Part shown: positions 1 to 55,563 of the stretch, one piece after another
Position numbering within the stretch: the first letter of the stretch is position 1
Layout of the letters: the number at the start of each line of letters is the position of its first letter
From: Candidatus Heimdallarchaeota archaeon
GTDB taxonomy: Archaea > Asgardarchaeota > Heimdallarchaeia > Hodarchaeales > Hodarchaeaceae
Assembly: GCA_048881705.1 (NCBI GenBank)
Contig: JBHLSH010000014.1
Span: forward strand, 1 to 55,563
Direction of reading: 5' to 3'
Length of the DNA: 55,563 bases
Made by a program: the position numbers and the translations under genes
The notes under the pieces: generated by a model
Told to the model about the DNA's origin: nothing
Seen by the model: the letters and a program-made list of their open reading frames with translations, nothing else
The model's database searches: none

Positions 1-5
1 TTACA

Positions 6-3000
6 GTGGAAGGGGGAGCAGACTTTACCTTAAGAATAATTACTGAGCCAGTTGAGCGAATTGAAGTTATCGACTGGAATTTTCGATTTAGAATTACACT
101 TAGCAAAACTCTAGGCCTTTACGATCTACTAAACCAGATCTGGTCATCAGCAAATGACCTCATTGATAAGCTCCCCAAGAAAATTAGGGGTAGAGTAAAG
201 ACGCAACTTAATCGAGCCAAACTTACCCCCTACTTGGGGGCAGAATTCGAACTCTTCCTAAATAATGACGGAGATGATGAATTTGTTCAAACTGTATTTT
301 TTGGCGTCTCCATGTATATAGATACACGAATAGTGGATATAGGAGGGGGAGCAGAAGTCGAATTATCATCGCACTTTACTAGTAAAGGTAATTTTTTCAC
401 ATTATCATTGGACTTCGGGTATGAAGTCGATGTACCGTGGCCTTTCAAGGATTTAAACTTAGGTTGGGCTAAAGTATGGAAAATCGGGCCCCTGTCTCCC
501 GAAGGACACCAAATGAATCCAGATACTGATGGCGATGGGTTAACTGATAGCTTTGAAACCCAGATTGGTACGAATCCCAATAATGCCGATAGCGATAATG
601 ATGGCCTTCCCGATGGCGTTGAATTGGCGGTCTATTTCACTTTTCCCACGGATCCCGATTCGGACAATGATGGCCTAACTGACGGAGCGGAAGTTAGTTA
701 TTTTGAAGGGAGATATATCGATCCATTGGGTGATTATGATGGGGATAACAAATCCCATGTATTGGATCCAGATAGCGATAATGATGGGTTAACCGATGGC
801 GAAGAAGTAAATGGAGTGAATTCCCATAGCTATGCATCTGATCCCCTTAAACGAGACTCAGATGGGGATGGGCTTACAGATAATCAGGAAGTTAAGGGTA
901 CGCTTTCAATAACCGTTAATGGAAATACAAGACCAGTCTTTAGTGATCCTATGAATGCCGATAGTGATGGGGATTTACTACATGATAAGGAGGAAGTTAT
1001 GTTGAACTCAGATCCTTTGCTTACTGATACCGACACTGATGGAATTTCTGACTTTAATGAATTGCGAAGATACTCTATTCTGTGGAATAAGACGGACACT
1101 GATGGTGATGGGCTCACTGATGGAGAGGAAATTCTTGGAAAAAATGTTCCAGGAATTGGCACGGTCACCTCCGATCCCAATCTGAATGATACCGATGGGG
1201 ATGGCCTAACAGACTTCTATGAAGTCAAAACTGGAACCCTGATAGGATCCACCGTATTCTATAGCCATCCCCGTTTTATAGATACCGATACGGATGGTGT
1301 TAGTGATTTTGAGGAAGTTAAGATTACACCTACAAATCCATACCTTACAAAACCAAACGTCACTGATACCGATGGGGATGGGCTAGCTGATAACGAGATC
1401 TATGTTCATGGAACGGATCCAACTAATGTAGATTCTGACAATGACAATCTGATTGACGGGGATGAAGTGAATGTTTGGTCAAGTAAACCTTTGATAAATG
1501 ATAGTGACGCTGATGGGATATTGGATGGGGACGAGATTTCTTACTTCAACACGCAGGTCAGTGGGTTTGATGAAAACAGCGATTATGACAGTGATGGCAT
1601 CAAAGGAATTTTGGATTTCGATTCTGATGGTGGTGGCGTAAGCGACGGAGCAGAATTTGAAGCGAATAATGCTACATATACTTTTAATTTAACAGATCCA
1701 TCTGATGATAAATGGGCTGATAGCGATCATGATGGGATGCCAGATCTTTGGGAAGATAACAATGGTCTACTCAAAAATGACGCAACTGATAATATGACTG
1801 ATACCGATGGGGACGGATTATTAAACGTCTATGAGTACAGGAACAACACTAATCCGCAAATTCCTGACACGGATGGAGATGGTATCTCTGACGGACTGGA
1901 GGTCAATTATTGGCGAAGTATTCCTACAAATAAAGACAGTGATGGAGATGGGTTAACGGACGGTTCTGAAGTCGCTTATTTCAACGATACGATCTTAACA
2001 AAATCTAATTTTACCCGAGATAGCAATTTTGATACCGACTCCCTTACAGGCATAATGGATAATGATACTGATGGCGATGGACTCTCTGATGGCACCGAAG
2101 CCTCGTTAACAGGATATTCCCTACCAATTGTCAACAGTACATTAAGTGACACCGATACCGATGGCTTGTCCGACGGTATCGAAGTTCTGACTTATCACAC
2201 CGACCCCACAACAGATGATACTGATGTTGACGGTCTAAAAGATATTGAGGAGATTAATGGTGTCATGATTGAGTGGAATGGCACCGGTATCACTGTTCCC
2301 ATGATGGTTTTTTCTGACCCTAATATCGCTGATACGGACAACGATGGGTTAACCGATGGCGAAGAAGTACTGATCTGGAATAGCTTTCCTAGGGATCCCG
2401 ACAGCGACAACGATAGCATTAATGATGGACATGAAGTTAACTATTTTCTCCCGTACGGCTTCACGCAGTTTAGCAATTATGATGGTGATATAATCACGGG
2501 AATTCAAGATGCTGATTCTGATAATGATGGATTGCTAGATGGAGAAGAGTTGGCGCGAGGAACCAATCCTACAGTAGTTGACTCTGATGGTGACCAAATG
2601 GGAGACTATGATGAAGTATATGGCTATGGCTTTAACTATACAGATCCCTTTACTAGTTTGCCTCAACAAATCCTATTCTATACCGATCCATTGGATAGTG
2701 ACTCTGATGACGATGGATTAGAGGATGGAGAGGAAGTGAATGGAATTATACCATACAATTGGTATACTGACCCGACCGACAAAGATACGGATGGAGACGG
2801 GCTGATCGATGGCGTTGAGGTCGGTGGAATCAACATGACCGTTATGAACAACAACCTCACTGTTGTTACCAATCCCATGCACCCCGATACCGATGGCGAT
2901 ATGATTAGTGATTTCGAGGAAATCTACAGTTGGAATTGGTTCTCAAAGCGAATCTATGATGTCAGACAACGTACCGATGTGGTAAGTATTGGTAGTGGTG

Positions 3001-4352
3001 ATGCCCCTCCCCTTCAAGTTCAGATGACACGAGAAACGCAATATACAAGCATAGCTGCGCTTAGGGGTGGTTACATTACTAACCCAACCATCCCTGATAC
3101 TGATAATGATGGGTTAACCGAAGGACAAGAAAAGTATGGAATGGCAAACTATACATTCATTCAATTTCCAAGTCATAATTTTGAAGCCATCTCCATGCCA
3201 GTAATAACAAATCCTGTAAAGAATGATACCGATGGGGATGGGCTTTTAGATGGAACTGAAGTTAATGCAACCAACCCAAACAGAAGAGACACGGATGAGG
3301 ACGGATTAAGCGACTTTGACGAAATTAACATTTATCACACCAGTCCTACCTCCTTCGATACTGACAATGATCAATTAAACGACAAGTTTGAGGTACTGAT
3401 ATCGTATCAAAATTCCACTCTTCTAGTAAACAAGACCGATCCTCGGGATTATGATACGGATAAAGATGGTTTAACAGACGGGTTTGAGAAATCTATTCTA
3501 CATTCTCATCCATTGAATAACGATACAGATTACGACGGCTTGTTGGATGGCGATGAATACAATCTCTATAAGACCAATCCCTTCTTGAATGATACCGATA
3601 ATGACGGTCTGACCGATCCACAAGAGATAAATCTCTATCTGACCGATCCCCTTGATCCAGACTCCGATGATGATGGGATTTATGACGGGGTCGAGGTCAA
3701 CTTTTACCTGACGGATCCGCTGGATCCAGATGAAAACAATGACGATGAATTAGATGGCTGGGATTATGATTATGATAATGATAATCTCACAGATTACGAA
3801 GAAACTATCGTTTATGGGACGTTCTATTACGAAGAAGACACTGATGAAGATGGACTTTGGGATGGTGCTGAACGAGATTACTTCGAATTTTGGGACGAGG
3901 ACCCTGCAGGGGATCCTGATAAGGACGGACTGGAAAATCTACTTGATCCAGATTCTGACAATGATGGTCTAAATGATTCTATGGAATACACATATGGGAC
4001 AAATCCCGCCAAGGTCGACACCGATAAGGATCAGTTAGATGATTATGACGAGATTTTCATCTATTTCACCGATCCCCGGGATCCTGATACTGATGATGAC
4101 GGATTAATTGACTCAAAAGAGCTTGAGATAGGAACTGATCCATTAGACGCTGATTCGGACAATGATGGTTGGAATGATGGGATGGATCCCGAGCCATTAA
4201 ACCCTCTCAGTCCCAACTTACTTCTTGCATTCATCGGGGTACCAAGTGTTGCTCTGTTAGCTTTAGGCGTCGTATACCGTCAAAGATTAGCCCAAATCAC
4301 CAGTAATATGCTAGAAAAGCTTAGACAGAATTTTCAAAATGGTTCTGAATGA
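6..4352 (+). CDS. Large membrane-anchored surface protein with bacterial TSP3-like Ca2+-binding repeats; 5' end probably outside the window
   Basis: About 45-48 D-[TS]-D-x-D-G-L-x-D motifs counted by eye. C-terminal hydrophobic helix LLLAFIGVPSVALLALGVVY followed by a basic tail. The frame is open back to the window edge and no signal peptide is visible. Confidence 0.85.
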   Translation: MEGGADFTLRIITEPVERIEVIDWNFRFRITLSKTLGLYDLLNQIWSSANDLIDKLPKKIRGRVKTQLNRAKLTPYLGAEFELFLNNDGDDEFVQTVFFGVSMYIDTRIVDIGGGAEVELSSHFTSKGNFFTLSLDFGYEVDVPWPFKDLNLGWAKVWKIGPLSPEGHQMNPDTDGDGLTDSFETQIGTNPNNADSDNDGLPDGVELAVYFTFPTDPDSDNDGLTDGAEVSYFEGRYIDPLGDYDGDNKSHVLDPDSDNDGLTDGEEVNGVNSHSYASDPLKRDSDGDGLTDNQEVKGTLSITVNGNTRPVFSDPMNADSDGDLLHDKEEVMLNSDPLLTDTDTDGISDFNELRRYSILWNKTDTDGDGLTDGEEILGKNVPGIGTVTSDPNLNDTDGDGLTDFYEVKTGTLIGSTVFYSHPRFIDTDTDGVSDFEEVKITPTNPYLTKPNVTDTDGDGLADNEIYVHGTDPTNVDSDNDNLIDGDEVNVWSSKPLINDSDADGILDGDEISYFNTQVSGFDENSDYDSDGIKGILDFDSDGGGVSDGAEFEANNATYTFNLTDPSDDKWADSDHDGMPDLWEDNNGLLKNDATDNMTDTDGDGLLNVYEYRNNTNPQIPDTDGDGISDGLEVNYWRSIPTNKDSDGDGLTDGSEVAYFNDTILTKSNFTRDSNFDTDSLTGIMDNDTDGDGLSDGTEASLTGYSLPIVNSTLSDTDTDGLSDGIEVLTYHTDPTTDDTDVDGLKDIEEINGVMIEWNGTGITVPMMVFSDPNIADTDNDGLTDGEEVLIWNSFPRDPDSDNDSINDGHEVNYFLPYGFTQFSNYDGDIITGIQDADSDNDGLLDGEELARGTNPTVVDSDGDQMGDYDEVYGYGFNYTDPFTSLPQQILFYTDPLDSDSDDDGLEDGEEVNGIIPYNWYTDPTDKDTDGDGLIDGVEVGGINMTVMNNNLTVVTNPMHPDTDGDMISDFEEIYSWNWFSKRIYDVRQRTDVVSIGSGDAPPLQVQMTRETQYTSIAALRGGYITNPTIPDTDNDGLTEGQEKYGMANYTFIQFPSHNFEAISMPVITNPVKNDTDGDGLLDGTEVNATNPNRRDTDEDGLSDFDEINIYHTSPTSFDTDNDQLNDKFEVLISYQNSTLLVNKTDPRDYDTDKDGLTDGFEKSILHSHPLNNDTDYDGLLDGDEYNLYKTNPFLNDTDNDGLTDPQEINLYLTDPLDPDSDDDGIYDGVEVNFYLTDPLDPDENNDDELDGWDYDYDNDNLTDYEETIVYGTFYYEEDTDEDGLWDGAERDYFEFWDEDPAGDPDKDGLENLLDPDSDNDGLNDSMEYTYGTNPAKVDTDKDQLDDYDEIFIYFTDPRDPDTDDDGLIDSKELEIGTDPLDADSDNDGWNDGMDPEPLNPLSPNLLLAFIGVPSVALLALGVVYRQRLAQITSNMLEKLRQNFQNGSE

Positions 4353-4723
4353 TTTCTGGTGACTTCGGTCTCCATAAGCCGCGCTTATCAAACAGGGCTT
4401 AAATTACGTGAAAAAAACTAAGCTTAAACAGCCTATTTTTACTCAGATGGTTCACGCGGTGTGACTCGGTACAAGGCCTTCCTATTGGGTGAGGTTTCGT
4501 GTGGATTTCGACAGGGATTTGGAGCCCTTTTTTCATAATGAGGAACCATTAACGGAGTACTAGATACTAGGGTGCTTATTAGCTCAACCTACCGAAAATG
4601 AGTTCCTAGGGTGGATAAAAAGAGGTAGAACCTAGAGGGAGGGGGAACGGTGAGACAATTATGCCCCCAGATGAAGGTCCCGGAAGTTCGAAATAACGTT
4701 TTGTTAACAGGCCCGCCCCTCGG

Positions 4724-4767
4724 TTGAAATTAGAAGACTTATTCTTCTAATCTTCAATTTTTATTTT
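4724..4767 (+). terminator. Hairpin plus T-tract, convergent on the 3' end of the 512-aa gene
   Basis: TTGAA-ATTAGAAGA-(CTTAT)-TCTTCTAAT-C-TTCAA is a 14-bp stem with one bulge, followed by TTTTTATTTT on the + strand. Confidence 0.55.
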
Positions 4768-4772
4768 CCATT

Positions 4773-6311
4773 TCATAAGATCTCCGGAGAAACCCATTGA
4801 TTGTTTTGCGCATCAAACCAGTCAATACTGTGAGGCACGTTGGTGTAATAGCTTATAATGGGATGGACTTTCCAATTTAGAGTCTCCTTAATCCAGTGGA
4901 GTAGGGGGGAGTTTAAGCGGGCCAGTACCAAAATAGAATCAGGTGTATAATAGATCCGACCAAATGGTAGAAGATTGAGAAAACGTTGCAATAGAAGGAA
5001 AGACATAGGAGGGACATGAATAGCATACAAATCGAGGGAAAACTCACTTAGCAGATGCCAAGGGACAAAGAAAGGGGTCATCACACCATTGAAATACAAT
5101 TGCTTAATCAATCCCATTTCCGCTCTGGTCAGCTGCGATGCAGGATCATATCTAGATAGAGTAGGAAGGGATGAGAACCCATAAGTTGCAGGAATCTTGC
5201 AATAAAGGGTGATAATTTGGTACTGGAGGGGATGCTGAGTATAATCCCAACTCGTATTAAACGGGCGGGGGATGAAAAGGGAACGAGGTTTCACTTGGGG
5301 GCCAATAAGTTCCTTCGATGTTAGTTCCGAGGTTAAGCGATTTAGCAATGTTGAGGGGGGGTCACTCCATCCAGATTTCGGGCGATAAAGGAAGAATGAG
5401 GCACTTCTTTGCGTGTTGCTGATTTGGGACAGCTCACCAATTGAGAGACTGCCTTTCTTTTCCTCACGGTAAAAAAACGTCATTATGGTTTCAATGTCTC
5501 GGCTAGGGACTACCAAGAGTCCCAAATAGCTATTTGGTTGGTCGTTAACACGAAAAACCTCACTAGCCATAAGTGTAGAATTTTTCGCATCAGATAGGTC
5601 TATAACTGATGTCAATTGAGTAGAGAGTTTTAACTGGAACACTACAAATAGCCAATCTAGCCCAAAAGCGGGAGTAAAAAAATGGAAAAACCAGCGCCCG
5701 TCTATCAAGGAAAAAAGACGCGTTAGTTCTTGTGTAACACTCACTCCGGAAGGAAATGTGGCTCGCTCTGCCAAATACTCCGATAGACGGTTACCATCCA
5801 TCGCCAAGATTCCAGATTCAGCAATAGAAGAATATACAGCTTCAAGGATACGTAATTGGTCATCTGTAAGAAATATAAGCTGTTTATTGCTTTCATACTG
5901 CAATTTTTCCCAAGCAGGATCCCCTAACGGTATAGCATTCCGAGTCAACTGAAAAATTCCCTTTATTGGAGGTGCCCCTCTGAGTGTCCGTAAAAGATAA
6001 CCATAAAATTCAGTGGCATGATATTTAAGGCTATTTTGAAGAAGAAGGTGAGCATTTTTTAGAAAAGTTTCAGCAAACCAGTAATATGGAGTTGCTAGAT
6101 ATGATTTCGAGGCTCGAATTTCGAGACGAAGATCCAGCATTCTTTGTGCAAGCTGTTTTCGGTTGAAATCAGCCTCTCTATAATATTCGAGAACATGGAG
6201 AAGTTTCTCTAAAACCAGTCTATCCGTGGGTGGATAATGGTCAAAATTCCTTGGGAGGTGAGCTAAAACGGTTTGGAGCGATTGTTGCAGATTTTCCCGA
6301 ACACGCGCCAA
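4773..6311 (-). CDS. Asgard-type tandem Lrp/AsnC-like (wHTH + RAM-like, duplicated) protein, 512 aa
   Basis: Lrp-like helix starts LTDDQLRIL and LTRAEMGLI. FFTPAFGL resembles the Lrp DxxKLG[LY] hinge. C-terminal FDAQNNQW. TTG start with GGAG 9 nt upstream and TTTATAA further upstream. Same size class and layout as 47849..49372. Confidence 0.55.
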   Translation of the reverse strand: MARVRENLQQSLQTVLAHLPRNFDHYPPTDRLVLEKLLHVLEYYREADFNRKQLAQRMLDLRLEIRASKSYLATPYYWFAETFLKNAHLLLQNSLKYHATEFYGYLLRTLRGAPPIKGIFQLTRNAIPLGDPAWEKLQYESNKQLIFLTDDQLRILEAVYSSIAESGILAMDGNRLSEYLAERATFPSGVSVTQELTRLFSLIDGRWFFHFFTPAFGLDWLFVVFQLKLSTQLTSVIDLSDAKNSTLMASEVFRVNDQPNSYLGLLVVPSRDIETIMTFFYREEKKGSLSIGELSQISNTQRSASFFLYRPKSGWSDPPSTLLNRLTSELTSKELIGPQVKPRSLFIPRPFNTSWDYTQHPLQYQIITLYCKIPATYGFSSLPTLSRYDPASQLTRAEMGLIKQLYFNGVMTPFFVPWHLLSEFSLDLYAIHVPPMSFLLLQRFLNLLPFGRIYYTPDSILVLARLNSPLLHWIKETLNWKVHPIISYYTNVPHSIDWFDAQNNQWVSPEIL

Positions 6312-6836
6312 TGTAGAAGTCTCCGCGTTATAAATGTCTTACTAAGCCTTAATAGCTCTAAACATTTGTTCCTGTATCCTCAAAAGGTGGAAATGGGGTT
6401 TACCTGATCCTTTCCTTATGCCCTTGATTTTTCTATTACTTTCCCACCTGTTCTGAAATCTAACATATTCCAGGATTCTAGTAATTCAGGAGGTTCTAAT
6501 TTTTGGTATACCAATTCTCGAAGAGTTGGTACAAGACCATCCTAGGTTTACGTTTATAAAACTTGCAGGGTAGTATTTTCACTGTCTTTTTTCAAATGTT
6601 AGAGAAAAAATATTGCTGATAATAAAAAGAGAGGAGGGGTGAGGAGATCCAGTGTGAAGATGTATTTTAAGTACTGTACCATAATTCTGGTCAGGGCAAG
6701 AAAGAGCCTTGTCTGCAAAAAGGCAATCTTAAGGAACTGAAAGAAGCTCTGACCGTTAATCGGGGTTAGCTAGCCCAGAATAGTGGGGACGAAACTTTGA
6801 CTGATCTTCGATATGGATCAAGGAATTAGTGGGTCT

Positions 6837-9257
6837 TCAATGGATATCACACTTATTTGTCCTATATACTTGATCAATTATTGCTTTTAAGAGTTGAATA
6901 ATGTAGTTTTGAATCTTATTAATCTTAGGCAATTCCTCAAATGAGTGAAGCTCAAAAAGCTCGTATTTACAATAAATGGAATAATTACCCGATTTCAAAA
7001 TATCGATCAAATCCATCTTTGTAAAATACAGATTTGAATAATTTTTCAGAGTTTTATACTTGAGAAGTTCCAGAAAAACTTCTTGATAGTCAATTATTTC
7101 AAGGATTTCCTCTTTTAACCGAACCTCTTTTCGAGACGAATCAATACGAGTAAGAAAATCATTTCTCAGAGAATTAAGGGAATCTACTTTTGAACTCAAA
7201 TCGATCCTTACTTTAGGAATTGGATGCTTCAACGAAGTGATTTGTACCTCATTTACGAAGATACCCAGCTTTTTAGCATTTTGAGAAAGTTCTTGATCTC
7301 GAATTAAAATATCGTCTTTTCTAGACCTAGCGGAGCTCACAATCTCTTTGATTCCTTCTTCTTTCAAGGTTTCTCTGAAAATTGCCATATAATCTGCATT
7401 GAGACCATATATCTCCAATGTTTCAAGAATTGTGAAAAATTTTGGAATTACTATATTGACATTGACACGGGGATCTACTTCTATTGCGTGAGACCGCTTT
7501 AAAAAATTTTTATACCCCTTCAAGCGAATACCTCGCCCAAATAGCTGAATTATTTGTGCTCCTTGCTTTTTTCCTATGTTTAACAACCCCATTGAAGAGA
7601 CACGATATGAATTCCACCCTTCCCTAAATTTCTTTGAACCGAGAAGGAAATTTATAGGAGACGTTTTTTCCTCTATTCGTTTGAATAGTGATTCTTCTAG
7701 ATGGGTCGGTTGAGCAAATATAAAATCCGCGTCGTGCTCCACTAGCTTTAAGAAGGTTGAAACATCCCCAATATTGATCAATCCAAAGTATTCTGATCCC
7801 AATTTTAATCCAACTTCCCCATCTGCTTTTTTAATCTCTATAAAGCGAATTTTCTTTGAGGATGTGGAATGAAACAGTATATAAAGCATTTGCTCATAAA
7901 TATCTTCGATTTGTAATTGTTTTTTACCAATAAGATGTTTTAGGTATTGAAATTTATATTGAAAAACAGATTTGTTATTTACATCAAGTAGACTTGATCT
8001 GTTCTCTAGAATATCTGTAACAAGATTTTTAAACCTGCCTCTATCTTTGATAAACTTGGAAAAGAATTTACACACAAAAAAAACATCGGACCTGTTTTTT
8101 TTCCCACTAACGGAAGTTCCAACGTAGATCATCAACGGGTTATAAACCAAAAATTCTTGAGCCGCAATTTGATGATTTTTAAAGAAGAGTTTTTGCTCGT
8201 ATAAAGAAAGTAATGAACCCGCAAAATATTCGTCATCATAATCTTTCGCATTTCTTAAATTAAGGATGGAATAATCTTTACCATAACCATCCTCATAAAA
8301 AAACTTATAACGATAATCAAAAAGAATTGTGGACGCATATTCATTAAAAGTCTCATCGGTTCCAGATATTTCCCCAAATGTCGCGCTATACTCAAAGGTA
8401 AAGCCTTCATTGCCAACCAGCTGTTCTCGTAATCCTCTCCAAACTTTGGCCTCAGGAGAATGCCCCTTATGACCTTCATCAACAAACAGAATATTTTTTT
8501 CTCCAAAAGCCTCAGCAGGAACGGATAAACCATCTTGAGAGGTGACCTCCTCCTTTATTTTAGAGATCTCTATCACTTGTACACATGTATCAGTAAAATA
8601 TCCCACTCCATCCCACTGTTTTTTTTCAAATCGTCTGTTCTTGATATTACTTTGGTCTAAGTCGTTAACATGTTGAGAGGATAATGTCTCACCTGGAGGT
8701 GTGACGAGAAGAACGTTATCGAATCGAGTGTTATTGTATTTTAAAACTTGAAGTATGTTGAAATGCATGATAAGGGTTTTACCACTACCCGTAGCAGACC
8801 AATAACATAATTTGCGCATGGAGCTCTTATTTGGATGTGGATAAGCTCTGGAATTACTTCGGCTCTCCTTACGGTTCAGCTCAGATACGAATTGTACAAA
8901 ATCTTCATAGAAGGAATCAAAGGTGTTGAAAAAACTATCAAGGTAGATTTCGGTGAATAAAATGGCAATATATTGGAAGTAAGTCAATTGAATGGATGGT
9001 TTCCGTCTAACATTGATCTGCTGGAGGTATTCCTGGATATTCTCATCATATAAATCCAGATTAAGACGAAATTCATTGGAAATGGGCAGAGTTTGGAGAA
9101 CTTCTGTAAAGAAAAACTTTGCATTGGGGCTTATGCCCTCGCGAATGTGTCTTAGCTGTTCTCTAAAGTCTGCGATGCTTTTCAAGGAAAATAATGATGA
9201 AATATATTTGTTTAAGATTAGGAAGTTCTGGAGTTTTTTCTGACCCGTTCTGCCCAT
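6837..9257 (-). CDS. res: Type III restriction enzyme Res subunit (SF2 helicase), apparently truncated before the nuclease domain
   Basis: Motifs SATGSGKT, VDEGH, YSATFG, KKFREGWN and QLFGRGIRL. Likely true start is ATG at 9257, preceded by AGGTGA overlapping the mod stop; the ORF-track start at 9359 overlaps mod. No PD-(D/E)xK motif. Confidence 0.85.
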   Translation of the reverse strand: MGRTGQKKLQNFLILNKYISSLFSLKSIADFREQLRHIREGISPNAKFFFTEVLQTLPISNEFRLNLDLYDENIQEYLQQINVRRKPSIQLTYFQYIAILFTEIYLDSFFNTFDSFYEDFVQFVSELNRKESRSNSRAYPHPNKSSMRKLCYWSATGSGKTLIMHFNILQVLKYNNTRFDNVLLVTPPGETLSSQHVNDLDQSNIKNRRFEKKQWDGVGYFTDTCVQVIEISKIKEEVTSQDGLSVPAEAFGEKNILFVDEGHKGHSPEAKVWRGLREQLVGNEGFTFEYSATFGEISGTDETFNEYASTILFDYRYKFFYEDGYGKDYSILNLRNAKDYDDEYFAGSLLSLYEQKLFFKNHQIAAQEFLVYNPLMIYVGTSVSGKKNRSDVFFVCKFFSKFIKDRGRFKNLVTDILENRSSLLDVNNKSVFQYKFQYLKHLIGKKQLQIEDIYEQMLYILFHSTSSKKIRFIEIKKADGEVGLKLGSEYFGLINIGDVSTFLKLVEHDADFIFAQPTHLEESLFKRIEEKTSPINFLLGSKKFREGWNSYRVSSMGLLNIGKKQGAQIIQLFGRGIRLKGYKNFLKRSHAIEVDPRVNVNIVIPKFFTILETLEIYGLNADYMAIFRETLKEEGIKEIVSSARSRKDDILIRDQELSQNAKKLGIFVNEVQITSLKHPIPKVRIDLSSKVDSLNSLRNDFLTRIDSSRKEVRLKEEILEIIDYQEVFLELLKYKTLKNYSNLYFTKMDLIDILKSGNYSIYCKYELFELHSFEELPKINKIQNYIIQLLKAIIDQVYRTNKCDIH

Positions 9258-9264
9258 CCAAATA

Positions 9265-12162
9265 TCACCTAGACATTTCTTCCTTGAGGAATACATCGAT
9301 AGATTTAGCACCCTGAATGAGGGAATTACCGTTGACAAGAACTTCATCATATTCTTCACTAGCTAGCTCTTGTTCAACAAATTCTTTGTCTTGTTCAGGA
9401 TTGAAGGATTCGGGTATGTCTCTCCAGACTACAACTACTGATTTTTCTGTTTGTTCCCCTTTTACGAAAACATACCTAATCTCGCCATTTCTTTTTAGAT
9501 AAATTGAGTTCACATCTATTCCTGCGATATAGTTGAAGGTTTCTACGAGATCTACATTAACCTCACGAATTATACCGTTCCTTTCAATTTTCAACTTGTA
9601 CTCAAAGGGATTGGCTAAAAGATCCAGATTAAGAAAGACATTATTGTCTCTAGTTTCATAATCCAACATGTATCGCAATTTATAGTCCTTAGAATCCTTT
9701 ACCAAAGACCTTGGCTCTACAAACTCAATGTTGAATAACGAATCTTCGTATTGTTCCAATGAGTGATATTTGAGGATTTGGTTTGGAATTCCATTGCGAT
9801 CTTGAGGTTTGCCATCTAACCAGCCCTCAGAAAAAATCACCTTCTTTATTCGTGGGAGTAGAATAGCATCAAAGTATTGAGCCATTTCAACCAAAATAAA
9901 CTTTCTTGATCCATTATCTTTTCTGTTTAGACTGAGAACTGCATGTCCAGTTGTGCCTGAACCCGCAAAATAATCTAAGATGATTTCCTGCTTATTGGAA
10001 CGAGTTGATATATCGATGATCTTCTGGATAAAGAAGGGGGATTTCGGAAAATCAAACGGTAAAACGCCGAATTGATGTCTTAGTATCTCTGTACCTTTTT
10101 CTGTATTCATCTCTCTCTCATCCCAAACTGAAAACGGCTTTTTCAACTTAACTGTACCGTTACCTTTGTGTAAATAGTCCTTTCTTTGAACTATCCACTT
10201 CATATTCTTTGTTTTCTTAGCTCTTAGGAGTTCGAGGTTTCTATCTACCTTTTCTTTCCCCCAAGTCCAACAATCTTCAACTCCTTTGCTGTTAAAGGGT
10301 TCTACTTTAATCCAATCTTCTTTTTCAGTCAAAGAGACTTCACTTGTAACAGGATTGGCAAAAATAGGATAGAATAAGTTGGACCGATTTTTTGCGTTGA
10401 ATTTTGGATTTCTATTTCGTAATTCTAACCATCTATACTCCCCAACATCGTCAATTTCCTTATAGTGTGCTCTTATCCTTTCATCTGGTTCTTGACCATA
10501 GATTGAATCGGCGTCAATATTCTTGGCGCATACTAAGCAGTACTCGTGCACAGAAGAAATGAATTTCCGGAGGGATCTTCCTCTGGGATTTGAGACAATT
10601 GTCAATTGTTCGATAAAATTATCACGGCCAAAGACGTGATCAAGACACAACCGCAAATGATCTAATTCGTTATCATCAATGCTTACAAAAAAGATCCCAT
10701 CATTTCTTAGCAGCTCTCTTCCTAACCGTAGGCCATCGTACATCATCGTGAGCCAACTAGAATGACGATAATTATCCTTGTAAAGGAATTCGTCGTTACC
10801 AGTATTGTAGGGAGGATCAATGTAACAACACTTTATTCTCTCTTGGTATTTATTGAGAAGGAGACTCAGAGCGTGGTAGTTGTTAGATTTAATCAAGATA
10901 CCATTTGTTTTTTTTTCGAGATCCTCAATTTCACTCAGGATCCGATATTTAAATTCGATGTCAAAGAATTTTGTATCAAGAACTAATGTTGGAAATTCCT
11001 CTAGACAATCAATCCTGAGATTGTCACCGTTCGATCCACCTTTTCTAAATTTTTCCTCAATGTCAAAATTGAATAATATTCTCCATTCCTCGAGTTGATC
11101 TTTATTGGATAGTATTGCAGGATAAAATTTCTTATCAATATAATCGAGAGTAATACAGTAATCGGTAGAAATGACAAATTTCCTCTTTTCCCATAGTCTT
11201 TTCTGAAAATCCTCTATTTGAGCTAAGAATGTTATTAGTTTCTGGCAGATGGTTCTGAAGACGGGAATAATGTTCGTTATAAGAGATAATTCTGTGTCTA
11301 ATTCGTAATTAGCAATAGAAAGAATCTCGTTTTTTATGTAGAAGTCCAGTTCTTGATTTAAGAAACCTCTTAAATCCTTGTGAATGAAATAATCAGAAGT
11401 GTTTTTGGTTGTATATTTATTTAAATGCCAGGCCAGCTCAGAAAGCGCTGATTCCTCCCCATTTATCTTAACATGCTTCTTTACTAATTTGGAAAAAATT
11501 TTCGGTTTAATTCTGTCCAAAATAGCCTTAGCATTGAAAGCGTTGATGTATTCTCTTTTTATAGATTTCTTGTTTAATGCAGTCTTGATGGCTTCAATTT
11601 CCTTTTCTGTCAATCCTCGATATGCAAATTTCAATTCCAAGGTGTTTACGTGTTTATCAAATCTTAATCCCTTAAAAACATAATATCGCTTCTTCGAATT
11701 CCCAATACTAGTTCCTATTACCTCAACTTCATCATTAATCTGTTTAAATTCTACTGTTAGGCCATCAATCAAGAATCTGTAATTTTTAAAGTCCTCACTT
11801 GTTTTTACATAATATTGGTCACTGTTTACCCAATAAAGATAAACTTCTTCTCCGTTATAGGGTATTACATACTTCCTTGTTTTAGAATATCGTCGTTTAG
11901 ATATAAAATCGCCACGGTCGTAGTATCGTGAAAAGAAATTAATAATATGGTCATAAATCTGCCTTTCCACTGCCTCTTCTATCTTTAATTTCCTTAATTC
12001 CTTTTCAATTGTCTCAAATAATTCTTGGTCAATGAAACTGGAAATTTCCTTTTTCTTGATATTAAGGATACGATAGATCCCAAAATCCAAATCCATATTC
12101 TCAAATTGAAATATCTTTTTTAAAACAAGTTTTAATCTGCTCCCTAATTCTTTAGTTGTCAA
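9265..12162 (-). CDS. mod: Type III R-M adenine DNA methyltransferase Mod subunit
   Basis: Catalytic motif YIDPPYNTG precedes SAM-binding LDYFAGSGTTG (beta-class order). TTG start with GGAG upstream. Lies directly upstream of res. Confidence 0.92.
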   Translation of the reverse strand: MTTKELGSRLKLVLKKIFQFENMDLDFGIYRILNIKKKEISSFIDQELFETIEKELRKLKIEEAVERQIYDHIINFFSRYYDRGDFISKRRYSKTRKYVIPYNGEEVYLYWVNSDQYYVKTSEDFKNYRFLIDGLTVEFKQINDEVEVIGTSIGNSKKRYYVFKGLRFDKHVNTLELKFAYRGLTEKEIEAIKTALNKKSIKREYINAFNAKAILDRIKPKIFSKLVKKHVKINGEESALSELAWHLNKYTTKNTSDYFIHKDLRGFLNQELDFYIKNEILSIANYELDTELSLITNIIPVFRTICQKLITFLAQIEDFQKRLWEKRKFVISTDYCITLDYIDKKFYPAILSNKDQLEEWRILFNFDIEEKFRKGGSNGDNLRIDCLEEFPTLVLDTKFFDIEFKYRILSEIEDLEKKTNGILIKSNNYHALSLLLNKYQERIKCCYIDPPYNTGNDEFLYKDNYRHSSWLTMMYDGLRLGRELLRNDGIFFVSIDDNELDHLRLCLDHVFGRDNFIEQLTIVSNPRGRSLRKFISSVHEYCLVCAKNIDADSIYGQEPDERIRAHYKEIDDVGEYRWLELRNRNPKFNAKNRSNLFYPIFANPVTSEVSLTEKEDWIKVEPFNSKGVEDCWTWGKEKVDRNLELLRAKKTKNMKWIVQRKDYLHKGNGTVKLKKPFSVWDEREMNTEKGTEILRHQFGVLPFDFPKSPFFIQKIIDISTRSNKQEIILDYFAGSGTTGHAVLSLNRKDNGSRKFILVEMAQYFDAILLPRIKKVIFSEGWLDGKPQDRNGIPNQILKYHSLEQYEDSLFNIEFVEPRSLVKDSKDYKLRYMLDYETRDNNVFLNLDLLANPFEYKLKIERNGIIREVNVDLVETFNYIAGIDVNSIYLKRNGEIRYVFVKGEQTEKSVVVVWRDIPESFNPEQDKEFVEQELASEEYDEVLVNGNSLIQGAKSIDVFLKEEMSR

Positions 12163-12346
12163 ATTACGTTTTCTCCTCTTATTATCCCAGGTTCATGGAA
12201 AATCTTTCATCTAAACTGAGTTCACGAGTGTAGAAATCACTTCTTTGACTGTTTTTCCTGACATTGGGTTAAATTGCCGACTAAATGTAAATGTCAGCAC
12301 TCATATTGGCGGAAGTCAACTTGAATATTGAGAAACACGCCAATAT

Positions 12347-13846
12347 GTGAGAAGGATATATCAAAATCCTCCTAGAAGTTTCTACTTTGAGATTATTCTC
12401 TTAAAAATACCATTTTTAATACTAACTTTCCATTCGTCACTTCATTTTCCTCCGTCTCTCTCTGCTCACATCGTCCCAAGAGTTAAAGCCTTATTGACTA
12501 GGCTCTCTAATGTGGATAGAATCAGATCTTTAGACTTGGAACCCCCATTAAGTGAACATTCTTTACCCTTCCCTTCTTCCAACGGCCGGTTTCCAGTCAT
12601 TTCCCTTGTTGAAATTGGCCGAGTTCTAGGTGATGGGATCAATAGGACCTATGCTCTGATTTACGCGGTTTTTATTCAGACTTCTCCTTTCCTTATCTCA
12701 ATCATGATAAGTCTTCGAAATTTGCTTCAATTGGCTACTCAATCGATCTTCGGGAGGTGGTCGGACAAATCTGGGCGAAAAATATTCTTATTGGTGGGTT
12801 TGCTTGTTTCGGCCTTTATTAGTTTCATTTTTCCCGATATCACGGATCCTTTCGTATTTTTATTAGCAATGATTATCTATTCGACAGCATTCGGCATTTT
12901 TGCTCCCGCCTGGATTGCGTATTTGGGAGATATCTCAACCTCGGGAAATCGAGGATCATTTCTAGGGAGAATCTCCACTATAGGGGTTTTGTGTGCATTC
13001 GTCGCATTAATTGTCATGGGCTGGGGAGTTGGTTTGCTTAATGTGGATTATGCCGCCCAATATACCATTATTTTTCGTATTGCTTCAATTGCGTTTTTAC
13101 TTGCCGGGATTTCTTCCTTATTCTTGGGTAAATCTGCTGACGCAAATAGGAAAACGGGAATAGTTTCTTCGAAATCCAGTTATCGGGATCAAATCAAAAG
13201 CCTACTATCTCCATTAAAGGAAAACCCTGATTTTCGGAGATTTGTCACTATTTGCGCATTTATGGACTTTAGCATGTCTTTAGGCTGGCCCATCTTTGGA
13301 TTCATACGGGAACGATATGCATCGCCCTCTGAAAACTCATTGATGTGGGCAACCTTTATGGGATTTCAGATCGTCTCATTGATGATAGGTGGACCAGCTA
13401 TTGACCGATATGGAAAAAGAATTGGTTTTTGGGGCCGAAGGTTGATGTTCTTGATTCCTCTAGTCTTGTTTTTTGCAACAAACTGGTATGAAATGGCCTT
13501 AGCTAACCTAGCTGGAGGATTTGGGTTTGGGCTGTATTATATTGCCATGAATGCCTATATTATCGACTCTGCACCCAAAGAATCTAAAGGGCACTATATT
13601 GGAGTTTTTTCATTAATCATGGGATTATCTACATTTTTTGGCTCTCTATTAATGGGAATAACCACAGAACTTTTGGTAACTATTATTGGCAAATGGGAAA
13701 CAATATATGCCATGCTTATTGTCGTGATGATCTTCCGTTTTATCGGGGGACTGAACTTTTACTTTGTGACGTATCCAGACCTAAAAACCCCACCTAGCCC
13801 TTTATTCCGGGATGCTGTCAGCTCTCACGAAACTGATCTGGATTAA
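12347..13846 (+). CDS. MFS transporter; true start probably near 12512 (GTG) or 12536 (TTG)
   Basis: About 12 TM segments. Motif A is GRWSDKSGRK in the N-half and GPAIDRYGKR in the C-half. The first ~55-60 codons look non-coding. Confidence 0.88.
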   Translation: MRRIYQNPPRSFYFEIILLKIPFLILTFHSSLHFPPSLSAHIVPRVKALLTRLSNVDRIRSLDLEPPLSEHSLPFPSSNGRFPVISLVEIGRVLGDGINRTYALIYAVFIQTSPFLISIMISLRNLLQLATQSIFGRWSDKSGRKIFLLVGLLVSAFISFIFPDITDPFVFLLAMIIYSTAFGIFAPAWIAYLGDISTSGNRGSFLGRISTIGVLCAFVALIVMGWGVGLLNVDYAAQYTIIFRIASIAFLLAGISSLFLGKSADANRKTGIVSSKSSYRDQIKSLLSPLKENPDFRRFVTICAFMDFSMSLGWPIFGFIRERYASPSENSLMWATFMGFQIVSLMIGGPAIDRYGKRIGFWGRRLMFLIPLVLFFATNWYEMALANLAGGFGFGLYYIAMNAYIIDSAPKESKGHYIGVFSLIMGLSTFFGSLLMGITTELLVTIIGKWETIYAMLIVVMIFRFIGGLNFYFVTYPDLKTPPSPLFRDAVSSHETDLD

Positions 13847-13932
13847 TAATTGACGACGCCTGGAAGACATGATATATTCAGTTCCCTTCTTCCAAAACCT
13901 GAATGCGAATATCCAATATTCCACCGGGAATA

Positions 13933-14493
13933 CTAGGTAGTCAATCTAGTGACAAATCTCTGAGTAATCTCTTCAGGATGCCAAGGGATATTCTCTAAAT
14001 CTAATTTGGACTCTTTGATGACAAGGTGAAGAACACTAAACGGCCCTGCATTCAGGAATTGGTCTAAATCGTGTTTTATCTCTTCTTGAGATGCAGATTT
14101 GGAACATGTATATTCGATGTGCAATGATTCTAAGAATTTGGAATAATCAATGATTGAAGAAACGGTTCCCTGGCCGCCAGTCGTATAGTATTGTAGATTG
14201 TCCAAGATCAATATTTTCAGATTTTTTGGTTTGAAAAATGCAGCGGTAGTAGCTGATCCTAGTCCCATTAAGAAGTTGCCATCCCCCGTGATTACAATTA
14301 CTCTGTTTTGGGGACTTGCTAATGCTAAACCTAATCCAACTGCTACTGGGAGACCCATGGATCCCCTGAGATACACCTGTGGTTTGGGTAACAAATGGTA
14401 GGCCTCTCTACTGATGTTACCATTCGAACTGACGATTATATCCTTCTCATCCAAATAATTCTTCAGCTCTGAAATAACTTCAAACCCTTTCAT
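13933..14493 (-). CDS. comE: TPP-binding subunit of a sulfopyruvate/phosphonopyruvate decarboxylase (ComE-like)
   Basis: GSMGLPVAVGLGLA and the TPP motif TGDGNFLMGLG...LDNLQYYTTGGQ. ATG at 14493 overlaps the upstream stop (ATGA). Confidence 0.75.
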   Translation of the reverse strand: MKGFEVISELKNYLDEKDIIVSSNGNISREAYHLLPKPQVYLRGSMGLPVAVGLGLALASPQNRVIVITGDGNFLMGLGSATTAAFFKPKNLKILILDNLQYYTTGGQGTVSSIIDYSKFLESLHIEYTCSKSASQEEIKHDLDQFLNAGPFSVLHLVIKESKLDLENIPWHPEEITQRFVTRLTT

Positions 14494-14993
14494 AAGCACA
14501 GCACTCCCTTTTCGACGAGTAAGGCTACTGGAGACGAGGTTTCTTCCATTAGTCTTAGAGCATTTTCCATCTCCATCTCCCATCTGTCTTCCGATAAATT
14601 GGAATATGGAACTTTATATGCCTTTAAAACAGGTTCGTTCGCTTCTCCCATTAGAGAATGTTCAGGAAAATCTTTATCTAATTCTAATCCTCTGTAACTT
14701 ATTAAAATCATCATAGGAAGCTTGTATAATTGGGCAAGAGATGTCAAAGCATCTCCAATATTCCCTAATCCACTGTTCTGCATGTAAATCAAAGTTCTCT
14801 TTCCTGATAACGCAATCCCTGATGCTATACCTATTGCTTCGTCTTCCCTAGTTGCGTAGATATGTTGCAAGGATATTTCTCCTTCGTGAGAAGATAGATA
14901 GGCCAAAAATTCTTTGAAATAGGAACACGGCACGCCACAGATGTACTGAAATCTCGGTTCTAAAAATTCGGTGAATTTCCATAGATCAATCAC
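14490..14993 (-). CDS. comD: Sulfopyruvate/phosphonopyruvate decarboxylase alpha subunit (ComD-like)
   Basis: Motifs GVPCSY, REDEAIGIASG and MQNSGLGN. Translationally coupled to the beta subunit. Confidence 0.78.
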   Translation of the reverse strand: MIDLWKFTEFLEPRFQYICGVPCSYFKEFLAYLSSHEGEISLQHIYATREDEAIGIASGIALSGKRTLIYMQNSGLGNIGDALTSLAQLYKLPMMILISYRGLELDKDFPEHSLMGEANEPVLKAYKVPYSNLSEDRWEMEMENALRLMEETSSPVALLVEKGVLCL

Positions 14994-15029
14994 TATCTAT
15001 CGTCTCCTTAGAATTGGATGTTTGCGTTG

Positions 15030-15485
15030 TTATTTGCTCAATGCTGTATTATTGAACTTTTCCCGAAATTTAAACAGAATACCCGCGATAATGAAGTTTA
15101 CGGGGCCAGTCAATCCCAAAGCAATTAATGTTGGATTTAACTGCCCATCCTGAAAACCTGCTGTTAAATAAAAGGTAACTGGAATTGAAATAACAATCAA
15201 AATGTTGATAACTGCCCTCCATGGGTAATGTTCTACTTTCCACAAACCGTATGCGCCAAAAAAATAAAATAGTGTTATGAGCAGCATGATTGCCCCAAAA
15301 ACCAACCCAAAAATGCTTACCCCTGGGCTGGTCTCCAAATTAGTGATAGCAACAAGGTTAATGATAACAGTCAAGAACCCAAAAAAAACTCCATTTAATA
15401 TCAATAAAATTGCAATTACGAGAAATGGCTTTTCTAAGGATCCCGCCCTCGCAGTTATCTCATCTTCTATGATACTCGTTTCCAT
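15030..15485 (-). CDS. Hypothetical membrane protein (about 4 TM)
   Basis: Four hydrophobic segments. Co-oriented and 36 nt upstream of comD. Confidence 0.7.
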   Translation of the reverse strand: METSIIEDEITARAGSLEKPFLVIAILLILNGVFFGFLTVIINLVAITNLETSPGVSIFGLVFGAIMLLITLFYFFGAYGLWKVEHYPWRAVINILIVISIPVTFYLTAGFQDGQLNPTLIALGLTGPVNFIIAGILFKFREKFNNTALSK

Positions 15486-15783
15486 CTATTTCACCATTCT
15501 TATTTTTTAGGTTTCGTTGTTATGCTTCCCGCATTCAAGGAATGATGCCTGCTCTAATTTCCATGATGTCTAGAATAAACACCAGAAATCACTTTCCTTA
15601 ATCTGTTTTGAAGTATGAGCTATGTGCTGAAACCTTCCCAGTTCTGCCAATCCGAAAAGCACGATCCAAGGGATTTTGGAATTGTTGATGAAGATTATAG
15701 ATCTTGAAGTCCAGGGAACACGACAGATAGAGCAATATCAGCATCCACGAGATGTTTAACCACGGAACTGATCTTCAAACTAG

Positions 15784-17259
15784 TTATTCGTTCAACCCCG
15801 CGTATTTACAGGTTATTTCTACCGATTTAACAAGAGCCTGAATTGCTAGCGTTGCCTTTTCTTTCACAAAATCTCCTTCTTCATCAAGGGTTCCCAGACC
15901 TGGCGTTAGAAACATGTTTCCACTATAAATAGTTGCCCCAAGGCCCACGCCCATCTCATCGAGAGCCACCATTATTGGATTGGTGTTTGCAAACATGTCC
16001 TCCATGTTAAAGAGTGGAATCCCCCAGTGCTCCTCATCCCATGTCTGCTCATAATTTAATTCGGTGCCTCCCATGGTATAGCTCTTGGTTATGATCAACT
16101 TCTCACGAAATCTGCTGGGTTCCAAGGCCTTGAATTCACGCACAATGATCTTATGGTATTCATCGATTGGGCGCTTAATTTTCATTGGGTTGTCGCGAAG
16201 CATCTCTAAAACGGCAATCAAGCCCACAACAGTGTCACGACCAGGATCCATCATACTGTAGCGTGCCTTTCCATGCGATGAAACCTCCCCATATCGTTGT
16301 CCCCCTAATCCTAATCCTTTTCGAATAGAAACCATGATTTCCTCTTTACCAACAATTAGACCACTGGCAGGTGCACGAGCTGATTTATCCATACTCCACA
16401 TCATAATGTCCCCGTTCACATCTTGAGGACCCAATCCAATCACGGGCATCCCGCCACCCCCGTCCAACAGATATGGCAGATCGTATCTTTCTGCTATTTT
16501 TCCGATTCCCTTTTTTAGAATAGCTATTCCATTCTGATCTTTCTCTTCATATCCATAACCTGGAGTATCATATCCCAAAGTGGCAAATCCTGTTAAATAT
16601 AATTGATGCCGCTCTGCCACGCTAGCAATACGGTCTAAAGACTCTTTAGATTTGGTACGCGTTAACAGCGGTATGGGATTGTATTTTATCCCATGTGCTT
16701 CATACTTTGCCCCAACGAACTTCACAAGTACTGATTCTAGGTTAGGGAGACTCTTAGCTTCAACCGCCAGCTCGCCACCCGTTACGGATCTATCTACAAA
16801 AATATTCTTGTATTTCGGAGGGAACGGGCGTCCATAACCCGCGATATATTCCGAATCCTCTCCATAAGGGGTAATAAACCTACCTCTATACGTTATACCA
16901 GTTTTCAAGGTTGGAGGGGCCATTAAAAGATCAAAGGATATTCTTAAAGCAGCTTCACAAGTGTTTGTTGCCGCAGCGTCATACTCATCACCATAGATGT
17001 CCTTAATGACATTACGGAGGTCATCCTCTACTCTTCTCATCGGTATAACTTGTTTATTGGCTTTTATGATTTCTTCGAGCACATAGTTCGGTAGGGGTCC
17101 CGGTGATGAAGATGCACCAGGATATAGGCCAAAATGATCTTTGAATTTGTCTAAGCCAAGTTCTTCCGCAACATTCCGCGCTTCCTTTTTTATTCTGGAG
17201 AAATTGTTGTAGATTTTTTGATACCATTGGTATCGATATTTGGGGTAGTTTAATGACAT
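15784..17259 (-). CDS. Uncharacterised fold-type I PLP-dependent enzyme (SelA-like)
   Basis: WSMDKSARAPASGLIVGK resembles the SelA/DgaE PLP-lysine loop (FSGDKLLGGPQAGIIVG). LLDGGG sits at the PLP-binding Asp position. TNTCEAAL resembles the phosphate-binding loop. Confidence 0.65.
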   Translation of the reverse strand: MSLNYPKYRYQWYQKIYNNFSRIKKEARNVAEELGLDKFKDHFGLYPGASSSPGPLPNYVLEEIIKANKQVIPMRRVEDDLRNVIKDIYGDEYDAAATNTCEAALRISFDLLMAPPTLKTGITYRGRFITPYGEDSEYIAGYGRPFPPKYKNIFVDRSVTGGELAVEAKSLPNLESVLVKFVGAKYEAHGIKYNPIPLLTRTKSKESLDRIASVAERHQLYLTGFATLGYDTPGYGYEEKDQNGIAILKKGIGKIAERYDLPYLLDGGGGMPVIGLGPQDVNGDIMMWSMDKSARAPASGLIVGKEEIMVSIRKGLGLGGQRYGEVSSHGKARYSMMDPGRDTVVGLIAVLEMLRDNPMKIKRPIDEYHKIIVREFKALEPSRFREKLIITKSYTMGGTELNYEQTWDEEHWGIPLFNMEDMFANTNPIMVALDEMGVGLGATIYSGNMFLTPGLGTLDEEGDFVKEKATLAIQALVKSVEITCKYAGLNE

Positions 17260-17453
17260 AAAAGGACTCCTTAAGATGTTATCACTTTTCCTTGATCCTT
17301 TTGATATTAGAAAATCAGTTCTCAGGCTGCTTTTAAAGCCTAGAAGCCTGTTTGACTCAAGATAAAATGGCGTTAAAAGGCAGTAACCTTTTTCCCAAGG
17401 CCAAAGACTAATTTGTTTGTATGATGAGTCCTCTTCTTTGAGTTGAACAGAAC

Positions 17454-18269
17454 TTGAGAAAAATAGACATCCACAGAAAAGATCTTAAGCGCCTTCTCAC
17501 AGAATTCTTAGAGACCAAGGATGAGAAATCGTTAATTCGGTATTTTACAAAGAATAGTAACCTTCCTGGTCGGCGTGGAAATCTTGAAATGGCATCAGCA
17601 TTTGACAAGATTATTGAAGAAGATTTCACCAATCATTTAGATGATGTCTGGAATCTGAGTGTAAAACTCACTCAGCTATCTTCTCAAGAAGCTCCGACCA
17701 ATGACCCCAAAGAAATGATTCCATTTTGTGGTGCACGAGCTCTTGGATCTATTGGAGCGATTTCTGAGGATTATTTCAAAACATCTGTTATAATTTTGAG
17801 AGAATTAGCCAATGACTCGCGATGGCGAATGAGGGAGGCGGTTGCCGCCGCCTTAGGTAGAATTCTATTACAGAAAGGACAATTGCTGTTTCATGAGCTT
17901 GAACAGTGGATTATAAAGAATAATTGGCTTGAAATGAGAGCGGTTGCTACTGGAATCGCTCATCCAAGTGCGTTAACCAAGGAATTTCATCCACACTTAG
18001 CTTTGGATTTACATAAAACCATTTTCCAAAGGATTTGTGCGACCAAGGAACGTGACTCTGAACATTTCAAAGTTTTGAGAAAAGGGTTATCCTATTCACT
18101 AAGTGTGGTCGTCCAAGCGATCCCCGAAGAAGGCTTTGGTTACATAAGATATCTGATCGGGATCAATGATCCAGATATCAAGTTTATTGTTAGGGAAAAT
18201 CTGAAGAAAAACAGATTGAAGAAAAATTTCCCTAAAGAGGTAACCACACTTAATAAACTCTTGAAATAG
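17454..18269 (+). CDS. HEAT-repeat / DNA alkylation repair (AlkD-like) family protein
   Basis: Helical repeats including ANDSRWRMREAVAAAL and DPDIKFIVRENLKKNRL. Confidence 0.65.
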   Translation: MRKIDIHRKDLKRLLTEFLETKDEKSLIRYFTKNSNLPGRRGNLEMASAFDKIIEEDFTNHLDDVWNLSVKLTQLSSQEAPTNDPKEMIPFCGARALGSIGAISEDYFKTSVIILRELANDSRWRMREAVAAALGRILLQKGQLLFHELEQWIIKNNWLEMRAVATGIAHPSALTKEFHPHLALDLHKTIFQRICATKERDSEHFKVLRKGLSYSLSVVVQAIPEEGFGYIRYLIGINDPDIKFIVRENLKKNRLKKNFPKEVTTLNKLLK

Positions 18270-18299
18270 CCATCGTAAGCCTCGTTCTCTGGTCTGGGT

Positions 18300-19427
18300 T
18301 TATCGCTGAATGAATTTCATAAACCGGAACAGTGAATTTCTTTCTTGCGGTTCCTCCCACCTACCAGGGATATGTTCTCCGCATTTAGGACAAAAACCTT
18401 TTTTTGCGTCGTTCTCCACCTCCATTGAAAACTCGATCACTTCGAAACCTAGTCGCTTAACTAAAGTATGGCCACACGAGCATCGTGTATTGGAGAACTT
18501 GCCAACCCGGCCAGGCAAGTTACCTGCGTAAACATAGTTTAAACCTGCCTTTTCCCCAATTTCAGCTGCACGAATTAAAGTTTCAGCAGATGTATTACTC
18601 GGATCCGTCATCTTATAGTCTTTATGAAAGGCAGTCACATGCCAGGGAATATCCGTAGAAACATCAGCTATAAACTCCGCGATTTGTGTCAATTCTTCCT
18701 CAGAATCGTTAAATGTTGGCACAACCAACGTAACAATTTCTAACCACATTCCTCTCTCAAACACCCCTTTGATTCCTTTCAAAACTGCCTCCAAAGTTCC
18801 TCCTAATCTACGGTAGTTCTTATCGTCGAAAGTCTTCAAGTCAATTTTATAGAGATCTAGATAGGGTCGTAAATAATCTAATACTTCAGGAGTCGCGTTT
18901 CCATTTGAAACGTACGATGTAGCAAGCCCTTGTTGCCGTGCCACCTTGAAAATTGCTACGGCCCACTCTGATGTAATGAGCGGTTCATTATAGGTAGAAG
19001 TTATGACTCTTGCTTCAAGTTCTATTGCCCTATCTACAAATTCTTCCGGAGTCACGTCTTTAACATATGACCCAGCTCTTGCCCGCGGATCTTTTAATGC
19101 CTGAGAAGTTAACCAGTTTTGACAATATCCACAATGATAATCACACCCCAGCATTCCAAACGACATGGCATTAGAACTCGGAAATGCGTGGTAAAACGGT
19201 TTTTTTTCAATCGGATCACACTGCCACGCCCCTACATATCCATATGGAACTTTAAGGCTGCCTTCTTCATTGAACCTGATTTTACAGATACCTGAACGAC
19301 CATTTTTTATCTTACAATAATGGGCACAGGCATAGCATTGAATAAATTCAGGTTGGGTGGGAAGTGAACGATAAAGTTCCCCTGTGGTAGTTTTTGAATT
19401 TAATAAATCAACTAGGACTTCGGTCAT
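18300..19427 (-). CDS. amrS: AmmeMemoRadiSam system radical SAM enzyme
   Basis: N-terminal CYACAHYC, PIEKKPFYH, radical SAM motif CDYHCGYCQNW, TYNEP, WHVTAFH and a C-terminal Zn ribbon. Confidence 0.88.
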   Translation of the reverse strand: MTEVLVDLLNSKTTTGELYRSLPTQPEFIQCYACAHYCKIKNGRSGICKIRFNEEGSLKVPYGYVGAWQCDPIEKKPFYHAFPSSNAMSFGMLGCDYHCGYCQNWLTSQALKDPRARAGSYVKDVTPEEFVDRAIELEARVITSTYNEPLITSEWAVAIFKVARQQGLATSYVSNGNATPEVLDYLRPYLDLYKIDLKTFDDKNYRRLGGTLEAVLKGIKGVFERGMWLEIVTLVVPTFNDSEEELTQIAEFIADVSTDIPWHVTAFHKDYKMTDPSNTSAETLIRAAEIGEKAGLNYVYAGNLPGRVGKFSNTRCSCGHTLVKRLGFEVIEFSMEVENDAKKGFCPKCGEHIPGRWEEPQERNSLFRFMKFIQR

Positions 19428-19745
19428 ACTATGAGACCCTGTAATTTCAGTCTTTTTATGTATGTAGATGCCATTTTCACAGTTTGCGAATGATGAGTAA
19501 AGACATATCAGAGTTTTTTCTATCAGAAAGAATTACGGATGTGAAAAAAATACACATTCTCCCGTATAATCTTGATCAAGGACAGTTAGGTGTATCGAAG
19601 GCTATTTATTCCTGAATCACTGGAAAATTTAATTGAGACTCATAGAATAAAAGAGAGAAACCGTCTAGGTATCAAATTGTCCTCCCAAAATAACTTTAAT
19701 GGGTTTTCTGAGAAGGGCCAATCGAACAGCCGTGCTAATGAATTC

Positions 19746-20234
19746 CTAATACGAAAAGTAATTACATGCTACTATTTCTATCAGCCAATCCTCCTCAGGT
19801 CTAAGTTCGATTTTATTGTACAATTCTCTTATCCATCCCTGAGAAAGATGGGGATCGTATTTTAGCAGCAATCGTTGATGAATCCATGCCGTTTTGGGAT
19901 TATCTAGATGGGTACAAATTCTAGCTTCTCCAACAATCCCCAAATATGGTATAAACTCAGATTCAGGATTAGGATAAGCCTTTCTATTGATGATGAGAAG
20001 GAAAACATCAGTATTTCCTGATCTAATTGCTTGGACTTTTTTAGATTTATTTCCTGCAAAGCAATAAAACTTGTTTTCATAAAAAAAAGTCCAGATAGGG
20101 ACAGAAATAGGTAACTTTCTTACCTTTGATAGATATGTTAATGTAACAGGGTTCTCGCTCCCTCCAAGCAATCTTTGTATTTGCTGGATGTTATATTTCT
20201 TTAATTGCTCTTGAATTGCTTCCACTGTGGTCAA
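19746..20234 (-). CDS. Pyridoxamine 5'-phosphate oxidase-like split-barrel protein
   Basis: PISVPIWTFF...SKKVQAIR pattern, typical of PNPOx/F420-binding barrels. Confidence 0.65.
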   Translation of the reverse strand: MTTVEAIQEQLKKYNIQQIQRLLGGSENPVTLTYLSKVRKLPISVPIWTFFYENKFYCFAGNKSKKVQAIRSGNTDVFLLIINRKAYPNPESEFIPYLGIVGEARICTHLDNPKTAWIHQRLLLKYDPHLSQGWIRELYNKIELRPEEDWLIEIVACNYFSY

Positions 20235-20279
20235 ATCCTTAAAAGTTTTGAATCTTAGACAGTGATGTTCTATGGTTTT

Positions 20280-20645
20280 TTAGCTATAAAAACTCCAGCC
20301 AAAATCGATTTCATGCAAAAAACTTTGGAATTCTAAATCTCTGCCCTCTGGATCCGTGGCAAAGAATTGGTAAATTCGGTATTTCTCATTTCTTTTTGGT
20401 TGAGTGATCGCAATATTTCGCAGTTTGTCATACATTCGGTCCACTTCTTCGATAGTTTGATAGAAGAATGTTAACAACCCGACCTTTTCTGTCTTCACTC
20501 CTTCGCAGAAACCAAATAGAAAATTATCGTGCTTAAAGATGATACAATCTTTTTGATCGACCCACACAGTCGCTTCAATCATTGATGTGTAGAAATCCAG
20601 AATTCTTTCCAATTTCTGGGTTTTTAAGAAGACAATACCTGCCAT
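20280..20645 (-). CDS. VOC/glyoxalase family protein
   Basis: LERILDFYTSM at the N-terminus and FFATDPEGRDLEFQ at the C-terminus. Confidence 0.85.
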   Translation of the reverse strand: MAGIVFLKTQKLERILDFYTSMIEATVWVDQKDCIIFKHDNFLFGFCEGVKTEKVGLLTFFYQTIEEVDRMYDKLRNIAITQPKRNEKYRIYQFFATDPEGRDLEFQSFLHEIDFGWSFYS

Positions 20646-20660
20646 GCCCTAGTTTACACC

Positions 20661-21707
20661 TTATATCTTTTTTTTGGATCTGATGACGATAGTTCCATCC
20701 TCAAGTGATCCTATGGAAACATCCCTAAATCCTACTTTAAGTAAACGGCTTTTAATTTCTGCAGCCACTGCTAATCCAGCAGTAATTGGCAGTTCAGGAA
20801 CTCTTAGTGAATTTTCAAACCGCTGCATCCGCCATTGGAGAGAGGTTTCAGGTACGGGTTGCGAGTCTGTGATTCCACGATTCCACCAATCGACAACTAC
20901 CAACTGTCCGCCGTTATTCAACACGTCATACAACTTCTGAAAGAATGCCTCAGTATGAATTCCCGCATCACATTGAAGTATCAGATCAAAACCAGAAGGT
21001 AACTCATCATAAATGAAATCCAGGGCCTTATATTCAATTCGGTCTGCCACAGCGGTTTTATCTGCGATTTCCTTGCCTACAACACAAACATTCGGGATAT
21101 CTACGACAATGACTCTCAGATCAGGATGTTGTTCTAGTAACGCCAATGAAATGACTCCCGATCCCCCACCCAAATCCATCATCTGTCTCACCCCCGTCAT
21201 GTCTAATGTCTGAGCCAGCTTTTTCGCCAGAGGGAGATGTAGCTCATAAAGTAGGTGCGTAAACCGGTGTGCTCGCCCTGGATCCTCTTTGATTTGATTA
21301 AACCAATTAGGAGGACTCAATCCCTGAGATATCCACACCGATTTCGGATGGGAAATATGCAAAGCGAGATTATTACCTGTTTGATAGTCTTCTCGCGCAT
21401 ATTGGGCCAATTGTGCCCAGGTTTCTGCACTGTAGCTTTCAAGAATGGTGGATCTAGTAATAGAAGAAATGGAATAATACCCATTGTCTTGTTCTAAAAG
21501 ATCTAATCCAACTAGCAATTCGAGCCACCAGTAAACACGATCTAGTGGTATATCAAAGGTCTCAGCGACCTTTTGCGCACTTTGGGGGCAACCATTGATT
21601 AGCTCAAATAATTTCAGTTCGAAGGCAGTTCCCAAGGCTGCTGAAACAATGTTCATCCGGAGCAGGTCTTTTACGTCTTCAAATGTCGTAACTTTAATTT
21701 CTGCCAC
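20661..21707 (-). CDS. SAM-dependent O-methyltransferase (family 2, with dimerisation domain)
   Basis: AAFELKLFE-type dimerisation helix, MMDLGGGSG, DIPNV and DFIYDELP. Confidence 0.85.
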   Translation of the reverse strand: MAEIKVTTFEDVKDLLRMNIVSAALGTAFELKLFELINGCPQSAQKVAETFDIPLDRVYWWLELLVGLDLLEQDNGYYSISSITRSTILESYSAETWAQLAQYAREDYQTGNNLALHISHPKSVWISQGLSPPNWFNQIKEDPGRAHRFTHLLYELHLPLAKKLAQTLDMTGVRQMMDLGGGSGVISLALLEQHPDLRVIVVDIPNVCVVGKEIADKTAVADRIEYKALDFIYDELPSGFDLILQCDAGIHTEAFFQKLYDVLNNGGQLVVVDWWNRGITDSQPVPETSLQWRMQRFENSLRVPELPITAGLAVAAEIKSRLLKVGFRDVSIGSLEDGTIVIRSKKKI

Positions 21708-21816
21708 CTATCCATTATTTACCGTGGTCGGATATCGGAATTCTTATTAGCGGATTAATAGGTTATTACTTGATCTACTTTATCAATTCAATTTTCTTCT
21801 CTGGAAAGGCGATGAC

Positions 21817-22500
21817 ATGAGATCGTTACCAAAATTGCTAATTGGGATTAGCATATTTGGGATGGTGTTCGGGTTTTTAAACTTATTTCTCTTTCAAACC
21901 ACCTTCGGAGTGCTAGATATTGACCAATCCTCAATTAGCACCACATTCCACCTGAAGGAAGGGTATTATTCGATTAATGCTGTTGGTGAGAATCAAGCAT
22001 TTGGATTCAGTTCAGGTGAACTCAGTCTCCTCTCTATTGATGGGTCAGGTGCCTTTTCTCCTATTTCCATTTCGTTTTCATTTGATGGAGAGAGTTCTTT
22101 TTCCGCGATTATGCTCGCTTCCGTCAAAATTGAGAAAGAGGGGGATTATTACCTCCAGTATAATGAGTTTCAATCTAATACAATCGGAATGGTGAAAATC
22201 ACTCTTCAGCAGTCGTTCATTGCTGGTCTCTTTGGAATCACTGAATTCACCTTTGTGTTTTACAGCACAGGCGTCCTTATCAGTAGTATCATACTCGCCA
22301 CCATCTGGTCATTCAGTTCTCGCGACCGTTCTGTGCCCCCAGATTATCCCTCCGAGCCTGTCCAAAGGGAAGATCGCGGGGATTTCGTATTTGACGATTC
22401 TCCATCATATCCCAAGAGTTCCCGCCTGATCGAATGTCCACTTTGTGGAACTCGGTCCGATGGGTTGTTCTGCGAAAAATGCGGGACGAATTTAAGATAA
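21817..22500 (+). CDS. Membrane protein with C-terminal zinc ribbon
   Basis: N-terminal TM or signal segment, a second TM near the C-terminus, and CPLCG...CEKCG. Confidence 0.75.
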   Translation: MRSLPKLLIGISIFGMVFGFLNLFLFQTTFGVLDIDQSSISTTFHLKEGYYSINAVGENQAFGFSSGELSLLSIDGSGAFSPISISFSFDGESSFSAIMLASVKIEKEGDYYLQYNEFQSNTIGMVKITLQQSFIAGLFGITEFTFVFYSTGVLISSIILATIWSFSSRDRSVPPDYPSEPVQREDRGDFVFDDSPSYPKSSRLIECPLCGTRSDGLFCEKCGTNLR

Positions 22501-22544
22501 GAGGACGTAGGAACCGTTGCCGAATCACGACTCCGAATTAAAAC

Positions 22545-23492
22545 TTATCTGTATTTTTCGATGATATGTTGCTGATAGGTTCCGTCATACTTCCCCATTT
22601 TTATATTATTTAACTCCGTGAAAACCTTATATCCCCCTGCTACTTGTAGAATAATTGCTACAAAGAAAATTAAGGTTGCTAAAACTAAAACTGTTTGGCC
22701 ATTTTGGATAGCTGATAGTGAAAGGGTTTCTAATCCACTTAGAAACATCACATATGTGGCCACGAGTAATAATGACCCCATTACCTCACATAGAGCACAC
22801 CACCTGATGCGGCTTGTTGTAGCATTATGGGGAGCTCCCAAGAAAATTATAAGCTCTTCAAACCATTGAGTGAAGCTATGAGCTCCTATCAAGAAAATAA
22901 ATGCTGAACCTGTCATAATTACTGAAATTAATAATCCTTGATAAATAAAAGTTCTCAGTCCCTCTAGAGACACGCCGTCCGGAATCGTGAGGACAGATTC
23001 GGTCATTACAGTCCCGATAAATTCAATCACTGCATATAGAATAAATAAGAGTGGTACAAATCTGACTTTTCTGTTTAATGATCCGGGTTCTAATTGAGAT
23101 ATTGAGTAAATTCCAAATGCAAACAGTGTTAGTGCTCCAAGGTCAACCAGTTGATTCATAAATGTAGATAAACTACTCTCCACTCCGACCAAGATTATTC
23201 CAAGGACTAGGGATATGATCGGTCCAAATGCAAATGCTGCGCTGCCATTAATTAGATATTGATAGTTCCTATGGATTATCAAATTCATATAATGGATACG
23301 GGGAGGTCGAATGTAAGGTGAAGGTCTACCATAAGATATCCTTGACGAATCGACTGGCGGAAAAAATTGGGGTGGAGTTTGAATCGGCTGAGGACTACTT
23401 TCCTGCGGTTCTACAGGAAATTTATGACCGCAATTTCCACAATAAGCACTTCCCTCGAAATTTTCCACTCCACAGGTAGGACAATATTTCAT
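22545..23492 (-). CDS. Zinc-ribbon-containing multi-pass membrane protein
   Basis: N-terminal CPTCG...CGNCG, a Pro-rich linker and about 6 TM segments. Confidence 0.78.
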   Translation of the reverse strand: MKYCPTCGVENFEGSAYCGNCGHKFPVEPQESSPQPIQTPPQFFPPVDSSRISYGRPSPYIRPPRIHYMNLIIHRNYQYLINGSAAFAFGPIISLVLGIILVGVESSLSTFMNQLVDLGALTLFAFGIYSISQLEPGSLNRKVRFVPLLFILYAVIEFIGTVMTESVLTIPDGVSLEGLRTFIYQGLLISVIMTGSAFIFLIGAHSFTQWFEELIIFLGAPHNATTSRIRWCALCEVMGSLLLVATYVMFLSGLETLSLSAIQNGQTVLVLATLIFFVAIILQVAGGYKVFTELNNIKMGKYDGTYQQHIIEKYR

Positions 23493-23576
23493 AAGTTCAT
23501 TCCCCGACTCTTATCCTTTGGTCATATCTCCTTTATTATATCTTTTAAGATTCGATCAAAGTAAAAAAAGGGGAAA

Positions 23577-24302
23577 TCATCCCCTAGATACTGGTAAGTA
23601 GGGTTTTAGAAGTGCGGCCAACAGGCCTATCTCACGATTTTGGGTGTAAACAACACCCGGACCCGTGTATCGAATAACAATTCCTTCTCCTCCTAATACC
23701 AAGCTTTTAGTACCCCCGACTTTAGAGATTCTTGCATTATCGTGCATATCAGCTGGTACTGCCATTAAAACTCCATTATCTACCACGAATTCTTGATTGG
23801 ATTCTAGATCGTGACGTTCTACAAAGCCATACCCCCCTATCCAAACATCACCTTCAGCCTCTGCCATTATCTTGGTCAATACGAGACCTTCTCCCCCAAA
23901 CAAACCTTTTGCGCCCCCCCATCTCGAAGTTACTTCAATACTGGGAGTTCCACAAATATATGCATCCTGGCTGAGTACCCATTCTTCACCTTTTTCTAGA
24001 TGGAGATGAATAATATCACCTGGTGCTCCATGAGCAAATGCCACCATCCCAGGAGGAACTCCATCGGGAAGCGAGAAGAAGTTTTGAAACATGGATTCTC
24101 CTGAAAACTTGCGTTTCAATCCTCTCATAACTCCCCCTGCTGATTTTGTTTCCATCTGGATATGTCCGTCCATATAAACCATCGCGCCCCCTTCCGCCCG
24201 CACTTGCTGACCAGGTTGTTCGAGGAAAACTCTAACTATCGAAAATGCTGGCCCGCCTGTTATCTCATATTTTAGAAATGACCTATCTTTTTCACTTTGC
24301 AT
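23577..24302 (-). CDS. TIGR00266/AIM24 family protein
   Basis: VRAEGGAMVYM, GESMFQNFF, LFGGEGL, VDNGV and GEGIVIRYTGPGVVYTQNR. Confidence 0.9.
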   Translation of the reverse strand: MQSEKDRSFLKYEITGGPAFSIVRVFLEQPGQQVRAEGGAMVYMDGHIQMETKSAGGVMRGLKRKFSGESMFQNFFSLPDGVPPGMVAFAHGAPGDIIHLHLEKGEEWVLSQDAYICGTPSIEVTSRWGGAKGLFGGEGLVLTKIMAEAEGDVWIGGYGFVERHDLESNQEFVVDNGVLMAVPADMHDNARISKVGGTKSLVLGGEGIVIRYTGPGVVYTQNREIGLLAALLKPYLPVSRG

Positions 24303-24596
24303 AATTTCCTACTCGTTTATCCTTTTTTTGCTTCTATAAATTGTCAATTCCTCCTGTATATGTATTTATTTACTCTTTCGATAGTAAAACCTAGGTGGAC
24401 AGATGCAGAAAGGCACGTGGGCAAGAAAAGAAAGGCCCTTCAACAGGGGTCATCTCAAAAGACTCGGGTGCAGCATTTACGGAATAGAATCACTGATGAT
24501 ACCAGTATTGTGGTTAAAAGAGGGGTGCCACCGCCTGGATTGATCGCATTTTCGTCAATCGTAATTATTATTGTATGAGCGTCATTCTTCCAGGAT

Positions 24597-25481
24597 TCAT
24601 CCGTATGCTACACTTCTGAAACCATATAGCCGTGATAAATCCTGTTGAAGTGGGGTTCCAAAGGTCATTTTTAGATTATCTAGCAATGGCTGAGGTTTTA
24701 AGGTCGCCACTTCTGTTAATTGCTTTTTCAGGGGAGTATCTTCAACCAAAATTAACGATGTGGCTCCCAATTCAATGGCTTTCAGAAGTATCTCCTGAGC
24801 CAAACGCAGAGAATCCGCTATGATGGGTCCGATTCTTGTTTTGTATAAAAAACCATAACCATGACCGGGGTCATTGATAATCGGCACCTTGTCGTATCTA
24901 TGGATCGGAAACAATTTTTGGCGGTCAATGCCTGTCACCTCTCTGTCCATTTTAAGAATCCAATCAGGTATTGTCGTGTCGATCTGCAAATCCTGTTTGG
25001 AGTTCTTCCTTGTTTCTGCAATATCATATCCACAGATCGGATAGTTTGCCTTGAAATCTATAGACTGGTAAAATGGAATTCCTGCCTGGGATGAACAGAG
25101 TTCAATTGTTTCTAATTGGATTTCTCGTGCTATTTCCAATACCTTCAGCATTAGTTTTCTTCCTAATCCCCGACCCTGAAAATTGGGATCTACCCCTACA
25201 TATGGAATCCACCCTGTCGTCTCTACTGGAATCAATGAGGAAAATCCTACATAATTGGCAGATTTCCCACCTTGACTCTCTCGCACTCCCACACAATGAA
25301 AACGTCCTTGCTCATAAAACATCTTAATGCTGTTTAAAATCCATTCTTCTATTTCCTGCTCATCTCCATAGTGTTCTGCAAAACCCATGGCTTTGATGAA
25401 TGGAGGCAGTGCTAGGTGAAAAGTATCTTCACCTAGAATATCTACAACAAAGTTTTTCACCGTTAAATCCCATTCTAGCAA
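24597..25481 (-). CDS. GNAT family N-acetyltransferase with YitH-like C-terminal domain
   Basis: Acetyl-CoA motif VDPNFQGRGLGRKL, GIPFYQSIDF and RIGPIIA. Confidence 0.82.
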   Translation of the reverse strand: MLEWDLTVKNFVVDILGEDTFHLALPPFIKAMGFAEHYGDEQEIEEWILNSIKMFYEQGRFHCVGVRESQGGKSANYVGFSSLIPVETTGWIPYVGVDPNFQGRGLGRKLMLKVLEIAREIQLETIELCSSQAGIPFYQSIDFKANYPICGYDIAETRKNSKQDLQIDTTIPDWILKMDREVTGIDRQKLFPIHRYDKVPIINDPGHGYGFLYKTRIGPIIADSLRLAQEILLKAIELGATSLILVEDTPLKKQLTEVATLKPQPLLDNLKMTFGTPLQQDLSRLYGFRSVAYG

Positions 25482-25651
25482 GTTGGTTCTCCCAATCTTA
25501 TATCTACTGGTTCTACCATAAAAGTACCTAAATCAGCAAAGCGAATGTAGATATTTTAGGTTTCTATATCGTATCGTTAATGGGAGAACCTTACTAAGCA
25601 GCTTGGTTCTTATAAAACAGGTGTTTTCTTCGCTTACATAGGCATTTTAAG

Positions 25652-26641
25652 TTGAGAACTCACATACCAAAGCAGTTGATAACCTGGTTCAGGGACAATC
25701 CCGAAGCTGTCCTGTGTCAGCGTGATCCTGGACAGCAAATTGTCTTTTCGCCCGTCTACGTTCATATCATTCATTCCACCGCTCTTGAGATCCTGCTTCC
25801 GAAGGATAGCCTTTCCAATCTTTACTTGAGCAAAAGATACTACCGAACTGTCACACTAGTGACTCATAAATCTACAAAGTCCAATCCCAATGAGAATAAA
25901 GGCCTTTTTTTAATCGCTTCCATTGAATCATGGGAAGCTCATCCTTGTGACAACCTCCTCTCGGGAAATAAACGCCTTAAAGCATTCAATCGAATGTGGG
26001 CGGGCCAGGAGCTAGTTCGTGTGACTTTGAATCCTTATCGGGCAAGCTATTGGTCGGGGATTCGTTTTGGTAGTTATCGATGGCGGCCTCTACCTAAGAA
26101 CCTACCCAGAGATTTCTTTCCAGTAACTATCCTTCCAAGACTCAGAACTAAAAATCTTCTTACACCCAGCGAAGAATCCGTTTTACGGCGAGCTCACTTT
26201 CTCTACATTGCCGTAATCAATCGCTTTGGAACAATTCATGCTACCCCTGTTCACTTCATCGCCATTAGAAATCGAATTCTTCTAGCCACTAGTTTTGCTT
26301 CTACGAAGCTCAAAGGGTTTAGAACCTCCCAGATTGGGGTGGGTTTCACTTACCCGACCACCCACGGCCGACCAGAGTATGCCCAGGCACTTACACTCCG
26401 AGGAACAACTTTTGCTTATGGTTGGAACTTCCTGACAGCATTAGCGTTTGGCCTCATCTTTGGGCCGTACCTAGCATTTGTGGCTTTTAGAATGTATCAA
26501 AAATATCCTACCACAATTCAGAATTTTCCTTTTCGCAAGACGCCTTATAGATGGCAATTTATTCCTCTCATTGGTCGAACCATCATGGAGATTTGCCATA
26601 CGGACGGTGCTGAGAATCAAGCTGTCAACCATTCAAGTTAG
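25652..26641 (+). CDS. Protein with tandem PNPOx-like split-barrel domains
   Basis: Two barrel-like segments (VFSPVYVH... and FLYIAVINRFGTIHATPVHF...STKLKGF) and a hydrophobic insert near the C-terminus. Confidence 0.5.
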   Translation: MRTHIPKQLITWFRDNPEAVLCQRDPGQQIVFSPVYVHIIHSTALEILLPKDSLSNLYLSKRYYRTVTLVTHKSTKSNPNENKGLFLIASIESWEAHPCDNLLSGNKRLKAFNRMWAGQELVRVTLNPYRASYWSGIRFGSYRWRPLPKNLPRDFFPVTILPRLRTKNLLTPSEESVLRRAHFLYIAVINRFGTIHATPVHFIAIRNRILLATSFASTKLKGFRTSQIGVGFTYPTTHGRPEYAQALTLRGTTFAYGWNFLTALAFGLIFGPYLAFVAFRMYQKYPTTIQNFPFRKTPYRWQFIPLIGRTIMEICHTDGAENQAVNHSS

Positions 26642-27115
26642 GTGGCGATTTATATCGGTGATCTCGGTAACATCAGGAATATGGTTCAAGGTCTTACGCA
26701 TTATATAGGTGACCCAGAGCAAAATGATAGCAAAAAGGACGTCTGAGAGACCTAAAAGAAAGTATATGAACTCGTTAGTACCATTAAAAAGCCCAACAAC
26801 TGCAAATGAAAAGTATACGATTCGGCCCATTGCTGAACCAGCGGGAATGATCCAAAGATGCACTGCTCCAGGATCGGGGTATTTGTAGGCTGTAAAAATG
26901 AGCCACACACCTATAGAAATTAAGAAGGCCGCTGATACATCGCCATATAATCGTGGACTGGGTAGTTGTAGGTTGATCAATGGCCACGAGAAAAACAGAT
27001 CCCGAAGCAATAATAAAATTCCAACAACTATTGGATGGAGGCCAGCCAGCAGAAGCCAAAAGCGAGGCCAAAAATAAGGATTCTTATAAATCATTTTGGA
27101 TGAGGATGGAATCAT
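26633..27115 (-). CDS. Hypothetical 4-TM membrane protein
   Basis: Four hydrophobic helices; ATG start. Confidence 0.65.
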   Translation of the reverse strand: MIPSSSKMIYKNPYFWPRFWLLLAGLHPIVVGILLLLRDLFFSWPLINLQLPSPRLYGDVSAAFLISIGVWLIFTAYKYPDPGAVHLWIIPAGSAMGRIVYFSFAVVGLFNGTNEFIYFLLGLSDVLFAIILLWVTYIMRKTLNHIPDVTEITDINRHLT

Positions 27116-27174
27116 AATGGGTCCTCCAGGGAATTATTTCGGATTTCTTTTTCTAAAAGGAGAGTAAACTACAG

Positions 27175-27588
27175 TTGATAATCAGATGGGTCATTATTGG
27201 TATCCTAGCTACTACGAGCATGACAATCCCCCAGCTGGTGTTAATCTGGCGTTATGACAAAAGAATTGTCCCCGAATTCTATGAGAATGCCCATTTACTG
27301 ACTAAAATATTTCCGAGCTACTCTTGGGAAGAATTATATTGGAAAGCAACTCCTTTACATTATCTTCATGGGGTGTTAGGGGCGACCGCCTTAGGTATAG
27401 TTCTGTGTTTATTTGAAATTACAATGGCTCCTTTGATTGCATTTGTTTATGCCCTAATATTATGGATCGGACTCCTTCTAATTCATAAACCAATTACTGG
27501 AGAGAATATCCTCCAACAAAGAGGATCGCTTCTTACGAGCTTCTTTTCACATTTGTTTTATTCCGGAATTCTTCTATGGCTATTCTAA
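27175..27588 (+). CDS. Small 4-TM membrane protein (DUF6789/DUF1440-like)
   Basis: His-containing TM motifs HYLHGVLG and HLFYSGIL. Confidence 0.65.
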   Translation: MIIRWVIIGILATTSMTIPQLVLIWRYDKRIVPEFYENAHLLTKIFPSYSWEELYWKATPLHYLHGVLGATALGIVLCLFEITMAPLIAFVYALILWIGLLLIHKPITGENILQQRGSLLTSFFSHLFYSGILLWLF

Positions 27589-27605
27589 CATGAAGTGGTG
27601 CTTGT

Positions 27606-28052
27606 ATGGACATTCTGTTTCTAATTTTTAATGGATTTATAATAGGAATATTAGCGACTGGGATTATGTCAATTGGAAATATTCTCGTTTGGCGTAAATG
27701 GGGATTTCAAGGTGTTTTAGAGTGGGATGAGTCGAAAGGCATGATAGAAAAACTCCTCAGAAGGCCAATCCAAGAAACGAACATCTTGGTATATCTGCTC
27801 CATTTCTTCAATGGGGGATTACTCGCTGTTCCATTTCTTGTTCTAGTAAGTTGGTTGAAAATGGAAAACATATTAGTGGTGGTAGGGGTAATATATGCAC
27901 TGATTGTGTGGCTGGTAACGTTAGCACCTGTCCATAAATGGTTAACTGGCAATAATCTTTTCTCCTATCCAAAATTTGTTTACATAAGTATAGGAAATCA
28001 CCTTTTGTACGGATTAATACTGGGAATCTTCGTGGACCTTTCCTTGTGGTAA
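27606..28052 (+). CDS. Small 4-TM membrane protein, tandem paralogue of 27175..27588
   Basis: GILATGIMS, HFFNGGLL and HLLYGLILG match the upstream gene. Confidence 0.68.
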   Translation: MDILFLIFNGFIIGILATGIMSIGNILVWRKWGFQGVLEWDESKGMIEKLLRRPIQETNILVYLLHFFNGGLLAVPFLVLVSWLKMENILVVVGVIYALIVWLVTLAPVHKWLTGNNLFSYPKFVYISIGNHLLYGLILGIFVDLSLW

Positions 28053-28474
28053 TCCCCTTTGATTCTGAAACTGTACAATGTTAGTGTGATCATTCCTCCG
28101 AGAAGGAGATATACCATTTCAAGAGAAATGAGGTTCAGTATCTCATGATTTTGGAATAAAATCATGACAACATGCCCAATTGCTGCAGCCAGTAAGTGAA
28201 ATGCAATTAGATAGAAAACAGATCTGTCTACGGGGTGAGAAAAGACTATTTTTGATTTCCTTAGCGCCAATAGTAATAATCCACCTCCGTAAATCCCTCC
28301 TAATGCTACTAATGCATCGTACCAGAAAGGTATAAGCTCAGCAAACGTACTGTTGGTAATAATCCGCACCAGCATTAGTGATATCCCCAATAGATATGTG
28401 AGGAGAATTACTACCCGAAAATAGGATTTGGATAGATTTATTCTCAAAATCGTGTTGGATTGCACTTTAGACAT
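27998..28474 (-). CDS. Hypothetical 4-TM membrane protein, last gene of the crtI-crtY arm
   Basis: Starts 12 nt after the crtY stop; four hydrophobic segments. Confidence 0.7.
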   Translation of the reverse strand: MSKVQSNTILRINLSKSYFRVVILLTYLLGISLMLVRIITNSTFAELIPFWYDALVALGGIYGGGLLLLALRKSKIVFSHPVDRSVFYLIAFHLLAAAIGHVVMILFQNHEILNLISLEMVYLLLGGMITLTLYSFRIKGDYHKERSTKIPSINPYKR

Positions 28475-28486
28475 GATGATTCACTC

Positions 28487-29320
28487 TTATGACACGGTTC
28501 CCTTTTCTTTATCAATAAATCTGTATACTAACACGTTTTTCAGGAACGTTACTAATGATCTCATCCGCTCTTGACTATGAACATCCATCAGTAGTATAAA
28601 CCCAAAAACAATCAGAATATCTGTGACAAAAAAGAAAATCAATTCTTCTAATGGTAGAACTCCACCAATCAAAATGCCTAAGGAGGTTGCTGGAGCTATC
28701 GTCCACACACCATTGAAGATTGCGTATGCATCAACCACGGAGAGATAAAGGGATGGAATGAGGATCGCGGGTAAAACGAGTTTTCGATGCCTCCAAAGAA
28801 TATCAGCTCCAAATCCCAATTGGAATAGAATAGGAGGGAAAAACCACACAATGATTAACGCTAAATACGTTCCATTCGAAAAATCTAAAATAAAAATGAT
28901 AAGAGAGAGAATCCACGGTAAGAAAAACGTCAAAAAACCGATTGATCTTATTAAGGATCCGCTTTTTGGTTGTTTTGAGCTGGGTTGATAATAATTTAGA
29001 CCCCATATGACGATTGAACCGACCAATAGGGGTTGGACAACGAAAAAGGTGTACTCCTCGACTGGTACAAAACCGATGATGATACCCAAAATCTGATTTA
29101 GTTCATAAAACCAAACACCTGTTGCCACCAAATAATTATCCCAAGGCGTAGTATAAATTAAAGCAATTGCACTTAAAATAAATAGCCCCACCACGGGATT
29201 AATTCCTAATAATATCTGTTTTTTGCCTTTTTTCCTACGTGATTCAAATAAATTTATGAGGAAAACCCCAAGGAAGGGTAAAAAAATGAAATAGATAAGA
29301 AAATCTAAGTAGGTTAACAT
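28487..29320 (-). CDS. crtY: Lycopene cyclase, fused CrtYc/Yd membrane type
   Basis: Duplicated domain: PWDNYLVATGVW...PVEEYTFF and VDAYAIFNGVW...PLEELIFF. Adjacent to crtI. Confidence 0.88.
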   Translation of the reverse strand: MLTYLDFLIYFIFLPFLGVFLINLFESRRKKGKKQILLGINPVVGLFILSAIALIYTTPWDNYLVATGVWFYELNQILGIIIGFVPVEEYTFFVVQPLLVGSIVIWGLNYYQPSSKQPKSGSLIRSIGFLTFFLPWILSLIIFILDFSNGTYLALIIVWFFPPILFQLGFGADILWRHRKLVLPAILIPSLYLSVVDAYAIFNGVWTIAPATSLGILIGGVLPLEELIFFFVTDILIVFGFILLMDVHSQERMRSLVTFLKNVLVYRFIDKEKGTVS

Positions 29321-29334
29321 ATATCCTCCTCCGT

Positions 29335-30933
29335 TTAATTAGGTGAAGCTCCAGGGGCAAGATTAGGTAAAGCACCATTAAGATCTTCCAGAACTAGATC
29401 TGTGGTGATTTTGGCGCTTGAAACAACGCCAGGGAGGCCAGCCCCGGGATGAGTTCCAGCTCCCACTAAGTAAAGACCCTCTATATCTTCTGATCGATTA
29501 TGAGGTCTGAACCAAGCCGATTGAGTAAAAATAGGTTCAAGAGAGAATCCCGATCCTTTGGTAGCAAGGTATTCGGTGTGAAAATCTAGCGGAGTGAACA
29601 CCTTTTCGACAACCAAATTTTCCTTGAGATCAGGTAGGTAATTCTCCTCCAAAAAAGTAAAGACCTTTTCTTTGAAGGGCTCAGCTAGCTCTTCCCATTT
29701 TACACCCGAATCCAGATGAGGTACTGGAATTAGGATGTAAAAGGCTTCGTGGCCTTCTGGAGCTAAACTGGGGTCTGTTCGAGTTGGAACATGCAAATAA
29801 CTAGAAAAATCATCCGATAAAACTTTCTTCTTGAATATATCTTCAAGTAATCCTTTATAACGACTTCCTAGAAGTATTGTGTGGTGTTTCATGCCTGGAT
29901 ATTGCTTTTTGGTTCCAAAGTAGATAACAACAAGCCCCATACTATATTTTGCCTTTTTATATCGTTTATCTGAATTCTTTTTACGCCACTTGTTCTCTAT
30001 CAGTTTGGTGTATGTAAAGGCAACATCGGCATTTGAAATTACGATATTAGATGGATATTTATGCCCATCCTTGGTCGTTACTCCAGTAACTCGGCCATTT
30101 TCTACGTTAATATCTGAGATTTCAGCATTTAATATGATTTCTCCACCTAATTCGGTAAAAAGAGTCGCAAGTCCGTGAACAAGGCTTGTCGTTCCACCCT
30201 TGGCAAACCAAACCCCATATGTCTTTTCTAAATACTGGATTAAACTGTAAATTGAAGGGACAGTAAAGGGATTTCCCCCTATGAGGAGGGGATGAAATGA
30301 GAAAACACGGCGTAGTTTTTCATTTTTGATATACTTTGATACAAAATTGTAATTGGAGCGATATGATTGAAGCTTAACTAACGAAGGAGCGACCTTAAGC
30401 ATGCTTGAGAACGTTGTAAAGGGTTTAAAAGAGAGTTCTTGGAATCCTTTTTTGAATATAGGTTCAATGGCTTTCAGCATCTTTTCATACCCCTCTACGT
30501 CCTTTGGACTCATTTCCGCAATTTGAGGAATATTATCTTCGGGATGACCATAATCAAAAAAGGTTTGATCATCAAAATGAATTCGATAATACGGTGTTAC
30601 CGGTAAAAGCTCCATATAATTATTTATATCACGATTTGCCAATCGGAATAAATCTTCAAATATAAAAGGCGCCGTTATCACTGTTGGTCCAGCATCAAAG
30701 CTGAATCCGTCAATTTTATAGACTCCAGCTCTACCCCCGATTTGATCTCGTCTTTCCAGCATTTTAACCTTGAAACCAGCATTCTGCATGCGGATTCCTG
30801 CTGCTAAACCCCCGAAGCCCGAACCAATAATTATAATTTGGTTTTTGTGTTTTATAGATTTTCCATTTTCTTCCGTAATCATTGAAAATACGTCTCCGAT
30901 AGTATTCATTTCAATTTCAGGAATTTTTATCAA
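29335..30933 (-). CDS. crtI: Phytoene desaturase; true start may be ATG at 30909 or 30883
   Basis: FAD motif IIGSGFGGLAAG, FDAGPTVIT, GGNPF, and C-terminal LYLVGAGTHPGAGLPGV. Confidence 0.95.
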   Translation of the reverse strand: MIKIPEIEMNTIGDVFSMITEENGKSIKHKNQIIIIGSGFGGLAAGIRMQNAGFKVKMLERRDQIGGRAGVYKIDGFSFDAGPTVITAPFIFEDLFRLANRDINNYMELLPVTPYYRIHFDDQTFFDYGHPEDNIPQIAEMSPKDVEGYEKMLKAIEPIFKKGFQELSFKPFTTFSSMLKVAPSLVKLQSYRSNYNFVSKYIKNEKLRRVFSFHPLLIGGNPFTVPSIYSLIQYLEKTYGVWFAKGGTTSLVHGLATLFTELGGEIILNAEISDINVENGRVTGVTTKDGHKYPSNIVISNADVAFTYTKLIENKWRKKNSDKRYKKAKYSMGLVVIYFGTKKQYPGMKHHTILLGSRYKGLLEDIFKKKVLSDDFSSYLHVPTRTDPSLAPEGHEAFYILIPVPHLDSGVKWEELAEPFKEKVFTFLEENYLPDLKENLVVEKVFTPLDFHTEYLATKGSGFSLEPIFTQSAWFRPHNRSEDIEGLYLVGAGTHPGAGLPGVVSSAKITTDLVLEDLNGALPNLAPGASPN

Positions 30934-30954
30934 TTTATTTTCTATTAACCCTGA

Positions 30955-31020
30955 TTACATGGAAATTGATATATTTCATGAATTGAATTTCGCTTCATGA
31001 AGTTTATAAATCATGTGAAA
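30955..31020. promoter_or_regulatory. Divergent crtI/crtB control region with TATA box and repeated CATG sites
   Basis: CATG at 30958, 30977, 30996 (19-bp period) and 31012. TTCATGAA palindromes at 30975 and 30994. TTTATAAA at 31003-31010. Confidence 0.5.
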
Positions 31021-31064
31021 ATAAGCCCATCTCAAGAGATAAAACTCCTATAAGTGACAAAACG

Positions 31065-32009
31065 ATGTATTCAACACAAGAACAGACGAACTATGGGTTA
31101 ATTCCAGAAACTTGGAATAATGAGTTCAATCTTCTCAAGGAATCTCTTGAGGAAAGCTATAATCACTGCCTGGAGTGGATGGAAATTCATAGCAAATCCT
31201 TCTACTTCGCGTCCCGTTTTCTCCCCTCGGAGCAACGTAAGTCTGTTGCCGCGCTGTATGCATTCTGTCGTTTGACAGATGATATCGTAGATGAGACGCC
31301 GGAAGACACATCCAATGAGGCTATTAATGCGGAACTAGATAATCTCAAAGAAACTATTACACGATTGGCTCACGGATACACATCATCTGAGCCAATTTTA
31401 CAGGCCTTCGGAGATACAATTCGTAAACATCGTATTCCGATCAAATACATGCATGAATTAATAGAAGGTGTTCGTATGGATTTGATAAAGAAGGAATACA
31501 AGACGGACGAGGAACTAGACCTGTATATGTACCGCGTTGCTAGTACTGTCGGACTAATGATGACCCATATTTTTCTAGACAACCCTGCCCCTAGTACATT
31601 GGCAAGAGCATCAGATCTTGGCAAAGCCATGCAACTGACAAACATACTACGTGATATCAAGGAAGATTTCAATAAAGGACGTATTTATCTGCCCGAAGAA
31701 ACTAGAAAAATGTATAATGTCTCAAAGGCGGATCTTGAAAAGGACATAGTCACCGAGGATTTGAAACGACTAATCCGATATGAATCAGAAAGAGCAAACA
31801 GCTATTATAACCAAGCAGATCTGGGAATTGATGATTTGCCACCTGCAGCCGCTTACACGGTTAAAGTTGCCTCAAGAGTTTATGGCGAGATTCTGAATGA
31901 GATCAAGCGACAAGATTATCAGATTTTAACCCAGAGAGCTGTTGTATCAAAGGTTCGAAAACTTATGCTCGCTTCTAAAGTGAGACTAGAATACCTAGGG
32001 AAAATTTAG
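31065..32009 (+). CDS. crtB: Phytoene synthase
   Basis: SKSFYFASRFL, YAFCRLTDDIVD, YMYRVASTVG and QLTNILRDIKED...GRIYLP. Confidence 0.95.
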   Translation: MYSTQEQTNYGLIPETWNNEFNLLKESLEESYNHCLEWMEIHSKSFYFASRFLPSEQRKSVAALYAFCRLTDDIVDETPEDTSNEAINAELDNLKETITRLAHGYTSSEPILQAFGDTIRKHRIPIKYMHELIEGVRMDLIKKEYKTDEELDLYMYRVASTVGLMMTHIFLDNPAPSTLARASDLGKAMQLTNILRDIKEDFNKGRIYLPEETRKMYNVSKADLEKDIVTEDLKRLIRYESERANSYYNQADLGIDDLPPAAAYTVKVASRVYGEILNEIKRQDYQILTQRAVVSKVRKLMLASKVRLEYLGKI

Positions 32010-32052
32010 TTAAATCACATCCGATATTGAACAATAACTGCGGGAATACCTC

Positions 32053-33021
32053 ATGGCATCATCAAAAGACGTCATCCTTAATTATCTTAAGTTAAATAGA
32101 GGAAGAGAAATCCCCGTTTCAGAAATTAAAGTATCCTGTAACCTTAAACTTTCAACAATCTCTAACGCAATTAAGGAACTTCAATATCGCAATTTAATCA
32201 ATATTGAAAGACGACCACTCAAGCGGGGCAAGTACACAGTTATCACACTTGCAAGTGATATCATTGAACACCGATATGTTCATCCCAAAGAATACAATCC
32301 GCCCCCTAGAGATGATACACCCAAATCAGAAACGATCTTACAAGAAGATGTAAACCATTCCTTTCAAGAGCTTCTTGACACATATATCGCGAACCTGATC
32401 TCCGATGACTATAATATGGAGACATTCGGCCAGGAAATCGCTGATAGATACCCTGATCACTTTCAGCTGGTTACCGCATTCATTACACCATTATTAGTTG
32501 AAGTAGGGAGACGGTGGGAGGAGGGAACTCTCACTACAGCCGAAGAACATGTCATTTCGTCAAGATTGGAGAAATTTATAATCCAGTTGATTCCCCAAAA
32601 ACTGGATAAAAGCAAGGCAACAGTTCTATTGGTTACGGTTGAGGGAGAAGAGCATGTAATAGGGTTGCTGGCTTTGGAACTATTATTGCGTGAAAATGGA
32701 CATCGGGTTGTCAATTTGGGGAGAACCCTCCCAATAAAATCATTAATTCAGTATATTGAAGATCAAGCTATCAAACCTGACTGGATATGTTTTTCAGTCA
32801 CTATTGACGCATTTATTGGAACCTTGTTGCGGGAAATAAGGGAGATTAAAGCCCATTTCAAGGATAGGATAAAAATCGCGGTAGGCGGACAAGCCCTACA
32901 AAAACATAGAAATACTTTCGTTGAAGTAGATACCCTGATCACCTCAGATCATCATTTGTTTGTATTCATTCATGATATTCTTCCCGACTCAGTAAAACCT
33001 TTGATTGGGCAGAACACATGA
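32053..33021 (+). CDS. wHTH + cobalamin-binding transcriptional regulator (CarH/LitR-like sensor domain)
   Basis: W-x9-EH motif (RWEEGTLTTAEEH) and E-x-H-x-x-G (GEEHVIG) as in CarH. The N-terminal domain is a MarR/TrmB-like wHTH. Confidence 0.85.
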   Translation: MASSKDVILNYLKLNRGREIPVSEIKVSCNLKLSTISNAIKELQYRNLINIERRPLKRGKYTVITLASDIIEHRYVHPKEYNPPPRDDTPKSETILQEDVNHSFQELLDTYIANLISDDYNMETFGQEIADRYPDHFQLVTAFITPLLVEVGRRWEEGTLTTAEEHVISSRLEKFIIQLIPQKLDKSKATVLLVTVEGEEHVIGLLALELLLRENGHRVVNLGRTLPIKSLIQYIEDQAIKPDWICFSVTIDAFIGTLLREIREIKAHFKDRIKIAVGGQALQKHRNTFVEVDTLITSDHHLFVFIHDILPDSVKPLIGQNT

Positions 33022-33057
33022 AAAAACCACAGGTTACAAAATTAGGAGCAAACGCGC

Positions 33058-33828
33058 ATGTTATCAACCGAGAAAAATTCGTTATTTACAATAGGAAGCA
33101 TAGTATCATTAATTATGACTATCATTGTCAACTTTTTGGCAATTGCACTTCCATTAAATGGTAAAACGACCCAAGAACTATCTGATGGCTATCCCAATCC
33201 TTTTACGCCAGCTGGATATGTCTTTTCGATTTGGAGCATAATATATACGTTATTAATTGTTTTCGTGCTCTATCAGACTGTTAATAGAGAAAAAGTATTC
33301 GATTCAACTCTTTCAGGTCTATTTATTATCAGTAATATCTTTAATTCAGTTTGGATCTTTCTATGGCATTATGAACAGATCTTCCTCTCCTTGGTCGTAA
33401 TGATTGGACTTCTGTTAACTCTGATTGGGATCTATTGGCGATTAAAAATAGGACTGGTAGAGGTTGACTCACGAACAAAGTGGGCGGTTCACGTCCCTTT
33501 CAGTGTATATCTGGGTTGGATCTCCGTAGCCACAATAGCCAATACTACTGTATTCCTCTTATCAATAAATTGGGATGGATTCGGTGTTGGAGCTGAAATT
33601 TGGACAGGAATCGTACTATTCGTCGCGACTATTCTCGCAATGATTTTAGTTATGACCAGAAATGACGTTGCATACGGATTAGTTGCCATTTGGGCATTCA
33701 TAGGAATTATTGTCAAACAATTCACGACGAGTACTATCGTTGCTGGAACCGCAGGATTATTTACTTTGATTATTCTTTTAACTATCGTTGGTAAAAATTT
33801 CAGCAATTTCTATAATAGTCGGACTTGA
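33058..33828 (+). CDS. Tryptophan-rich sensory protein (TspO/MBR-like)
   Basis: FTPAGYVFSIWSIIY, NSVWIFLWH and FSVYLGWISVATIAN. Follows the B12 regulator by 36 nt. Confidence 0.78.
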   Translation: MLSTEKNSLFTIGSIVSLIMTIIVNFLAIALPLNGKTTQELSDGYPNPFTPAGYVFSIWSIIYTLLIVFVLYQTVNREKVFDSTLSGLFIISNIFNSVWIFLWHYEQIFLSLVVMIGLLLTLIGIYWRLKIGLVEVDSRTKWAVHVPFSVYLGWISVATIANTTVFLLSINWDGFGVGAEIWTGIVLFVATILAMILVMTRNDVAYGLVAIWAFIGIIVKQFTTSTIVAGTAGLFTLIILLTIVGKNFSNFYNSRT

Positions 33829-33857
33829 TTGAGCAACATGCTCAGTCAGATCCCTCA

Positions 33858-35222
33858 TTAGAGAGGAAACAAGGAGATTTCTTCTTCTCTTATTTGATCG
33901 GCCAATTTTACACATTCATAGATTATGAAGAATGGAATTCTGTCAGTATCGAAGGCAAGATTTCGGGGATGCTTTTTAATTACATCAAAACTCGGTTTTG
34001 GTTCAACTATATCACGAATTACAAAACCTGCTTGTTTTAAGGCCGTGACATATTCGGATAACGTTCGATCGAATTGCCATATTGGCTTTAGAGTTCCCCA
34101 GGATATTAATGTCCCCCCCGAATCAAAATATCTGTCAATCATCACATATAGCCGTTCTTCGTTCCTAGGAGTGTCCGAAGGTATACGATAAAAGAGGTTA
34201 CTAACCCGACCGAAGACTGGATGTAAATTTGACCATATAAACCTCCCCGAAGACTTTAAAATTCTTGCAATTTCTTTGAATGCCCCCTTATAATCTAGGA
34301 CATCTACAAACACAATGTTTGATACAATTAGATCAAAGCTATCATCCTCAAACATTATTAGGTCTTCTAAACTTTGGACAAAGTATTTTATCCCGAGAGA
34401 TTGCTCTTCCTCCCTTTCTTTACAATAGTCGATAAATACACGTGATTGATCGACTCCTGACACTATGGCTCCTTTTTGAGCAAGAATTCGACTCAGATAT
34501 CCGTTTCCACATCCTGCATCCAAAACTGCCAGTCCTTTGACGTCTCCTATCAGCTCCCACATAGCTGGATCAATGATGAGCTGTCTATTCAAATCCCCTT
34601 TATCTTCTTGGGTGGTCTTATCCACTAATTCTATCCATTGGTTGCTTGTTTCTTCCCACTGGTCCAGAACATCGGATTGCTTGAGCTGCTCTTGGTTTAT
34701 TAGATCAGAGTGGAATTTGGTTATTCTAAAGGGCGCTCTCAAATTTAAAGTAGAATTCGGGATCCTTAACGCATCTTCGAGTGTAATTTCCTTCCCTCTA
34801 CGTGGCTGGTTTGGAGTCCATCTTCTTTTGCTGGAAGTTTCCTTTAAAATCGCATTTGTGTACTGGTTCATCTTGTTTTGCCAGGGGTGAGTACCCTGGT
34901 ACTCAGCATAGTACAAATCATAGTGATCCTCCCCACAAAGTGAACAGTGGAAACTGTACGTATAGGTGGTACTCCAGAATTTTGTAGGTTTTAAAATAGG
35001 AGGATTACAGTCTCCGCAGGTGAGTTGCCGCTTTTTTTGACACCAATATAGCCAGCTGAAATGATGAAACTTCAAACAACTTGAACACTGGAATTGGGAA
35101 TGTAAGGGGCATCTTAGAGCTGTGTTATCCGTTGTGAACGTCCCTTCACGAGGAAAATAATTTGGTTCATAGCTGCATATCTTTTTACAGTAAAAACACG
35201 ATGATTCTTGCTGAATTTCCAT
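33858..35222 (-). CDS. Cys/His-rich Zn-finger domain fused to a class I SAM-dependent methyltransferase
   Basis: CxxC pairs in the first ~110 aa. VLDAGCGNGY and FDRTLSEYVTALKQAGF in the C-half. Confidence 0.8.
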   Translation of the reverse strand: MEIQQESSCFYCKKICSYEPNYFPREGTFTTDNTALRCPLHSQFQCSSCLKFHHFSWLYWCQKKRQLTCGDCNPPILKPTKFWSTTYTYSFHCSLCGEDHYDLYYAEYQGTHPWQNKMNQYTNAILKETSSKRRWTPNQPRRGKEITLEDALRIPNSTLNLRAPFRITKFHSDLINQEQLKQSDVLDQWEETSNQWIELVDKTTQEDKGDLNRQLIIDPAMWELIGDVKGLAVLDAGCGNGYLSRILAQKGAIVSGVDQSRVFIDYCKEREEEQSLGIKYFVQSLEDLIMFEDDSFDLIVSNIVFVDVLDYKGAFKEIARILKSSGRFIWSNLHPVFGRVSNLFYRIPSDTPRNEERLYVMIDRYFDSGGTLISWGTLKPIWQFDRTLSEYVTALKQAGFVIRDIVEPKPSFDVIKKHPRNLAFDTDRIPFFIIYECVKLADQIREEEISLFPL

Positions 35223-35752
35223 AAGTGAAAATCATCGCAGTTCTTCTAATATTCTTGCTATAGTGGTAAGTGGATTTCTTGGTTGGAATATCAGCATTGG
35301 CATAGTGGGAGAACCTCACCAAGGCATGAAGGAAAAACACCTAAAGTTCAGGCATTCGATTCGACGGTAGGGAATCGTTTCTATTATGTGCTACGATCTG
35401 CCATATACCTCTGCTATGTAGGAACGTCGCCTCAGATTGCCCAGAGCATCAAGCAACGTTTCAATAACTCCACAAAGAAATTGATGCGTGAGTAGAGGAT
35501 ACAGTAACTGGTGCCCTCAAAAACGTTAACTTAGACTTTATTTCCATCCAGAAAATTGTCCGAGTTCAGGTTGGGAGCGCCCTTTTCGCCATCCAACACC
35601 TTTCCTAAAACAGATACTGGGACTCATTAAAGGATAATAATTTTCCAACGTAAATCGGAAAATTAGAATTATAAAATGATACCCTGTTTCGTCTTTCTAG
35701 TTTTTACTATTTCTCCATTAATGCGTATTTGTTTTTAGGTGGACGAAGGTAA

Positions 35753-35995
35753 GTGAAACGCGCTTTTCAAGGGATTATCTTCTTAGTGGGTATCGTTTTA
35801 TTTTTTGATGAACTTTGGATGTTGGGGATTCCTTTAGGTCATATTCTTCCAGATATGAGTGATTTCCATATTGAAGGTCTTCATCATTGGATGTTAGGAT
35901 TATTCCTTATGATTTTAAGCGGGATAAGCGTTATCTACTCAACATTAAGTCAATTAAATGAGAAAAAATGGAATTATGAAATCGAAAGTGAGTAG
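35753..35995 (+). CDS. Small 2-TM membrane protein
   Basis: Two hydrophobic helices, an LHHWMLG motif and a GTG start. Confidence 0.55.
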   Translation: MKRAFQGIIFLVGIVLFFDELWMLGIPLGHILPDMSDFHIEGLHHWMLGLFLMILSGISVIYSTLSQLNEKKWNYEIESE

Positions 35996-36268
35996 AAAGG
36001 AGTTTTTGTCACTACGTTTTTACTTAATACCTCTCCATCAGTTCTGGTATAATTTAGTGCGGCCAATCGGTTGACTTCCCAAACTGATCTCTTTCCTAAT
36101 TGCACATCACTTGTGATGAGTACAACACCAATTTGAAAGGTTGGTTTACTGATGCTTACCCTGATATTACCATTCAAGAATTTTTGTTTATCTCCCCCTT
36201 TGGAACATTTCTTTGGTGATTTTTGGTTCGAGTTAGCATAATTTACCATTGAACGAACTATCTATATT

Positions 36269-36300
36269 GATTCCCCTCCCCTGCTTGGGGAATCTTTTTT
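36269..36300 (+). terminator. GC-rich inverted repeat plus T6
   Basis: GATTCCCC-N10-GGGGAATC followed by TTTTTT. Confidence 0.4.
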
Positions 36301-36345
36301 CCCTTTTACATCCTTTTATAATGCGTCAGCCCAATTGGCAATCAG

Positions 36346-36792
36346 ATGGCACAGCAGCTGTTACCGCCGAAGTTACTTAATCTATTTTTAGTTGTAGCAG
36401 TTGGCTTGCATTTTCTTTTCCCAATCATCCAGATAATTGACCCTCCATCCACATTATTCGGATTTATCGTGATTTCTTTAGGGATCATCCTAAATTTCTG
36501 GGCTTTCAAAGTATTGGGGAATAACAACACGACTATTGATTTCAATGGGAAAACCACTAGACTGGTGACCACTGGCCCTTTTCAGATCAGTCGTAATCCT
36601 ATGTACCTAGGTGGGGTGGTTCTTTCTCTTGGGATTGCGGTCACACTCGGTTCCTTAAGCACTTTCGTCTTTCCTTTGGCCTTATTATTGATCTTGAATA
36701 CCTATTACATCCCCTACGAAGAAATGAACTTAGAGAAAGAATTTGGGGACGAATACAGGGAATACAAACGGAGGGTGCGAAGATGGATTTAG
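36346..36792 (+). CDS. Isoprenylcysteine carboxyl methyltransferase / PEMT family protein
   Basis: LVTTGPFQISRNPMYLG, YEEMNL and YREYKRRVRRWI. Confidence 0.88.
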   Translation: MAQQLLPPKLLNLFLVVAVGLHFLFPIIQIIDPPSTLFGFIVISLGIILNFWAFKVLGNNNTTIDFNGKTTRLVTTGPFQISRNPMYLGGVVLSLGIAVTLGSLSTFVFPLALLLILNTYYIPYEEMNLEKEFGDEYREYKRRVRRWI

Positions 36793-36858
36793 GAATGCGT
36801 ACTTCCTTCTGCAACATTTGGTCAGGAAAACTCTGAATCTATAATTTGAAAAAGCCAG

Positions 36859-37671
36859 TTACGACTTTTTTTCTACTTTTTCGGTTAATGGAATCGAAGT
36901 AAGAATTCTAGTGACCCATATGACGAAGGGGATCATGATTACAAGGGCAATAAATAGGAAAATGATCCCAATGTACAAACGAGAAAAGATTACCCTAAAG
37001 ACTGCTACATAGAAATTCCCGTACTGCTCGGGCCGGATAAAATTGGGTTCGTAGTTGAACCATGGCCTGATAAACCATGCTAGTTGCGTTCCAATAAAAG
37101 CTAAGGTGCCTAAGGCAACAGCTACCGGAATTAATGATTTTAATGTCATTACTCTACCAGGTTGTCGTCCCAGAATTCGGGCCCCCTCCACCATATAGAC
37201 GATTGAAATTAAGGCACCAAAGCCATAGATGATCAGATTCAGGAGAATCATAAAAAAATACGAATCGACGTCCCTCGGCGAAGTTATCATAAAGAATAGA
37301 TTCACGGGGACAAATGCAAGGAGAACGGTGGTTGCAATTGAAAAACTGGAAAGAAATAAGGCCGAAAGTTGTAAAAAACCGCTCTGTTCGCCCACTGTTA
37401 AATTGACAACATAAAAGCTTGGAACAACTATAATTGTTGAGATTAAAAAGAGTAAAGGAACCTTAATGGCCGAAAACACTATCTGTGCTGGTTCCCATGA
37501 CCAAACACCCATGGTGACCCCATAAAGGGCACCAAAGACTGTAATTGACAACACGGCATCCCTGATCGTTGTCACCGGTCCTTTTTCCTCCCGTAATGTG
37601 GTATAAAATGCCTCTTTATCTTTTAGCATCTTCTCAAAAAGAAAAAAATTGACCATCTCAACCGTTTCCAT
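36859..37671 (-). CDS. Conserved multi-pass membrane protein of unknown function
   Basis: AIKVPLLFL, LLAFVPVNLFF and GTQLAWFIRP motifs, recalled from an uncharacterised bacterial membrane family. Confidence 0.65.
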   Translation of the reverse strand: METVEMVNFFLFEKMLKDKEAFYTTLREEKGPVTTIRDAVLSITVFGALYGVTMGVWSWEPAQIVFSAIKVPLLFLISTIIVVPSFYVVNLTVGEQSGFLQLSALFLSSFSIATTVLLAFVPVNLFFMITSPRDVDSYFFMILLNLIIYGFGALISIVYMVEGARILGRQPGRVMTLKSLIPVAVALGTLAFIGTQLAWFIRPWFNYEPNFIRPEQYGNFYVAVFRVIFSRLYIGIIFLFIALVIMIPFVIWVTRILTSIPLTEKVEKKS

Positions 37672-37987
37672 TAGAGTGTACGGATAAAGAGTCCTCTACT
37701 TGTTAGGTTTTGGATTTACCCGCCACACGACCCACCGCCGCCTTCCATGCATTTCAACTTCTTAAACCCCTCTAATGGTGAGCAATAAAAACAATACAAT
37801 AACAAACACTTGACACAGTTGCTACTACATCTCTGACTCTGTATCAGTAAATCGTTTTCTAAAAAGTAGGTACAACCAGGTTTAACTAATATACGACCTC
37901 AGATAGATAATCCCGAATTATCTATGCACGAAATCATTATCATTAAAGCGCTAGAAAGCTCTTTAGGTATGGAATCGGGTTATTTCA

Positions 37988-38671
37988 ATGCGGGAAGCCA
38001 ATTTCATTGTGACGATGATAATTCGTTTAGTTATTGCTTTTTTCCTGTTTTCATGCCTTTTATTTCTGCCCGCAGGCACATTAGAATGGCCTGAAGCATG
38101 GGCCTTTATCATAATACTTTTAATTTATGGAATAGTTCTTCATTTGTTGATTTTTAAGAATTATCCAAATGCATTAAAGTCCCGACAACGTTACAAGCCA
38201 GTTTTTGGCACTGATACCATTATCCTAATACTAGCAGGAATATGCCTATTTGCAATGTTTATCATTCTGGGACTCGATGTTGGACAATATCAATGGACTG
38301 CATTATCTGTTCCTTCTTTATTCAAGTACCTTGGATTTTCGGCCTTTGTCTGCTCATTAATCATTTATATGCTGGTGATGAAAGAAAATATCTACTTGTC
38401 ACGGGTGATTGAGATCCAAGAAAAGCAGCAGGTCATCTCGACTGGTCCCTATGCGTTTGTCCGGCATCCCATGTACTTAGGGAATGTTCTTTTTGCTATT
38501 AGTATACCTTTCGCTCTTGGTTCTTTCCTGGCCCTTGTTCCTGCCTTATTTTTCGTTATTCTTCTGGGTCCCAGGATTATATTTGAAGAAAAGATCTTAA
38601 TCGAGGAACTCAACGGTTACAGAGAATACATGCAACAGGTACGGTATCGAATAATCCCGAGGATTTGGTAA
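37988..38671 (+). CDS. Isoprenylcysteine carboxyl methyltransferase family protein (long type)
   Basis: VISTGPYAFVRHPMYLG, EEKILIEEL and YREYMQQVRYRIIPRIW. Confidence 0.9.
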   Translation: MREANFIVTMIIRLVIAFFLFSCLLFLPAGTLEWPEAWAFIIILLIYGIVLHLLIFKNYPNALKSRQRYKPVFGTDTIILILAGICLFAMFIILGLDVGQYQWTALSVPSLFKYLGFSAFVCSLIIYMLVMKENIYLSRVIEIQEKQQVISTGPYAFVRHPMYLGNVLFAISIPFALGSFLALVPALFFVILLGPRIIFEEKILIEELNGYREYMQQVRYRIIPRIW

Positions 38672-38891
38672 ACGTGAATTCCTCCCTAGAGGTACAAAGA
38701 TTGTTTACTAGTATCCTTTCCAACAATAAACTGACCACGCGGTGTGCCTGCGTCTTCTGGCCAAGATCGAACTATAGTCTGCGTTGGATCGATATTTGGA
38801 TTCCTGCAATTGAACTTTATTGTTGAACGAACCACGAAACCTTGGGTAAAATTTTTTCTATCGGTCTTCTATAACCAAATTTGGACGATCT

Positions 38892-39380
38892 ATGCAAACG
38901 TTTCTCCCTTACCCTGATTTCAGAACTTCCTTCCGAGTATTAGATTGGAGACGTCTCGGAAAACAACGGTCTGAGGCTTTAACCATCGTGAAGGCGATTG
39001 AAGGACACACTCGCAAAGATGGTCAACCATACAAAGGTTGGAAGAATCATCCATGTACAAAAATGTGGCTGGATTATGTTCCTGCCTTAAAACTATACCA
39101 TAATTTGTGTATTCTTGAATGGGAAAATCGCGGTTACAACAATAATATGGTTCTATTCGATCTCGATGAGGCCCAAGTTACTTATCCACATTGGCTGGGT
39201 TTTTCTCCATTTCATTCTTCTCATCGTGCCAACCTCCTAAGAAAGGATTATTCGCATTATTCCCAATTTGGTTGGAAAGAAAAACCGAGCGATACGTATT
39301 TGTGGCTTGATGAAAACGATAGATGGTACTCTTTACGTTTTGGATCCAATGAACGCATCTATTTAGATCACTTAACTTGA
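38892..39380 (+). CDS. Pyrimidine dimer DNA glycosylase-like (MSMEG_6728 family)
   Basis: MQTFLPYPDF...LDWRRLGKQRSE, WKNHPCTKMW and FHSSHRANLLRKD. Confidence 0.85.
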   Translation: MQTFLPYPDFRTSFRVLDWRRLGKQRSEALTIVKAIEGHTRKDGQPYKGWKNHPCTKMWLDYVPALKLYHNLCILEWENRGYNNNMVLFDLDEAQVTYPHWLGFSPFHSSHRANLLRKDYSHYSQFGWKEKPSDTYLWLDENDRWYSLRFGSNERIYLDHLT

Positions 39381-39697
39381 ATGAATTTTTCTGGAGGAAT
39401 CCAATATTCGAAATTAATGACGATAGCTGGTTACCGATTTTGGAACGGTTTTGCGCAATACTCAATCTTCTTATTAACCCAGGGGAATTTTTCGACAGTT
39501 CGGATCACGCTGGCATCCTTCTCACCCATCTACCTTGCTAGGTACTCGGTTTAGACGGGGAGTCATGATAACTGTCCTAGGACAATGATCTTAGCACTGG
39601 TTGATGAACCAATAGTCCATCATGGACCTTTAGTTCAACGTCATTTTAAGAATTTGGAGATTTTAGTTCTATTATCACTTAAACGGGTGATTATAGA

Positions 39698-40711
39698 ATG
39701 AATAAAAAAGCGAAAAACTGGATAATACTTCCAACATTGTTGGTTGGCTTTCTGCTGCTGATTCAACTAAATTTTGTTCATGTTTCTGCCGCAGAGCAGT
39801 CAAATGATCTAACACTGAGTTTTACAAATCTTGCGAACCCGGGTGTGGATCATTATGAGGGATGGGTGATTGTAGATGGCTCTCCAATAAGTACGGGCAA
39901 ATTCACCCTAAATAATGCAGGAGAAGTTGTGGATTTAGATTCTAATGCGATTGACAAATTTACTGTCGAATTTGATCCAGAACTGGCCACAGATTTTGTT
40001 TTGTCACTTGAGCCTTCGGGAGATACAGATTCCGTGCCTTCCGCAATTAAACCTCTGGCGGGAAAAATAACCAACAACCAGGCCACTCTCGCACATAATA
40101 TAGGTGTGGATCTATCCTCTATTAGTGGGGGTTATATTCTAGCATCTCCAACAGATCCAAGTGTTACCGATCTTTCAGGAATCTGGTTCCTAGATCCAAC
40201 ATCAGGAACACCCGTAGAAAGCCTTATCCTTCCTGATTTAAGCGAAACCGATTGGGTATATGAAGGCTGGGTAGTTCTTAATGGAACAGCGGTCACAACA
40301 GGCACTTTCGATAACGGTTCTATGGCTGATGCTTTTGATGGGTACAGTGGAACCGCAGGTGGGCCCCCTTTTCCCGGAGAGGATTTCATTAAAAACGCGC
40401 CTTCCGGTTTAACATTTCCTACTGATATCTCGGAATCTACGGTCGTTATATCCGTAGAACCACGAATGGATAATGATGCCGCACCATTCCAATTCAAGCC
40501 TTTGGTAGGCACTGTTCCGTCAAATGCTGTTGATCATACGTTTTACCAGCTTGATGATAAAACTAATACTCTTCCTACTGGTATGGCTTCAATATCCCCA
40601 AAAACCCAAGCTACAACCCCGTTTTTTACCTTAGGTAGTTTCTTAATAACATCAATCAGTATCGGTATTGGTTTCAAAGTGCTGAGAAAGTCTCAGGAAA
40701 AGAATAACTGA
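39698..40711 (+). CDS. Secreted, C-terminally anchored protein with duplicated RskA-C-like beta domains
   Basis: Signal peptide and C-terminal TM. Internal repeat YEGWVIVDGSPISTGKF / YEGWVVLNGTAVTTGTF and LSLEP / ISVEP. Confidence 0.72.
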   Translation: MNKKAKNWIILPTLLVGFLLLIQLNFVHVSAAEQSNDLTLSFTNLANPGVDHYEGWVIVDGSPISTGKFTLNNAGEVVDLDSNAIDKFTVEFDPELATDFVLSLEPSGDTDSVPSAIKPLAGKITNNQATLAHNIGVDLSSISGGYILASPTDPSVTDLSGIWFLDPTSGTPVESLILPDLSETDWVYEGWVVLNGTAVTTGTFDNGSMADAFDGYSGTAGGPPFPGEDFIKNAPSGLTFPTDISESTVVISVEPRMDNDAAPFQFKPLVGTVPSNAVDHTFYQLDDKTNTLPTGMASISPKTQATTPFFTLGSFLITSISIGIGFKVLRKSQEKNN

Positions 40712-40715
40712 GTTT

Positions 40716-40753
40716 GGAATTGGGGTCATCCAATTCCTACTCTCCCTTTTTTA
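40716..40753 (+). terminator. Terminator-like hairpin after the 337-aa gene
   Basis: Perfect 8-bp inverted repeat GGAATTGG-N6-CCAATTCC, 4 nt after the stop, with a T6 tract downstream. Confidence 0.55.
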
Positions 40754-40919
40754 TATCTATCCATTAAGCCTGTATTTATCTCAATGTAGACTAATCTACT
40801 TCATATTTATTATGAAAAATGTTTATCCAACGAGTTTTAGCGGAATATTAGTTCAGCATCTTATTAAATCTATTGAAGGTTTGGTCAATTAGCATAACTA
40901 AAAACGGATGCTGTAATCC

Positions 40920-41471
40920 TTGTTGATCTCAGTGGCTTTCAATGAAGTTAAAACTTTTTTCTGGGCTGCTATTGGTAGCTGGATCATCTTTTTCTTCTCT
41001 TCGTTACTTCTCACTGAGTCGCTAATGCGGATTATGCATCTTGAGATCTTGGCTGCGTTTTATCTAGTTATCGGCCTGGCTATCCTTTCACTCAATTATA
41101 TATTGTTCAAGAAAACCTTACTTAGGGCTCCAAGCGAAACCCTTCCCGTAGATCAGGAAATTCATACTGTTCATCATGTGATTCGGAGTTTGAATCGAAT
41201 TTTTTGGATCATTGTTGTTCTAGTGAGTATGGGACTATTGGTAAGTCTTTCCACCTTTCTAGTGATTTCGATGCATTATTTCACCAACCAGAGTCTCGAT
41301 ACGGTTGTTGGATTTCTTCCTCTACTATTTATCATCTATCTCATATTCATAATTCCTTCCTTCTTAGGAATTAATGAAATCAATAGCCTTAATGCTTTCT
41401 TTCAACGGTATAATCAACTAAAGACCGAACTGGGACAATCTCTCGCGTCGAATCTTGAAGGTACGGATTAA
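40920..41471 (+). CDS. Hypothetical 4-TM membrane protein
   Basis: Four hydrophobic segments; TTG start. Confidence 0.6.
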   Translation: MLISVAFNEVKTFFWAAIGSWIIFFFSSLLLTESLMRIMHLEILAAFYLVIGLAILSLNYILFKKTLLRAPSETLPVDQEIHTVHHVIRSLNRIFWIIVVLVSMGLLVSLSTFLVISMHYFTNQSLDTVVGFLPLLFIIYLIFIIPSFLGINEINSLNAFFQRYNQLKTELGQSLASNLEGTD

Positions 41472-41474
41472 TCC

Positions 41475-41810
41475 TCATCTCTTACCTAGCTGAAAAAATA
41501 TTTCACGAATTCGTTCTTGATAAATGCCCAATATATCCCTTCCTTTCTTAGTTAAAGAGAATAGATCTCCAAACCGCTCATCATTACTATTGCTAAATGC
41601 CGTTGCAATCCATTCTATCTGAACCATGCTCTCTAACACCTGTTTTGCCTTAATATGTTTTATCCCAACTTTTCTTAGGATCAAAGTTATTGGTAACGGG
41701 GCCGAAGAAAGAGAAAGAACCTCAAGGATTTCCATACAGATTTGAAACTCGTCTCTTCGTGGCCGCACCAAATTCTTTTCTGTCTCCGCCAGTATGGCTG
41801 TTTTTATCAA
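41475..41810 (-). CDS. Archaeal winged helix-turn-helix protein (HTH_45-like)
   Basis: RRDEFQICMEILEVL and FSLTKKGRDIL wing motif. Confidence 0.75.
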   Translation of the reverse strand: MIKTAILAETEKNLVRPRRDEFQICMEILEVLSLSSAPLPITLILRKVGIKHIKAKQVLESMVQIEWIATAFSNSNDERFGDLFSLTKKGRDILGIYQERIREIFFQLGKR

Positions 41811-42312
41811 GGCTTCTTGGTTAATCTGTCCAATGCGGTACTACTAAATTACTTGATGTTTGCGAGCTCTTTGTTTATTCTTTGCCTGGATTGGAGCGAG
41901 ACGGTTTTCCGATCCAAAATATATGTTGCTCGCCTGTTCTCATATTCCACTGAGATTAGGAACCCTGAAACCAGTACAAGCTTCAATCTTAGATGGATCT
42001 CATCTTTCTATTATACTGGTTTTAGATGAAACTATTTTCATGCGTTCAGAGCATACCTAATCAACAAAGCAGGGGAACTAATCATGAACAGACGAGTGAT
42101 AGTCTGGGGTGTAATCATAGATACGACAGAGTAACCTTTTTCAAATCCTTCTGCTAAAACTACTGGGAATTTTGTTGTTTTACTTAAAATATGGCTCTTT
42201 AATATGACTATTGTAAAATTTGGGGCAGAACATTAGCAATATATGAAGAAAAAACCATGAGAATGTTTTTGATATAAAAACACGCAAATTTATTGAATCT
42301 TGAGTGATTTCA

Positions 42313-44988
42313 TTATGCATCCAATATTACTACTTGTCCTGTTGTTCCATTAACACGCAACCGCTGCCCCGTTTGAATTATCGTGGTGGCTTTCACCACA
42401 CTTACCACTGCAGGGATATTATGTTCACGAGCCACAACCGCGCCATGTACCATCATTCCACCGACTTCCATCACTAATCCTCTAGCTACCAGAAAAAGTG
42501 GAGTCCAAGAAGGATCAGTAGCGGGACAGACAAGTATTTCATTTGTTTCTAGTTTAGATTTATGAGGATCTAATACAATACGAGCTACACCTTCCACCAC
42601 TCCTGGAGACACAGGTGAACCATACAAAACATTTGTGCCTTCCACAATTTGATCTCCTCCATCGTAATATGTTCTGCCATCACTGAGGATCACACGGGGA
42701 AGAATTTTACGTTGTTTTTCTCTTTCATAAACCTCACGACGGGTTCGTACCAAGGTCTTCCAATCGTTCTCTATTCCATTGGCCAATTTCTCTAATTCAC
42801 GAAAGTGCAAAAAAAAGATATCTGTAGGCTTCTCAAAGGTTCCTGCCTCCACTAATTCCTTCCCCGAGACTAACAACATCTTCCGAATTATCCCGAATAT
42901 ACGTACAATTGAGAACTTGGGATATTCCCGAAGCCCAGCTAATTCTCTTAAACGCCCGACTCCAATCCTTAATCCTTTTGCCTTGATCTTCCCTCCTTTT
43001 GTCTCTTTCGCGTGAGAAAACAGTTGATTATATGCTTTCTTGGCTGCATTTTTTCCTTGGTCGAACTGTGCCGCAGGCATTTGATCATAAGGGAGCGTGA
43101 TATAATTCTTCAAGGTCTTAATGATCGGAATAGGGTTGTCTTGCCACCGAGGAACTCCTATATCTATCTCACCATAACCCCGCATTCCATATTCTTCTAA
43201 GAATGCGGTTAAAGCTTTCTGAGCTGTCTGGGGTAATTGATTTTGATGAAATTGCGCTGCAAGTTCTTCTTCTGATGAATTCAAGAAAGCCTTTATTGAC
43301 TGCTTATCTGCTTTTAGCTTTTCAGCCGTGTTGCCTAACTCGAGATTCATCTTCGTTGTAGGATTATTGGGCAAACTTCTAGTTAATTCAAAACCCAAAC
43401 TTCCATCATCTAGCATACTGGATGCTAGATGTCGTGCTATAAAGATCGGGCCGTATCCTATTGGTATCGCAGGAAGAATCGTGAGCAAAACAATATTGGC
43501 AGTTAGATCTGCGATTTTCTTGTAATAGGCCACCCTTTCCTGCAAGGATGGTAATCTAACACTCTGCAATTCTATGGCCCTTAACGCGGCTTCCACAAAA
43601 CCCTGTTTTTCTATTCGCGTTCTTCTTGGTTTAAATGCAAAGGAGCTCACCGAGCTCAAAAGATACAGGGCCATCCGAAAACCCCTACGAAAAGCGGTGA
43701 AATGGGGTCGTTTTCGGAGAGACAACCAAGGATCATGAGTTATCTGTTCAAAAATCTGCTGAGTAGGACGATCTAAGGCAAACAAAACTTTTAGCAGCGC
43801 TCTATTCATTACTCTGTTACGTAAAGGAAATGCCATATCTATCCATAATCGTTCTCCAGCGCTCCAAATGACCTTTTGATTGTCAAATGACGGTTTGTAT
43901 CCAAAACCCTTTGGGATACCCAGTAAAAAGAATATTAGATTATCCTGTCCCAGAGGTGTAATGGGATCCAGGAGTCCTTGTACGGTTGCTAGTGATAGGC
44001 ACACCCGTTTTGATTTTGATAAGAATTCACTGGGCAGCGGATAGAGCGAGGTTATGGGCCTTGATTGAAGAACAAACAACTCGTCTTTGACAAATGCCCA
44101 CTCGATATCCTGTGGACTCTCATAATAATCTGTTATCTTCATTCCCAGTTTTACTAATTCCGATACGTTTTCCTTGGACAATGTTTCCGTATTATGTGAC
44201 TTCTCTTTGGTTTTTACTGTTCCTCCACCCTGTTGGCATGTTATGACAATCGATTTCGATCCGAGTGTTTTATGACGAATTCTCCCAGATGGCACATCAA
44301 TTATATAGTGGTCTGGTTCAATTTGACCCGAAACTAGGGCCTCACCGAGACCAAAAGTGGAATCAATCACATATTCTGCTCGTTTCCCCGTGAGTGGATT
44401 AGCAGTAAACATAACCCCAGCAATATCACTGGGAATCATCTCTTGCACGATTACAGCCAGTGCCAATCCCTTATGGTCAATATTATTGCGTTCACGGTAA
44501 TGGAGCGCTCTTGATGTCCACAGGCTACTCAAACATTTAACAATTGCCGATTTAAGGGACTCTTTATCAATGACGTTTAGAATTGTATCATGCTGACCTG
44601 CGAATGAAAGATCCGCTAGATCTTCTGCAGTAGCTGATGATCTAACCGAAACAGGGGGACATCCCATCTTATCATATGCAGAATATACTGAATCAAGAAT
44701 CTGTGAATCGAGTATGCCCTCGTGAAATCGACTCCGAATCGTAATTGAAAGTTCTTCTAATGAACTGAAATCATCCATAGGAGCATCTTTCAAGCATTTG
44801 TCAATGAATTCCTCCAGGTTATTGTCTTTGGCATATTTCTCATAAACAGATGTTGAGATAATGAACCCCCGTGGAACGTTGAAATTCGATCTTGCAAGTA
44901 AAGCGAGGTTTAAACCTTTTCCCCCTGCCAATACCAATGTGACGTTTTTATCATAAAAATTTAAGATAAAATTGCTGTTCCTTGTCAT
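42313..44988 (-). CDS. PEP-synthase-related phosphotransferase with rifampicin phosphotransferase (RPH)-like domain order
   Basis: N-terminal ATP-grasp (GGKGLNL, RSSATAED...SFAGQHDT, DIEWA, LQSRPIT), a large middle domain, and a C-terminal His-swivel GGMMVHGAVVARE. Confidence 0.82.
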   Translation of the reverse strand: MTRNSNFILNFYDKNVTLVLAGGKGLNLALLARSNFNVPRGFIISTSVYEKYAKDNNLEEFIDKCLKDAPMDDFSSLEELSITIRSRFHEGILDSQILDSVYSAYDKMGCPPVSVRSSATAEDLADLSFAGQHDTILNVIDKESLKSAIVKCLSSLWTSRALHYRERNNIDHKGLALAVIVQEMIPSDIAGVMFTANPLTGKRAEYVIDSTFGLGEALVSGQIEPDHYIIDVPSGRIRHKTLGSKSIVITCQQGGGTVKTKEKSHNTETLSKENVSELVKLGMKITDYYESPQDIEWAFVKDELFVLQSRPITSLYPLPSEFLSKSKRVCLSLATVQGLLDPITPLGQDNLIFFLLGIPKGFGYKPSFDNQKVIWSAGERLWIDMAFPLRNRVMNRALLKVLFALDRPTQQIFEQITHDPWLSLRKRPHFTAFRRGFRMALYLLSSVSSFAFKPRRTRIEKQGFVEAALRAIELQSVRLPSLQERVAYYKKIADLTANIVLLTILPAIPIGYGPIFIARHLASSMLDDGSLGFELTRSLPNNPTTKMNLELGNTAEKLKADKQSIKAFLNSSEEELAAQFHQNQLPQTAQKALTAFLEEYGMRGYGEIDIGVPRWQDNPIPIIKTLKNYITLPYDQMPAAQFDQGKNAAKKAYNQLFSHAKETKGGKIKAKGLRIGVGRLRELAGLREYPKFSIVRIFGIIRKMLLVSGKELVEAGTFEKPTDIFFLHFRELEKLANGIENDWKTLVRTRREVYEREKQRKILPRVILSDGRTYYDGGDQIVEGTNVLYGSPVSPGVVEGVARIVLDPHKSKLETNEILVCPATDPSWTPLFLVARGLVMEVGGMMVHGAVVAREHNIPAVVSVVKATTIIQTGQRLRVNGTTGQVVILDA

Positions 44989-45503
44989 TGCCTTATTGTT
45001 TCCGTTATTTGAAATTGATTTTTCTTTTTGTCGCCATCAAAGCCATTTCATTACCCGAGAAAGTACAAAATTCAGTCCAGAGCTGCTAAAAAGCCCCCGA
45101 ATTAAGCTATATTGGATTAAACATCTTAAAGCAATTAGACCATGTGGTAGTTTTTTTACCGAAGGGCGAATGAGGCTGCACTGGGGGAATTTGAAGCCAC
45201 ATGTGCTGATCTAAACCACAATAATTGTCTATCCATCAGTCTTCCAACACCCCTTGACTTAAACCTCCCTCATTTCTCTGTACAGACGAACTTTTTGGAT
45301 CTGTTTCTTCATCATAAACAAAGAATTACATTATCCCTCTAATAAGCCATTCTTTGAACATCAAGAGAGTAAAAACTTATCCCTTTCTCCGTTGTGATTT
45401 AATAGCAAGGGAGACCCATCCAAGTTACTGGATTTAGAGGTTTTGGATAACTCCCACTCCAGCACTGGGTTTTAAAACAAGGAAAAAAGGATGTTGTGGA
45501 TTT

Positions 45504-45974
45504 CTACTGGTTTTCTGTTGATATCTGTTGGTAAAAGCGATAGACAACCACCAAACTTACTATTGTCCCTGCAAAACTAATGAAAAATCCTAAAAGCCAT
45601 AGATTAAGGAGCATCGTGAATACTGCGAGAATTAGGACATTGCTTAGAAAAAATAGTAAGAAGAAAACATTAGGAACTAACCTATTCCCCACGAAATAAT
45701 GCTTCATTACCACCCTCAAAGGAATACTTTTCATTCTCTCATATTTTTCAACTAACTTGTATTTGTTCCCTTCAACTTGCTCAATGGCCTCATTTTCCAG
45801 TAATTTCTGGAGATGCCAATGAGTACTCCCCACGCTATTGATATTGAGATTTCTTTGAATCTCACGGACTCCTAAAGGCCTATTTTCCGTCTTCAAGTGT
45901 AAAAAAATGGAGGTGATGAGTCTATTGCTCAGAAAATCCTCCATCTTTTTTTCATCCTTAATCAATCGGTCCAT
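45504..45974 (-). CDS. wHTH transcriptional regulator with C-terminal TM helices
   Basis: LGVREIQRNLNINSVGSTHWHLQKL HTH followed by two hydrophobic helices. Confidence 0.72.
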   Translation of the reverse strand: MDRLIKDEKKMEDFLSNRLITSIFLHLKTENRPLGVREIQRNLNINSVGSTHWHLQKLLENEAIEQVEGNKYKLVEKYERMKSIPLRVVMKHYFVGNRLVPNVFFLLFFLSNVLILAVFTMLLNLWLLGFFISFAGTIVSLVVVYRFYQQISTENQ

Positions 45975-46009
45975 TATTGGTCACCTCGATAAAAAAAGAG
46001 AACCTTCCC

Positions 46010-46543
46010 CTAGAATATACCCAAAAAACGGGTTTTCAGGGGATTGTCTCTCGCTGGGGAAGTCGTATCTTCTGATGCGAACGCTAAGGCTCGTGTTTCA
46101 AGGCCAACCATGTAAGAGTTCGCGAGAAAACGGGTCATAGAAAAAGTTACCTCAAGTCGGTTGCCATCACTAGTAACTTTCGATTGATAGTTTGTTTCTA
46201 TGCCCATTGACACTTCATTGTTATAGATATGAGCTGTATCATCATTTGGGAATTTTGCGACAATAAACAGCTGGTATGTTGCGCTGAGATTGATTTGAGT
46301 GGCCACCTCCAGGTACAAAACGACCGTTAGGCCTTGTCTGTATGACCCGTATTCAACAATATCTATGTAATCAATATCTACATCTCCCGTAGCATCCGTC
46401 AAGTCAAATTCGAACTGATGTTGCGGGATAAAGATTGCACTAGGATCAATCAGAAATGCAGATCCAAGAGAAGCCGCTACTACAATCATAGTAACTGCAA
46501 CAGACTTTACAAACGAATTCATCAATACATTCACTTTGTACAC
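46010..46543 (-). CDS. Hypothetical exported protein
   Basis: N-terminal hydrophobic anchor followed by a beta-rich domain (DATGDV...DIVEYG). Confidence 0.65.
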   Translation of the reverse strand: MYKVNVLMNSFVKSVAVTMIVVAASLGSAFLIDPSAIFIPQHQFEFDLTDATGDVDIDYIDIVEYGSYRQGLTVVLYLEVATQINLSATYQLFIVAKFPNDDTAHIYNNEVSMGIETNYQSKVTSDGNRLEVTFSMTRFLANSYMVGLETRALAFASEDTTSPARDNPLKTRFLGIF

Positions 46544-46706
46544 CTTTTAAATCCATATAGGATTGTGGTAAACATCAAAATTATAACCCTTATTAATCTA
46601 CACTCTGAACAAAATCGTACAGACCCTGAACAGTTTTTTCCACAATTGTTCAGGCTCTAAACACCGTTTCAAAATCATTACAAGATCACTTGCTAGTTGA
46701 GATCTA

Positions 46707-47198
46707 TTACGTTTTTTTCTCTATAAAGTCAGGATTCCAGGTCCAGACTAAGATCGTTATGATGAGGATAAATCCTTGAGAAATTGTACAATTAAAACAT
46801 ATTGACTCGATGATAAATAATTCTATGAGAAATAGGTACGCAATACCAATACACATCACCCCGTATTGAAGCACCAAAAGGACGTACCATCTTTTTAGCC
46901 TTTCAGCACTCATGATGACCTTTACTGGCCCAAACGTTATCCCGTAATCACTTGGTAAGATGCTTAGGGCAAGAGTCTGGGCTAAAACTCCTCCAAGACT
47001 AATTAATCCATAAAAGGAGATTGGGACTCCGAAAATGGTTCCATATTGTCGAAAAGCGCTGATAACTTCAGGCATCGTAGCTCCACACCCACACGCGCCT
47101 AGCTGGTATTCAATCGTCTGATACAGGAGGAGACTTATAGAAACTAGAGAAAGAAATAGTATTAGATCGAAGCGGTTTCTTCCCATATTAAGCTGCAT
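46707..47198 (-). CDS. Vitamin K epoxide reductase (VKOR)-like membrane protein
   Basis: Loop cysteines ACGCG, YGTIFGVPISFYG and C-terminal redox motif CFNC. Confidence 0.75.
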   Translation of the reverse strand: MQLNMGRNRFDLILFLSLVSISLLLYQTIEYQLGACGCGATMPEVISAFRQYGTIFGVPISFYGLISLGGVLAQTLALSILPSDYGITFGPVKVIMSAERLKRWYVLLVLQYGVMCIGIAYLFLIELFIIESICFNCTISQGFILIITILVWTWNPDFIEKKT

Positions 47199-47624
47199 GT
47201 TTCTCTCTCCTCATGAATCCTCGGTACCCCCCGAGGTACCTAGGGTGAATTCTCTGTCTGATTTTCCCCTCAAATACTCTATATAGGAATATTTCCGTTT
47301 ATCTTGTGTGTAATTAAATCTAGTATCCCACCAGCCAAATATGGGTTGAGATTTCATGACCATACCCCATTTGCCAGATCGAAAGCAGTTTTTTTTTCAT
47401 TATATATAAATCCACGATCTAAATAATGGGACAGACACCAAATATCAATATAGAGAAATAATAGATTAAGCTGATACATTGATCTTCTTTTTCACATAAC
47501 GCGGCCCACGCCAGCTGTTAATCAAAAAAATGTGGCTTATTCTGCGATTCCTTCTCCAAACAGGATTTATCAACATAAACCGATGATAAAACCAATATAA
47601 AATCTCTGTGGGTTGTTATATCAA

Positions 47625-47737
47625 GTGGGGGTGGAAGGGTGACCTCAAAGCAATGCTCTGAAAGTAGGTTCCCCGTCCACTCCTGTGGTGGTGGCGTTTC
47701 CTGCACGAAGTGAGAACCAGGGTTTAAACCTGTCACT
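47625..47737 (-). ncRNA. Candidate small structured transcript A; a short ORF is also possible
   Basis: Begins about 20 nt after TTATAT in repeat copy A. The long hairpin at 47631-47680 has a G-U pair on the minus strand where the plus strand has an A-C mismatch. Confidence 0.3.
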
Positions 47738-47788
47738 GTTTCCTAGAATACCCTCCATATAAGCTCCGATGCCCCATTTTTTGGTTAA
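47729..47788 (-). repeat. ~60-bp operator/TATA module, copy A
   Basis: Minus strand TTAACCAAAAAATGGGG-catcg-GAGCTTATAT-N19-AGTGACAGG. Matches 49555-49615. Confidence 0.85.
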
Positions 47789-47848
47789 TAGCAGTAATCT
47801 TTGGGCATGATATCAGGTGCTATTGGGGATACCATAAGGGAATAGGGA

Positions 47849-49372
47849 ATGTCGATCTCAAGGTATGCGCAGAGGTCTCGAAAGGGTGTTTTTTTGCAGG
47901 ATATGAGGTCCATTCTTCGTCAACTTCGCCATCCTTCGGGACCGGTCTCGAACATCCTTGTAGATCCATTTGTTCTAGATTTCTGCCAGTTTTGGGCTGA
48001 TATTTATGATCTAGTGCAACAAGAACGGATCCCCAAGATTTCTAAGACGGCAACCCTGACACGGTTGTTTCGAGACACACATACTCTTCCCTTTTACGAG
48101 AAATACAAAGCTTATGACTTCGTTGAGTGCTTCCCCGCATATTGGGATAGATTAGGTGCCATCTGTTTTCAATGGAAGGAGGGCTGGATCGCATTCCCCC
48201 TCCGGCTCATCACCTACGAGCTAGCTTATCCTCAGGAAAACCTGGTCAAAACCTACCTTCACCATCTTGCTACAGGCACCCTTCCTGGAGATCGTGAGAC
48301 CTTGTTTGCCTTTCTATTCCCGCGCCTTTACCAGTTCGCTCTTCCTCTCTCGGAATATGACGTAACTCTATTGAAAGGCTTTCAAATGGTCTTTGATCGG
48401 TGTGCGAATTTCTTCCGAGGACCAACCATAAAAGAATTCGTGACTCATCTTCCACATGTGACACCAGAGACGATTCGGAACAAGCTTGAGCATTTTCAGT
48501 TTTTTCAACTCGCAATTGACATGTTTTTTCCAGATATGGGGAAACTGGGATATGAAACCTATTTAATATCTCACGTCCGCTCCATCCCCGCTGAGCTGGA
48601 TCCGTATCGCCTATCGACAGTTAATTTTGGCCCAGAAAATCTTTCCCTTCTCCAGCTTCCCACTTCATCTTCAACTCTTTTTGCTCAGCTCCAGATTTTT
48701 ATTGAGCAGAATTCCCCTCCAGTTGCAATAATAGAACCGCTCACCTGGCGAACTCATTCATGGAATTTGACCTCCTTGACTGGGGGGAACCCCTATTGGG
48801 AACCTCCCGTGGAATTTTTTTACGGTGACTTACATACCGCTCCCAGTGTCTCTCCGCCTACCTTGGACATATCTGTTGTTCCTATGTTTGATCCTTTTCG
48901 TCCTTTAACTCCTGCTGATTTGAAATTATTAGGGTTCCTAACTACTGTCGGAAATACAATACGGATTAAAGATATATGTACGCAGCTGCAACTTCACCAT
49001 AAGACTGTCGTACAACTCATGGCAGAATATTGGGAGCACCAGCTACTCCACCGTGTTGTTCAGTTCTTTAATATTGGGCTCGATCTTACGGCATCACTGT
49101 ATCTTGATGTCCCTCGGGGGTCAGAATCCTTCCCGTTCCTTCAACAATGTTTGACCTTACCCCGAATTGACATGTTTCTCATAGAGGGTAAGACCTCTAC
49201 TACTTATTACGGTCACATTGATATACCAAGTATTTGGGTCAAGGATTTTGTGACTCGAATGCGGACGATTCGGGACGCTTTCCCAGATATCACTCTTCAT
49301 TATACGTTCGAACCACCTTCCCCTGCAAAGTGGAATCTATCCCTTCCACAGACCTATTCACATTTCGTTTAA
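47849..49372 (+). CDS. Asgard-type tandem Lrp/AsnC-like protein, 507 aa
   Basis: Two Lrp-like units: LSEYDVTLL...TPETIRNKLEHF...PDMGKLGY and LTPADLKLL...IKDICTQLQLHHKTVVQLM...FNIGLD. N-terminal extension of about 165 aa. Confidence 0.65.
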   Translation: MSISRYAQRSRKGVFLQDMRSILRQLRHPSGPVSNILVDPFVLDFCQFWADIYDLVQQERIPKISKTATLTRLFRDTHTLPFYEKYKAYDFVECFPAYWDRLGAICFQWKEGWIAFPLRLITYELAYPQENLVKTYLHHLATGTLPGDRETLFAFLFPRLYQFALPLSEYDVTLLKGFQMVFDRCANFFRGPTIKEFVTHLPHVTPETIRNKLEHFQFFQLAIDMFFPDMGKLGYETYLISHVRSIPAELDPYRLSTVNFGPENLSLLQLPTSSSTLFAQLQIFIEQNSPPVAIIEPLTWRTHSWNLTSLTGGNPYWEPPVEFFYGDLHTAPSVSPPTLDISVVPMFDPFRPLTPADLKLLGFLTTVGNTIRIKDICTQLQLHHKTVVQLMAEYWEHQLLHRVVQFFNIGLDLTASLYLDVPRGSESFPFLQQCLTLPRIDMFLIEGKTSTTYYGHIDIPSIWVKDFVTRMRTIRDAFPDITLHYTFEPPSPAKWNLSLPQTYSHFV

Positions 49373-49386
49373 TGCATACTTCTACT

Positions 49387-49563
49387 AAAAAAAGGGTGGA
49401 GAGCGAAAGCTCCCCACCACCTGCCAACACGATGCCCCCGGGGTGGCAGGGTTGGGTGAGACTAGGGATCGAGTTACTTCGCTCCAGATCTTAACCCTCT
49501 CCGAAGCGAGGCCAACCAATAGAGGAGGGGAGATCCCGAGGAAGTCATACTTTCCCTGTCACT
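49387..49563 (-). ncRNA. Candidate small structured transcript B (~175 nt), convergent on the 507-aa gene
   Basis: Follows TTATAT in repeat copy B. Contains a C(UUCG)G hairpin (49496-49511), a CCTGCCA/TGGCAGG stem (49420-49450) and a terminal 10-bp stem (49395-49418) with a U7 tract. Confidence 0.42.
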
Positions 49564-49615
49564 TTTCCCTAGATCCTACTTCAATATAAGCTCAAAGTCC
49601 CCATTTTTTGGTTAA
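49555..49615 (-). repeat. ~60-bp operator/TATA module, copy B
   Basis: Minus strand TTAACCAAAAAATGGGG-acttt-GAGCTTATAT-N20-AGTGACAGG. Shares identical 17-, 10- and 9-nt blocks plus CTAGG with copy A. Confidence 0.85.
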
Positions 49616-49788
49616 AAGAAGAACAATTTTTCTAGATTATCCTCCATCTCCAAATGCAGCCAATGGTGCAATGACATTCTACGATTATTGTTTAGCGGAG
49701 ATCGCACGAGGTATTGGATATTTCCTGGAGATACAATTTAACAGGTTTGTGTCCTCTCTAGATGAGTGATTGGAAGAATCGGTCATCC

Positions 49789-50745
49789 TCATCTCATTAA
49801 TCTCAAAAAATTCTGCCCATAAATCTTCTGTAATATCTTGGGAGCTAATTTGAGCCCTGAAAAATGTATCCCAAACGGGGCATCAGGGTCATCAAAAGGT
49901 AACTTGGTCTTCAAGGAAGTCTCCCAGAAAATTCTATGAGACCAAAAACGAGTGGCAAAGTACTCAGGATTCATTGGCGCCTCTGTTACATGGAGATCGG
50001 TTCCAAAGATGATCCTATCTTGATATTTTGTGATAAATTCAGTCGTTTGCCCATTGTTTTTTCCCAGCTCCCTTATCATCCATCGTGTCGATGCTGTATT
50101 AATATACAAGCCAGGATGATTGTCTAGAATTTTCCCCAATTCCGGCAAATTTTCCGGCCAACATCCGAAATGAGTAGCAAAGAATTTGATCTTAGGATAC
50201 CTTTTTTGAATTGTTAAAAAACGCCTAATGTGATCTATCTTTTGCCCGTATTTTTTGAGGTTCTGATAATGAAACAAATACCATAGATCTGGATCCGCGA
50301 TATGGGCACTAATTATATACCGATAATCTTCGAAACGTGAGAATACCGCTTCAAGCCTGTCATCTAATAAGTCGAATGGCCCATTTAGCTCGTTAAAATC
50401 TAAAAATCTTGGTGCTAACCACAATTTAAAGACTTCCACTCCATCCGAATAAGCCTGATCAATTTGCTTGAGTAATTCGGAGGTATTGTATTCTCCTAGG
50501 TTTTTGGTTGATAAAAATTGAGCAACGGTTGTTTTTTCTCGATACTCCTCAGGAATTTTGACGATCATCTCTGGGAGCATCATAGAAACAACAGAATAGT
50601 CATTAAAAAAGATATTAGCCCATTTGAAGAAAAAAGGAATTAATTTTTCGTTCCAAAAGTGTAGATGGGTATCTACAACGGGATTAACCCATGCATCTAA
50701 TCCATTTAGAGGATTTTGTAACGAAAACATTGGTTGATATGACAA
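49789..50745 (-). CDS. Amidohydrolase family protein (amidohydro_2-like)
   Basis: Metal-binding motifs VDTHLHF, AHIAD, THFG and IIFGTD. Confidence 0.85.
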   Translation of the reverse strand: MSYQPMFSLQNPLNGLDAWVNPVVDTHLHFWNEKLIPFFFKWANIFFNDYSVVSMMLPEMIVKIPEEYREKTTVAQFLSTKNLGEYNTSELLKQIDQAYSDGVEVFKLWLAPRFLDFNELNGPFDLLDDRLEAVFSRFEDYRYIISAHIADPDLWYLFHYQNLKKYGQKIDHIRRFLTIQKRYPKIKFFATHFGCWPENLPELGKILDNHPGLYINTASTRWMIRELGKNNGQTTEFITKYQDRIIFGTDLHVTEAPMNPEYFATRFWSHRIFWETSLKTKLPFDDPDAPFGIHFSGLKLAPKILQKIYGQNFLRLMR

Positions 50746-51184
50746 ATAACTTAGTTTAGATATTTTTTATGATTAATTACTCGAAGACGGTAAGGCGCTC
50801 TGAAATCAGCTCCTTAATATACACTTTTTGGGATCAAAGATGAAGCATTACACCTTTTTACTGTTATTTAGCTTGAAAGATTTGAGGAAATTTCATCTCC
50901 ACTGGCTGAATTAGAACTGGATAAGTATTCGCACGTGAATAGTCACTTTGAGCCTCACTCGCAAGTTCCAAATGAGTAGAGCTCTGTATCATCCTTCACC
51001 TTGGTGTAGGACAAAGAAAGGTCAATTGCTAAATAGAGAGGAATAACATTCACGTAGTAATTTTCTCTGTATCAGTTTTTTGATATTTCAAGCTGCCATT
51101 ACCTGCAAATCAATGGTTAAATAGGATCGTTTTGTCCCACCGCTCCACTCAAGATTGCTTGAGACATTCGTTTGAGGGTTTGCA

Positions 51185-52270
51185 GTGTATAAAGAAATTG
51201 CTAATAGAATAATAGAAGAGGCACTAAATATCGCAGAAGAAGATTCAGTCGTCATTTCTGCCTGGGAACATACGGTGGATTTCGCTAGCGCACTTGCCAG
51301 TGAAATTCAAAAAACTGGAGCTGACGTACTTATTTTAACAGAGACCGATGATCTGTATGTAAGTACACTGACTGAGCTTCCAGACAAGTTTCTTAGAAAA
51401 CCACAAAAATTGTCTATTGCTCTGCTTGATGCGCAGACCGTTGGTATAGCGACTCCTTATCCTAAAGATCCAGCGATTTTTGAAAAAATGCCCAAAGAAA
51501 GGTTTGGAATTCTTGGTGAAAGATTCATACCTTACGACAAGAAAAACATTGAACGAAAAGTACGCTCTATTGATATTCAAATCGGCCTTGTCACCCCAGA
51601 GAGAGCGAAGATTTATGGACTAGACTATGATTTCTGGATGGCCGAAATGACAGACAGTTTGGCGGTGAGCTACATGGAACTCAAAAAGTTTGGTACTCAG
51701 ATTGCAGAAAGGCTTGACAAGGCCCAAGAAGTGCATGTACAGGCATCTGGAGGAACTGATGTTAAATTTAAGGTTTCTGGTAGGAATGCTCACATATTTG
51801 ATGGAGTTGTTGACTCGGAGGATATCACCAAAGGGAGACGCACGGGGCGCTTGCCTGCAGGATCTGTTTCAATAGCTCCGCTAGAAACGAGTACCATGGG
51901 CAAAGTGGTAGCAAACATTCCAAAAGGGATGACCGCAAAATGGATAAAGAATCTTGAATGGAACTTTGAAGATGGTTTACTGAAAACCTGGAATGCTAGT
52001 GAGAATTTTGAGATTTGGGACAATTTTTACAAGGGTGGAACTGGAGACAAGAATCGTATTGCTGCATTTGACCTTGGTATCAACCCCAAAGCTAAAACAG
52101 GATTCTTCCATGATAGTATTGTGAAAGGAGTGGTAACAATTCGTATCGGGGACAATAAATATCTCGGTGGGGCCAATGAGGCATCAATTACTGATTTCTT
52201 ATCAATTACTGATGCTACAGTAAAATTAGATGGACAAATCATTCTGGAGAATGGACAATATCGTATTTAA
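51185..52270 (+). CDS. Peptidase M29 (aminopeptidase T/S-like) homologue with degenerate metal site
   Basis: Fold markers GTDVKF, LPAG and LGINP...IGDN..GGAN; several expected ligands are substituted. Confidence 0.75.
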   Translation: MYKEIANRIIEEALNIAEEDSVVISAWEHTVDFASALASEIQKTGADVLILTETDDLYVSTLTELPDKFLRKPQKLSIALLDAQTVGIATPYPKDPAIFEKMPKERFGILGERFIPYDKKNIERKVRSIDIQIGLVTPERAKIYGLDYDFWMAEMTDSLAVSYMELKKFGTQIAERLDKAQEVHVQASGGTDVKFKVSGRNAHIFDGVVDSEDITKGRRTGRLPAGSVSIAPLETSTMGKVVANIPKGMTAKWIKNLEWNFEDGLLKTWNASENFEIWDNFYKGGTGDKNRIAAFDLGINPKAKTGFFHDSIVKGVVTIRIGDNKYLGGANEASITDFLSITDATVKLDGQIILENGQYRI

Positions 52271-52383
52271 AGTACGTTTCTTCCCTCTTCTTCTTTTCTC
52301 CTTTTTCATCGTACTTCGATTGAATATGATCTACAGCACGGATTCTTCTTTAAGGATATTGGCGAACGATAGGGTTTAAAACA

Positions 52384-52959
52384 TCAATGGGAAATGAGGA
52401 GTGATGGTTTTCGAATTCCTATAAAGTTCATTACGTTCTCGCCAAGTAGTGCGAACGCTTGCGGGATGTTAACTCCTGTTTTTGCGGACGTTTCAATATA
52501 TGGACAGGTAAACCCCTGAGATTCAGTGAGCTTGCTCAGATTTTCTGAGAATAGCCAGCCATCTTGAGCGGAGATTGTTGAATCTGAAAGGGCCCGCATA
52601 TCGATCTTGTTAGCAACTACAACGAGAGGTACTCTACCTCGGCCATTGTTTATCCAGAGCTCATTGATCCACTTTGGTGAATTGTAAAAAGATTCAGGAC
52701 GAGTAACATCGTAAACCAATAGTCCCCCCACACAGCCCTGGTAATAAACTTCTCTTACAGAATCGAATCGGTTTTGTCCTGCCAAGTCCCAAATCTGGTA
52801 TCGGATTGGAACACCCCTTAGGGTATCGTCGTACATGGCAAAGTCGGCGCCAACCGTTAAATTATATTGTGTTGAAAATCCTCTTCCCAAAAAACGTTCA
52901 CGGATGGATGTTTTACCTACTCCACCGTCGCCTATTAATGCAATTTTATATACTGTCAT
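52384..52959 (-). CDS. Rab-like small GTPase (eukaryotic signature protein)
   Basis: G1 GDGGVGKT, G2 TVGADF, G3 WDLAGQ, RFDSVREVYYQG, G4 NKID and G5 ETSAKTG. No C-terminal cysteine. Confidence 0.92.
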   Translation of the reverse strand: MTVYKIALIGDGGVGKTSIRERFLGRGFSTQYNLTVGADFAMYDDTLRGVPIRYQIWDLAGQNRFDSVREVYYQGCVGGLLVYDVTRPESFYNSPKWINELWINNGRGRVPLVVVANKIDMRALSDSTISAQDGWLFSENLSKLTESQGFTCPYIETSAKTGVNIPQAFALLGENVMNFIGIRKPSLLISH

Positions 52960-53460
52960 TTTTGGCCTCTCGAATCTTATTTCGCTCGGAGATTTCTATT
53001 AAATCCGAAATGAGCCGTTCCTTCAAGCACTAAGTATTCCTGGGATTGACTCAGCTCGTTTTCAATAGATTTCCCATGCATGAAATATTCAACAACCGAA
53101 TTTAATAAAGAACTAAGTTCTTCAAAATTGACAGTTCTGACCGAATATTGTCACAATCGGGAATTATTGCAGGCTAGTTGCTTCTGGAACCATTATAGTT
53201 AAAGGATTCGGAATTCAGGAAAAGAAACCAATGGACTGGTTTTGGATCTAGATCCCGACAATAAAAAGATAAGACCATTTTCTATTAAGTGATCTAAGTA
53301 ACATAAATTCGATTTATCTGCATAAATTATCCAGTTTACAAAAAACTGTAACGCTGTACAAGGTCTCCAGACATCCTCGGAATTTTGTTGGTACTAGAAA
53401 TTCAGAACTTTTGTAAAAGTATTTTAGAACGTATCTCACGAAAATCAAGTAGGGTCATAA

Positions 53461-53700
53461 TTGGGACACGAAGTTAAATTTCATGCAAATCTTAATGAAT
53501 TTATCGAGCTTTGCTATCCCTTCTTAATCAGATATGAAGCGGAAAATAATCTCATATTTAATATCAGGACCAAATTGACAACAATTGAAGTGCCTGAATC
53601 AAATATAAGCGAGCAATCATTGCTTGATTCGATCGGAAAGCGTCATGTCTCGAATCCACTTATGGGCTCGAAAAACCTTTTTACCATGCTTATCAGCTAA
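53461..53700 (+). pseudogene. Probable 5' remnant of a two-domain GNAT acetyltransferase gene
   Basis: NLNEFIELCYPFLIRYEAENNLIFNI resembles the N-terminus of that family (F...PFL..EA.NNL). Similarity ends after about 35 aa, and the ORF then overlaps the 3' end of the convergent gene. Confidence 0.4.
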
Positions 53701-54780
53701 ACCATCCAGGAATTCCGTTAACTCCCCCAAATCCATCTGTTCTACTAATTCAAACGGTCCCCATGGATTATGATAATGGAGCTTCATTCCTTTGTCGATA
53801 TCTTGGACCGTAGCAATCTCTTCTTCCAAGACTTTTACCGCTTCATTAATCTGAACACGTATCAAATCCATAAGATCAAAATCTGCGGGATTCGACCGAT
53901 CAATGACCGGTCGCTTACCTTCTGGACGCCATTTATGGATTCCCTCCCCTGTTTTTCTCCCCAGTTTGTTTTCCTTCACTAGTTCGGATATTGTTCGAGT
54001 AGGAGTATATTCCCTGGAAAGGTGTTCTGCAAAGGATTTTGAACTATCATATATAACATCGAGTCCAATATAGTCAAGGAGCTCGTATGGTCCCATAATC
54101 ATACCCCAGTTCAAAGCAGCTGCATCGATTTTTTCTGGGGAATAATCCCCTTTATCGAGCATTAATTGAAGTAAAAGTACCGATGGTGCCATGATGCGAT
54201 TACATATGAACCCAGGACTATCTTTGGAAATGATATGGGATTTTCCAGTCTTCTTCGCGAAGGCAATAGCGAATTCCATTGTACCTTCAGAGGTTTCGTT
54301 CCCTCTCACGATCTCGATAACTTTCGCCAGAACTGGAGGAGGTGGAAAATGTAGTCCCACCACCTTATCAGGTCGTTGCGTCACACTCCCGATTTCTGTG
54401 ATGCTTAATGTCGATGTATTTGATGCTAGAATTGCATGTTTGGGTGAAAAGCGATCTAAAGTTTTGAAAATCTCTTTTTTTAGTTCTAACTTTTCAGGTA
54501 CTGCTTCAATGCAAAGAATGGTATTTTCAGCAGCTTTTTTAATGCTAGTGGTAGTTTCAAGGTTGTTAACGAGTTGATTATACGCTTTTTCAGTTATTTG
54601 TGCTTTAGTTACAAATTTTTTAAGGGACCATTCAATTAACGATTTTCCTTTGGCAAGGATCTCTTCATTAATGTCAACAAGAGAAGCCATATAATCTGAT
54701 AGTAGAGCTACTTCCGCTATGCCATGGCCCATGTGGCCTGCTCCTATGACTGCTATTTTACTCAAATTTTCCCTTTTCAC
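53617..54780 (-). CDS. 3-hydroxyacyl-CoA dehydrogenase with duplicated C-terminal domain
   Basis: AVIGAGHMGHGIA, IEAVPEKLELK, ASNTSTL, GLHF, PGFICNR, GPYELLDYIGLD and a second GPFEL unit. Confidence 0.9.
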   Translation of the reverse strand: MKRENLSKIAVIGAGHMGHGIAEVALLSDYMASLVDINEEILAKGKSLIEWSLKKFVTKAQITEKAYNQLVNNLETTTSIKKAAENTILCIEAVPEKLELKKEIFKTLDRFSPKHAILASNTSTLSITEIGSVTQRPDKVVGLHFPPPPVLAKVIEIVRGNETSEGTMEFAIAFAKKTGKSHIISKDSPGFICNRIMAPSVLLLQLMLDKGDYSPEKIDAAALNWGMIMGPYELLDYIGLDVIYDSSKSFAEHLSREYTPTRTISELVKENKLGRKTGEGIHKWRPEGKRPVIDRSNPADFDLMDLIRVQINEAVKVLEEEIATVQDIDKGMKLHYHNPWGPFELVEQMDLGELTEFLDGLADKHGKKVFRAHKWIRDMTLSDRIKQ

Positions 54781-55128
54781 TTTCGGCCCATCCTTTTCTG
54801 GTATAAATCGAATTGTCCATAGGATGTTTAAGAATCCACATCACGGTTTTAGCAGTTCAAAAAAACGTAGGTTAGTATTCTTTTGAAGGTCTCCGCTTTT
54901 TCAAAGATAGAAGAGCATGACCATAAATCACGATTCATTAGTTTTTAAGATTTAGGGGCCCATCTTCCAAAAAAGCTGATCTCAGACGTTTTACTGTTCC
55001 TCTTTCCCCTTTAATAATCCATATTTCAATGATAGGAATTTTTATTAAAATTCAAAAAAGATGGGGGGCTGAGGATTTTACATACTTATCACACACCTTC
55101 TTTTACTCAGTTTATCCAATTTATTTCA

Positions 55129-55515
55129 CTAATTGGTCATAAAAAGGCCTGCTAAAACGACTAGATTCCCTATTGCCGCTCCGACCTGGGTGTTCAAAGG
55201 AAACGAAGTAAACCAGATCCCGAACAACATGACCGAAAGAACAACCATTGCCAAAGCGACACCTTTCCACCAGCTTAACTCAAACCAAAACGCTCCTGCT
55301 ACCAATAAAAATCCGATGATAGCTACAAACCACAGGACAGAAACTAACTGGATAATTATCTTATCCAACTTGAGTTGTCCTGCTAATAACCACGATTCGT
55401 TTGTTGGCATCCCTGATAATGTTACCAAACTGGTGGTGTGCATTAGCCCGAGAGAATGGCCAATTCCATGTACAATAATTGCCAGCACAAAGAGAAGATT
55501 CCAATTCAATTCCAT
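55129..55515 (-). CDS. Hypothetical 4-TM membrane protein
   Basis: IVHGIGH motif and four hydrophobic helices. Confidence 0.7.
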   Translation of the reverse strand: MELNWNLLFVLAIIVHGIGHSLGLMHTTSLVTLSGMPTNESWLLAGQLKLDKIIIQLVSVLWFVAIIGFLLVAGAFWFELSWWKGVALAMVVLSVMLFGIWFTSFPLNTQVGAAIGNLVVLAGLFMTN

Positions 55516-55563
55516 TTTCTGTTATTCCTTTTTCGTTTTTTCGCTAATATGCTGTTTGATGTC

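Follow-up and report, generated by a model that had tools for sequence, protein, structure and literature searches.

The gene that follows the phytoene synthase gene crtB in an Asgard archaeon raises the question of whether pigment synthesis in this organism is switched by light and, if so, by which protein. The stretch of DNA analysed, referred to below as the window, comprises 55,563 nt (GCA_048881705.1 JBHLSH010000014.1:1-55563) from Candidatus Heimdallarchaeota archaeon, an Asgard host of the Hodarchaeales type with a genome of 3.96 Mb. A first-pass annotation of the window had proposed that the open reading frame at 32053-33021 encodes a CarH-like B12 photoreceptor domain on an archaeal-type winged helix. 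Computation established the domain architecture, motifs, fold, predicted dimer, synteny and promoter boxes of this gene as well as the adenosyltransferase genes of its host, and all elements of the earlier observation on the gene itself were confirmed, including the reading frame, which is exact on the plus strand, starts with ATG and encodes 322 amino acids. The gene, here called the regulator gene, and its parts are as follows.

32053..33021, plus strand: regulator gene (ORF with ATG, 322 aa), encoding a winged helix-turn-helix (wHTH), a linker and a CarH-type cobalamin-binding domain (CBD)
32053..32289, plus strand: N-terminal winged helix-turn-helix, aa 1-79 (DSSP, conservation, Foldseek)
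32290..32352, plus strand: Pro/acidic flexible linker, aa 80-100 (composition, pLDDT)
32353..32589, plus strand: four-helix bundle, aa 101-179, with G152-x-x-W155 and E165-H166 (motifs, invariance, structure alignment)
32515-32517, plus strand: codon of W155
32545-32550, plus strand: codons of E165-H166
32620..32988, plus strand: Rossmann B12-binding module, aa 190-312 (Pfam PF02310, motif regex)
32653-32655, plus strand: codon of H201, the predicted lower axial ligand

Both profile searches and motif searches identified the C-terminal part of the protein as a cobalamin-binding domain. Pfam B12-binding_2 matched aa 137-175 (23.6 bits versus a cut-off of 23) and Pfam B12-binding (PF02310) matched aa 190-286 (47.1 bits versus a cut-off of 32.1), and a six-frame search placed a B12-binding match at 32620-32910. 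The two CarH signatures, which had been described as intact, were both found, as W155-x9-E165-H166 and as E199-E-H201-V-I-G204. The latter is followed after 43 residues by S248-x-T250 and after another 27 residues by G278-G279, and the Rossmann module also contains G223-x-x-x-P227; E-x-H-x-x-G, S-x-T and G-G at this spacing, as detected by regular expression, form the classic B12-binding motif. CarH-type domains are defined by Wx9EH together with D/ExHxxG...SxT/V...GG (PMC9304148), and the regulator has both the four-helix bundle (helices at 101-179 in the model) with an intact W155...E165-H166 and the Rossmann motif with an invariant His lower ligand, H201. The experimentally backed signature of light-responsive CBDs, which consists of GxxW, EH, GxxH and GxxxP (Yu et al., SignatureFinder; PMC11796333), is likewise complete, in the form of G152-R-R-W155, E165-H166, G198-E-E-H201 and G223-R-T-L-P227.

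Residues W155, E165, H166 and H201 were invariant in an alignment of 29 family sequences which, except for three close relatives, share 35-50% identity with the protein of the window, and because of this invariance the W, EH and His motifs are more than a chance occurrence. Other positions vary within the family: the Gly of ExHxxG may be G, S, T, V, P or A, the Gly of GxxH is replaced by Asn or Ser in some relatives, and GxxxP is partly lost. When the CBD alone was searched against 1.84 billion representative proteins, 5853 matches were obtained, and 142 of the best 144 of these contained Wx9[E/D]H.

In an AlphaFold2 model built on the 29-sequence alignment (mean pLDDT 85.2), the winged helix is joined by a flexible linker to a four-helix bundle (aa 101-179), after which comes a Rossmann fold (aa 190-312). 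The linker (about aa 79-100) is rich in Pro, Asp and Glu, its pLDDT falls below 50 at residues 87-100 and its length differs between aligned family members, so that composition and low pLDDT agree with the Pro/acidic linker described earlier. In a Foldseek comparison with the PDB, ranks 1-10 were occupied throughout by B12 photoreceptors (E 4e-9 to 1e-7), namely photocobilins (8j2w/x/y), AerR (7te2), CtMerR (8jbs/t) and CarH (8c31/5c8d), and the earliest corrinoid methyltransferase protein stood at rank 18. The family profile aligned GxxW...EH and GxxH to the same residues in photocobilin 8j2w and CtMerR 8jbs; in the corrinoid proteins of this alignment (4jgi, MttC), Phe replaces W155 and EH is missing. 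A methyltransferase corrinoid protein (MtbC/MttC/MtgC/MtaC) was considered as a family assignment and rejected, with scores of 29-41 bits versus cut-offs of 350-450.

Two copies of aa 100-315 were predicted to form a homodimer with an ipSAE of 0.66 versus 0.00 for the best control, a result that may echo the solved structures of CarH and CtMerR; of the proteins with solved structures, 20 of 30 one-chain pairs and 1 of 23 single chains attained this ipSAE. Contacts agreed to at least 89% among the three runs, with a partner pLDDT of at least 84. In the predicted dimer the two copies meet symmetrically, head to tail, with the EH helix (161-180) packing on the GxxxP loop (220-241) of the partner, and the same EH helix/GxxxP loop interface occurs in the CtMerR dimer (PMC11796333). 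Since similar complexes have already been solved, the prediction is a likeness and not a proof of pairing.

The N-terminal domain, when modelled alone, gave a pLDDT of 86 and the topology H-(b)-H-H-b-b of a canonical winged helix, with DSSP elements H4-14, H22-29, H33-45, E49-56 and E60-66. Its most conserved parts within the family are the recognition helix (aa 33-45), which contains the invariant T35-I-S-N-A39, and the wing (aa 49-66; ERRPLKRG-Y-T-V). Some family members have a second winged helix, either N-terminal or inserted. The N-terminus was checked for a MerR-like character, which had been named beforehand as a finding that would speak against the proposal: hmmscan of the 322-aa protein returned no MerR or MerR_1 match even at E values up to 10, the RxWERRY recognition-helix motif of the MerR type is absent from the sequence, and no MerR protein was among the Foldseek neighbours listed for the isolated winged helix.

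Assignment to a particular family of winged helices was less definite. Pfam matches at the N-terminus to MarR_2, MarR, HTH_27 and HTH_11 were sub-threshold (E 0.003-0.09); aa 1-96 scored 18.1 bits with MarR_2 (cut-off 27) and 16.3 bits with MarR (cut-off 24.6), and no score with the MarR/TrmB families PF12802, PF01047 and PF01978 exceeded the Pfam gathering threshold. Precomputed matches to HTH_11, MarR_2 or TrmB exist for some relatives. The nearest folds, all at E > 0.001, were Pyrococcus PH1061 (1ub9), a Methanosarcina regulator (3r0a), LmrR/PadR and MarR, followed by CzrA/SmtB, TFE and the winged helix of RNA polymerase III C34. Because Foldseek gave no match at E <= 0.001 for the isolated domain, it was placed at the level of the fold only and not specifically with MarR, TrmB, ArsR or PadR. 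Of the earlier description as a MarR/TrmB-like wHTH rather than MerR, the non-MerR winged helix was therefore retained, and the MarR/TrmB likeness was retained at fold level only.

The regulator gene is surrounded by genes for carotenoid synthesis and by a gene for a putative membrane protein:

28487..29320, minus strand: fused lycopene cyclase of the CrtYcd type (TIGR03462 CarR_dom_SF, 111 bits, two stretches)
29335..30933, minus strand: crtI, phytoene desaturase, divergent from crtB (TIGR02734 crtI_fam, 599.5 bits)
31065..32009, plus strand: crtB, phytoene synthase (SQS_PSY, E 5e-80), 43 bp upstream of the regulator gene
33058..33828, plus strand: TspO/MBR-like membrane protein (PF03073, 34.1 bits versus a cut-off of 24 in a six-frame search; Atlas neighbours match)

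The TspO-like gene lies 36 bp downstream of the regulator gene, its ATG is preceded by an AGGAG-like site, and it is probably the last gene of a crtB-regulator-tspO unit. A plain hmmscan of the 256-aa downstream protein matched no Pfam or NCBIfam family, and its likeness to TspO comes from the six-frame search and the Atlas. With SQS_PSY upstream and PF03073 downstream, the regulator gene does sit between crtB and a TspO-like gene, as the first-pass annotation had it. A scan of one genome per species yielded 13 related loci, and the order of cyclase and crtI in one direction and of crtB and the regulator gene in the other was the same in 13 of 13.

The intergenic region between crtI and crtB (30934-31064) contains candidate operator sites, none of which has a strand assigned:

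30956..30963: degenerate flanking box TACATGGA, 19 bp upstream of box 1
30975..30982: candidate operator box 1, TTCATGAA, a palindrome adjoining the TATA-like TGATATAT (30967-30974) that faces crtI
30994..31001: candidate operator box 2, TTCATGAA, 19 bp from box 1, adjoining TTTATAAA (31003-31010) that faces crtB
31010..31017: weak fourth CATG site, ATCATGTG, 16 bp after box 2

This region holds the only two exact copies of TTCATGAA in the 55.5-kb window, and the pair occurs a single time in the 3.96-Mb genome. Words were counted in 12 orthologous intergenic regions, leaving out the near-identical locus L001, and TTCATGAA ranked first among the shared 8-mers and occurred in all 12 of these otherwise diverged regions, with TATA words ranking next. 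Two exact copies were found in eight of the 12 regions and one-mismatch copies in the remaining ones; in locus L006, for example, the second copy reads TTTATGAA, with one mismatch, about 19 bp from the exact box. In 11 regions both boxes fell within the counted stretch, and there their spacing was 18 or 19 bp. The degenerate box TACATGGA has a counterpart in L001, TACATGAA, with one mismatch and the same spacing, and a role for the weak CATG site ATCATGTG, which is not kept in L001, is doubtful. Since both the box and the recognition helix are invariant across diverged genomes, their interpretation as a cognate pair is supported.

Of the 13 related loci, 12 resemble the window in that the paired boxes adjoin a TATA box. 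Ten loci have the order TATA (aTATTTAAATA), box 1, box 2 and crtB start, and archaeal repressors classically bind directly downstream of TATA and before the gene start. The boxes of the window and of L001 are flanked by two divergent TATA-like elements (TGATATAT and TTTATAAA), each box adjoining the BRE side of its TATA. The stretch 30955-31020, which had been named as the operator on first inspection, thus proved to contain conserved TTCATGAA boxes adjoining TATA elements. A second, degenerate pair, TTCATAAA-N10-GTCATGAA, was present at the same spacing in the longer gap between crtB and the regulator gene of L002-L005 and points to autoregulation of the regulator gene in these loci. The corresponding 43-bp gap of the window contains neither a TATA element nor a box, and for this reason the regulator gene of the window is probably co-transcribed with crtB.

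Among characterised systems, CarH and class I LitR (Thermus thermophilus, Myxococcus xanthus and Bacillus megaterium; 5c8d, 5c8e, 3whp) share with the regulator the Wx9EH four-helix bundle and the Rossmann motif, the head-to-tail CBD dimer, which is predicted here, the location of the gene in a carotenoid cluster, and repeated boxes that overlap a crt promoter. They differ in having a MerR domain with the RxWERRY helix, whereas the regulator has a canonical winged helix of the ArsR/MarR/PadR type. The operator of CarH consists of three tandem 11-bp repeats, in contrast to the candidate pair of 8-bp palindromes 18-19 bp apart, and the proposed target here, unlike that of CarH, is an archaeal TATA/BRE promoter. 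The NCBIfam equivalog for CarH (NF052513 TransRegCarH) matched only the CBD part (aa 139-236), with 40.7 bits versus a cut-off of 400, and because the defining MerR domain is absent the regulator falls outside CarH/LitR. It may be viewed as a functional analogue of CarH in which a canonical winged helix takes the place of MerR. A further difference concerns the residue after the Trp of Wx9EH, which is His in TtCarH and Glu in the regulator; the bis-His light state of TtCarH is consequently excluded, and light-induced disassembly may differ or be weaker.

The solved proteins that matched best in both sequence and structure were the CtMerR CBD of Chloracidobacterium thermophilum (8jbs/8jbt) and the photocobilins (8j2w-8j2y), which also have a residue other than His after the Trp but differ from the regulator in their partner domain (MerR, or a biliverdin-binding globin with GGDEF) and in their bacterial hosts, at an identity of about 19-22%. 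In CtMerR this residue is Arg, and no monomerisation took place under anaerobic light (PMC11796333). Bacterial XRE(HTH_3)-CBD fusions, for example from MAGs of Clostridiales/Bacillota, were among the nearest CBD relatives outside the family and have MerR swapped in the same way, but their DNA-binding fold is a different one, their hosts are bacteria and the CBD tree does not place them as sister. Archaeal winged-helix repressors that act at TATA, BRE or TSS (MarR-, ArsR-, TrmB- and PadR-type; 1ub9, 3r0a) resemble the regulator in fold and in the position of the box by TATA, but differ in that no family-level sequence match was found (best Pfam score 18.1 bits versus a cut-off of 27). We know of no archaeal repressor of the MarR, ArsR, TrmB or PadR type with a cobalamin photosensor.

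The regulator was found in 16 of 400 Asgard species genomes, the genome of the window included. These comprise, besides the latter, 13 of 21 genomes of one family (f1) and two of 12 genomes of a second family of the same class (f6), and no other family among the 400 genomes searched had the regulator. Family f1 was identified as Hodarchaeaceae because its genome G057 shares its coordinates with locus L013, which belongs to Candidatus Hodarchaeum mangrovi. The actual spread is narrower than the names given to the relatives at NCBI (Thor-, Hermod-, Hod-, Heimdall- and Promethearchaeota) would imply. A divergent member with 29% identity and the same architecture (P0058) comes from a MAG labelled Methanobacteriota/Euryarchaeota. 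The attribution to Asgard archaea made at the outset was therefore upheld, but in a narrower form, as within them only Hodarchaeaceae and one other family of the same class have the regulator, and the divergent member carries a Euryarchaeota label. The crtB gene occurred in 17 of 83 genomes of the class, namely the 16 that contain the regulator and genome G063, in which no regulator was found; this co-occurrence is descriptive only, because the genomes are related and not independent samples.

In a FastTree phylogeny of CBDs (179 rows), the 49 archaeal wHTH-CBD sequences formed one clan with a support of 100 and a stem of 0.82 changes per column, which is compatible with a single fusion event. 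The 133 nearest CBDs outside the family included 44 fused to MerR and 21 fused to an XRE-type HTH, and no fusion to a MarR/TrmB-type winged helix was found among them. The sister group or donor was not resolved by the tree (support 76, with long branches meeting), and for this reason no bacterial origin is claimed for the B12 module. Of the original reading, a domain-shuffled photoreceptor at an archaeal promoter, the part concerning a CarH-like sensor on a non-MerR winged helix beside crt genes was sustained, and the word "bacterial" for the origin of the sensor was dropped.

The genome encodes both a PduO-type and a CobA-type adenosyltransferase, eight other genes with B12 domains, and a heliorhodopsin. 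Searches of the genome for a type-1 rhodopsin (PF01036) and for beta-carotene dioxygenase/Blh (PF15461) gave no match, a result to which no weight is attached because the control genomes were also silent.

Since likely binding sites are located on the promoter of the neighbouring carotenoid genes, the regulator is probably an archaeal light switch for pigment synthesis. The broader claim, that it is a B12-based light-sensing regulator of the crt genes, we regard as very likely, and the more specific claim, that it is an AdoCbl-dependent repressor of carotenogenesis released by light, as likely. AdoCbl binding, photolysis, oligomer state, DNA binding and repression, as we infer them, would proceed as follows. 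In the dark, AdoCbl would lie between the four-helix bundle and the Rossmann module, with H201 as the lower ligand and with W155, E165 and H166 capping the adenosyl group. The CBDs would pair head to tail, possibly forming a tetramer, and the oligomer would set the winged helices on the TTCATGAA boxes 18-19 bp apart. Protein bound at the BRE sides, as in the window, or just past TATA, as in most relatives, would in either case block TBP, TFB or RNA polymerase and so silence the crtB-regulator-tspO unit and probably crtI-crtYcd. In the light, the Co-C bond would be cleaved, the oligomer would loosen, DNA binding would be lost and the carotenoid genes would be expressed. The regulator would also control its own expression, since its gene is very likely transcribed together with crtB. 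Some observations count against this model, among them the Glu after the Trp and the variable Gly of ExHxxG described above. An 8-bp palindrome is short for a winged-helix dimer, and the related MAGs bear isolate names of sediment samples, which was counted against light sensing.

The position of the boxes might instead indicate a light-dependent activator, one state of which would bind them and recruit TBP/TFB to the crt promoters. Some archaeal activators sit upstream of TATA. The exact boxes of L001 and of the window have a candidate TATA element on either side and are thus upstream of each, and as activators can also use such a position, the strong boxes of the window count to that extent against repression. 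In the ten other loci, however, the boxes occupy the classic repressor position directly downstream of TATA and before the crtB start, those of the window adjoin TATA at the BRE position, where a bound protein would occlude TFB rather than recruit it, and the characterised fusions of a CBD with a DNA-binding domain, CarH/LitR, are all repressors (PMC9304148), all of which makes activation unlikely. It is also conceivable that DNA binding tracks the availability of AdoCbl as a nutrient or cofactor, with no role for light, given that the domain binds B12 by homology and that the genome contains many B12 enzymes. The sole conserved target, however, is the carotenoid cluster, which lacks a B12-dependent step, and the adenosyl-capping Wx9EH, a marker of light-responsive CBDs, is invariant; AdoCbl in a pocket of the Wx9EH type is inherently photolabile, and a pure cobalamin sensor is accordingly very unlikely.

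The cofactor itself is in question if the CBD serves only for dimerisation in a B12-independent repressor like CarA of Myxococcus, which retains the B12-binding motif yet functions without B12 (PMC9304148), or if it binds the light product, as in an AerR-like sensor of photolysed hydroxocobalamin. AerR (7te2) was indeed among the best structural matches, but it is devoid of a DNA-binding domain, and CarA has lost the Trp and flanking residues of Wx9EH (PMC9304148), whereas all 29 sequences, most of which are only 35-50% identical to the protein of the window, retain the complete motif and the His ligand; we consider these possibilities less probable still than a pure cobalamin sensor. The JGI names of relatives include "methanogenic corrinoid protein MtbC1", and weak NCBIfam matches to MtgC (41.3 bits) and MtbC (30.5 bits) would fit a corrinoid carrier of a methyltransferase system instead of a regulator. 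These scores fall far short of the 350-370 bits required by the family models, the protein has a conserved winged helix as well and no methyltransferase partner is encoded nearby, so that a carrier function is the most improbable of these explanations. The AdoCbl-dependent, light-released repressor therefore remains the preferred reading.

The regulator is best described as a new variant within the B12-photoreceptor transcription factors. To our knowledge, light-controlled transcription is barely known in archaea, and no description of it in Asgard archaea was found in the literature. Full-text literature searches also found no description of the wHTH-CBD architecture, in agreement with the first-pass annotation, which knew of none in Asgard archaea; the SignatureFinder survey mentions HTH-CBD fusions in general and no archaea (PMC11796333). 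On balance we favour the view that this is the first direct photoreceptor-transcription factor of Asgard archaea, that a single ancient wHTH-CBD fusion underlies its presence in Hodarchaeaceae and one further family, that TTCATGAA is a new operator, and that green light gates TBP/TFB promoters through it. The gene may be one of those of "unknown function" beside crtB/crtI in published Asgard gene maps (PMC12137139), and would in that case gain a function.

If the proposed explanation is true, the CarH sensor can be combined with DNA-binding domains of a second, unrelated class and with a simple palindromic operator, and a TBP/TFB-dependent promoter has come under the control of B12 photochemistry. 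Asgard archaea are the closest prokaryotic relatives of eukaryotes, and in the regulator a eukaryote-like basal transcription machinery would have a natural light switch; as a compact green-light switch the regulator may carry over to eukaryote-like transcription systems and provide a new optogenetic part. For the organisms themselves, it would mean that archaea of the Hodarchaeales type live with light and respond to it, which fits their heliorhodopsin and carotenoid genes.

Paired TTCATGAA boxes, the predicted operator between crtI and crtB, were found at exact match in the crt promoter only and at no other place in the genome of the window (G000). The same genome encodes a heliorhodopsin (PF18761, 273.7 bits) and, on another contig, two B12-related proteins about 2 kb apart:

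G000:C17:27475-28236, minus strand, heliorhodopsin gene
G000:C9:51982-52329 and 54111-54620, minus strand, 148-aa B12-binding protein and CobA-type adenosyltransferase

Because no paired boxes were found outside the crt promoter, the heliorhodopsin gene lies, at exact match, outside the predicted regulon. The 148-aa protein and the nearby adenosyltransferase could be a cluster of the methylmalonyl-CoA-mutase-type small subunit. In four related loci (L002-L005), two degenerate boxes, TTCATAAA-N10-GTCATGAA, form a conserved pair in the crtB-regulator gap (about 9911-9945), upstream of the regulator gene; the pair may serve as an autoregulatory operator. This pair is absent in the short 43-bp crtB-regulator gap of the window.

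Three other genes of the window lie in or beside the cluster:

27998-28474, minus strand, 158-aa membrane protein outside any known family, 12 nt after the lycopene cyclase gene
33058-33828, plus strand, TspO/MBR-like membrane protein, directly 3' of the regulator gene
33858-35222, minus strand, 454-aa protein with a class I SAM methyltransferase domain (aa 229-334)

The crt cluster of Rhodobacter likewise includes a TspO homologue, CrtK, and the presence of the TspO-like gene in the crt cluster hints at a connection to tetrapyrroles or photo-oxidative stress. TspO-like relatives in L004, L008 and L009 are placed elsewhere in the cluster, beyond the cyclase gene. The methyltransferase-domain gene, which is convergent to the TspO-like gene and is kept in the near-identical locus L001, encodes a protein whose N-terminal half, about 210 aa, is unassigned. 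The 158-aa membrane protein had a tblastn match in L001 only.

Regulators of 366-382 aa, containing a second winged helix either at the N-terminus or inserted after the first one, ahead of the cobalamin-binding domain, were found in five of the related loci (L008-L012) and among the related proteins (P0020, P0021, P0024, P0026, P0030, P0042 and P0043). Just 3' of the regulator gene, several Heimdall-labelled genomes also carry paralogues of crtI and crtB as a second pair, convergent and sharing about 58% and 71% identity with the genes of the window:

L009, about 10001-11140, longer regulator
L009:12104-14540, L010:4170-6109, L012:4221-5288 and L008:13638-13982, second crtI/crtB paralogues

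The closest relative, L001 (JBHLRO010000028; 92-96% protein identity across the cluster), is labelled Thorarchaeota by NCBI, and the genome of the window groups in one family with Candidatus Hodarchaeum mangrovi by species-genome kinship; the phylum labels given by NCBI to these MAGs are inconsistent. A divergent family member (P0058 and P0194, 29% identity) retains the same wHTH with STLSNAIKEL, together with Wx9DH and GDQH. Because its MAG is labelled Methanobacteriota/Euryarchaeota, either the regulator family may extend beyond Asgard archaea or this label may be wrong.

Follow-up and report, generated by a model that had tools for sequence, protein, structure and literature searches.

Our analysis describes a locus at which the gene for a fused double Lrp/AsnC-type protein appears to be flanked, on the minus strand, by two paralogues of a gene for a structured small RNA specific to this lineage, here called RNA A and RNA B, with RNA A lying in the slot that a mini-protein gene fills at other loci of the same regulator family. 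We lean toward this composite reading. The underlying unit of promoter and RNA is real, previously undescribed, and very narrowly distributed. It lies in a 55,563-nt stretch of DNA from Candidatus Heimdallarchaeota (hereafter, the window), and its elements are the following.

47725..47795, minus strand: predicted promoter module A, with the 17-mer TTAACCAAAAAATGGGG at 47772-47788, the GAGCTTATAT block at 47757-47766, TCTAGG at ~47742-47747, and a predicted start within AGTGACAGG at 47729-47737
49551..49622, minus strand: predicted promoter module B, with the 17-mer at 49599-49615, the GAGCTTATAT block at 49584-49593, a TCTAGG box, and a predicted start within AGTGACAGG at 49555-49563
47596..47737, minus strand: RNA A, a candidate small structured RNA of about 113-140 nt as a whole, with a conserved core at 47625-47737 (~113 nt)
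Within RNA A, minus strand: 5' hairpin GUGACAGG / CCUGGUUCUCAC and a long 3' hairpin ending in CCACCCCC
49386..49563, minus strand: RNA B, a predicted structured RNA of ~178 nt (fold z -3.05; 88.8% identity to the sister species)
49554-49562 with 49456-49467, minus strand: helix P1 of RNA B, followed by a three-helix arm, P2-P4
49420-49450, minus strand: helix P5 of RNA B, with loop GGGGGCAUCGUG
49395-49418, then U7 at 49387-49393, minus strand: predicted terminator hairpin of RNA B, 14 nt from the stop of the 507-aa gene
47849..49372, plus strand: 507-aa tandem Lrp/AsnC-like protein (P0001), with two wHTH+RAM units at ~169-305 and ~355-486

The two modules are direct repeats on the minus strand (47729-47794 and 49555-49621) that lie 1826-1827 bp apart and bracket the 507-aa gene. 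The original prediction had described such repeats with three identical blocks at conserved spacing, and this is what these coordinates contain. Each copy is ~70 nt long and is composed of the 17-mer, GAGCTTATA, TCTAGG, and GTGACAGG. Overall, A and B are 79-83% alike; conserved blocks recur at fixed spacing, and there is no single identical core. The 17-mer is kept 17/17 while the spacers have diverged, and the GAGCTTATAT and AGTGACAGG blocks are likewise identical between A and B; all module blocks are invariant in four copies (A and B from both sister species). The orientations are also as first proposed, since copy A diverges from the 507-aa gene, with 60 nt between the end of its 17-mer and the ATG at 47849, and copy B converges on it. 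The CCA/TGG palindrome that had been read beside a TTATAT box fared less well: the CCA-N5-TGG arms and the box are present, but the palindrome is poor, with arms of only 3 nt. The TT-first TATA that follows a purine-rich stretch resembles the tRNA promoters of the same genome. These features support reading both modules as minus-strand promoters of archaeal type, each predicted to head a non-coding structured transcript unit. The order at each RNA gene would be an upstream 17-mer, GAGC-TTATAT, the TCTAGG box, and a start within GTGACAGG, from which the RNA would be transcribed. The invariant 17-mer, ~35-52 nt upstream of the predicted start, would then be a factor-binding site that co-regulates all copies.

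The module is rare. A scan of 83 genomes of the class, with a reversed-sequence control that gave 0, found five copies in two genomes: two here and three in one sister species. No other genome of the genus beyond the two sister species contains it. Within the 3.96-Mb genome, copy A used as a BLAST query recovers copy B (E 3e-8), and the genome-wide search that had been proposed, run with an nhmmer profile, returns just A and B at E<0.5. It had been suggested that the repeat might prove to be a common promoter motif before unrelated genes, a distribution that presence in just 2 of 83 class genomes does not bear out. Comparison of flanks across the regulator family, also proposed at the outset, was negative: neither a similar module nor bracketing repeats were found at any of the 22 other loci. 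Both RNAs, searched by BLAST across the genus, match their orthologues in the sister species (G001) only, and a scan of genome contigs gave the G001 record as its sole match. Metagenomes yielded no matches to the module pattern or to the alignment of the 507-aa protein, and viral contigs yielded none in a separate scan.

Comparison of the two sister species shows purifying selection on the modules and the predicted RNAs at the level of sequence. Module B is 91.8% identical between them vs. 60-75% in the spacer beyond it, where the least conserved 60-nt windows (within 49616-49788) fall to 60-67%. The RNA A core is 92.9% identical; the neighboring spacers as wholes are 72-81% identical, and coding sequences are at 84-89%. 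The repeat-gene-repeat architecture is the same in both species. In G001, module A stands 183 bp farther from the gene, a difference of assembly rather than of biology, since the added stretch consists of a scaffold gap (100 N) and a duplicated edge. In their spacers, the A modules of the two species group together, as do the B modules, and the A/B duplication therefore predates speciation. The promoter plus RNA unit would have been copied, B to a site downstream of the regulator gene and C, a third copy, elsewhere in the sister species.

A further indication that these units specify RNA comes from RNA B and copy C, which lies in the sister genome at G001:C14:87377-87557 and matches the RNA B model over its full length (41 bits, E 3e-7). 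Helices P1-P6 occur at the same coordinates in B and C, although the sequences differ. In a covariance alignment fitted to the structure, with a depth of two sister species plus the one paralogue, 96.3% of cells are paired vs. 42-58% when the sequences are slid, and none of 500 shuffles reaches that value. Six pairs have changed on both sides in a compensatory manner. Given the full-length match and these compensatory changes, B and C form a small structured-RNA family. Thermodynamics alone does not fix the strand, because the plus strand of RNA B (z -3.4) equals the minus strand in how well it folds; eight B/C pairs, however, use G-U in some sequence and therefore point to the minus strand, since the pairing works there only, and the hairpin with U7 and the TT-first TATA point the same way. 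The minimum free energy of RNA C has z -1.2. Together, RNA B and RNA C carry the predicted attributes of a small-RNA gene: their own promoter, a terminator (for RNA B, a minus-strand hairpin followed by U7), conservation, no conserved ORF, and a compensatory fold.

RNA A is a candidate on narrower grounds, namely conservation above the spacer and indels of a non-coding kind. Its covariance model finds the sister orthologue as its sole match, with no paralogues for covariation. U-runs lie 3' of its core at about 47598-47601 and 47585-47588, and each candidate RNA gene would therefore have its own promoter module upstream and U-tracts downstream. Both modules head G+C-rich segments. The original description of these segments as hairpin-rich suits B, and A weakly so, its fold being weakly better than shuffles (z -1.7 to -1.9). 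The strings TGGTT..CTC[AG]CTTCG and GCCACC, pointed out as shared, do occur in both segments, though at sites that do not correspond between the two folds; the common element that matters is instead the 5' stem, GUGACAGG(G)...CC(C)U.GU(U)CUCAC.

No known RNA class was recognized. Rfam 15 gave no match at gathering score over the window, and over 47300-49900 at E up to 10 it gave nothing but a chance U6atac fragment inside a coding sequence. Searches for tRNA and tmRNA found none in the window, and inspection of the folds by eye revealed no C/D-box, H/ACA, K-turn, or bulge-helix-bulge. A target search with the conserved loop GGGGGCAUCGU returned two exact complements in the genome, which is the chance level.

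It was correctly anticipated that neither segment leads to a recognizable protein gene. The accompanying option that they encode micropeptides now seems very improbable. It would invoke a 24-aa ORF in RNA B, with an AUG 15 nt past the predicted start, and a GTG-initiated ORF in RNA A. Indeed, the first 16 codons of the RNA B frame give identical residues in the two species, with two third-position changes and a conserved stop position. But RNA pairing explains the same two changes, later codons change non-synonymously, and the equivalent ORF in C yields an unrelated 42-aa product even though the nucleotide fold is kept. For RNA A, coding is disfavored because the sister's frame contains three 1-nt indels and a premature stop; these indels leave an ORF of 72 aa here vs. 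30 aa in the sister. Finally, blastx of the RNA regions against the mini-proteins of the regulator family gave nothing better than E 0.58, and a similarity between the two was rejected.

Two further readings take the repeats themselves differently. The module could be a bidirectional promoter whose shared TATA also fires the plus strand, with the 17-mer as its proximal/start region or operator; it would then drive the tandem-Lrp mRNA at A and a caspase-TPR gene at C, and the minus-strand RNAs would be secondary divergent transcripts. The geometry is suggestive, since the 17-mer and the GTGACAGG/TCTAGG elements are roughly symmetric, 12-28 nt either side of the TATA center, and at both A and C the start of a protein gene follows the 17-mer by 60-110 nt. 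One paralogue group even has a single TATA that lies ~27 nt from the Lrp ATG and is at the same time directed toward the mini-protein gene; CCGAAAAGAAGGG occupies the corresponding position there. We nevertheless consider bidirectional firing unlikely. Copy B has no plus-strand gene and would run antisense into the 3' end of an amidohydrolase gene, yet its 17-mer is kept 17/17; the plus-strand sequence 5' of the TATA is pyrimidine-rich, unlike local promoters; and it is the minus-strand segments that are under selection and have a covarying fold in common. More improbable than any other reading we considered is that an 1826-bp mobile unit carries the 507-aa gene and has the repeats at its ends, as att sites or terminal direct repeats, an alternative raised in the original prediction. 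Direct repeats around a single gene of a multi-copy family do invite it. However, the copies are only 79-83% alike in blocks and lack an identical core, they separated before the species did, no recombinase or transposase is present, none of the 22 other family loci is bracketed by repeats, and the third copy stands alone with its RNA. Moreover, promoter features and a selectively constrained RNA accompany each copy. No empty site turned up between the two sister species, whose architecture is the same.

The protein between the modules was initially called a tandem Lrp, a name that profile and fold searches support and for which Pfam gives nothing, with no match to P0001 even at E 10. The family profile matches AsnC/Lrp structures, among them 3i4p (E 1e-4, covering 4-146 of 162) and, on the first unit, PH0061. 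It aligns residues ~330-420 and ~172-237 with the HTH regions of Lrp structures (E 1e-4 to 6e-3). In an AF2 model of P0001 (pLDDT 86), a beta-alpha-beta-beta-alpha-beta unit follows each HTH, at ~235-305 and ~413-486, so that the C-terminal RAM domain characteristic of Lrp/AsnC (FFRP) proteins is predicted to be present. Foldseek on this model places a fused NirDL first (E 2e-6), then Lrp regulators, with full-length alignments to LrpC 2cfx (TMt 0.63), ST1022, and PH1519. Because 8 of 26 family members match HTH_AsnC-type PF13404 or HTH_24 PF13412 and P0001 matches neither, the AsnC/HTH_24 feature is found at the level of the family, and in P0001 by profile and fold only. Profile and fold searches thus support a fused double Lrp/AsnC-like protein. 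A homologue, P0003 (JGI), is 82% identical to P0001. Another gene in the window (4773-6311), encoding 512 aa, was considered as a relative of the family and set aside as unsupported by sequence (hhalign probability 0.2).

The regulator family is multi-copy and confined to the genus, where a single genome may carry as many as 11 members. At 20 of 22 other family loci, the regulator gene faces a divergent gene of ~50 codons for a membrane-targeted mini-protein across a divergent promoter of ~60-160 nt. A mini-protein HMM matches at the C5 paralogue and nowhere on the window's contig, and in this lineage RNA A would occupy the slot instead. The closest homologues (44-48% identity) have no G+C-rich flanks, the L016 instance being a mini-protein ORF, and no convergent Pro/Gly-rich micro-gene was found downstream of family members in this subfamily. 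Promoters facing the mini-protein genes have a TATA followed by CTAGAGAAA...TCCG, and in them CTAG occurs at 8.7 per kb vs. 2.65 genome-wide, matching the module's TCTAGG-AAA box. The other neighbors of the locus are genes for VKOR, an amidohydrolase, an M29 peptidase, a PPDK-like protein, and a Ras-like GTPase.

Does the protein control the RNAs? The original prediction, of a self-contained system in which the regulator drives two small RNAs, is partly supported: the promoter modules, the candidate RNAs, and the fused Lrp-like protein hold up, and the drive by this regulator would be the hypothetical part. The adjacent tandem-Lrp protein may be the factor acting at the 17-mer, a proposal that we make tentatively. 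The link rests on adjacency and analogy, because C is not beside an Lrp-like gene and the module is absent from the 22 other loci and from other genomes of the genus. The location of RNA A in the usual partner slot is indirect support for a regulator-target relation. It is also possible, if rather doubtful, that the RNA genes are real but controlled by another factor or by none, the adjacency being incidental to a local duplication in a variable region. Copy C adjoins the caspase-TPR gene in an island absent from this genome, with no family member adjacent, and the flanking amidohydrolase gene and the whole neighborhood are specific to the two sister species, so that conserved adjacency carries little weight. 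Against mere coincidence, RNA A lies ~110 nt from the ATG, in the same place and at the same distance as the divergent partner in 20 of 22 other loci, and the post-TATA CTAG box is common to the module and the mini-protein partner promoters. A fuller scheme, which we regard as a long shot, is that a structured RNA has replaced an exported mini-peptide as partner of a tandem-Lrp receptor-type regulator in a closed circuit, in which the protein would control the 17-mer/CTAG promoters and the RNAs would target either the protein, serving as decoy or effector, or its regulon. If true, a peptide-linked cassette would here have given rise to a transcription-factor/sRNA module in an archaeon.

To our knowledge, very few regulatory RNAs, and no transcription-factor/sRNA circuits, have been described in Asgard archaea. 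The locus offers a compact unit in which a candidate regulator adjoins a structured RNA of two to three paralogues, each under a 70-bp promoter module whose three boxes are invariant, although its reach is limited to two sister species among the 83 class genomes scanned. Our preferred reading implies that, in an expanded Asgard family of tandem-Lrp proteins, an RNA gene can fill the partner slot in place of the usual small exported-protein gene, which bears on what this family senses or controls.

Several known systems provide points of comparison. P0001 resembles the NirDL/AhbAB siroheme decarboxylases (4czc, 4ch7) in having two Lrp/AsnC-like units in a single chain, with 347 aligned columns in Foldseek, but differs in that identity is 8-9% and TM only 0.37-0.58. 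We rejected a siroheme decarboxylase identity: no haem or siroheme pathway genes lie nearby, and the family reaches 11 copies per genome. Being genus-restricted and multi-copy, with HTH_AsnC matches, the family fits regulators rather than an enzyme. Archaeal Lrp/AsnC (FFRP) regulators such as Ptr2, LysM, Ss-LrpB, and LrpA act at sites beside BRE/TATA. Like these proteins and the Lrp/AsnC (FFRP) structures 3i4p, 2dbb, 2cfx, and 7fby, P0001 has wHTH and RAM units; unlike them, it fuses two such units, adds a mostly helical N-terminal extension of ~165 aa, and has no Pfam match. The module likewise recalls archaeal Lrp sites in placing a conserved A-rich element with short inverted arms upstream of the TATA, with a second box between TATA and start, whereas the 17-mer is only weakly palindromic. 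In Escherichia coli, the regulators of the OxyR-OxyS and GcvA-GcvB pairs activate an adjacent, divergently transcribed sRNA, and control of the RNAs by the regulator here would resemble such bacterial pairs. In common with them, the locus has a regulator gene head-to-head with a structured small-RNA gene that has its own promoter, an upstream site, and a terminator, all of which are here predicted. It departs from them in its archaeal TATA-type promoter, in an Lrp-like rather than LysR-type regulator, and in having two to three paralogous RNAs, of which one lies downstream and is convergent.

The gene for P0001, a 507-aa tandem Lrp/AsnC-like protein, is flanked by a ~70-nt minus-strand direct repeat whose two copies (modules A and B) lie 1827 bp apart. 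The sequence itself, a repeat finder and pairwise alignment all bear out the original prediction that the copies hold identical blocks at conserved spacing, namely TTAACCAAAAAATGGGG, GAGCTTATAT and AGTGACAGG; an additional box, TCTAGG-AA, is also conserved.

Features of the locus
47725-47795, minus strand, module A
47849-49372, plus strand, P0001 gene
49386-49563, minus strand, candidate structured RNA (RNA B) headed by module B
49551-49622, minus strand, module B

A BLAST search with module A as query returns module B (E 3e-8), and a profile built from both copies matches no further site in the 3.96-Mb genome. Across 83 genomes of the class, the module pattern (24 positions, <=3 mismatches) occurs in just two, twice here and three times in the sister species (G001), and a reversed-pattern control gives zero matches. 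Two scans of metagenomes, one with the module pattern and one with the protein alignment, returned no match. Thus, the repeat is neither a chance occurrence nor a common promoter motif, the alternative that had been set against the prediction. The third sister copy, module C, was located by a sequence-only module model (G001:C14:87547-87611, E 5e-7). The locus has the same architecture in the sister species, where an apparent 183-bp difference proved to be a scaffold gap (100 N) with a duplicated edge. Spacers cluster A with A and B with B between the two species, and therefore the A/B duplication predates the species split.

We slightly favor the reading that these modules are dedicated, probably factor-controlled promoters of a small, lineage-specific family of structured-RNA genes, two members of which flank the tandem-Lrp gene. 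Three arguments from the sequence assign transcription to the minus strand: U-tracts come after hairpins on that strand; eight base pairs take the G-U form in at least one sequence, a pairing possible only on that strand; and the TATA element is TT-first, with purines before it (GGAGC or TGAGC), resembling the tRNA promoters of the same genome. The usual archaeal TATA-to-start spacing is about 26 nt. Given this spacing and a module A TATA centre near 47759/60, RNA A is predicted to start within 47733-47737 and RNA B, at the equivalent position, within 49559-49563. The 17-mer of the module would sit some 35-52 nt upstream of the predicted start, a position bound by archaeal activators, Ptr2 among them. 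No other element is kept as well across all five module copies; the 17-mer varies only at the central base (A, A, C, G, G) and by one G-to-T in C. That the module also fires on the plus strand, as a bidirectional promoter, is unlikely, since the 17-mer of copy B is perfectly kept although the plus strand downstream of it is empty.

The downstream segments had been described as hairpin-rich. This holds for RNA B, whose fold is far better than shuffles (z -3.05), and less clearly for RNA A, where a hairpin at the 5′ end and a long one at the 3′ end score less strongly (z -1.7 to -1.9). On the minus strand, RNA B terminates in a 10-bp hairpin followed by U7, at a distance of 14 nt from the P0001 stop codon; its plus strand scores z -3.4, and fold energy by itself cannot tell the strands apart. 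The segments contain no tRNA and match no Rfam family. Their identity to the sister species, set against that of the spacers, indicates that modules and transcribed parts are both under selection.

Identity between this locus and the sister species (G001)
RNA A core, 92.9%
Module B, 91.8%
RNA B, 88.8%
Module A, 86.7%
Flanking CDS, 84-89%
Neighbouring spacers as wholes, 72-81%
Least conserved 60-nt windows of spacer 49616-49788, 60-67%

Just beyond module B, ~50 nt (49616-49670) are well conserved between the species before identity falls to 60%; a T-rich run in this stretch, read on the minus strand, may serve as terminator of the amidohydrolase gene.

A common fold is seen with RNA C, the candidate headed by module C. 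The RNA B covariance model, independently of the module search, matches the 181 nt adjoining this module over the full length (41 bits, E 3e-7). Identity between RNA C and RNA B is no more than about one half, yet helices P1-P6 occupy the same coordinates in both, with different sequences.

Helices of RNA B and RNA C
P4, RNA B CCCACUCC/GGAGUGGG, RNA C CACUACUC/GAGUGGUG
P5, RNA B CCUGCCA/UGGCAGG, RNA C CCCUACCC/GGGUAGGG

The P5 loop GGGGGCAUCGUG is conserved in both, as are the terminator hairpin and U-run. In an alignment of three sequences only, fitted to the model, paired cells amount to 96.3%, against 42-58% with partners slid; six pairs are changed on both sides, and 0 of 500 shuffles match this result. 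RNA A has the module and the P1 stem in common with RNA B (GUGACAGG...CCUGGUUCUCAC vs GUGACAGGG...CCCUAGUCUCAC) and is without the P2-P4 arm, from which we infer that it is probably a shortened paralogue. A target search with the conserved loop gave matches at chance level.

The original prediction had also allowed for micropeptides or a mobile unit. Micropeptides encoded by the downstream segments now appear very unlikely. Relative to the sister, three 1-nt indels disrupt every frame of RNA A, and its GTG-initiated ORF of 72 aa here has 30 aa there; the ORFs that occupy matching positions in RNA B (24 aa) and RNA C (42 aa) are unrelated, and hence the constraint acts on the RNA, not on a peptide. 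That the direct repeats are the ends of a mobile element is hardly credible. The proposal of a self-contained system is weakened in another way: RNA C is an unlinked copy adjoining a caspase-TPR gene, so the RNA unit needs no neighbouring Lrp-like gene. Control of the RNA genes by P0001 is plausible, though less likely than not. The RNA C region has no DNA or protein match in the window's genome. It belongs to a sister-specific island (L102, G001:C14:84000-91500) with a caspase (Peptidase_C14)-TPR protein, two unknown ORFs and a 348-aa protein bearing a signal peptide and an anchor at its C-terminus, none of them matched in the window's genome.

Indirect evidence on the regulator comes from its relatives. 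At 20 of 22 other family loci examined, an opposite-strand ORF of 43-79 codons lies 60-160 nt from the regulator start and encodes a mini-protein whose N-terminus is basic and which carries a single hydrophobic helix and a short Gly/Pro tail. The mini-protein HMM matches the gene beside the C5 paralogue in the window's genome (E 7e-20) and finds nothing on the window's contig, where the predicted RNA A start, about 110 nt from the regulator ATG, falls exactly in the mini-protein slot. In mini-protein promoters, CTAGAGAAA-N3-TCCG comes no more than a few bases after the TATA; CTAG reaches 8.7 per kb, against 2.65 genome-wide, and is present at 18 of 21 loci. At the equivalent point the module carries TCTAGG(G)AAA. 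In one paralogue group, CCGAAAAGAAGGG also stands upstream of the TATA, by about 22 nt, and in the module this position holds ACCAAAAAATGGGG. This promoter likeness, with RNA A in the partner slot, indirectly supports the views that the partner promoter of the family is the ancestor of the module, or that the module came to resemble it by convergence, and that the regulator may act on its divergent neighbour. Relatives of the tandem-Lrp gene pair with an exported mini-protein gene; here two candidate RNA genes lie on either side of the gene itself. Elsewhere in the genome, G000:C40:7155-7376 (+) encodes a mini-protein homologue (E 7e-10) with no family regulator beside it by HMM, and G000:C49:4897-5097 (-) a weak one (E 0.28), divergent from a distant family member (C49:5229-6707).

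Several neighbouring features deserve mention. A 50-codon ORF (MVMKSQPIFGWWDTRF...) at 47211-47363 (-) immediately precedes the VKOR gene and is in frame in the sister, with a GTG start there; conservation is good over the N-terminal half of its product (KSQPIFGWWD.RF.YTQD). It may represent a small protein missed by annotation, with a TTTATATATAA box near 47396-47406 as the promoter that it would share with VKOR. A near-perfect palindromic hairpin at 47219-47240 (GGTACCTCGG GG GGTACCGAGG), some 20 nt ahead of the VKOR start, is kept in the sister. The 41-codon ORF at 47354-47479 (-) has a basic-then-hydrophobic start (..KRRS MYQLNLLFLYIDIWCL), a frame broken in the sister and a weak resemblance to the family mini-proteins (blastx E 1.7), and could be either a decayed remnant of the partner gene that was lost here or a coincidence. 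Also nearby are a Ras/Roc-type small GTPase (52384-52959, -) and a TFIIE-beta-like winged-helix protein (45504-45974, -), both typical Asgard features; the genome, that of an Asgard archaeon, encodes TBP and archaeal 16S rRNA. The window's other ~512-aa protein (4773-6311, -), previously labelled tandem-Lrp as well, has no Pfam match and no detectable profile similarity to the P0001 family (hhalign probability 0.2).

All 21 other genomes of the genus carry that family, against 0 of 19 outside it; its other members bear the labels Hodarchaeales or Heimdallarchaeota, and there are up to 11 copies per genome, often arrayed. Some copies adjoin a conserved four-gene cassette, in variable orientation, of three small proteins (~92-110, ~101-110 and ~151-159 aa; no Pfam match) ending in a stand-alone receiver-domain protein (PF00072); cassettes lie at L080 (G000:C5:70000-78000) 1128-2657, L076 7707-9492 and L077 6494-7543. 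P0001 has no Pfam match, and the tandem-Lrp label is upheld as architecture by other means. The 26-member family profile matches AsnC/Lrp structures at residues ~330-465 and a second time at ~172-237, and 8 of 26 members match HTH_AsnC-type and HTH_24. The AlphaFold model (pLDDT 86, pTM 0.80) has a ~165-aa N-terminal part followed by two HTH plus beta-alpha-beta-beta-alpha-beta units. These predictions support the double Lrp/AsnC layout of this putative DNA-binding protein. The best Foldseek match is NirDL, a siroheme decarboxylase of fused double Lrp-like form (E 2e-6), followed by many Lrp regulators. Gene context and family copy number make a NirDL-like enzymatic role unlikely.
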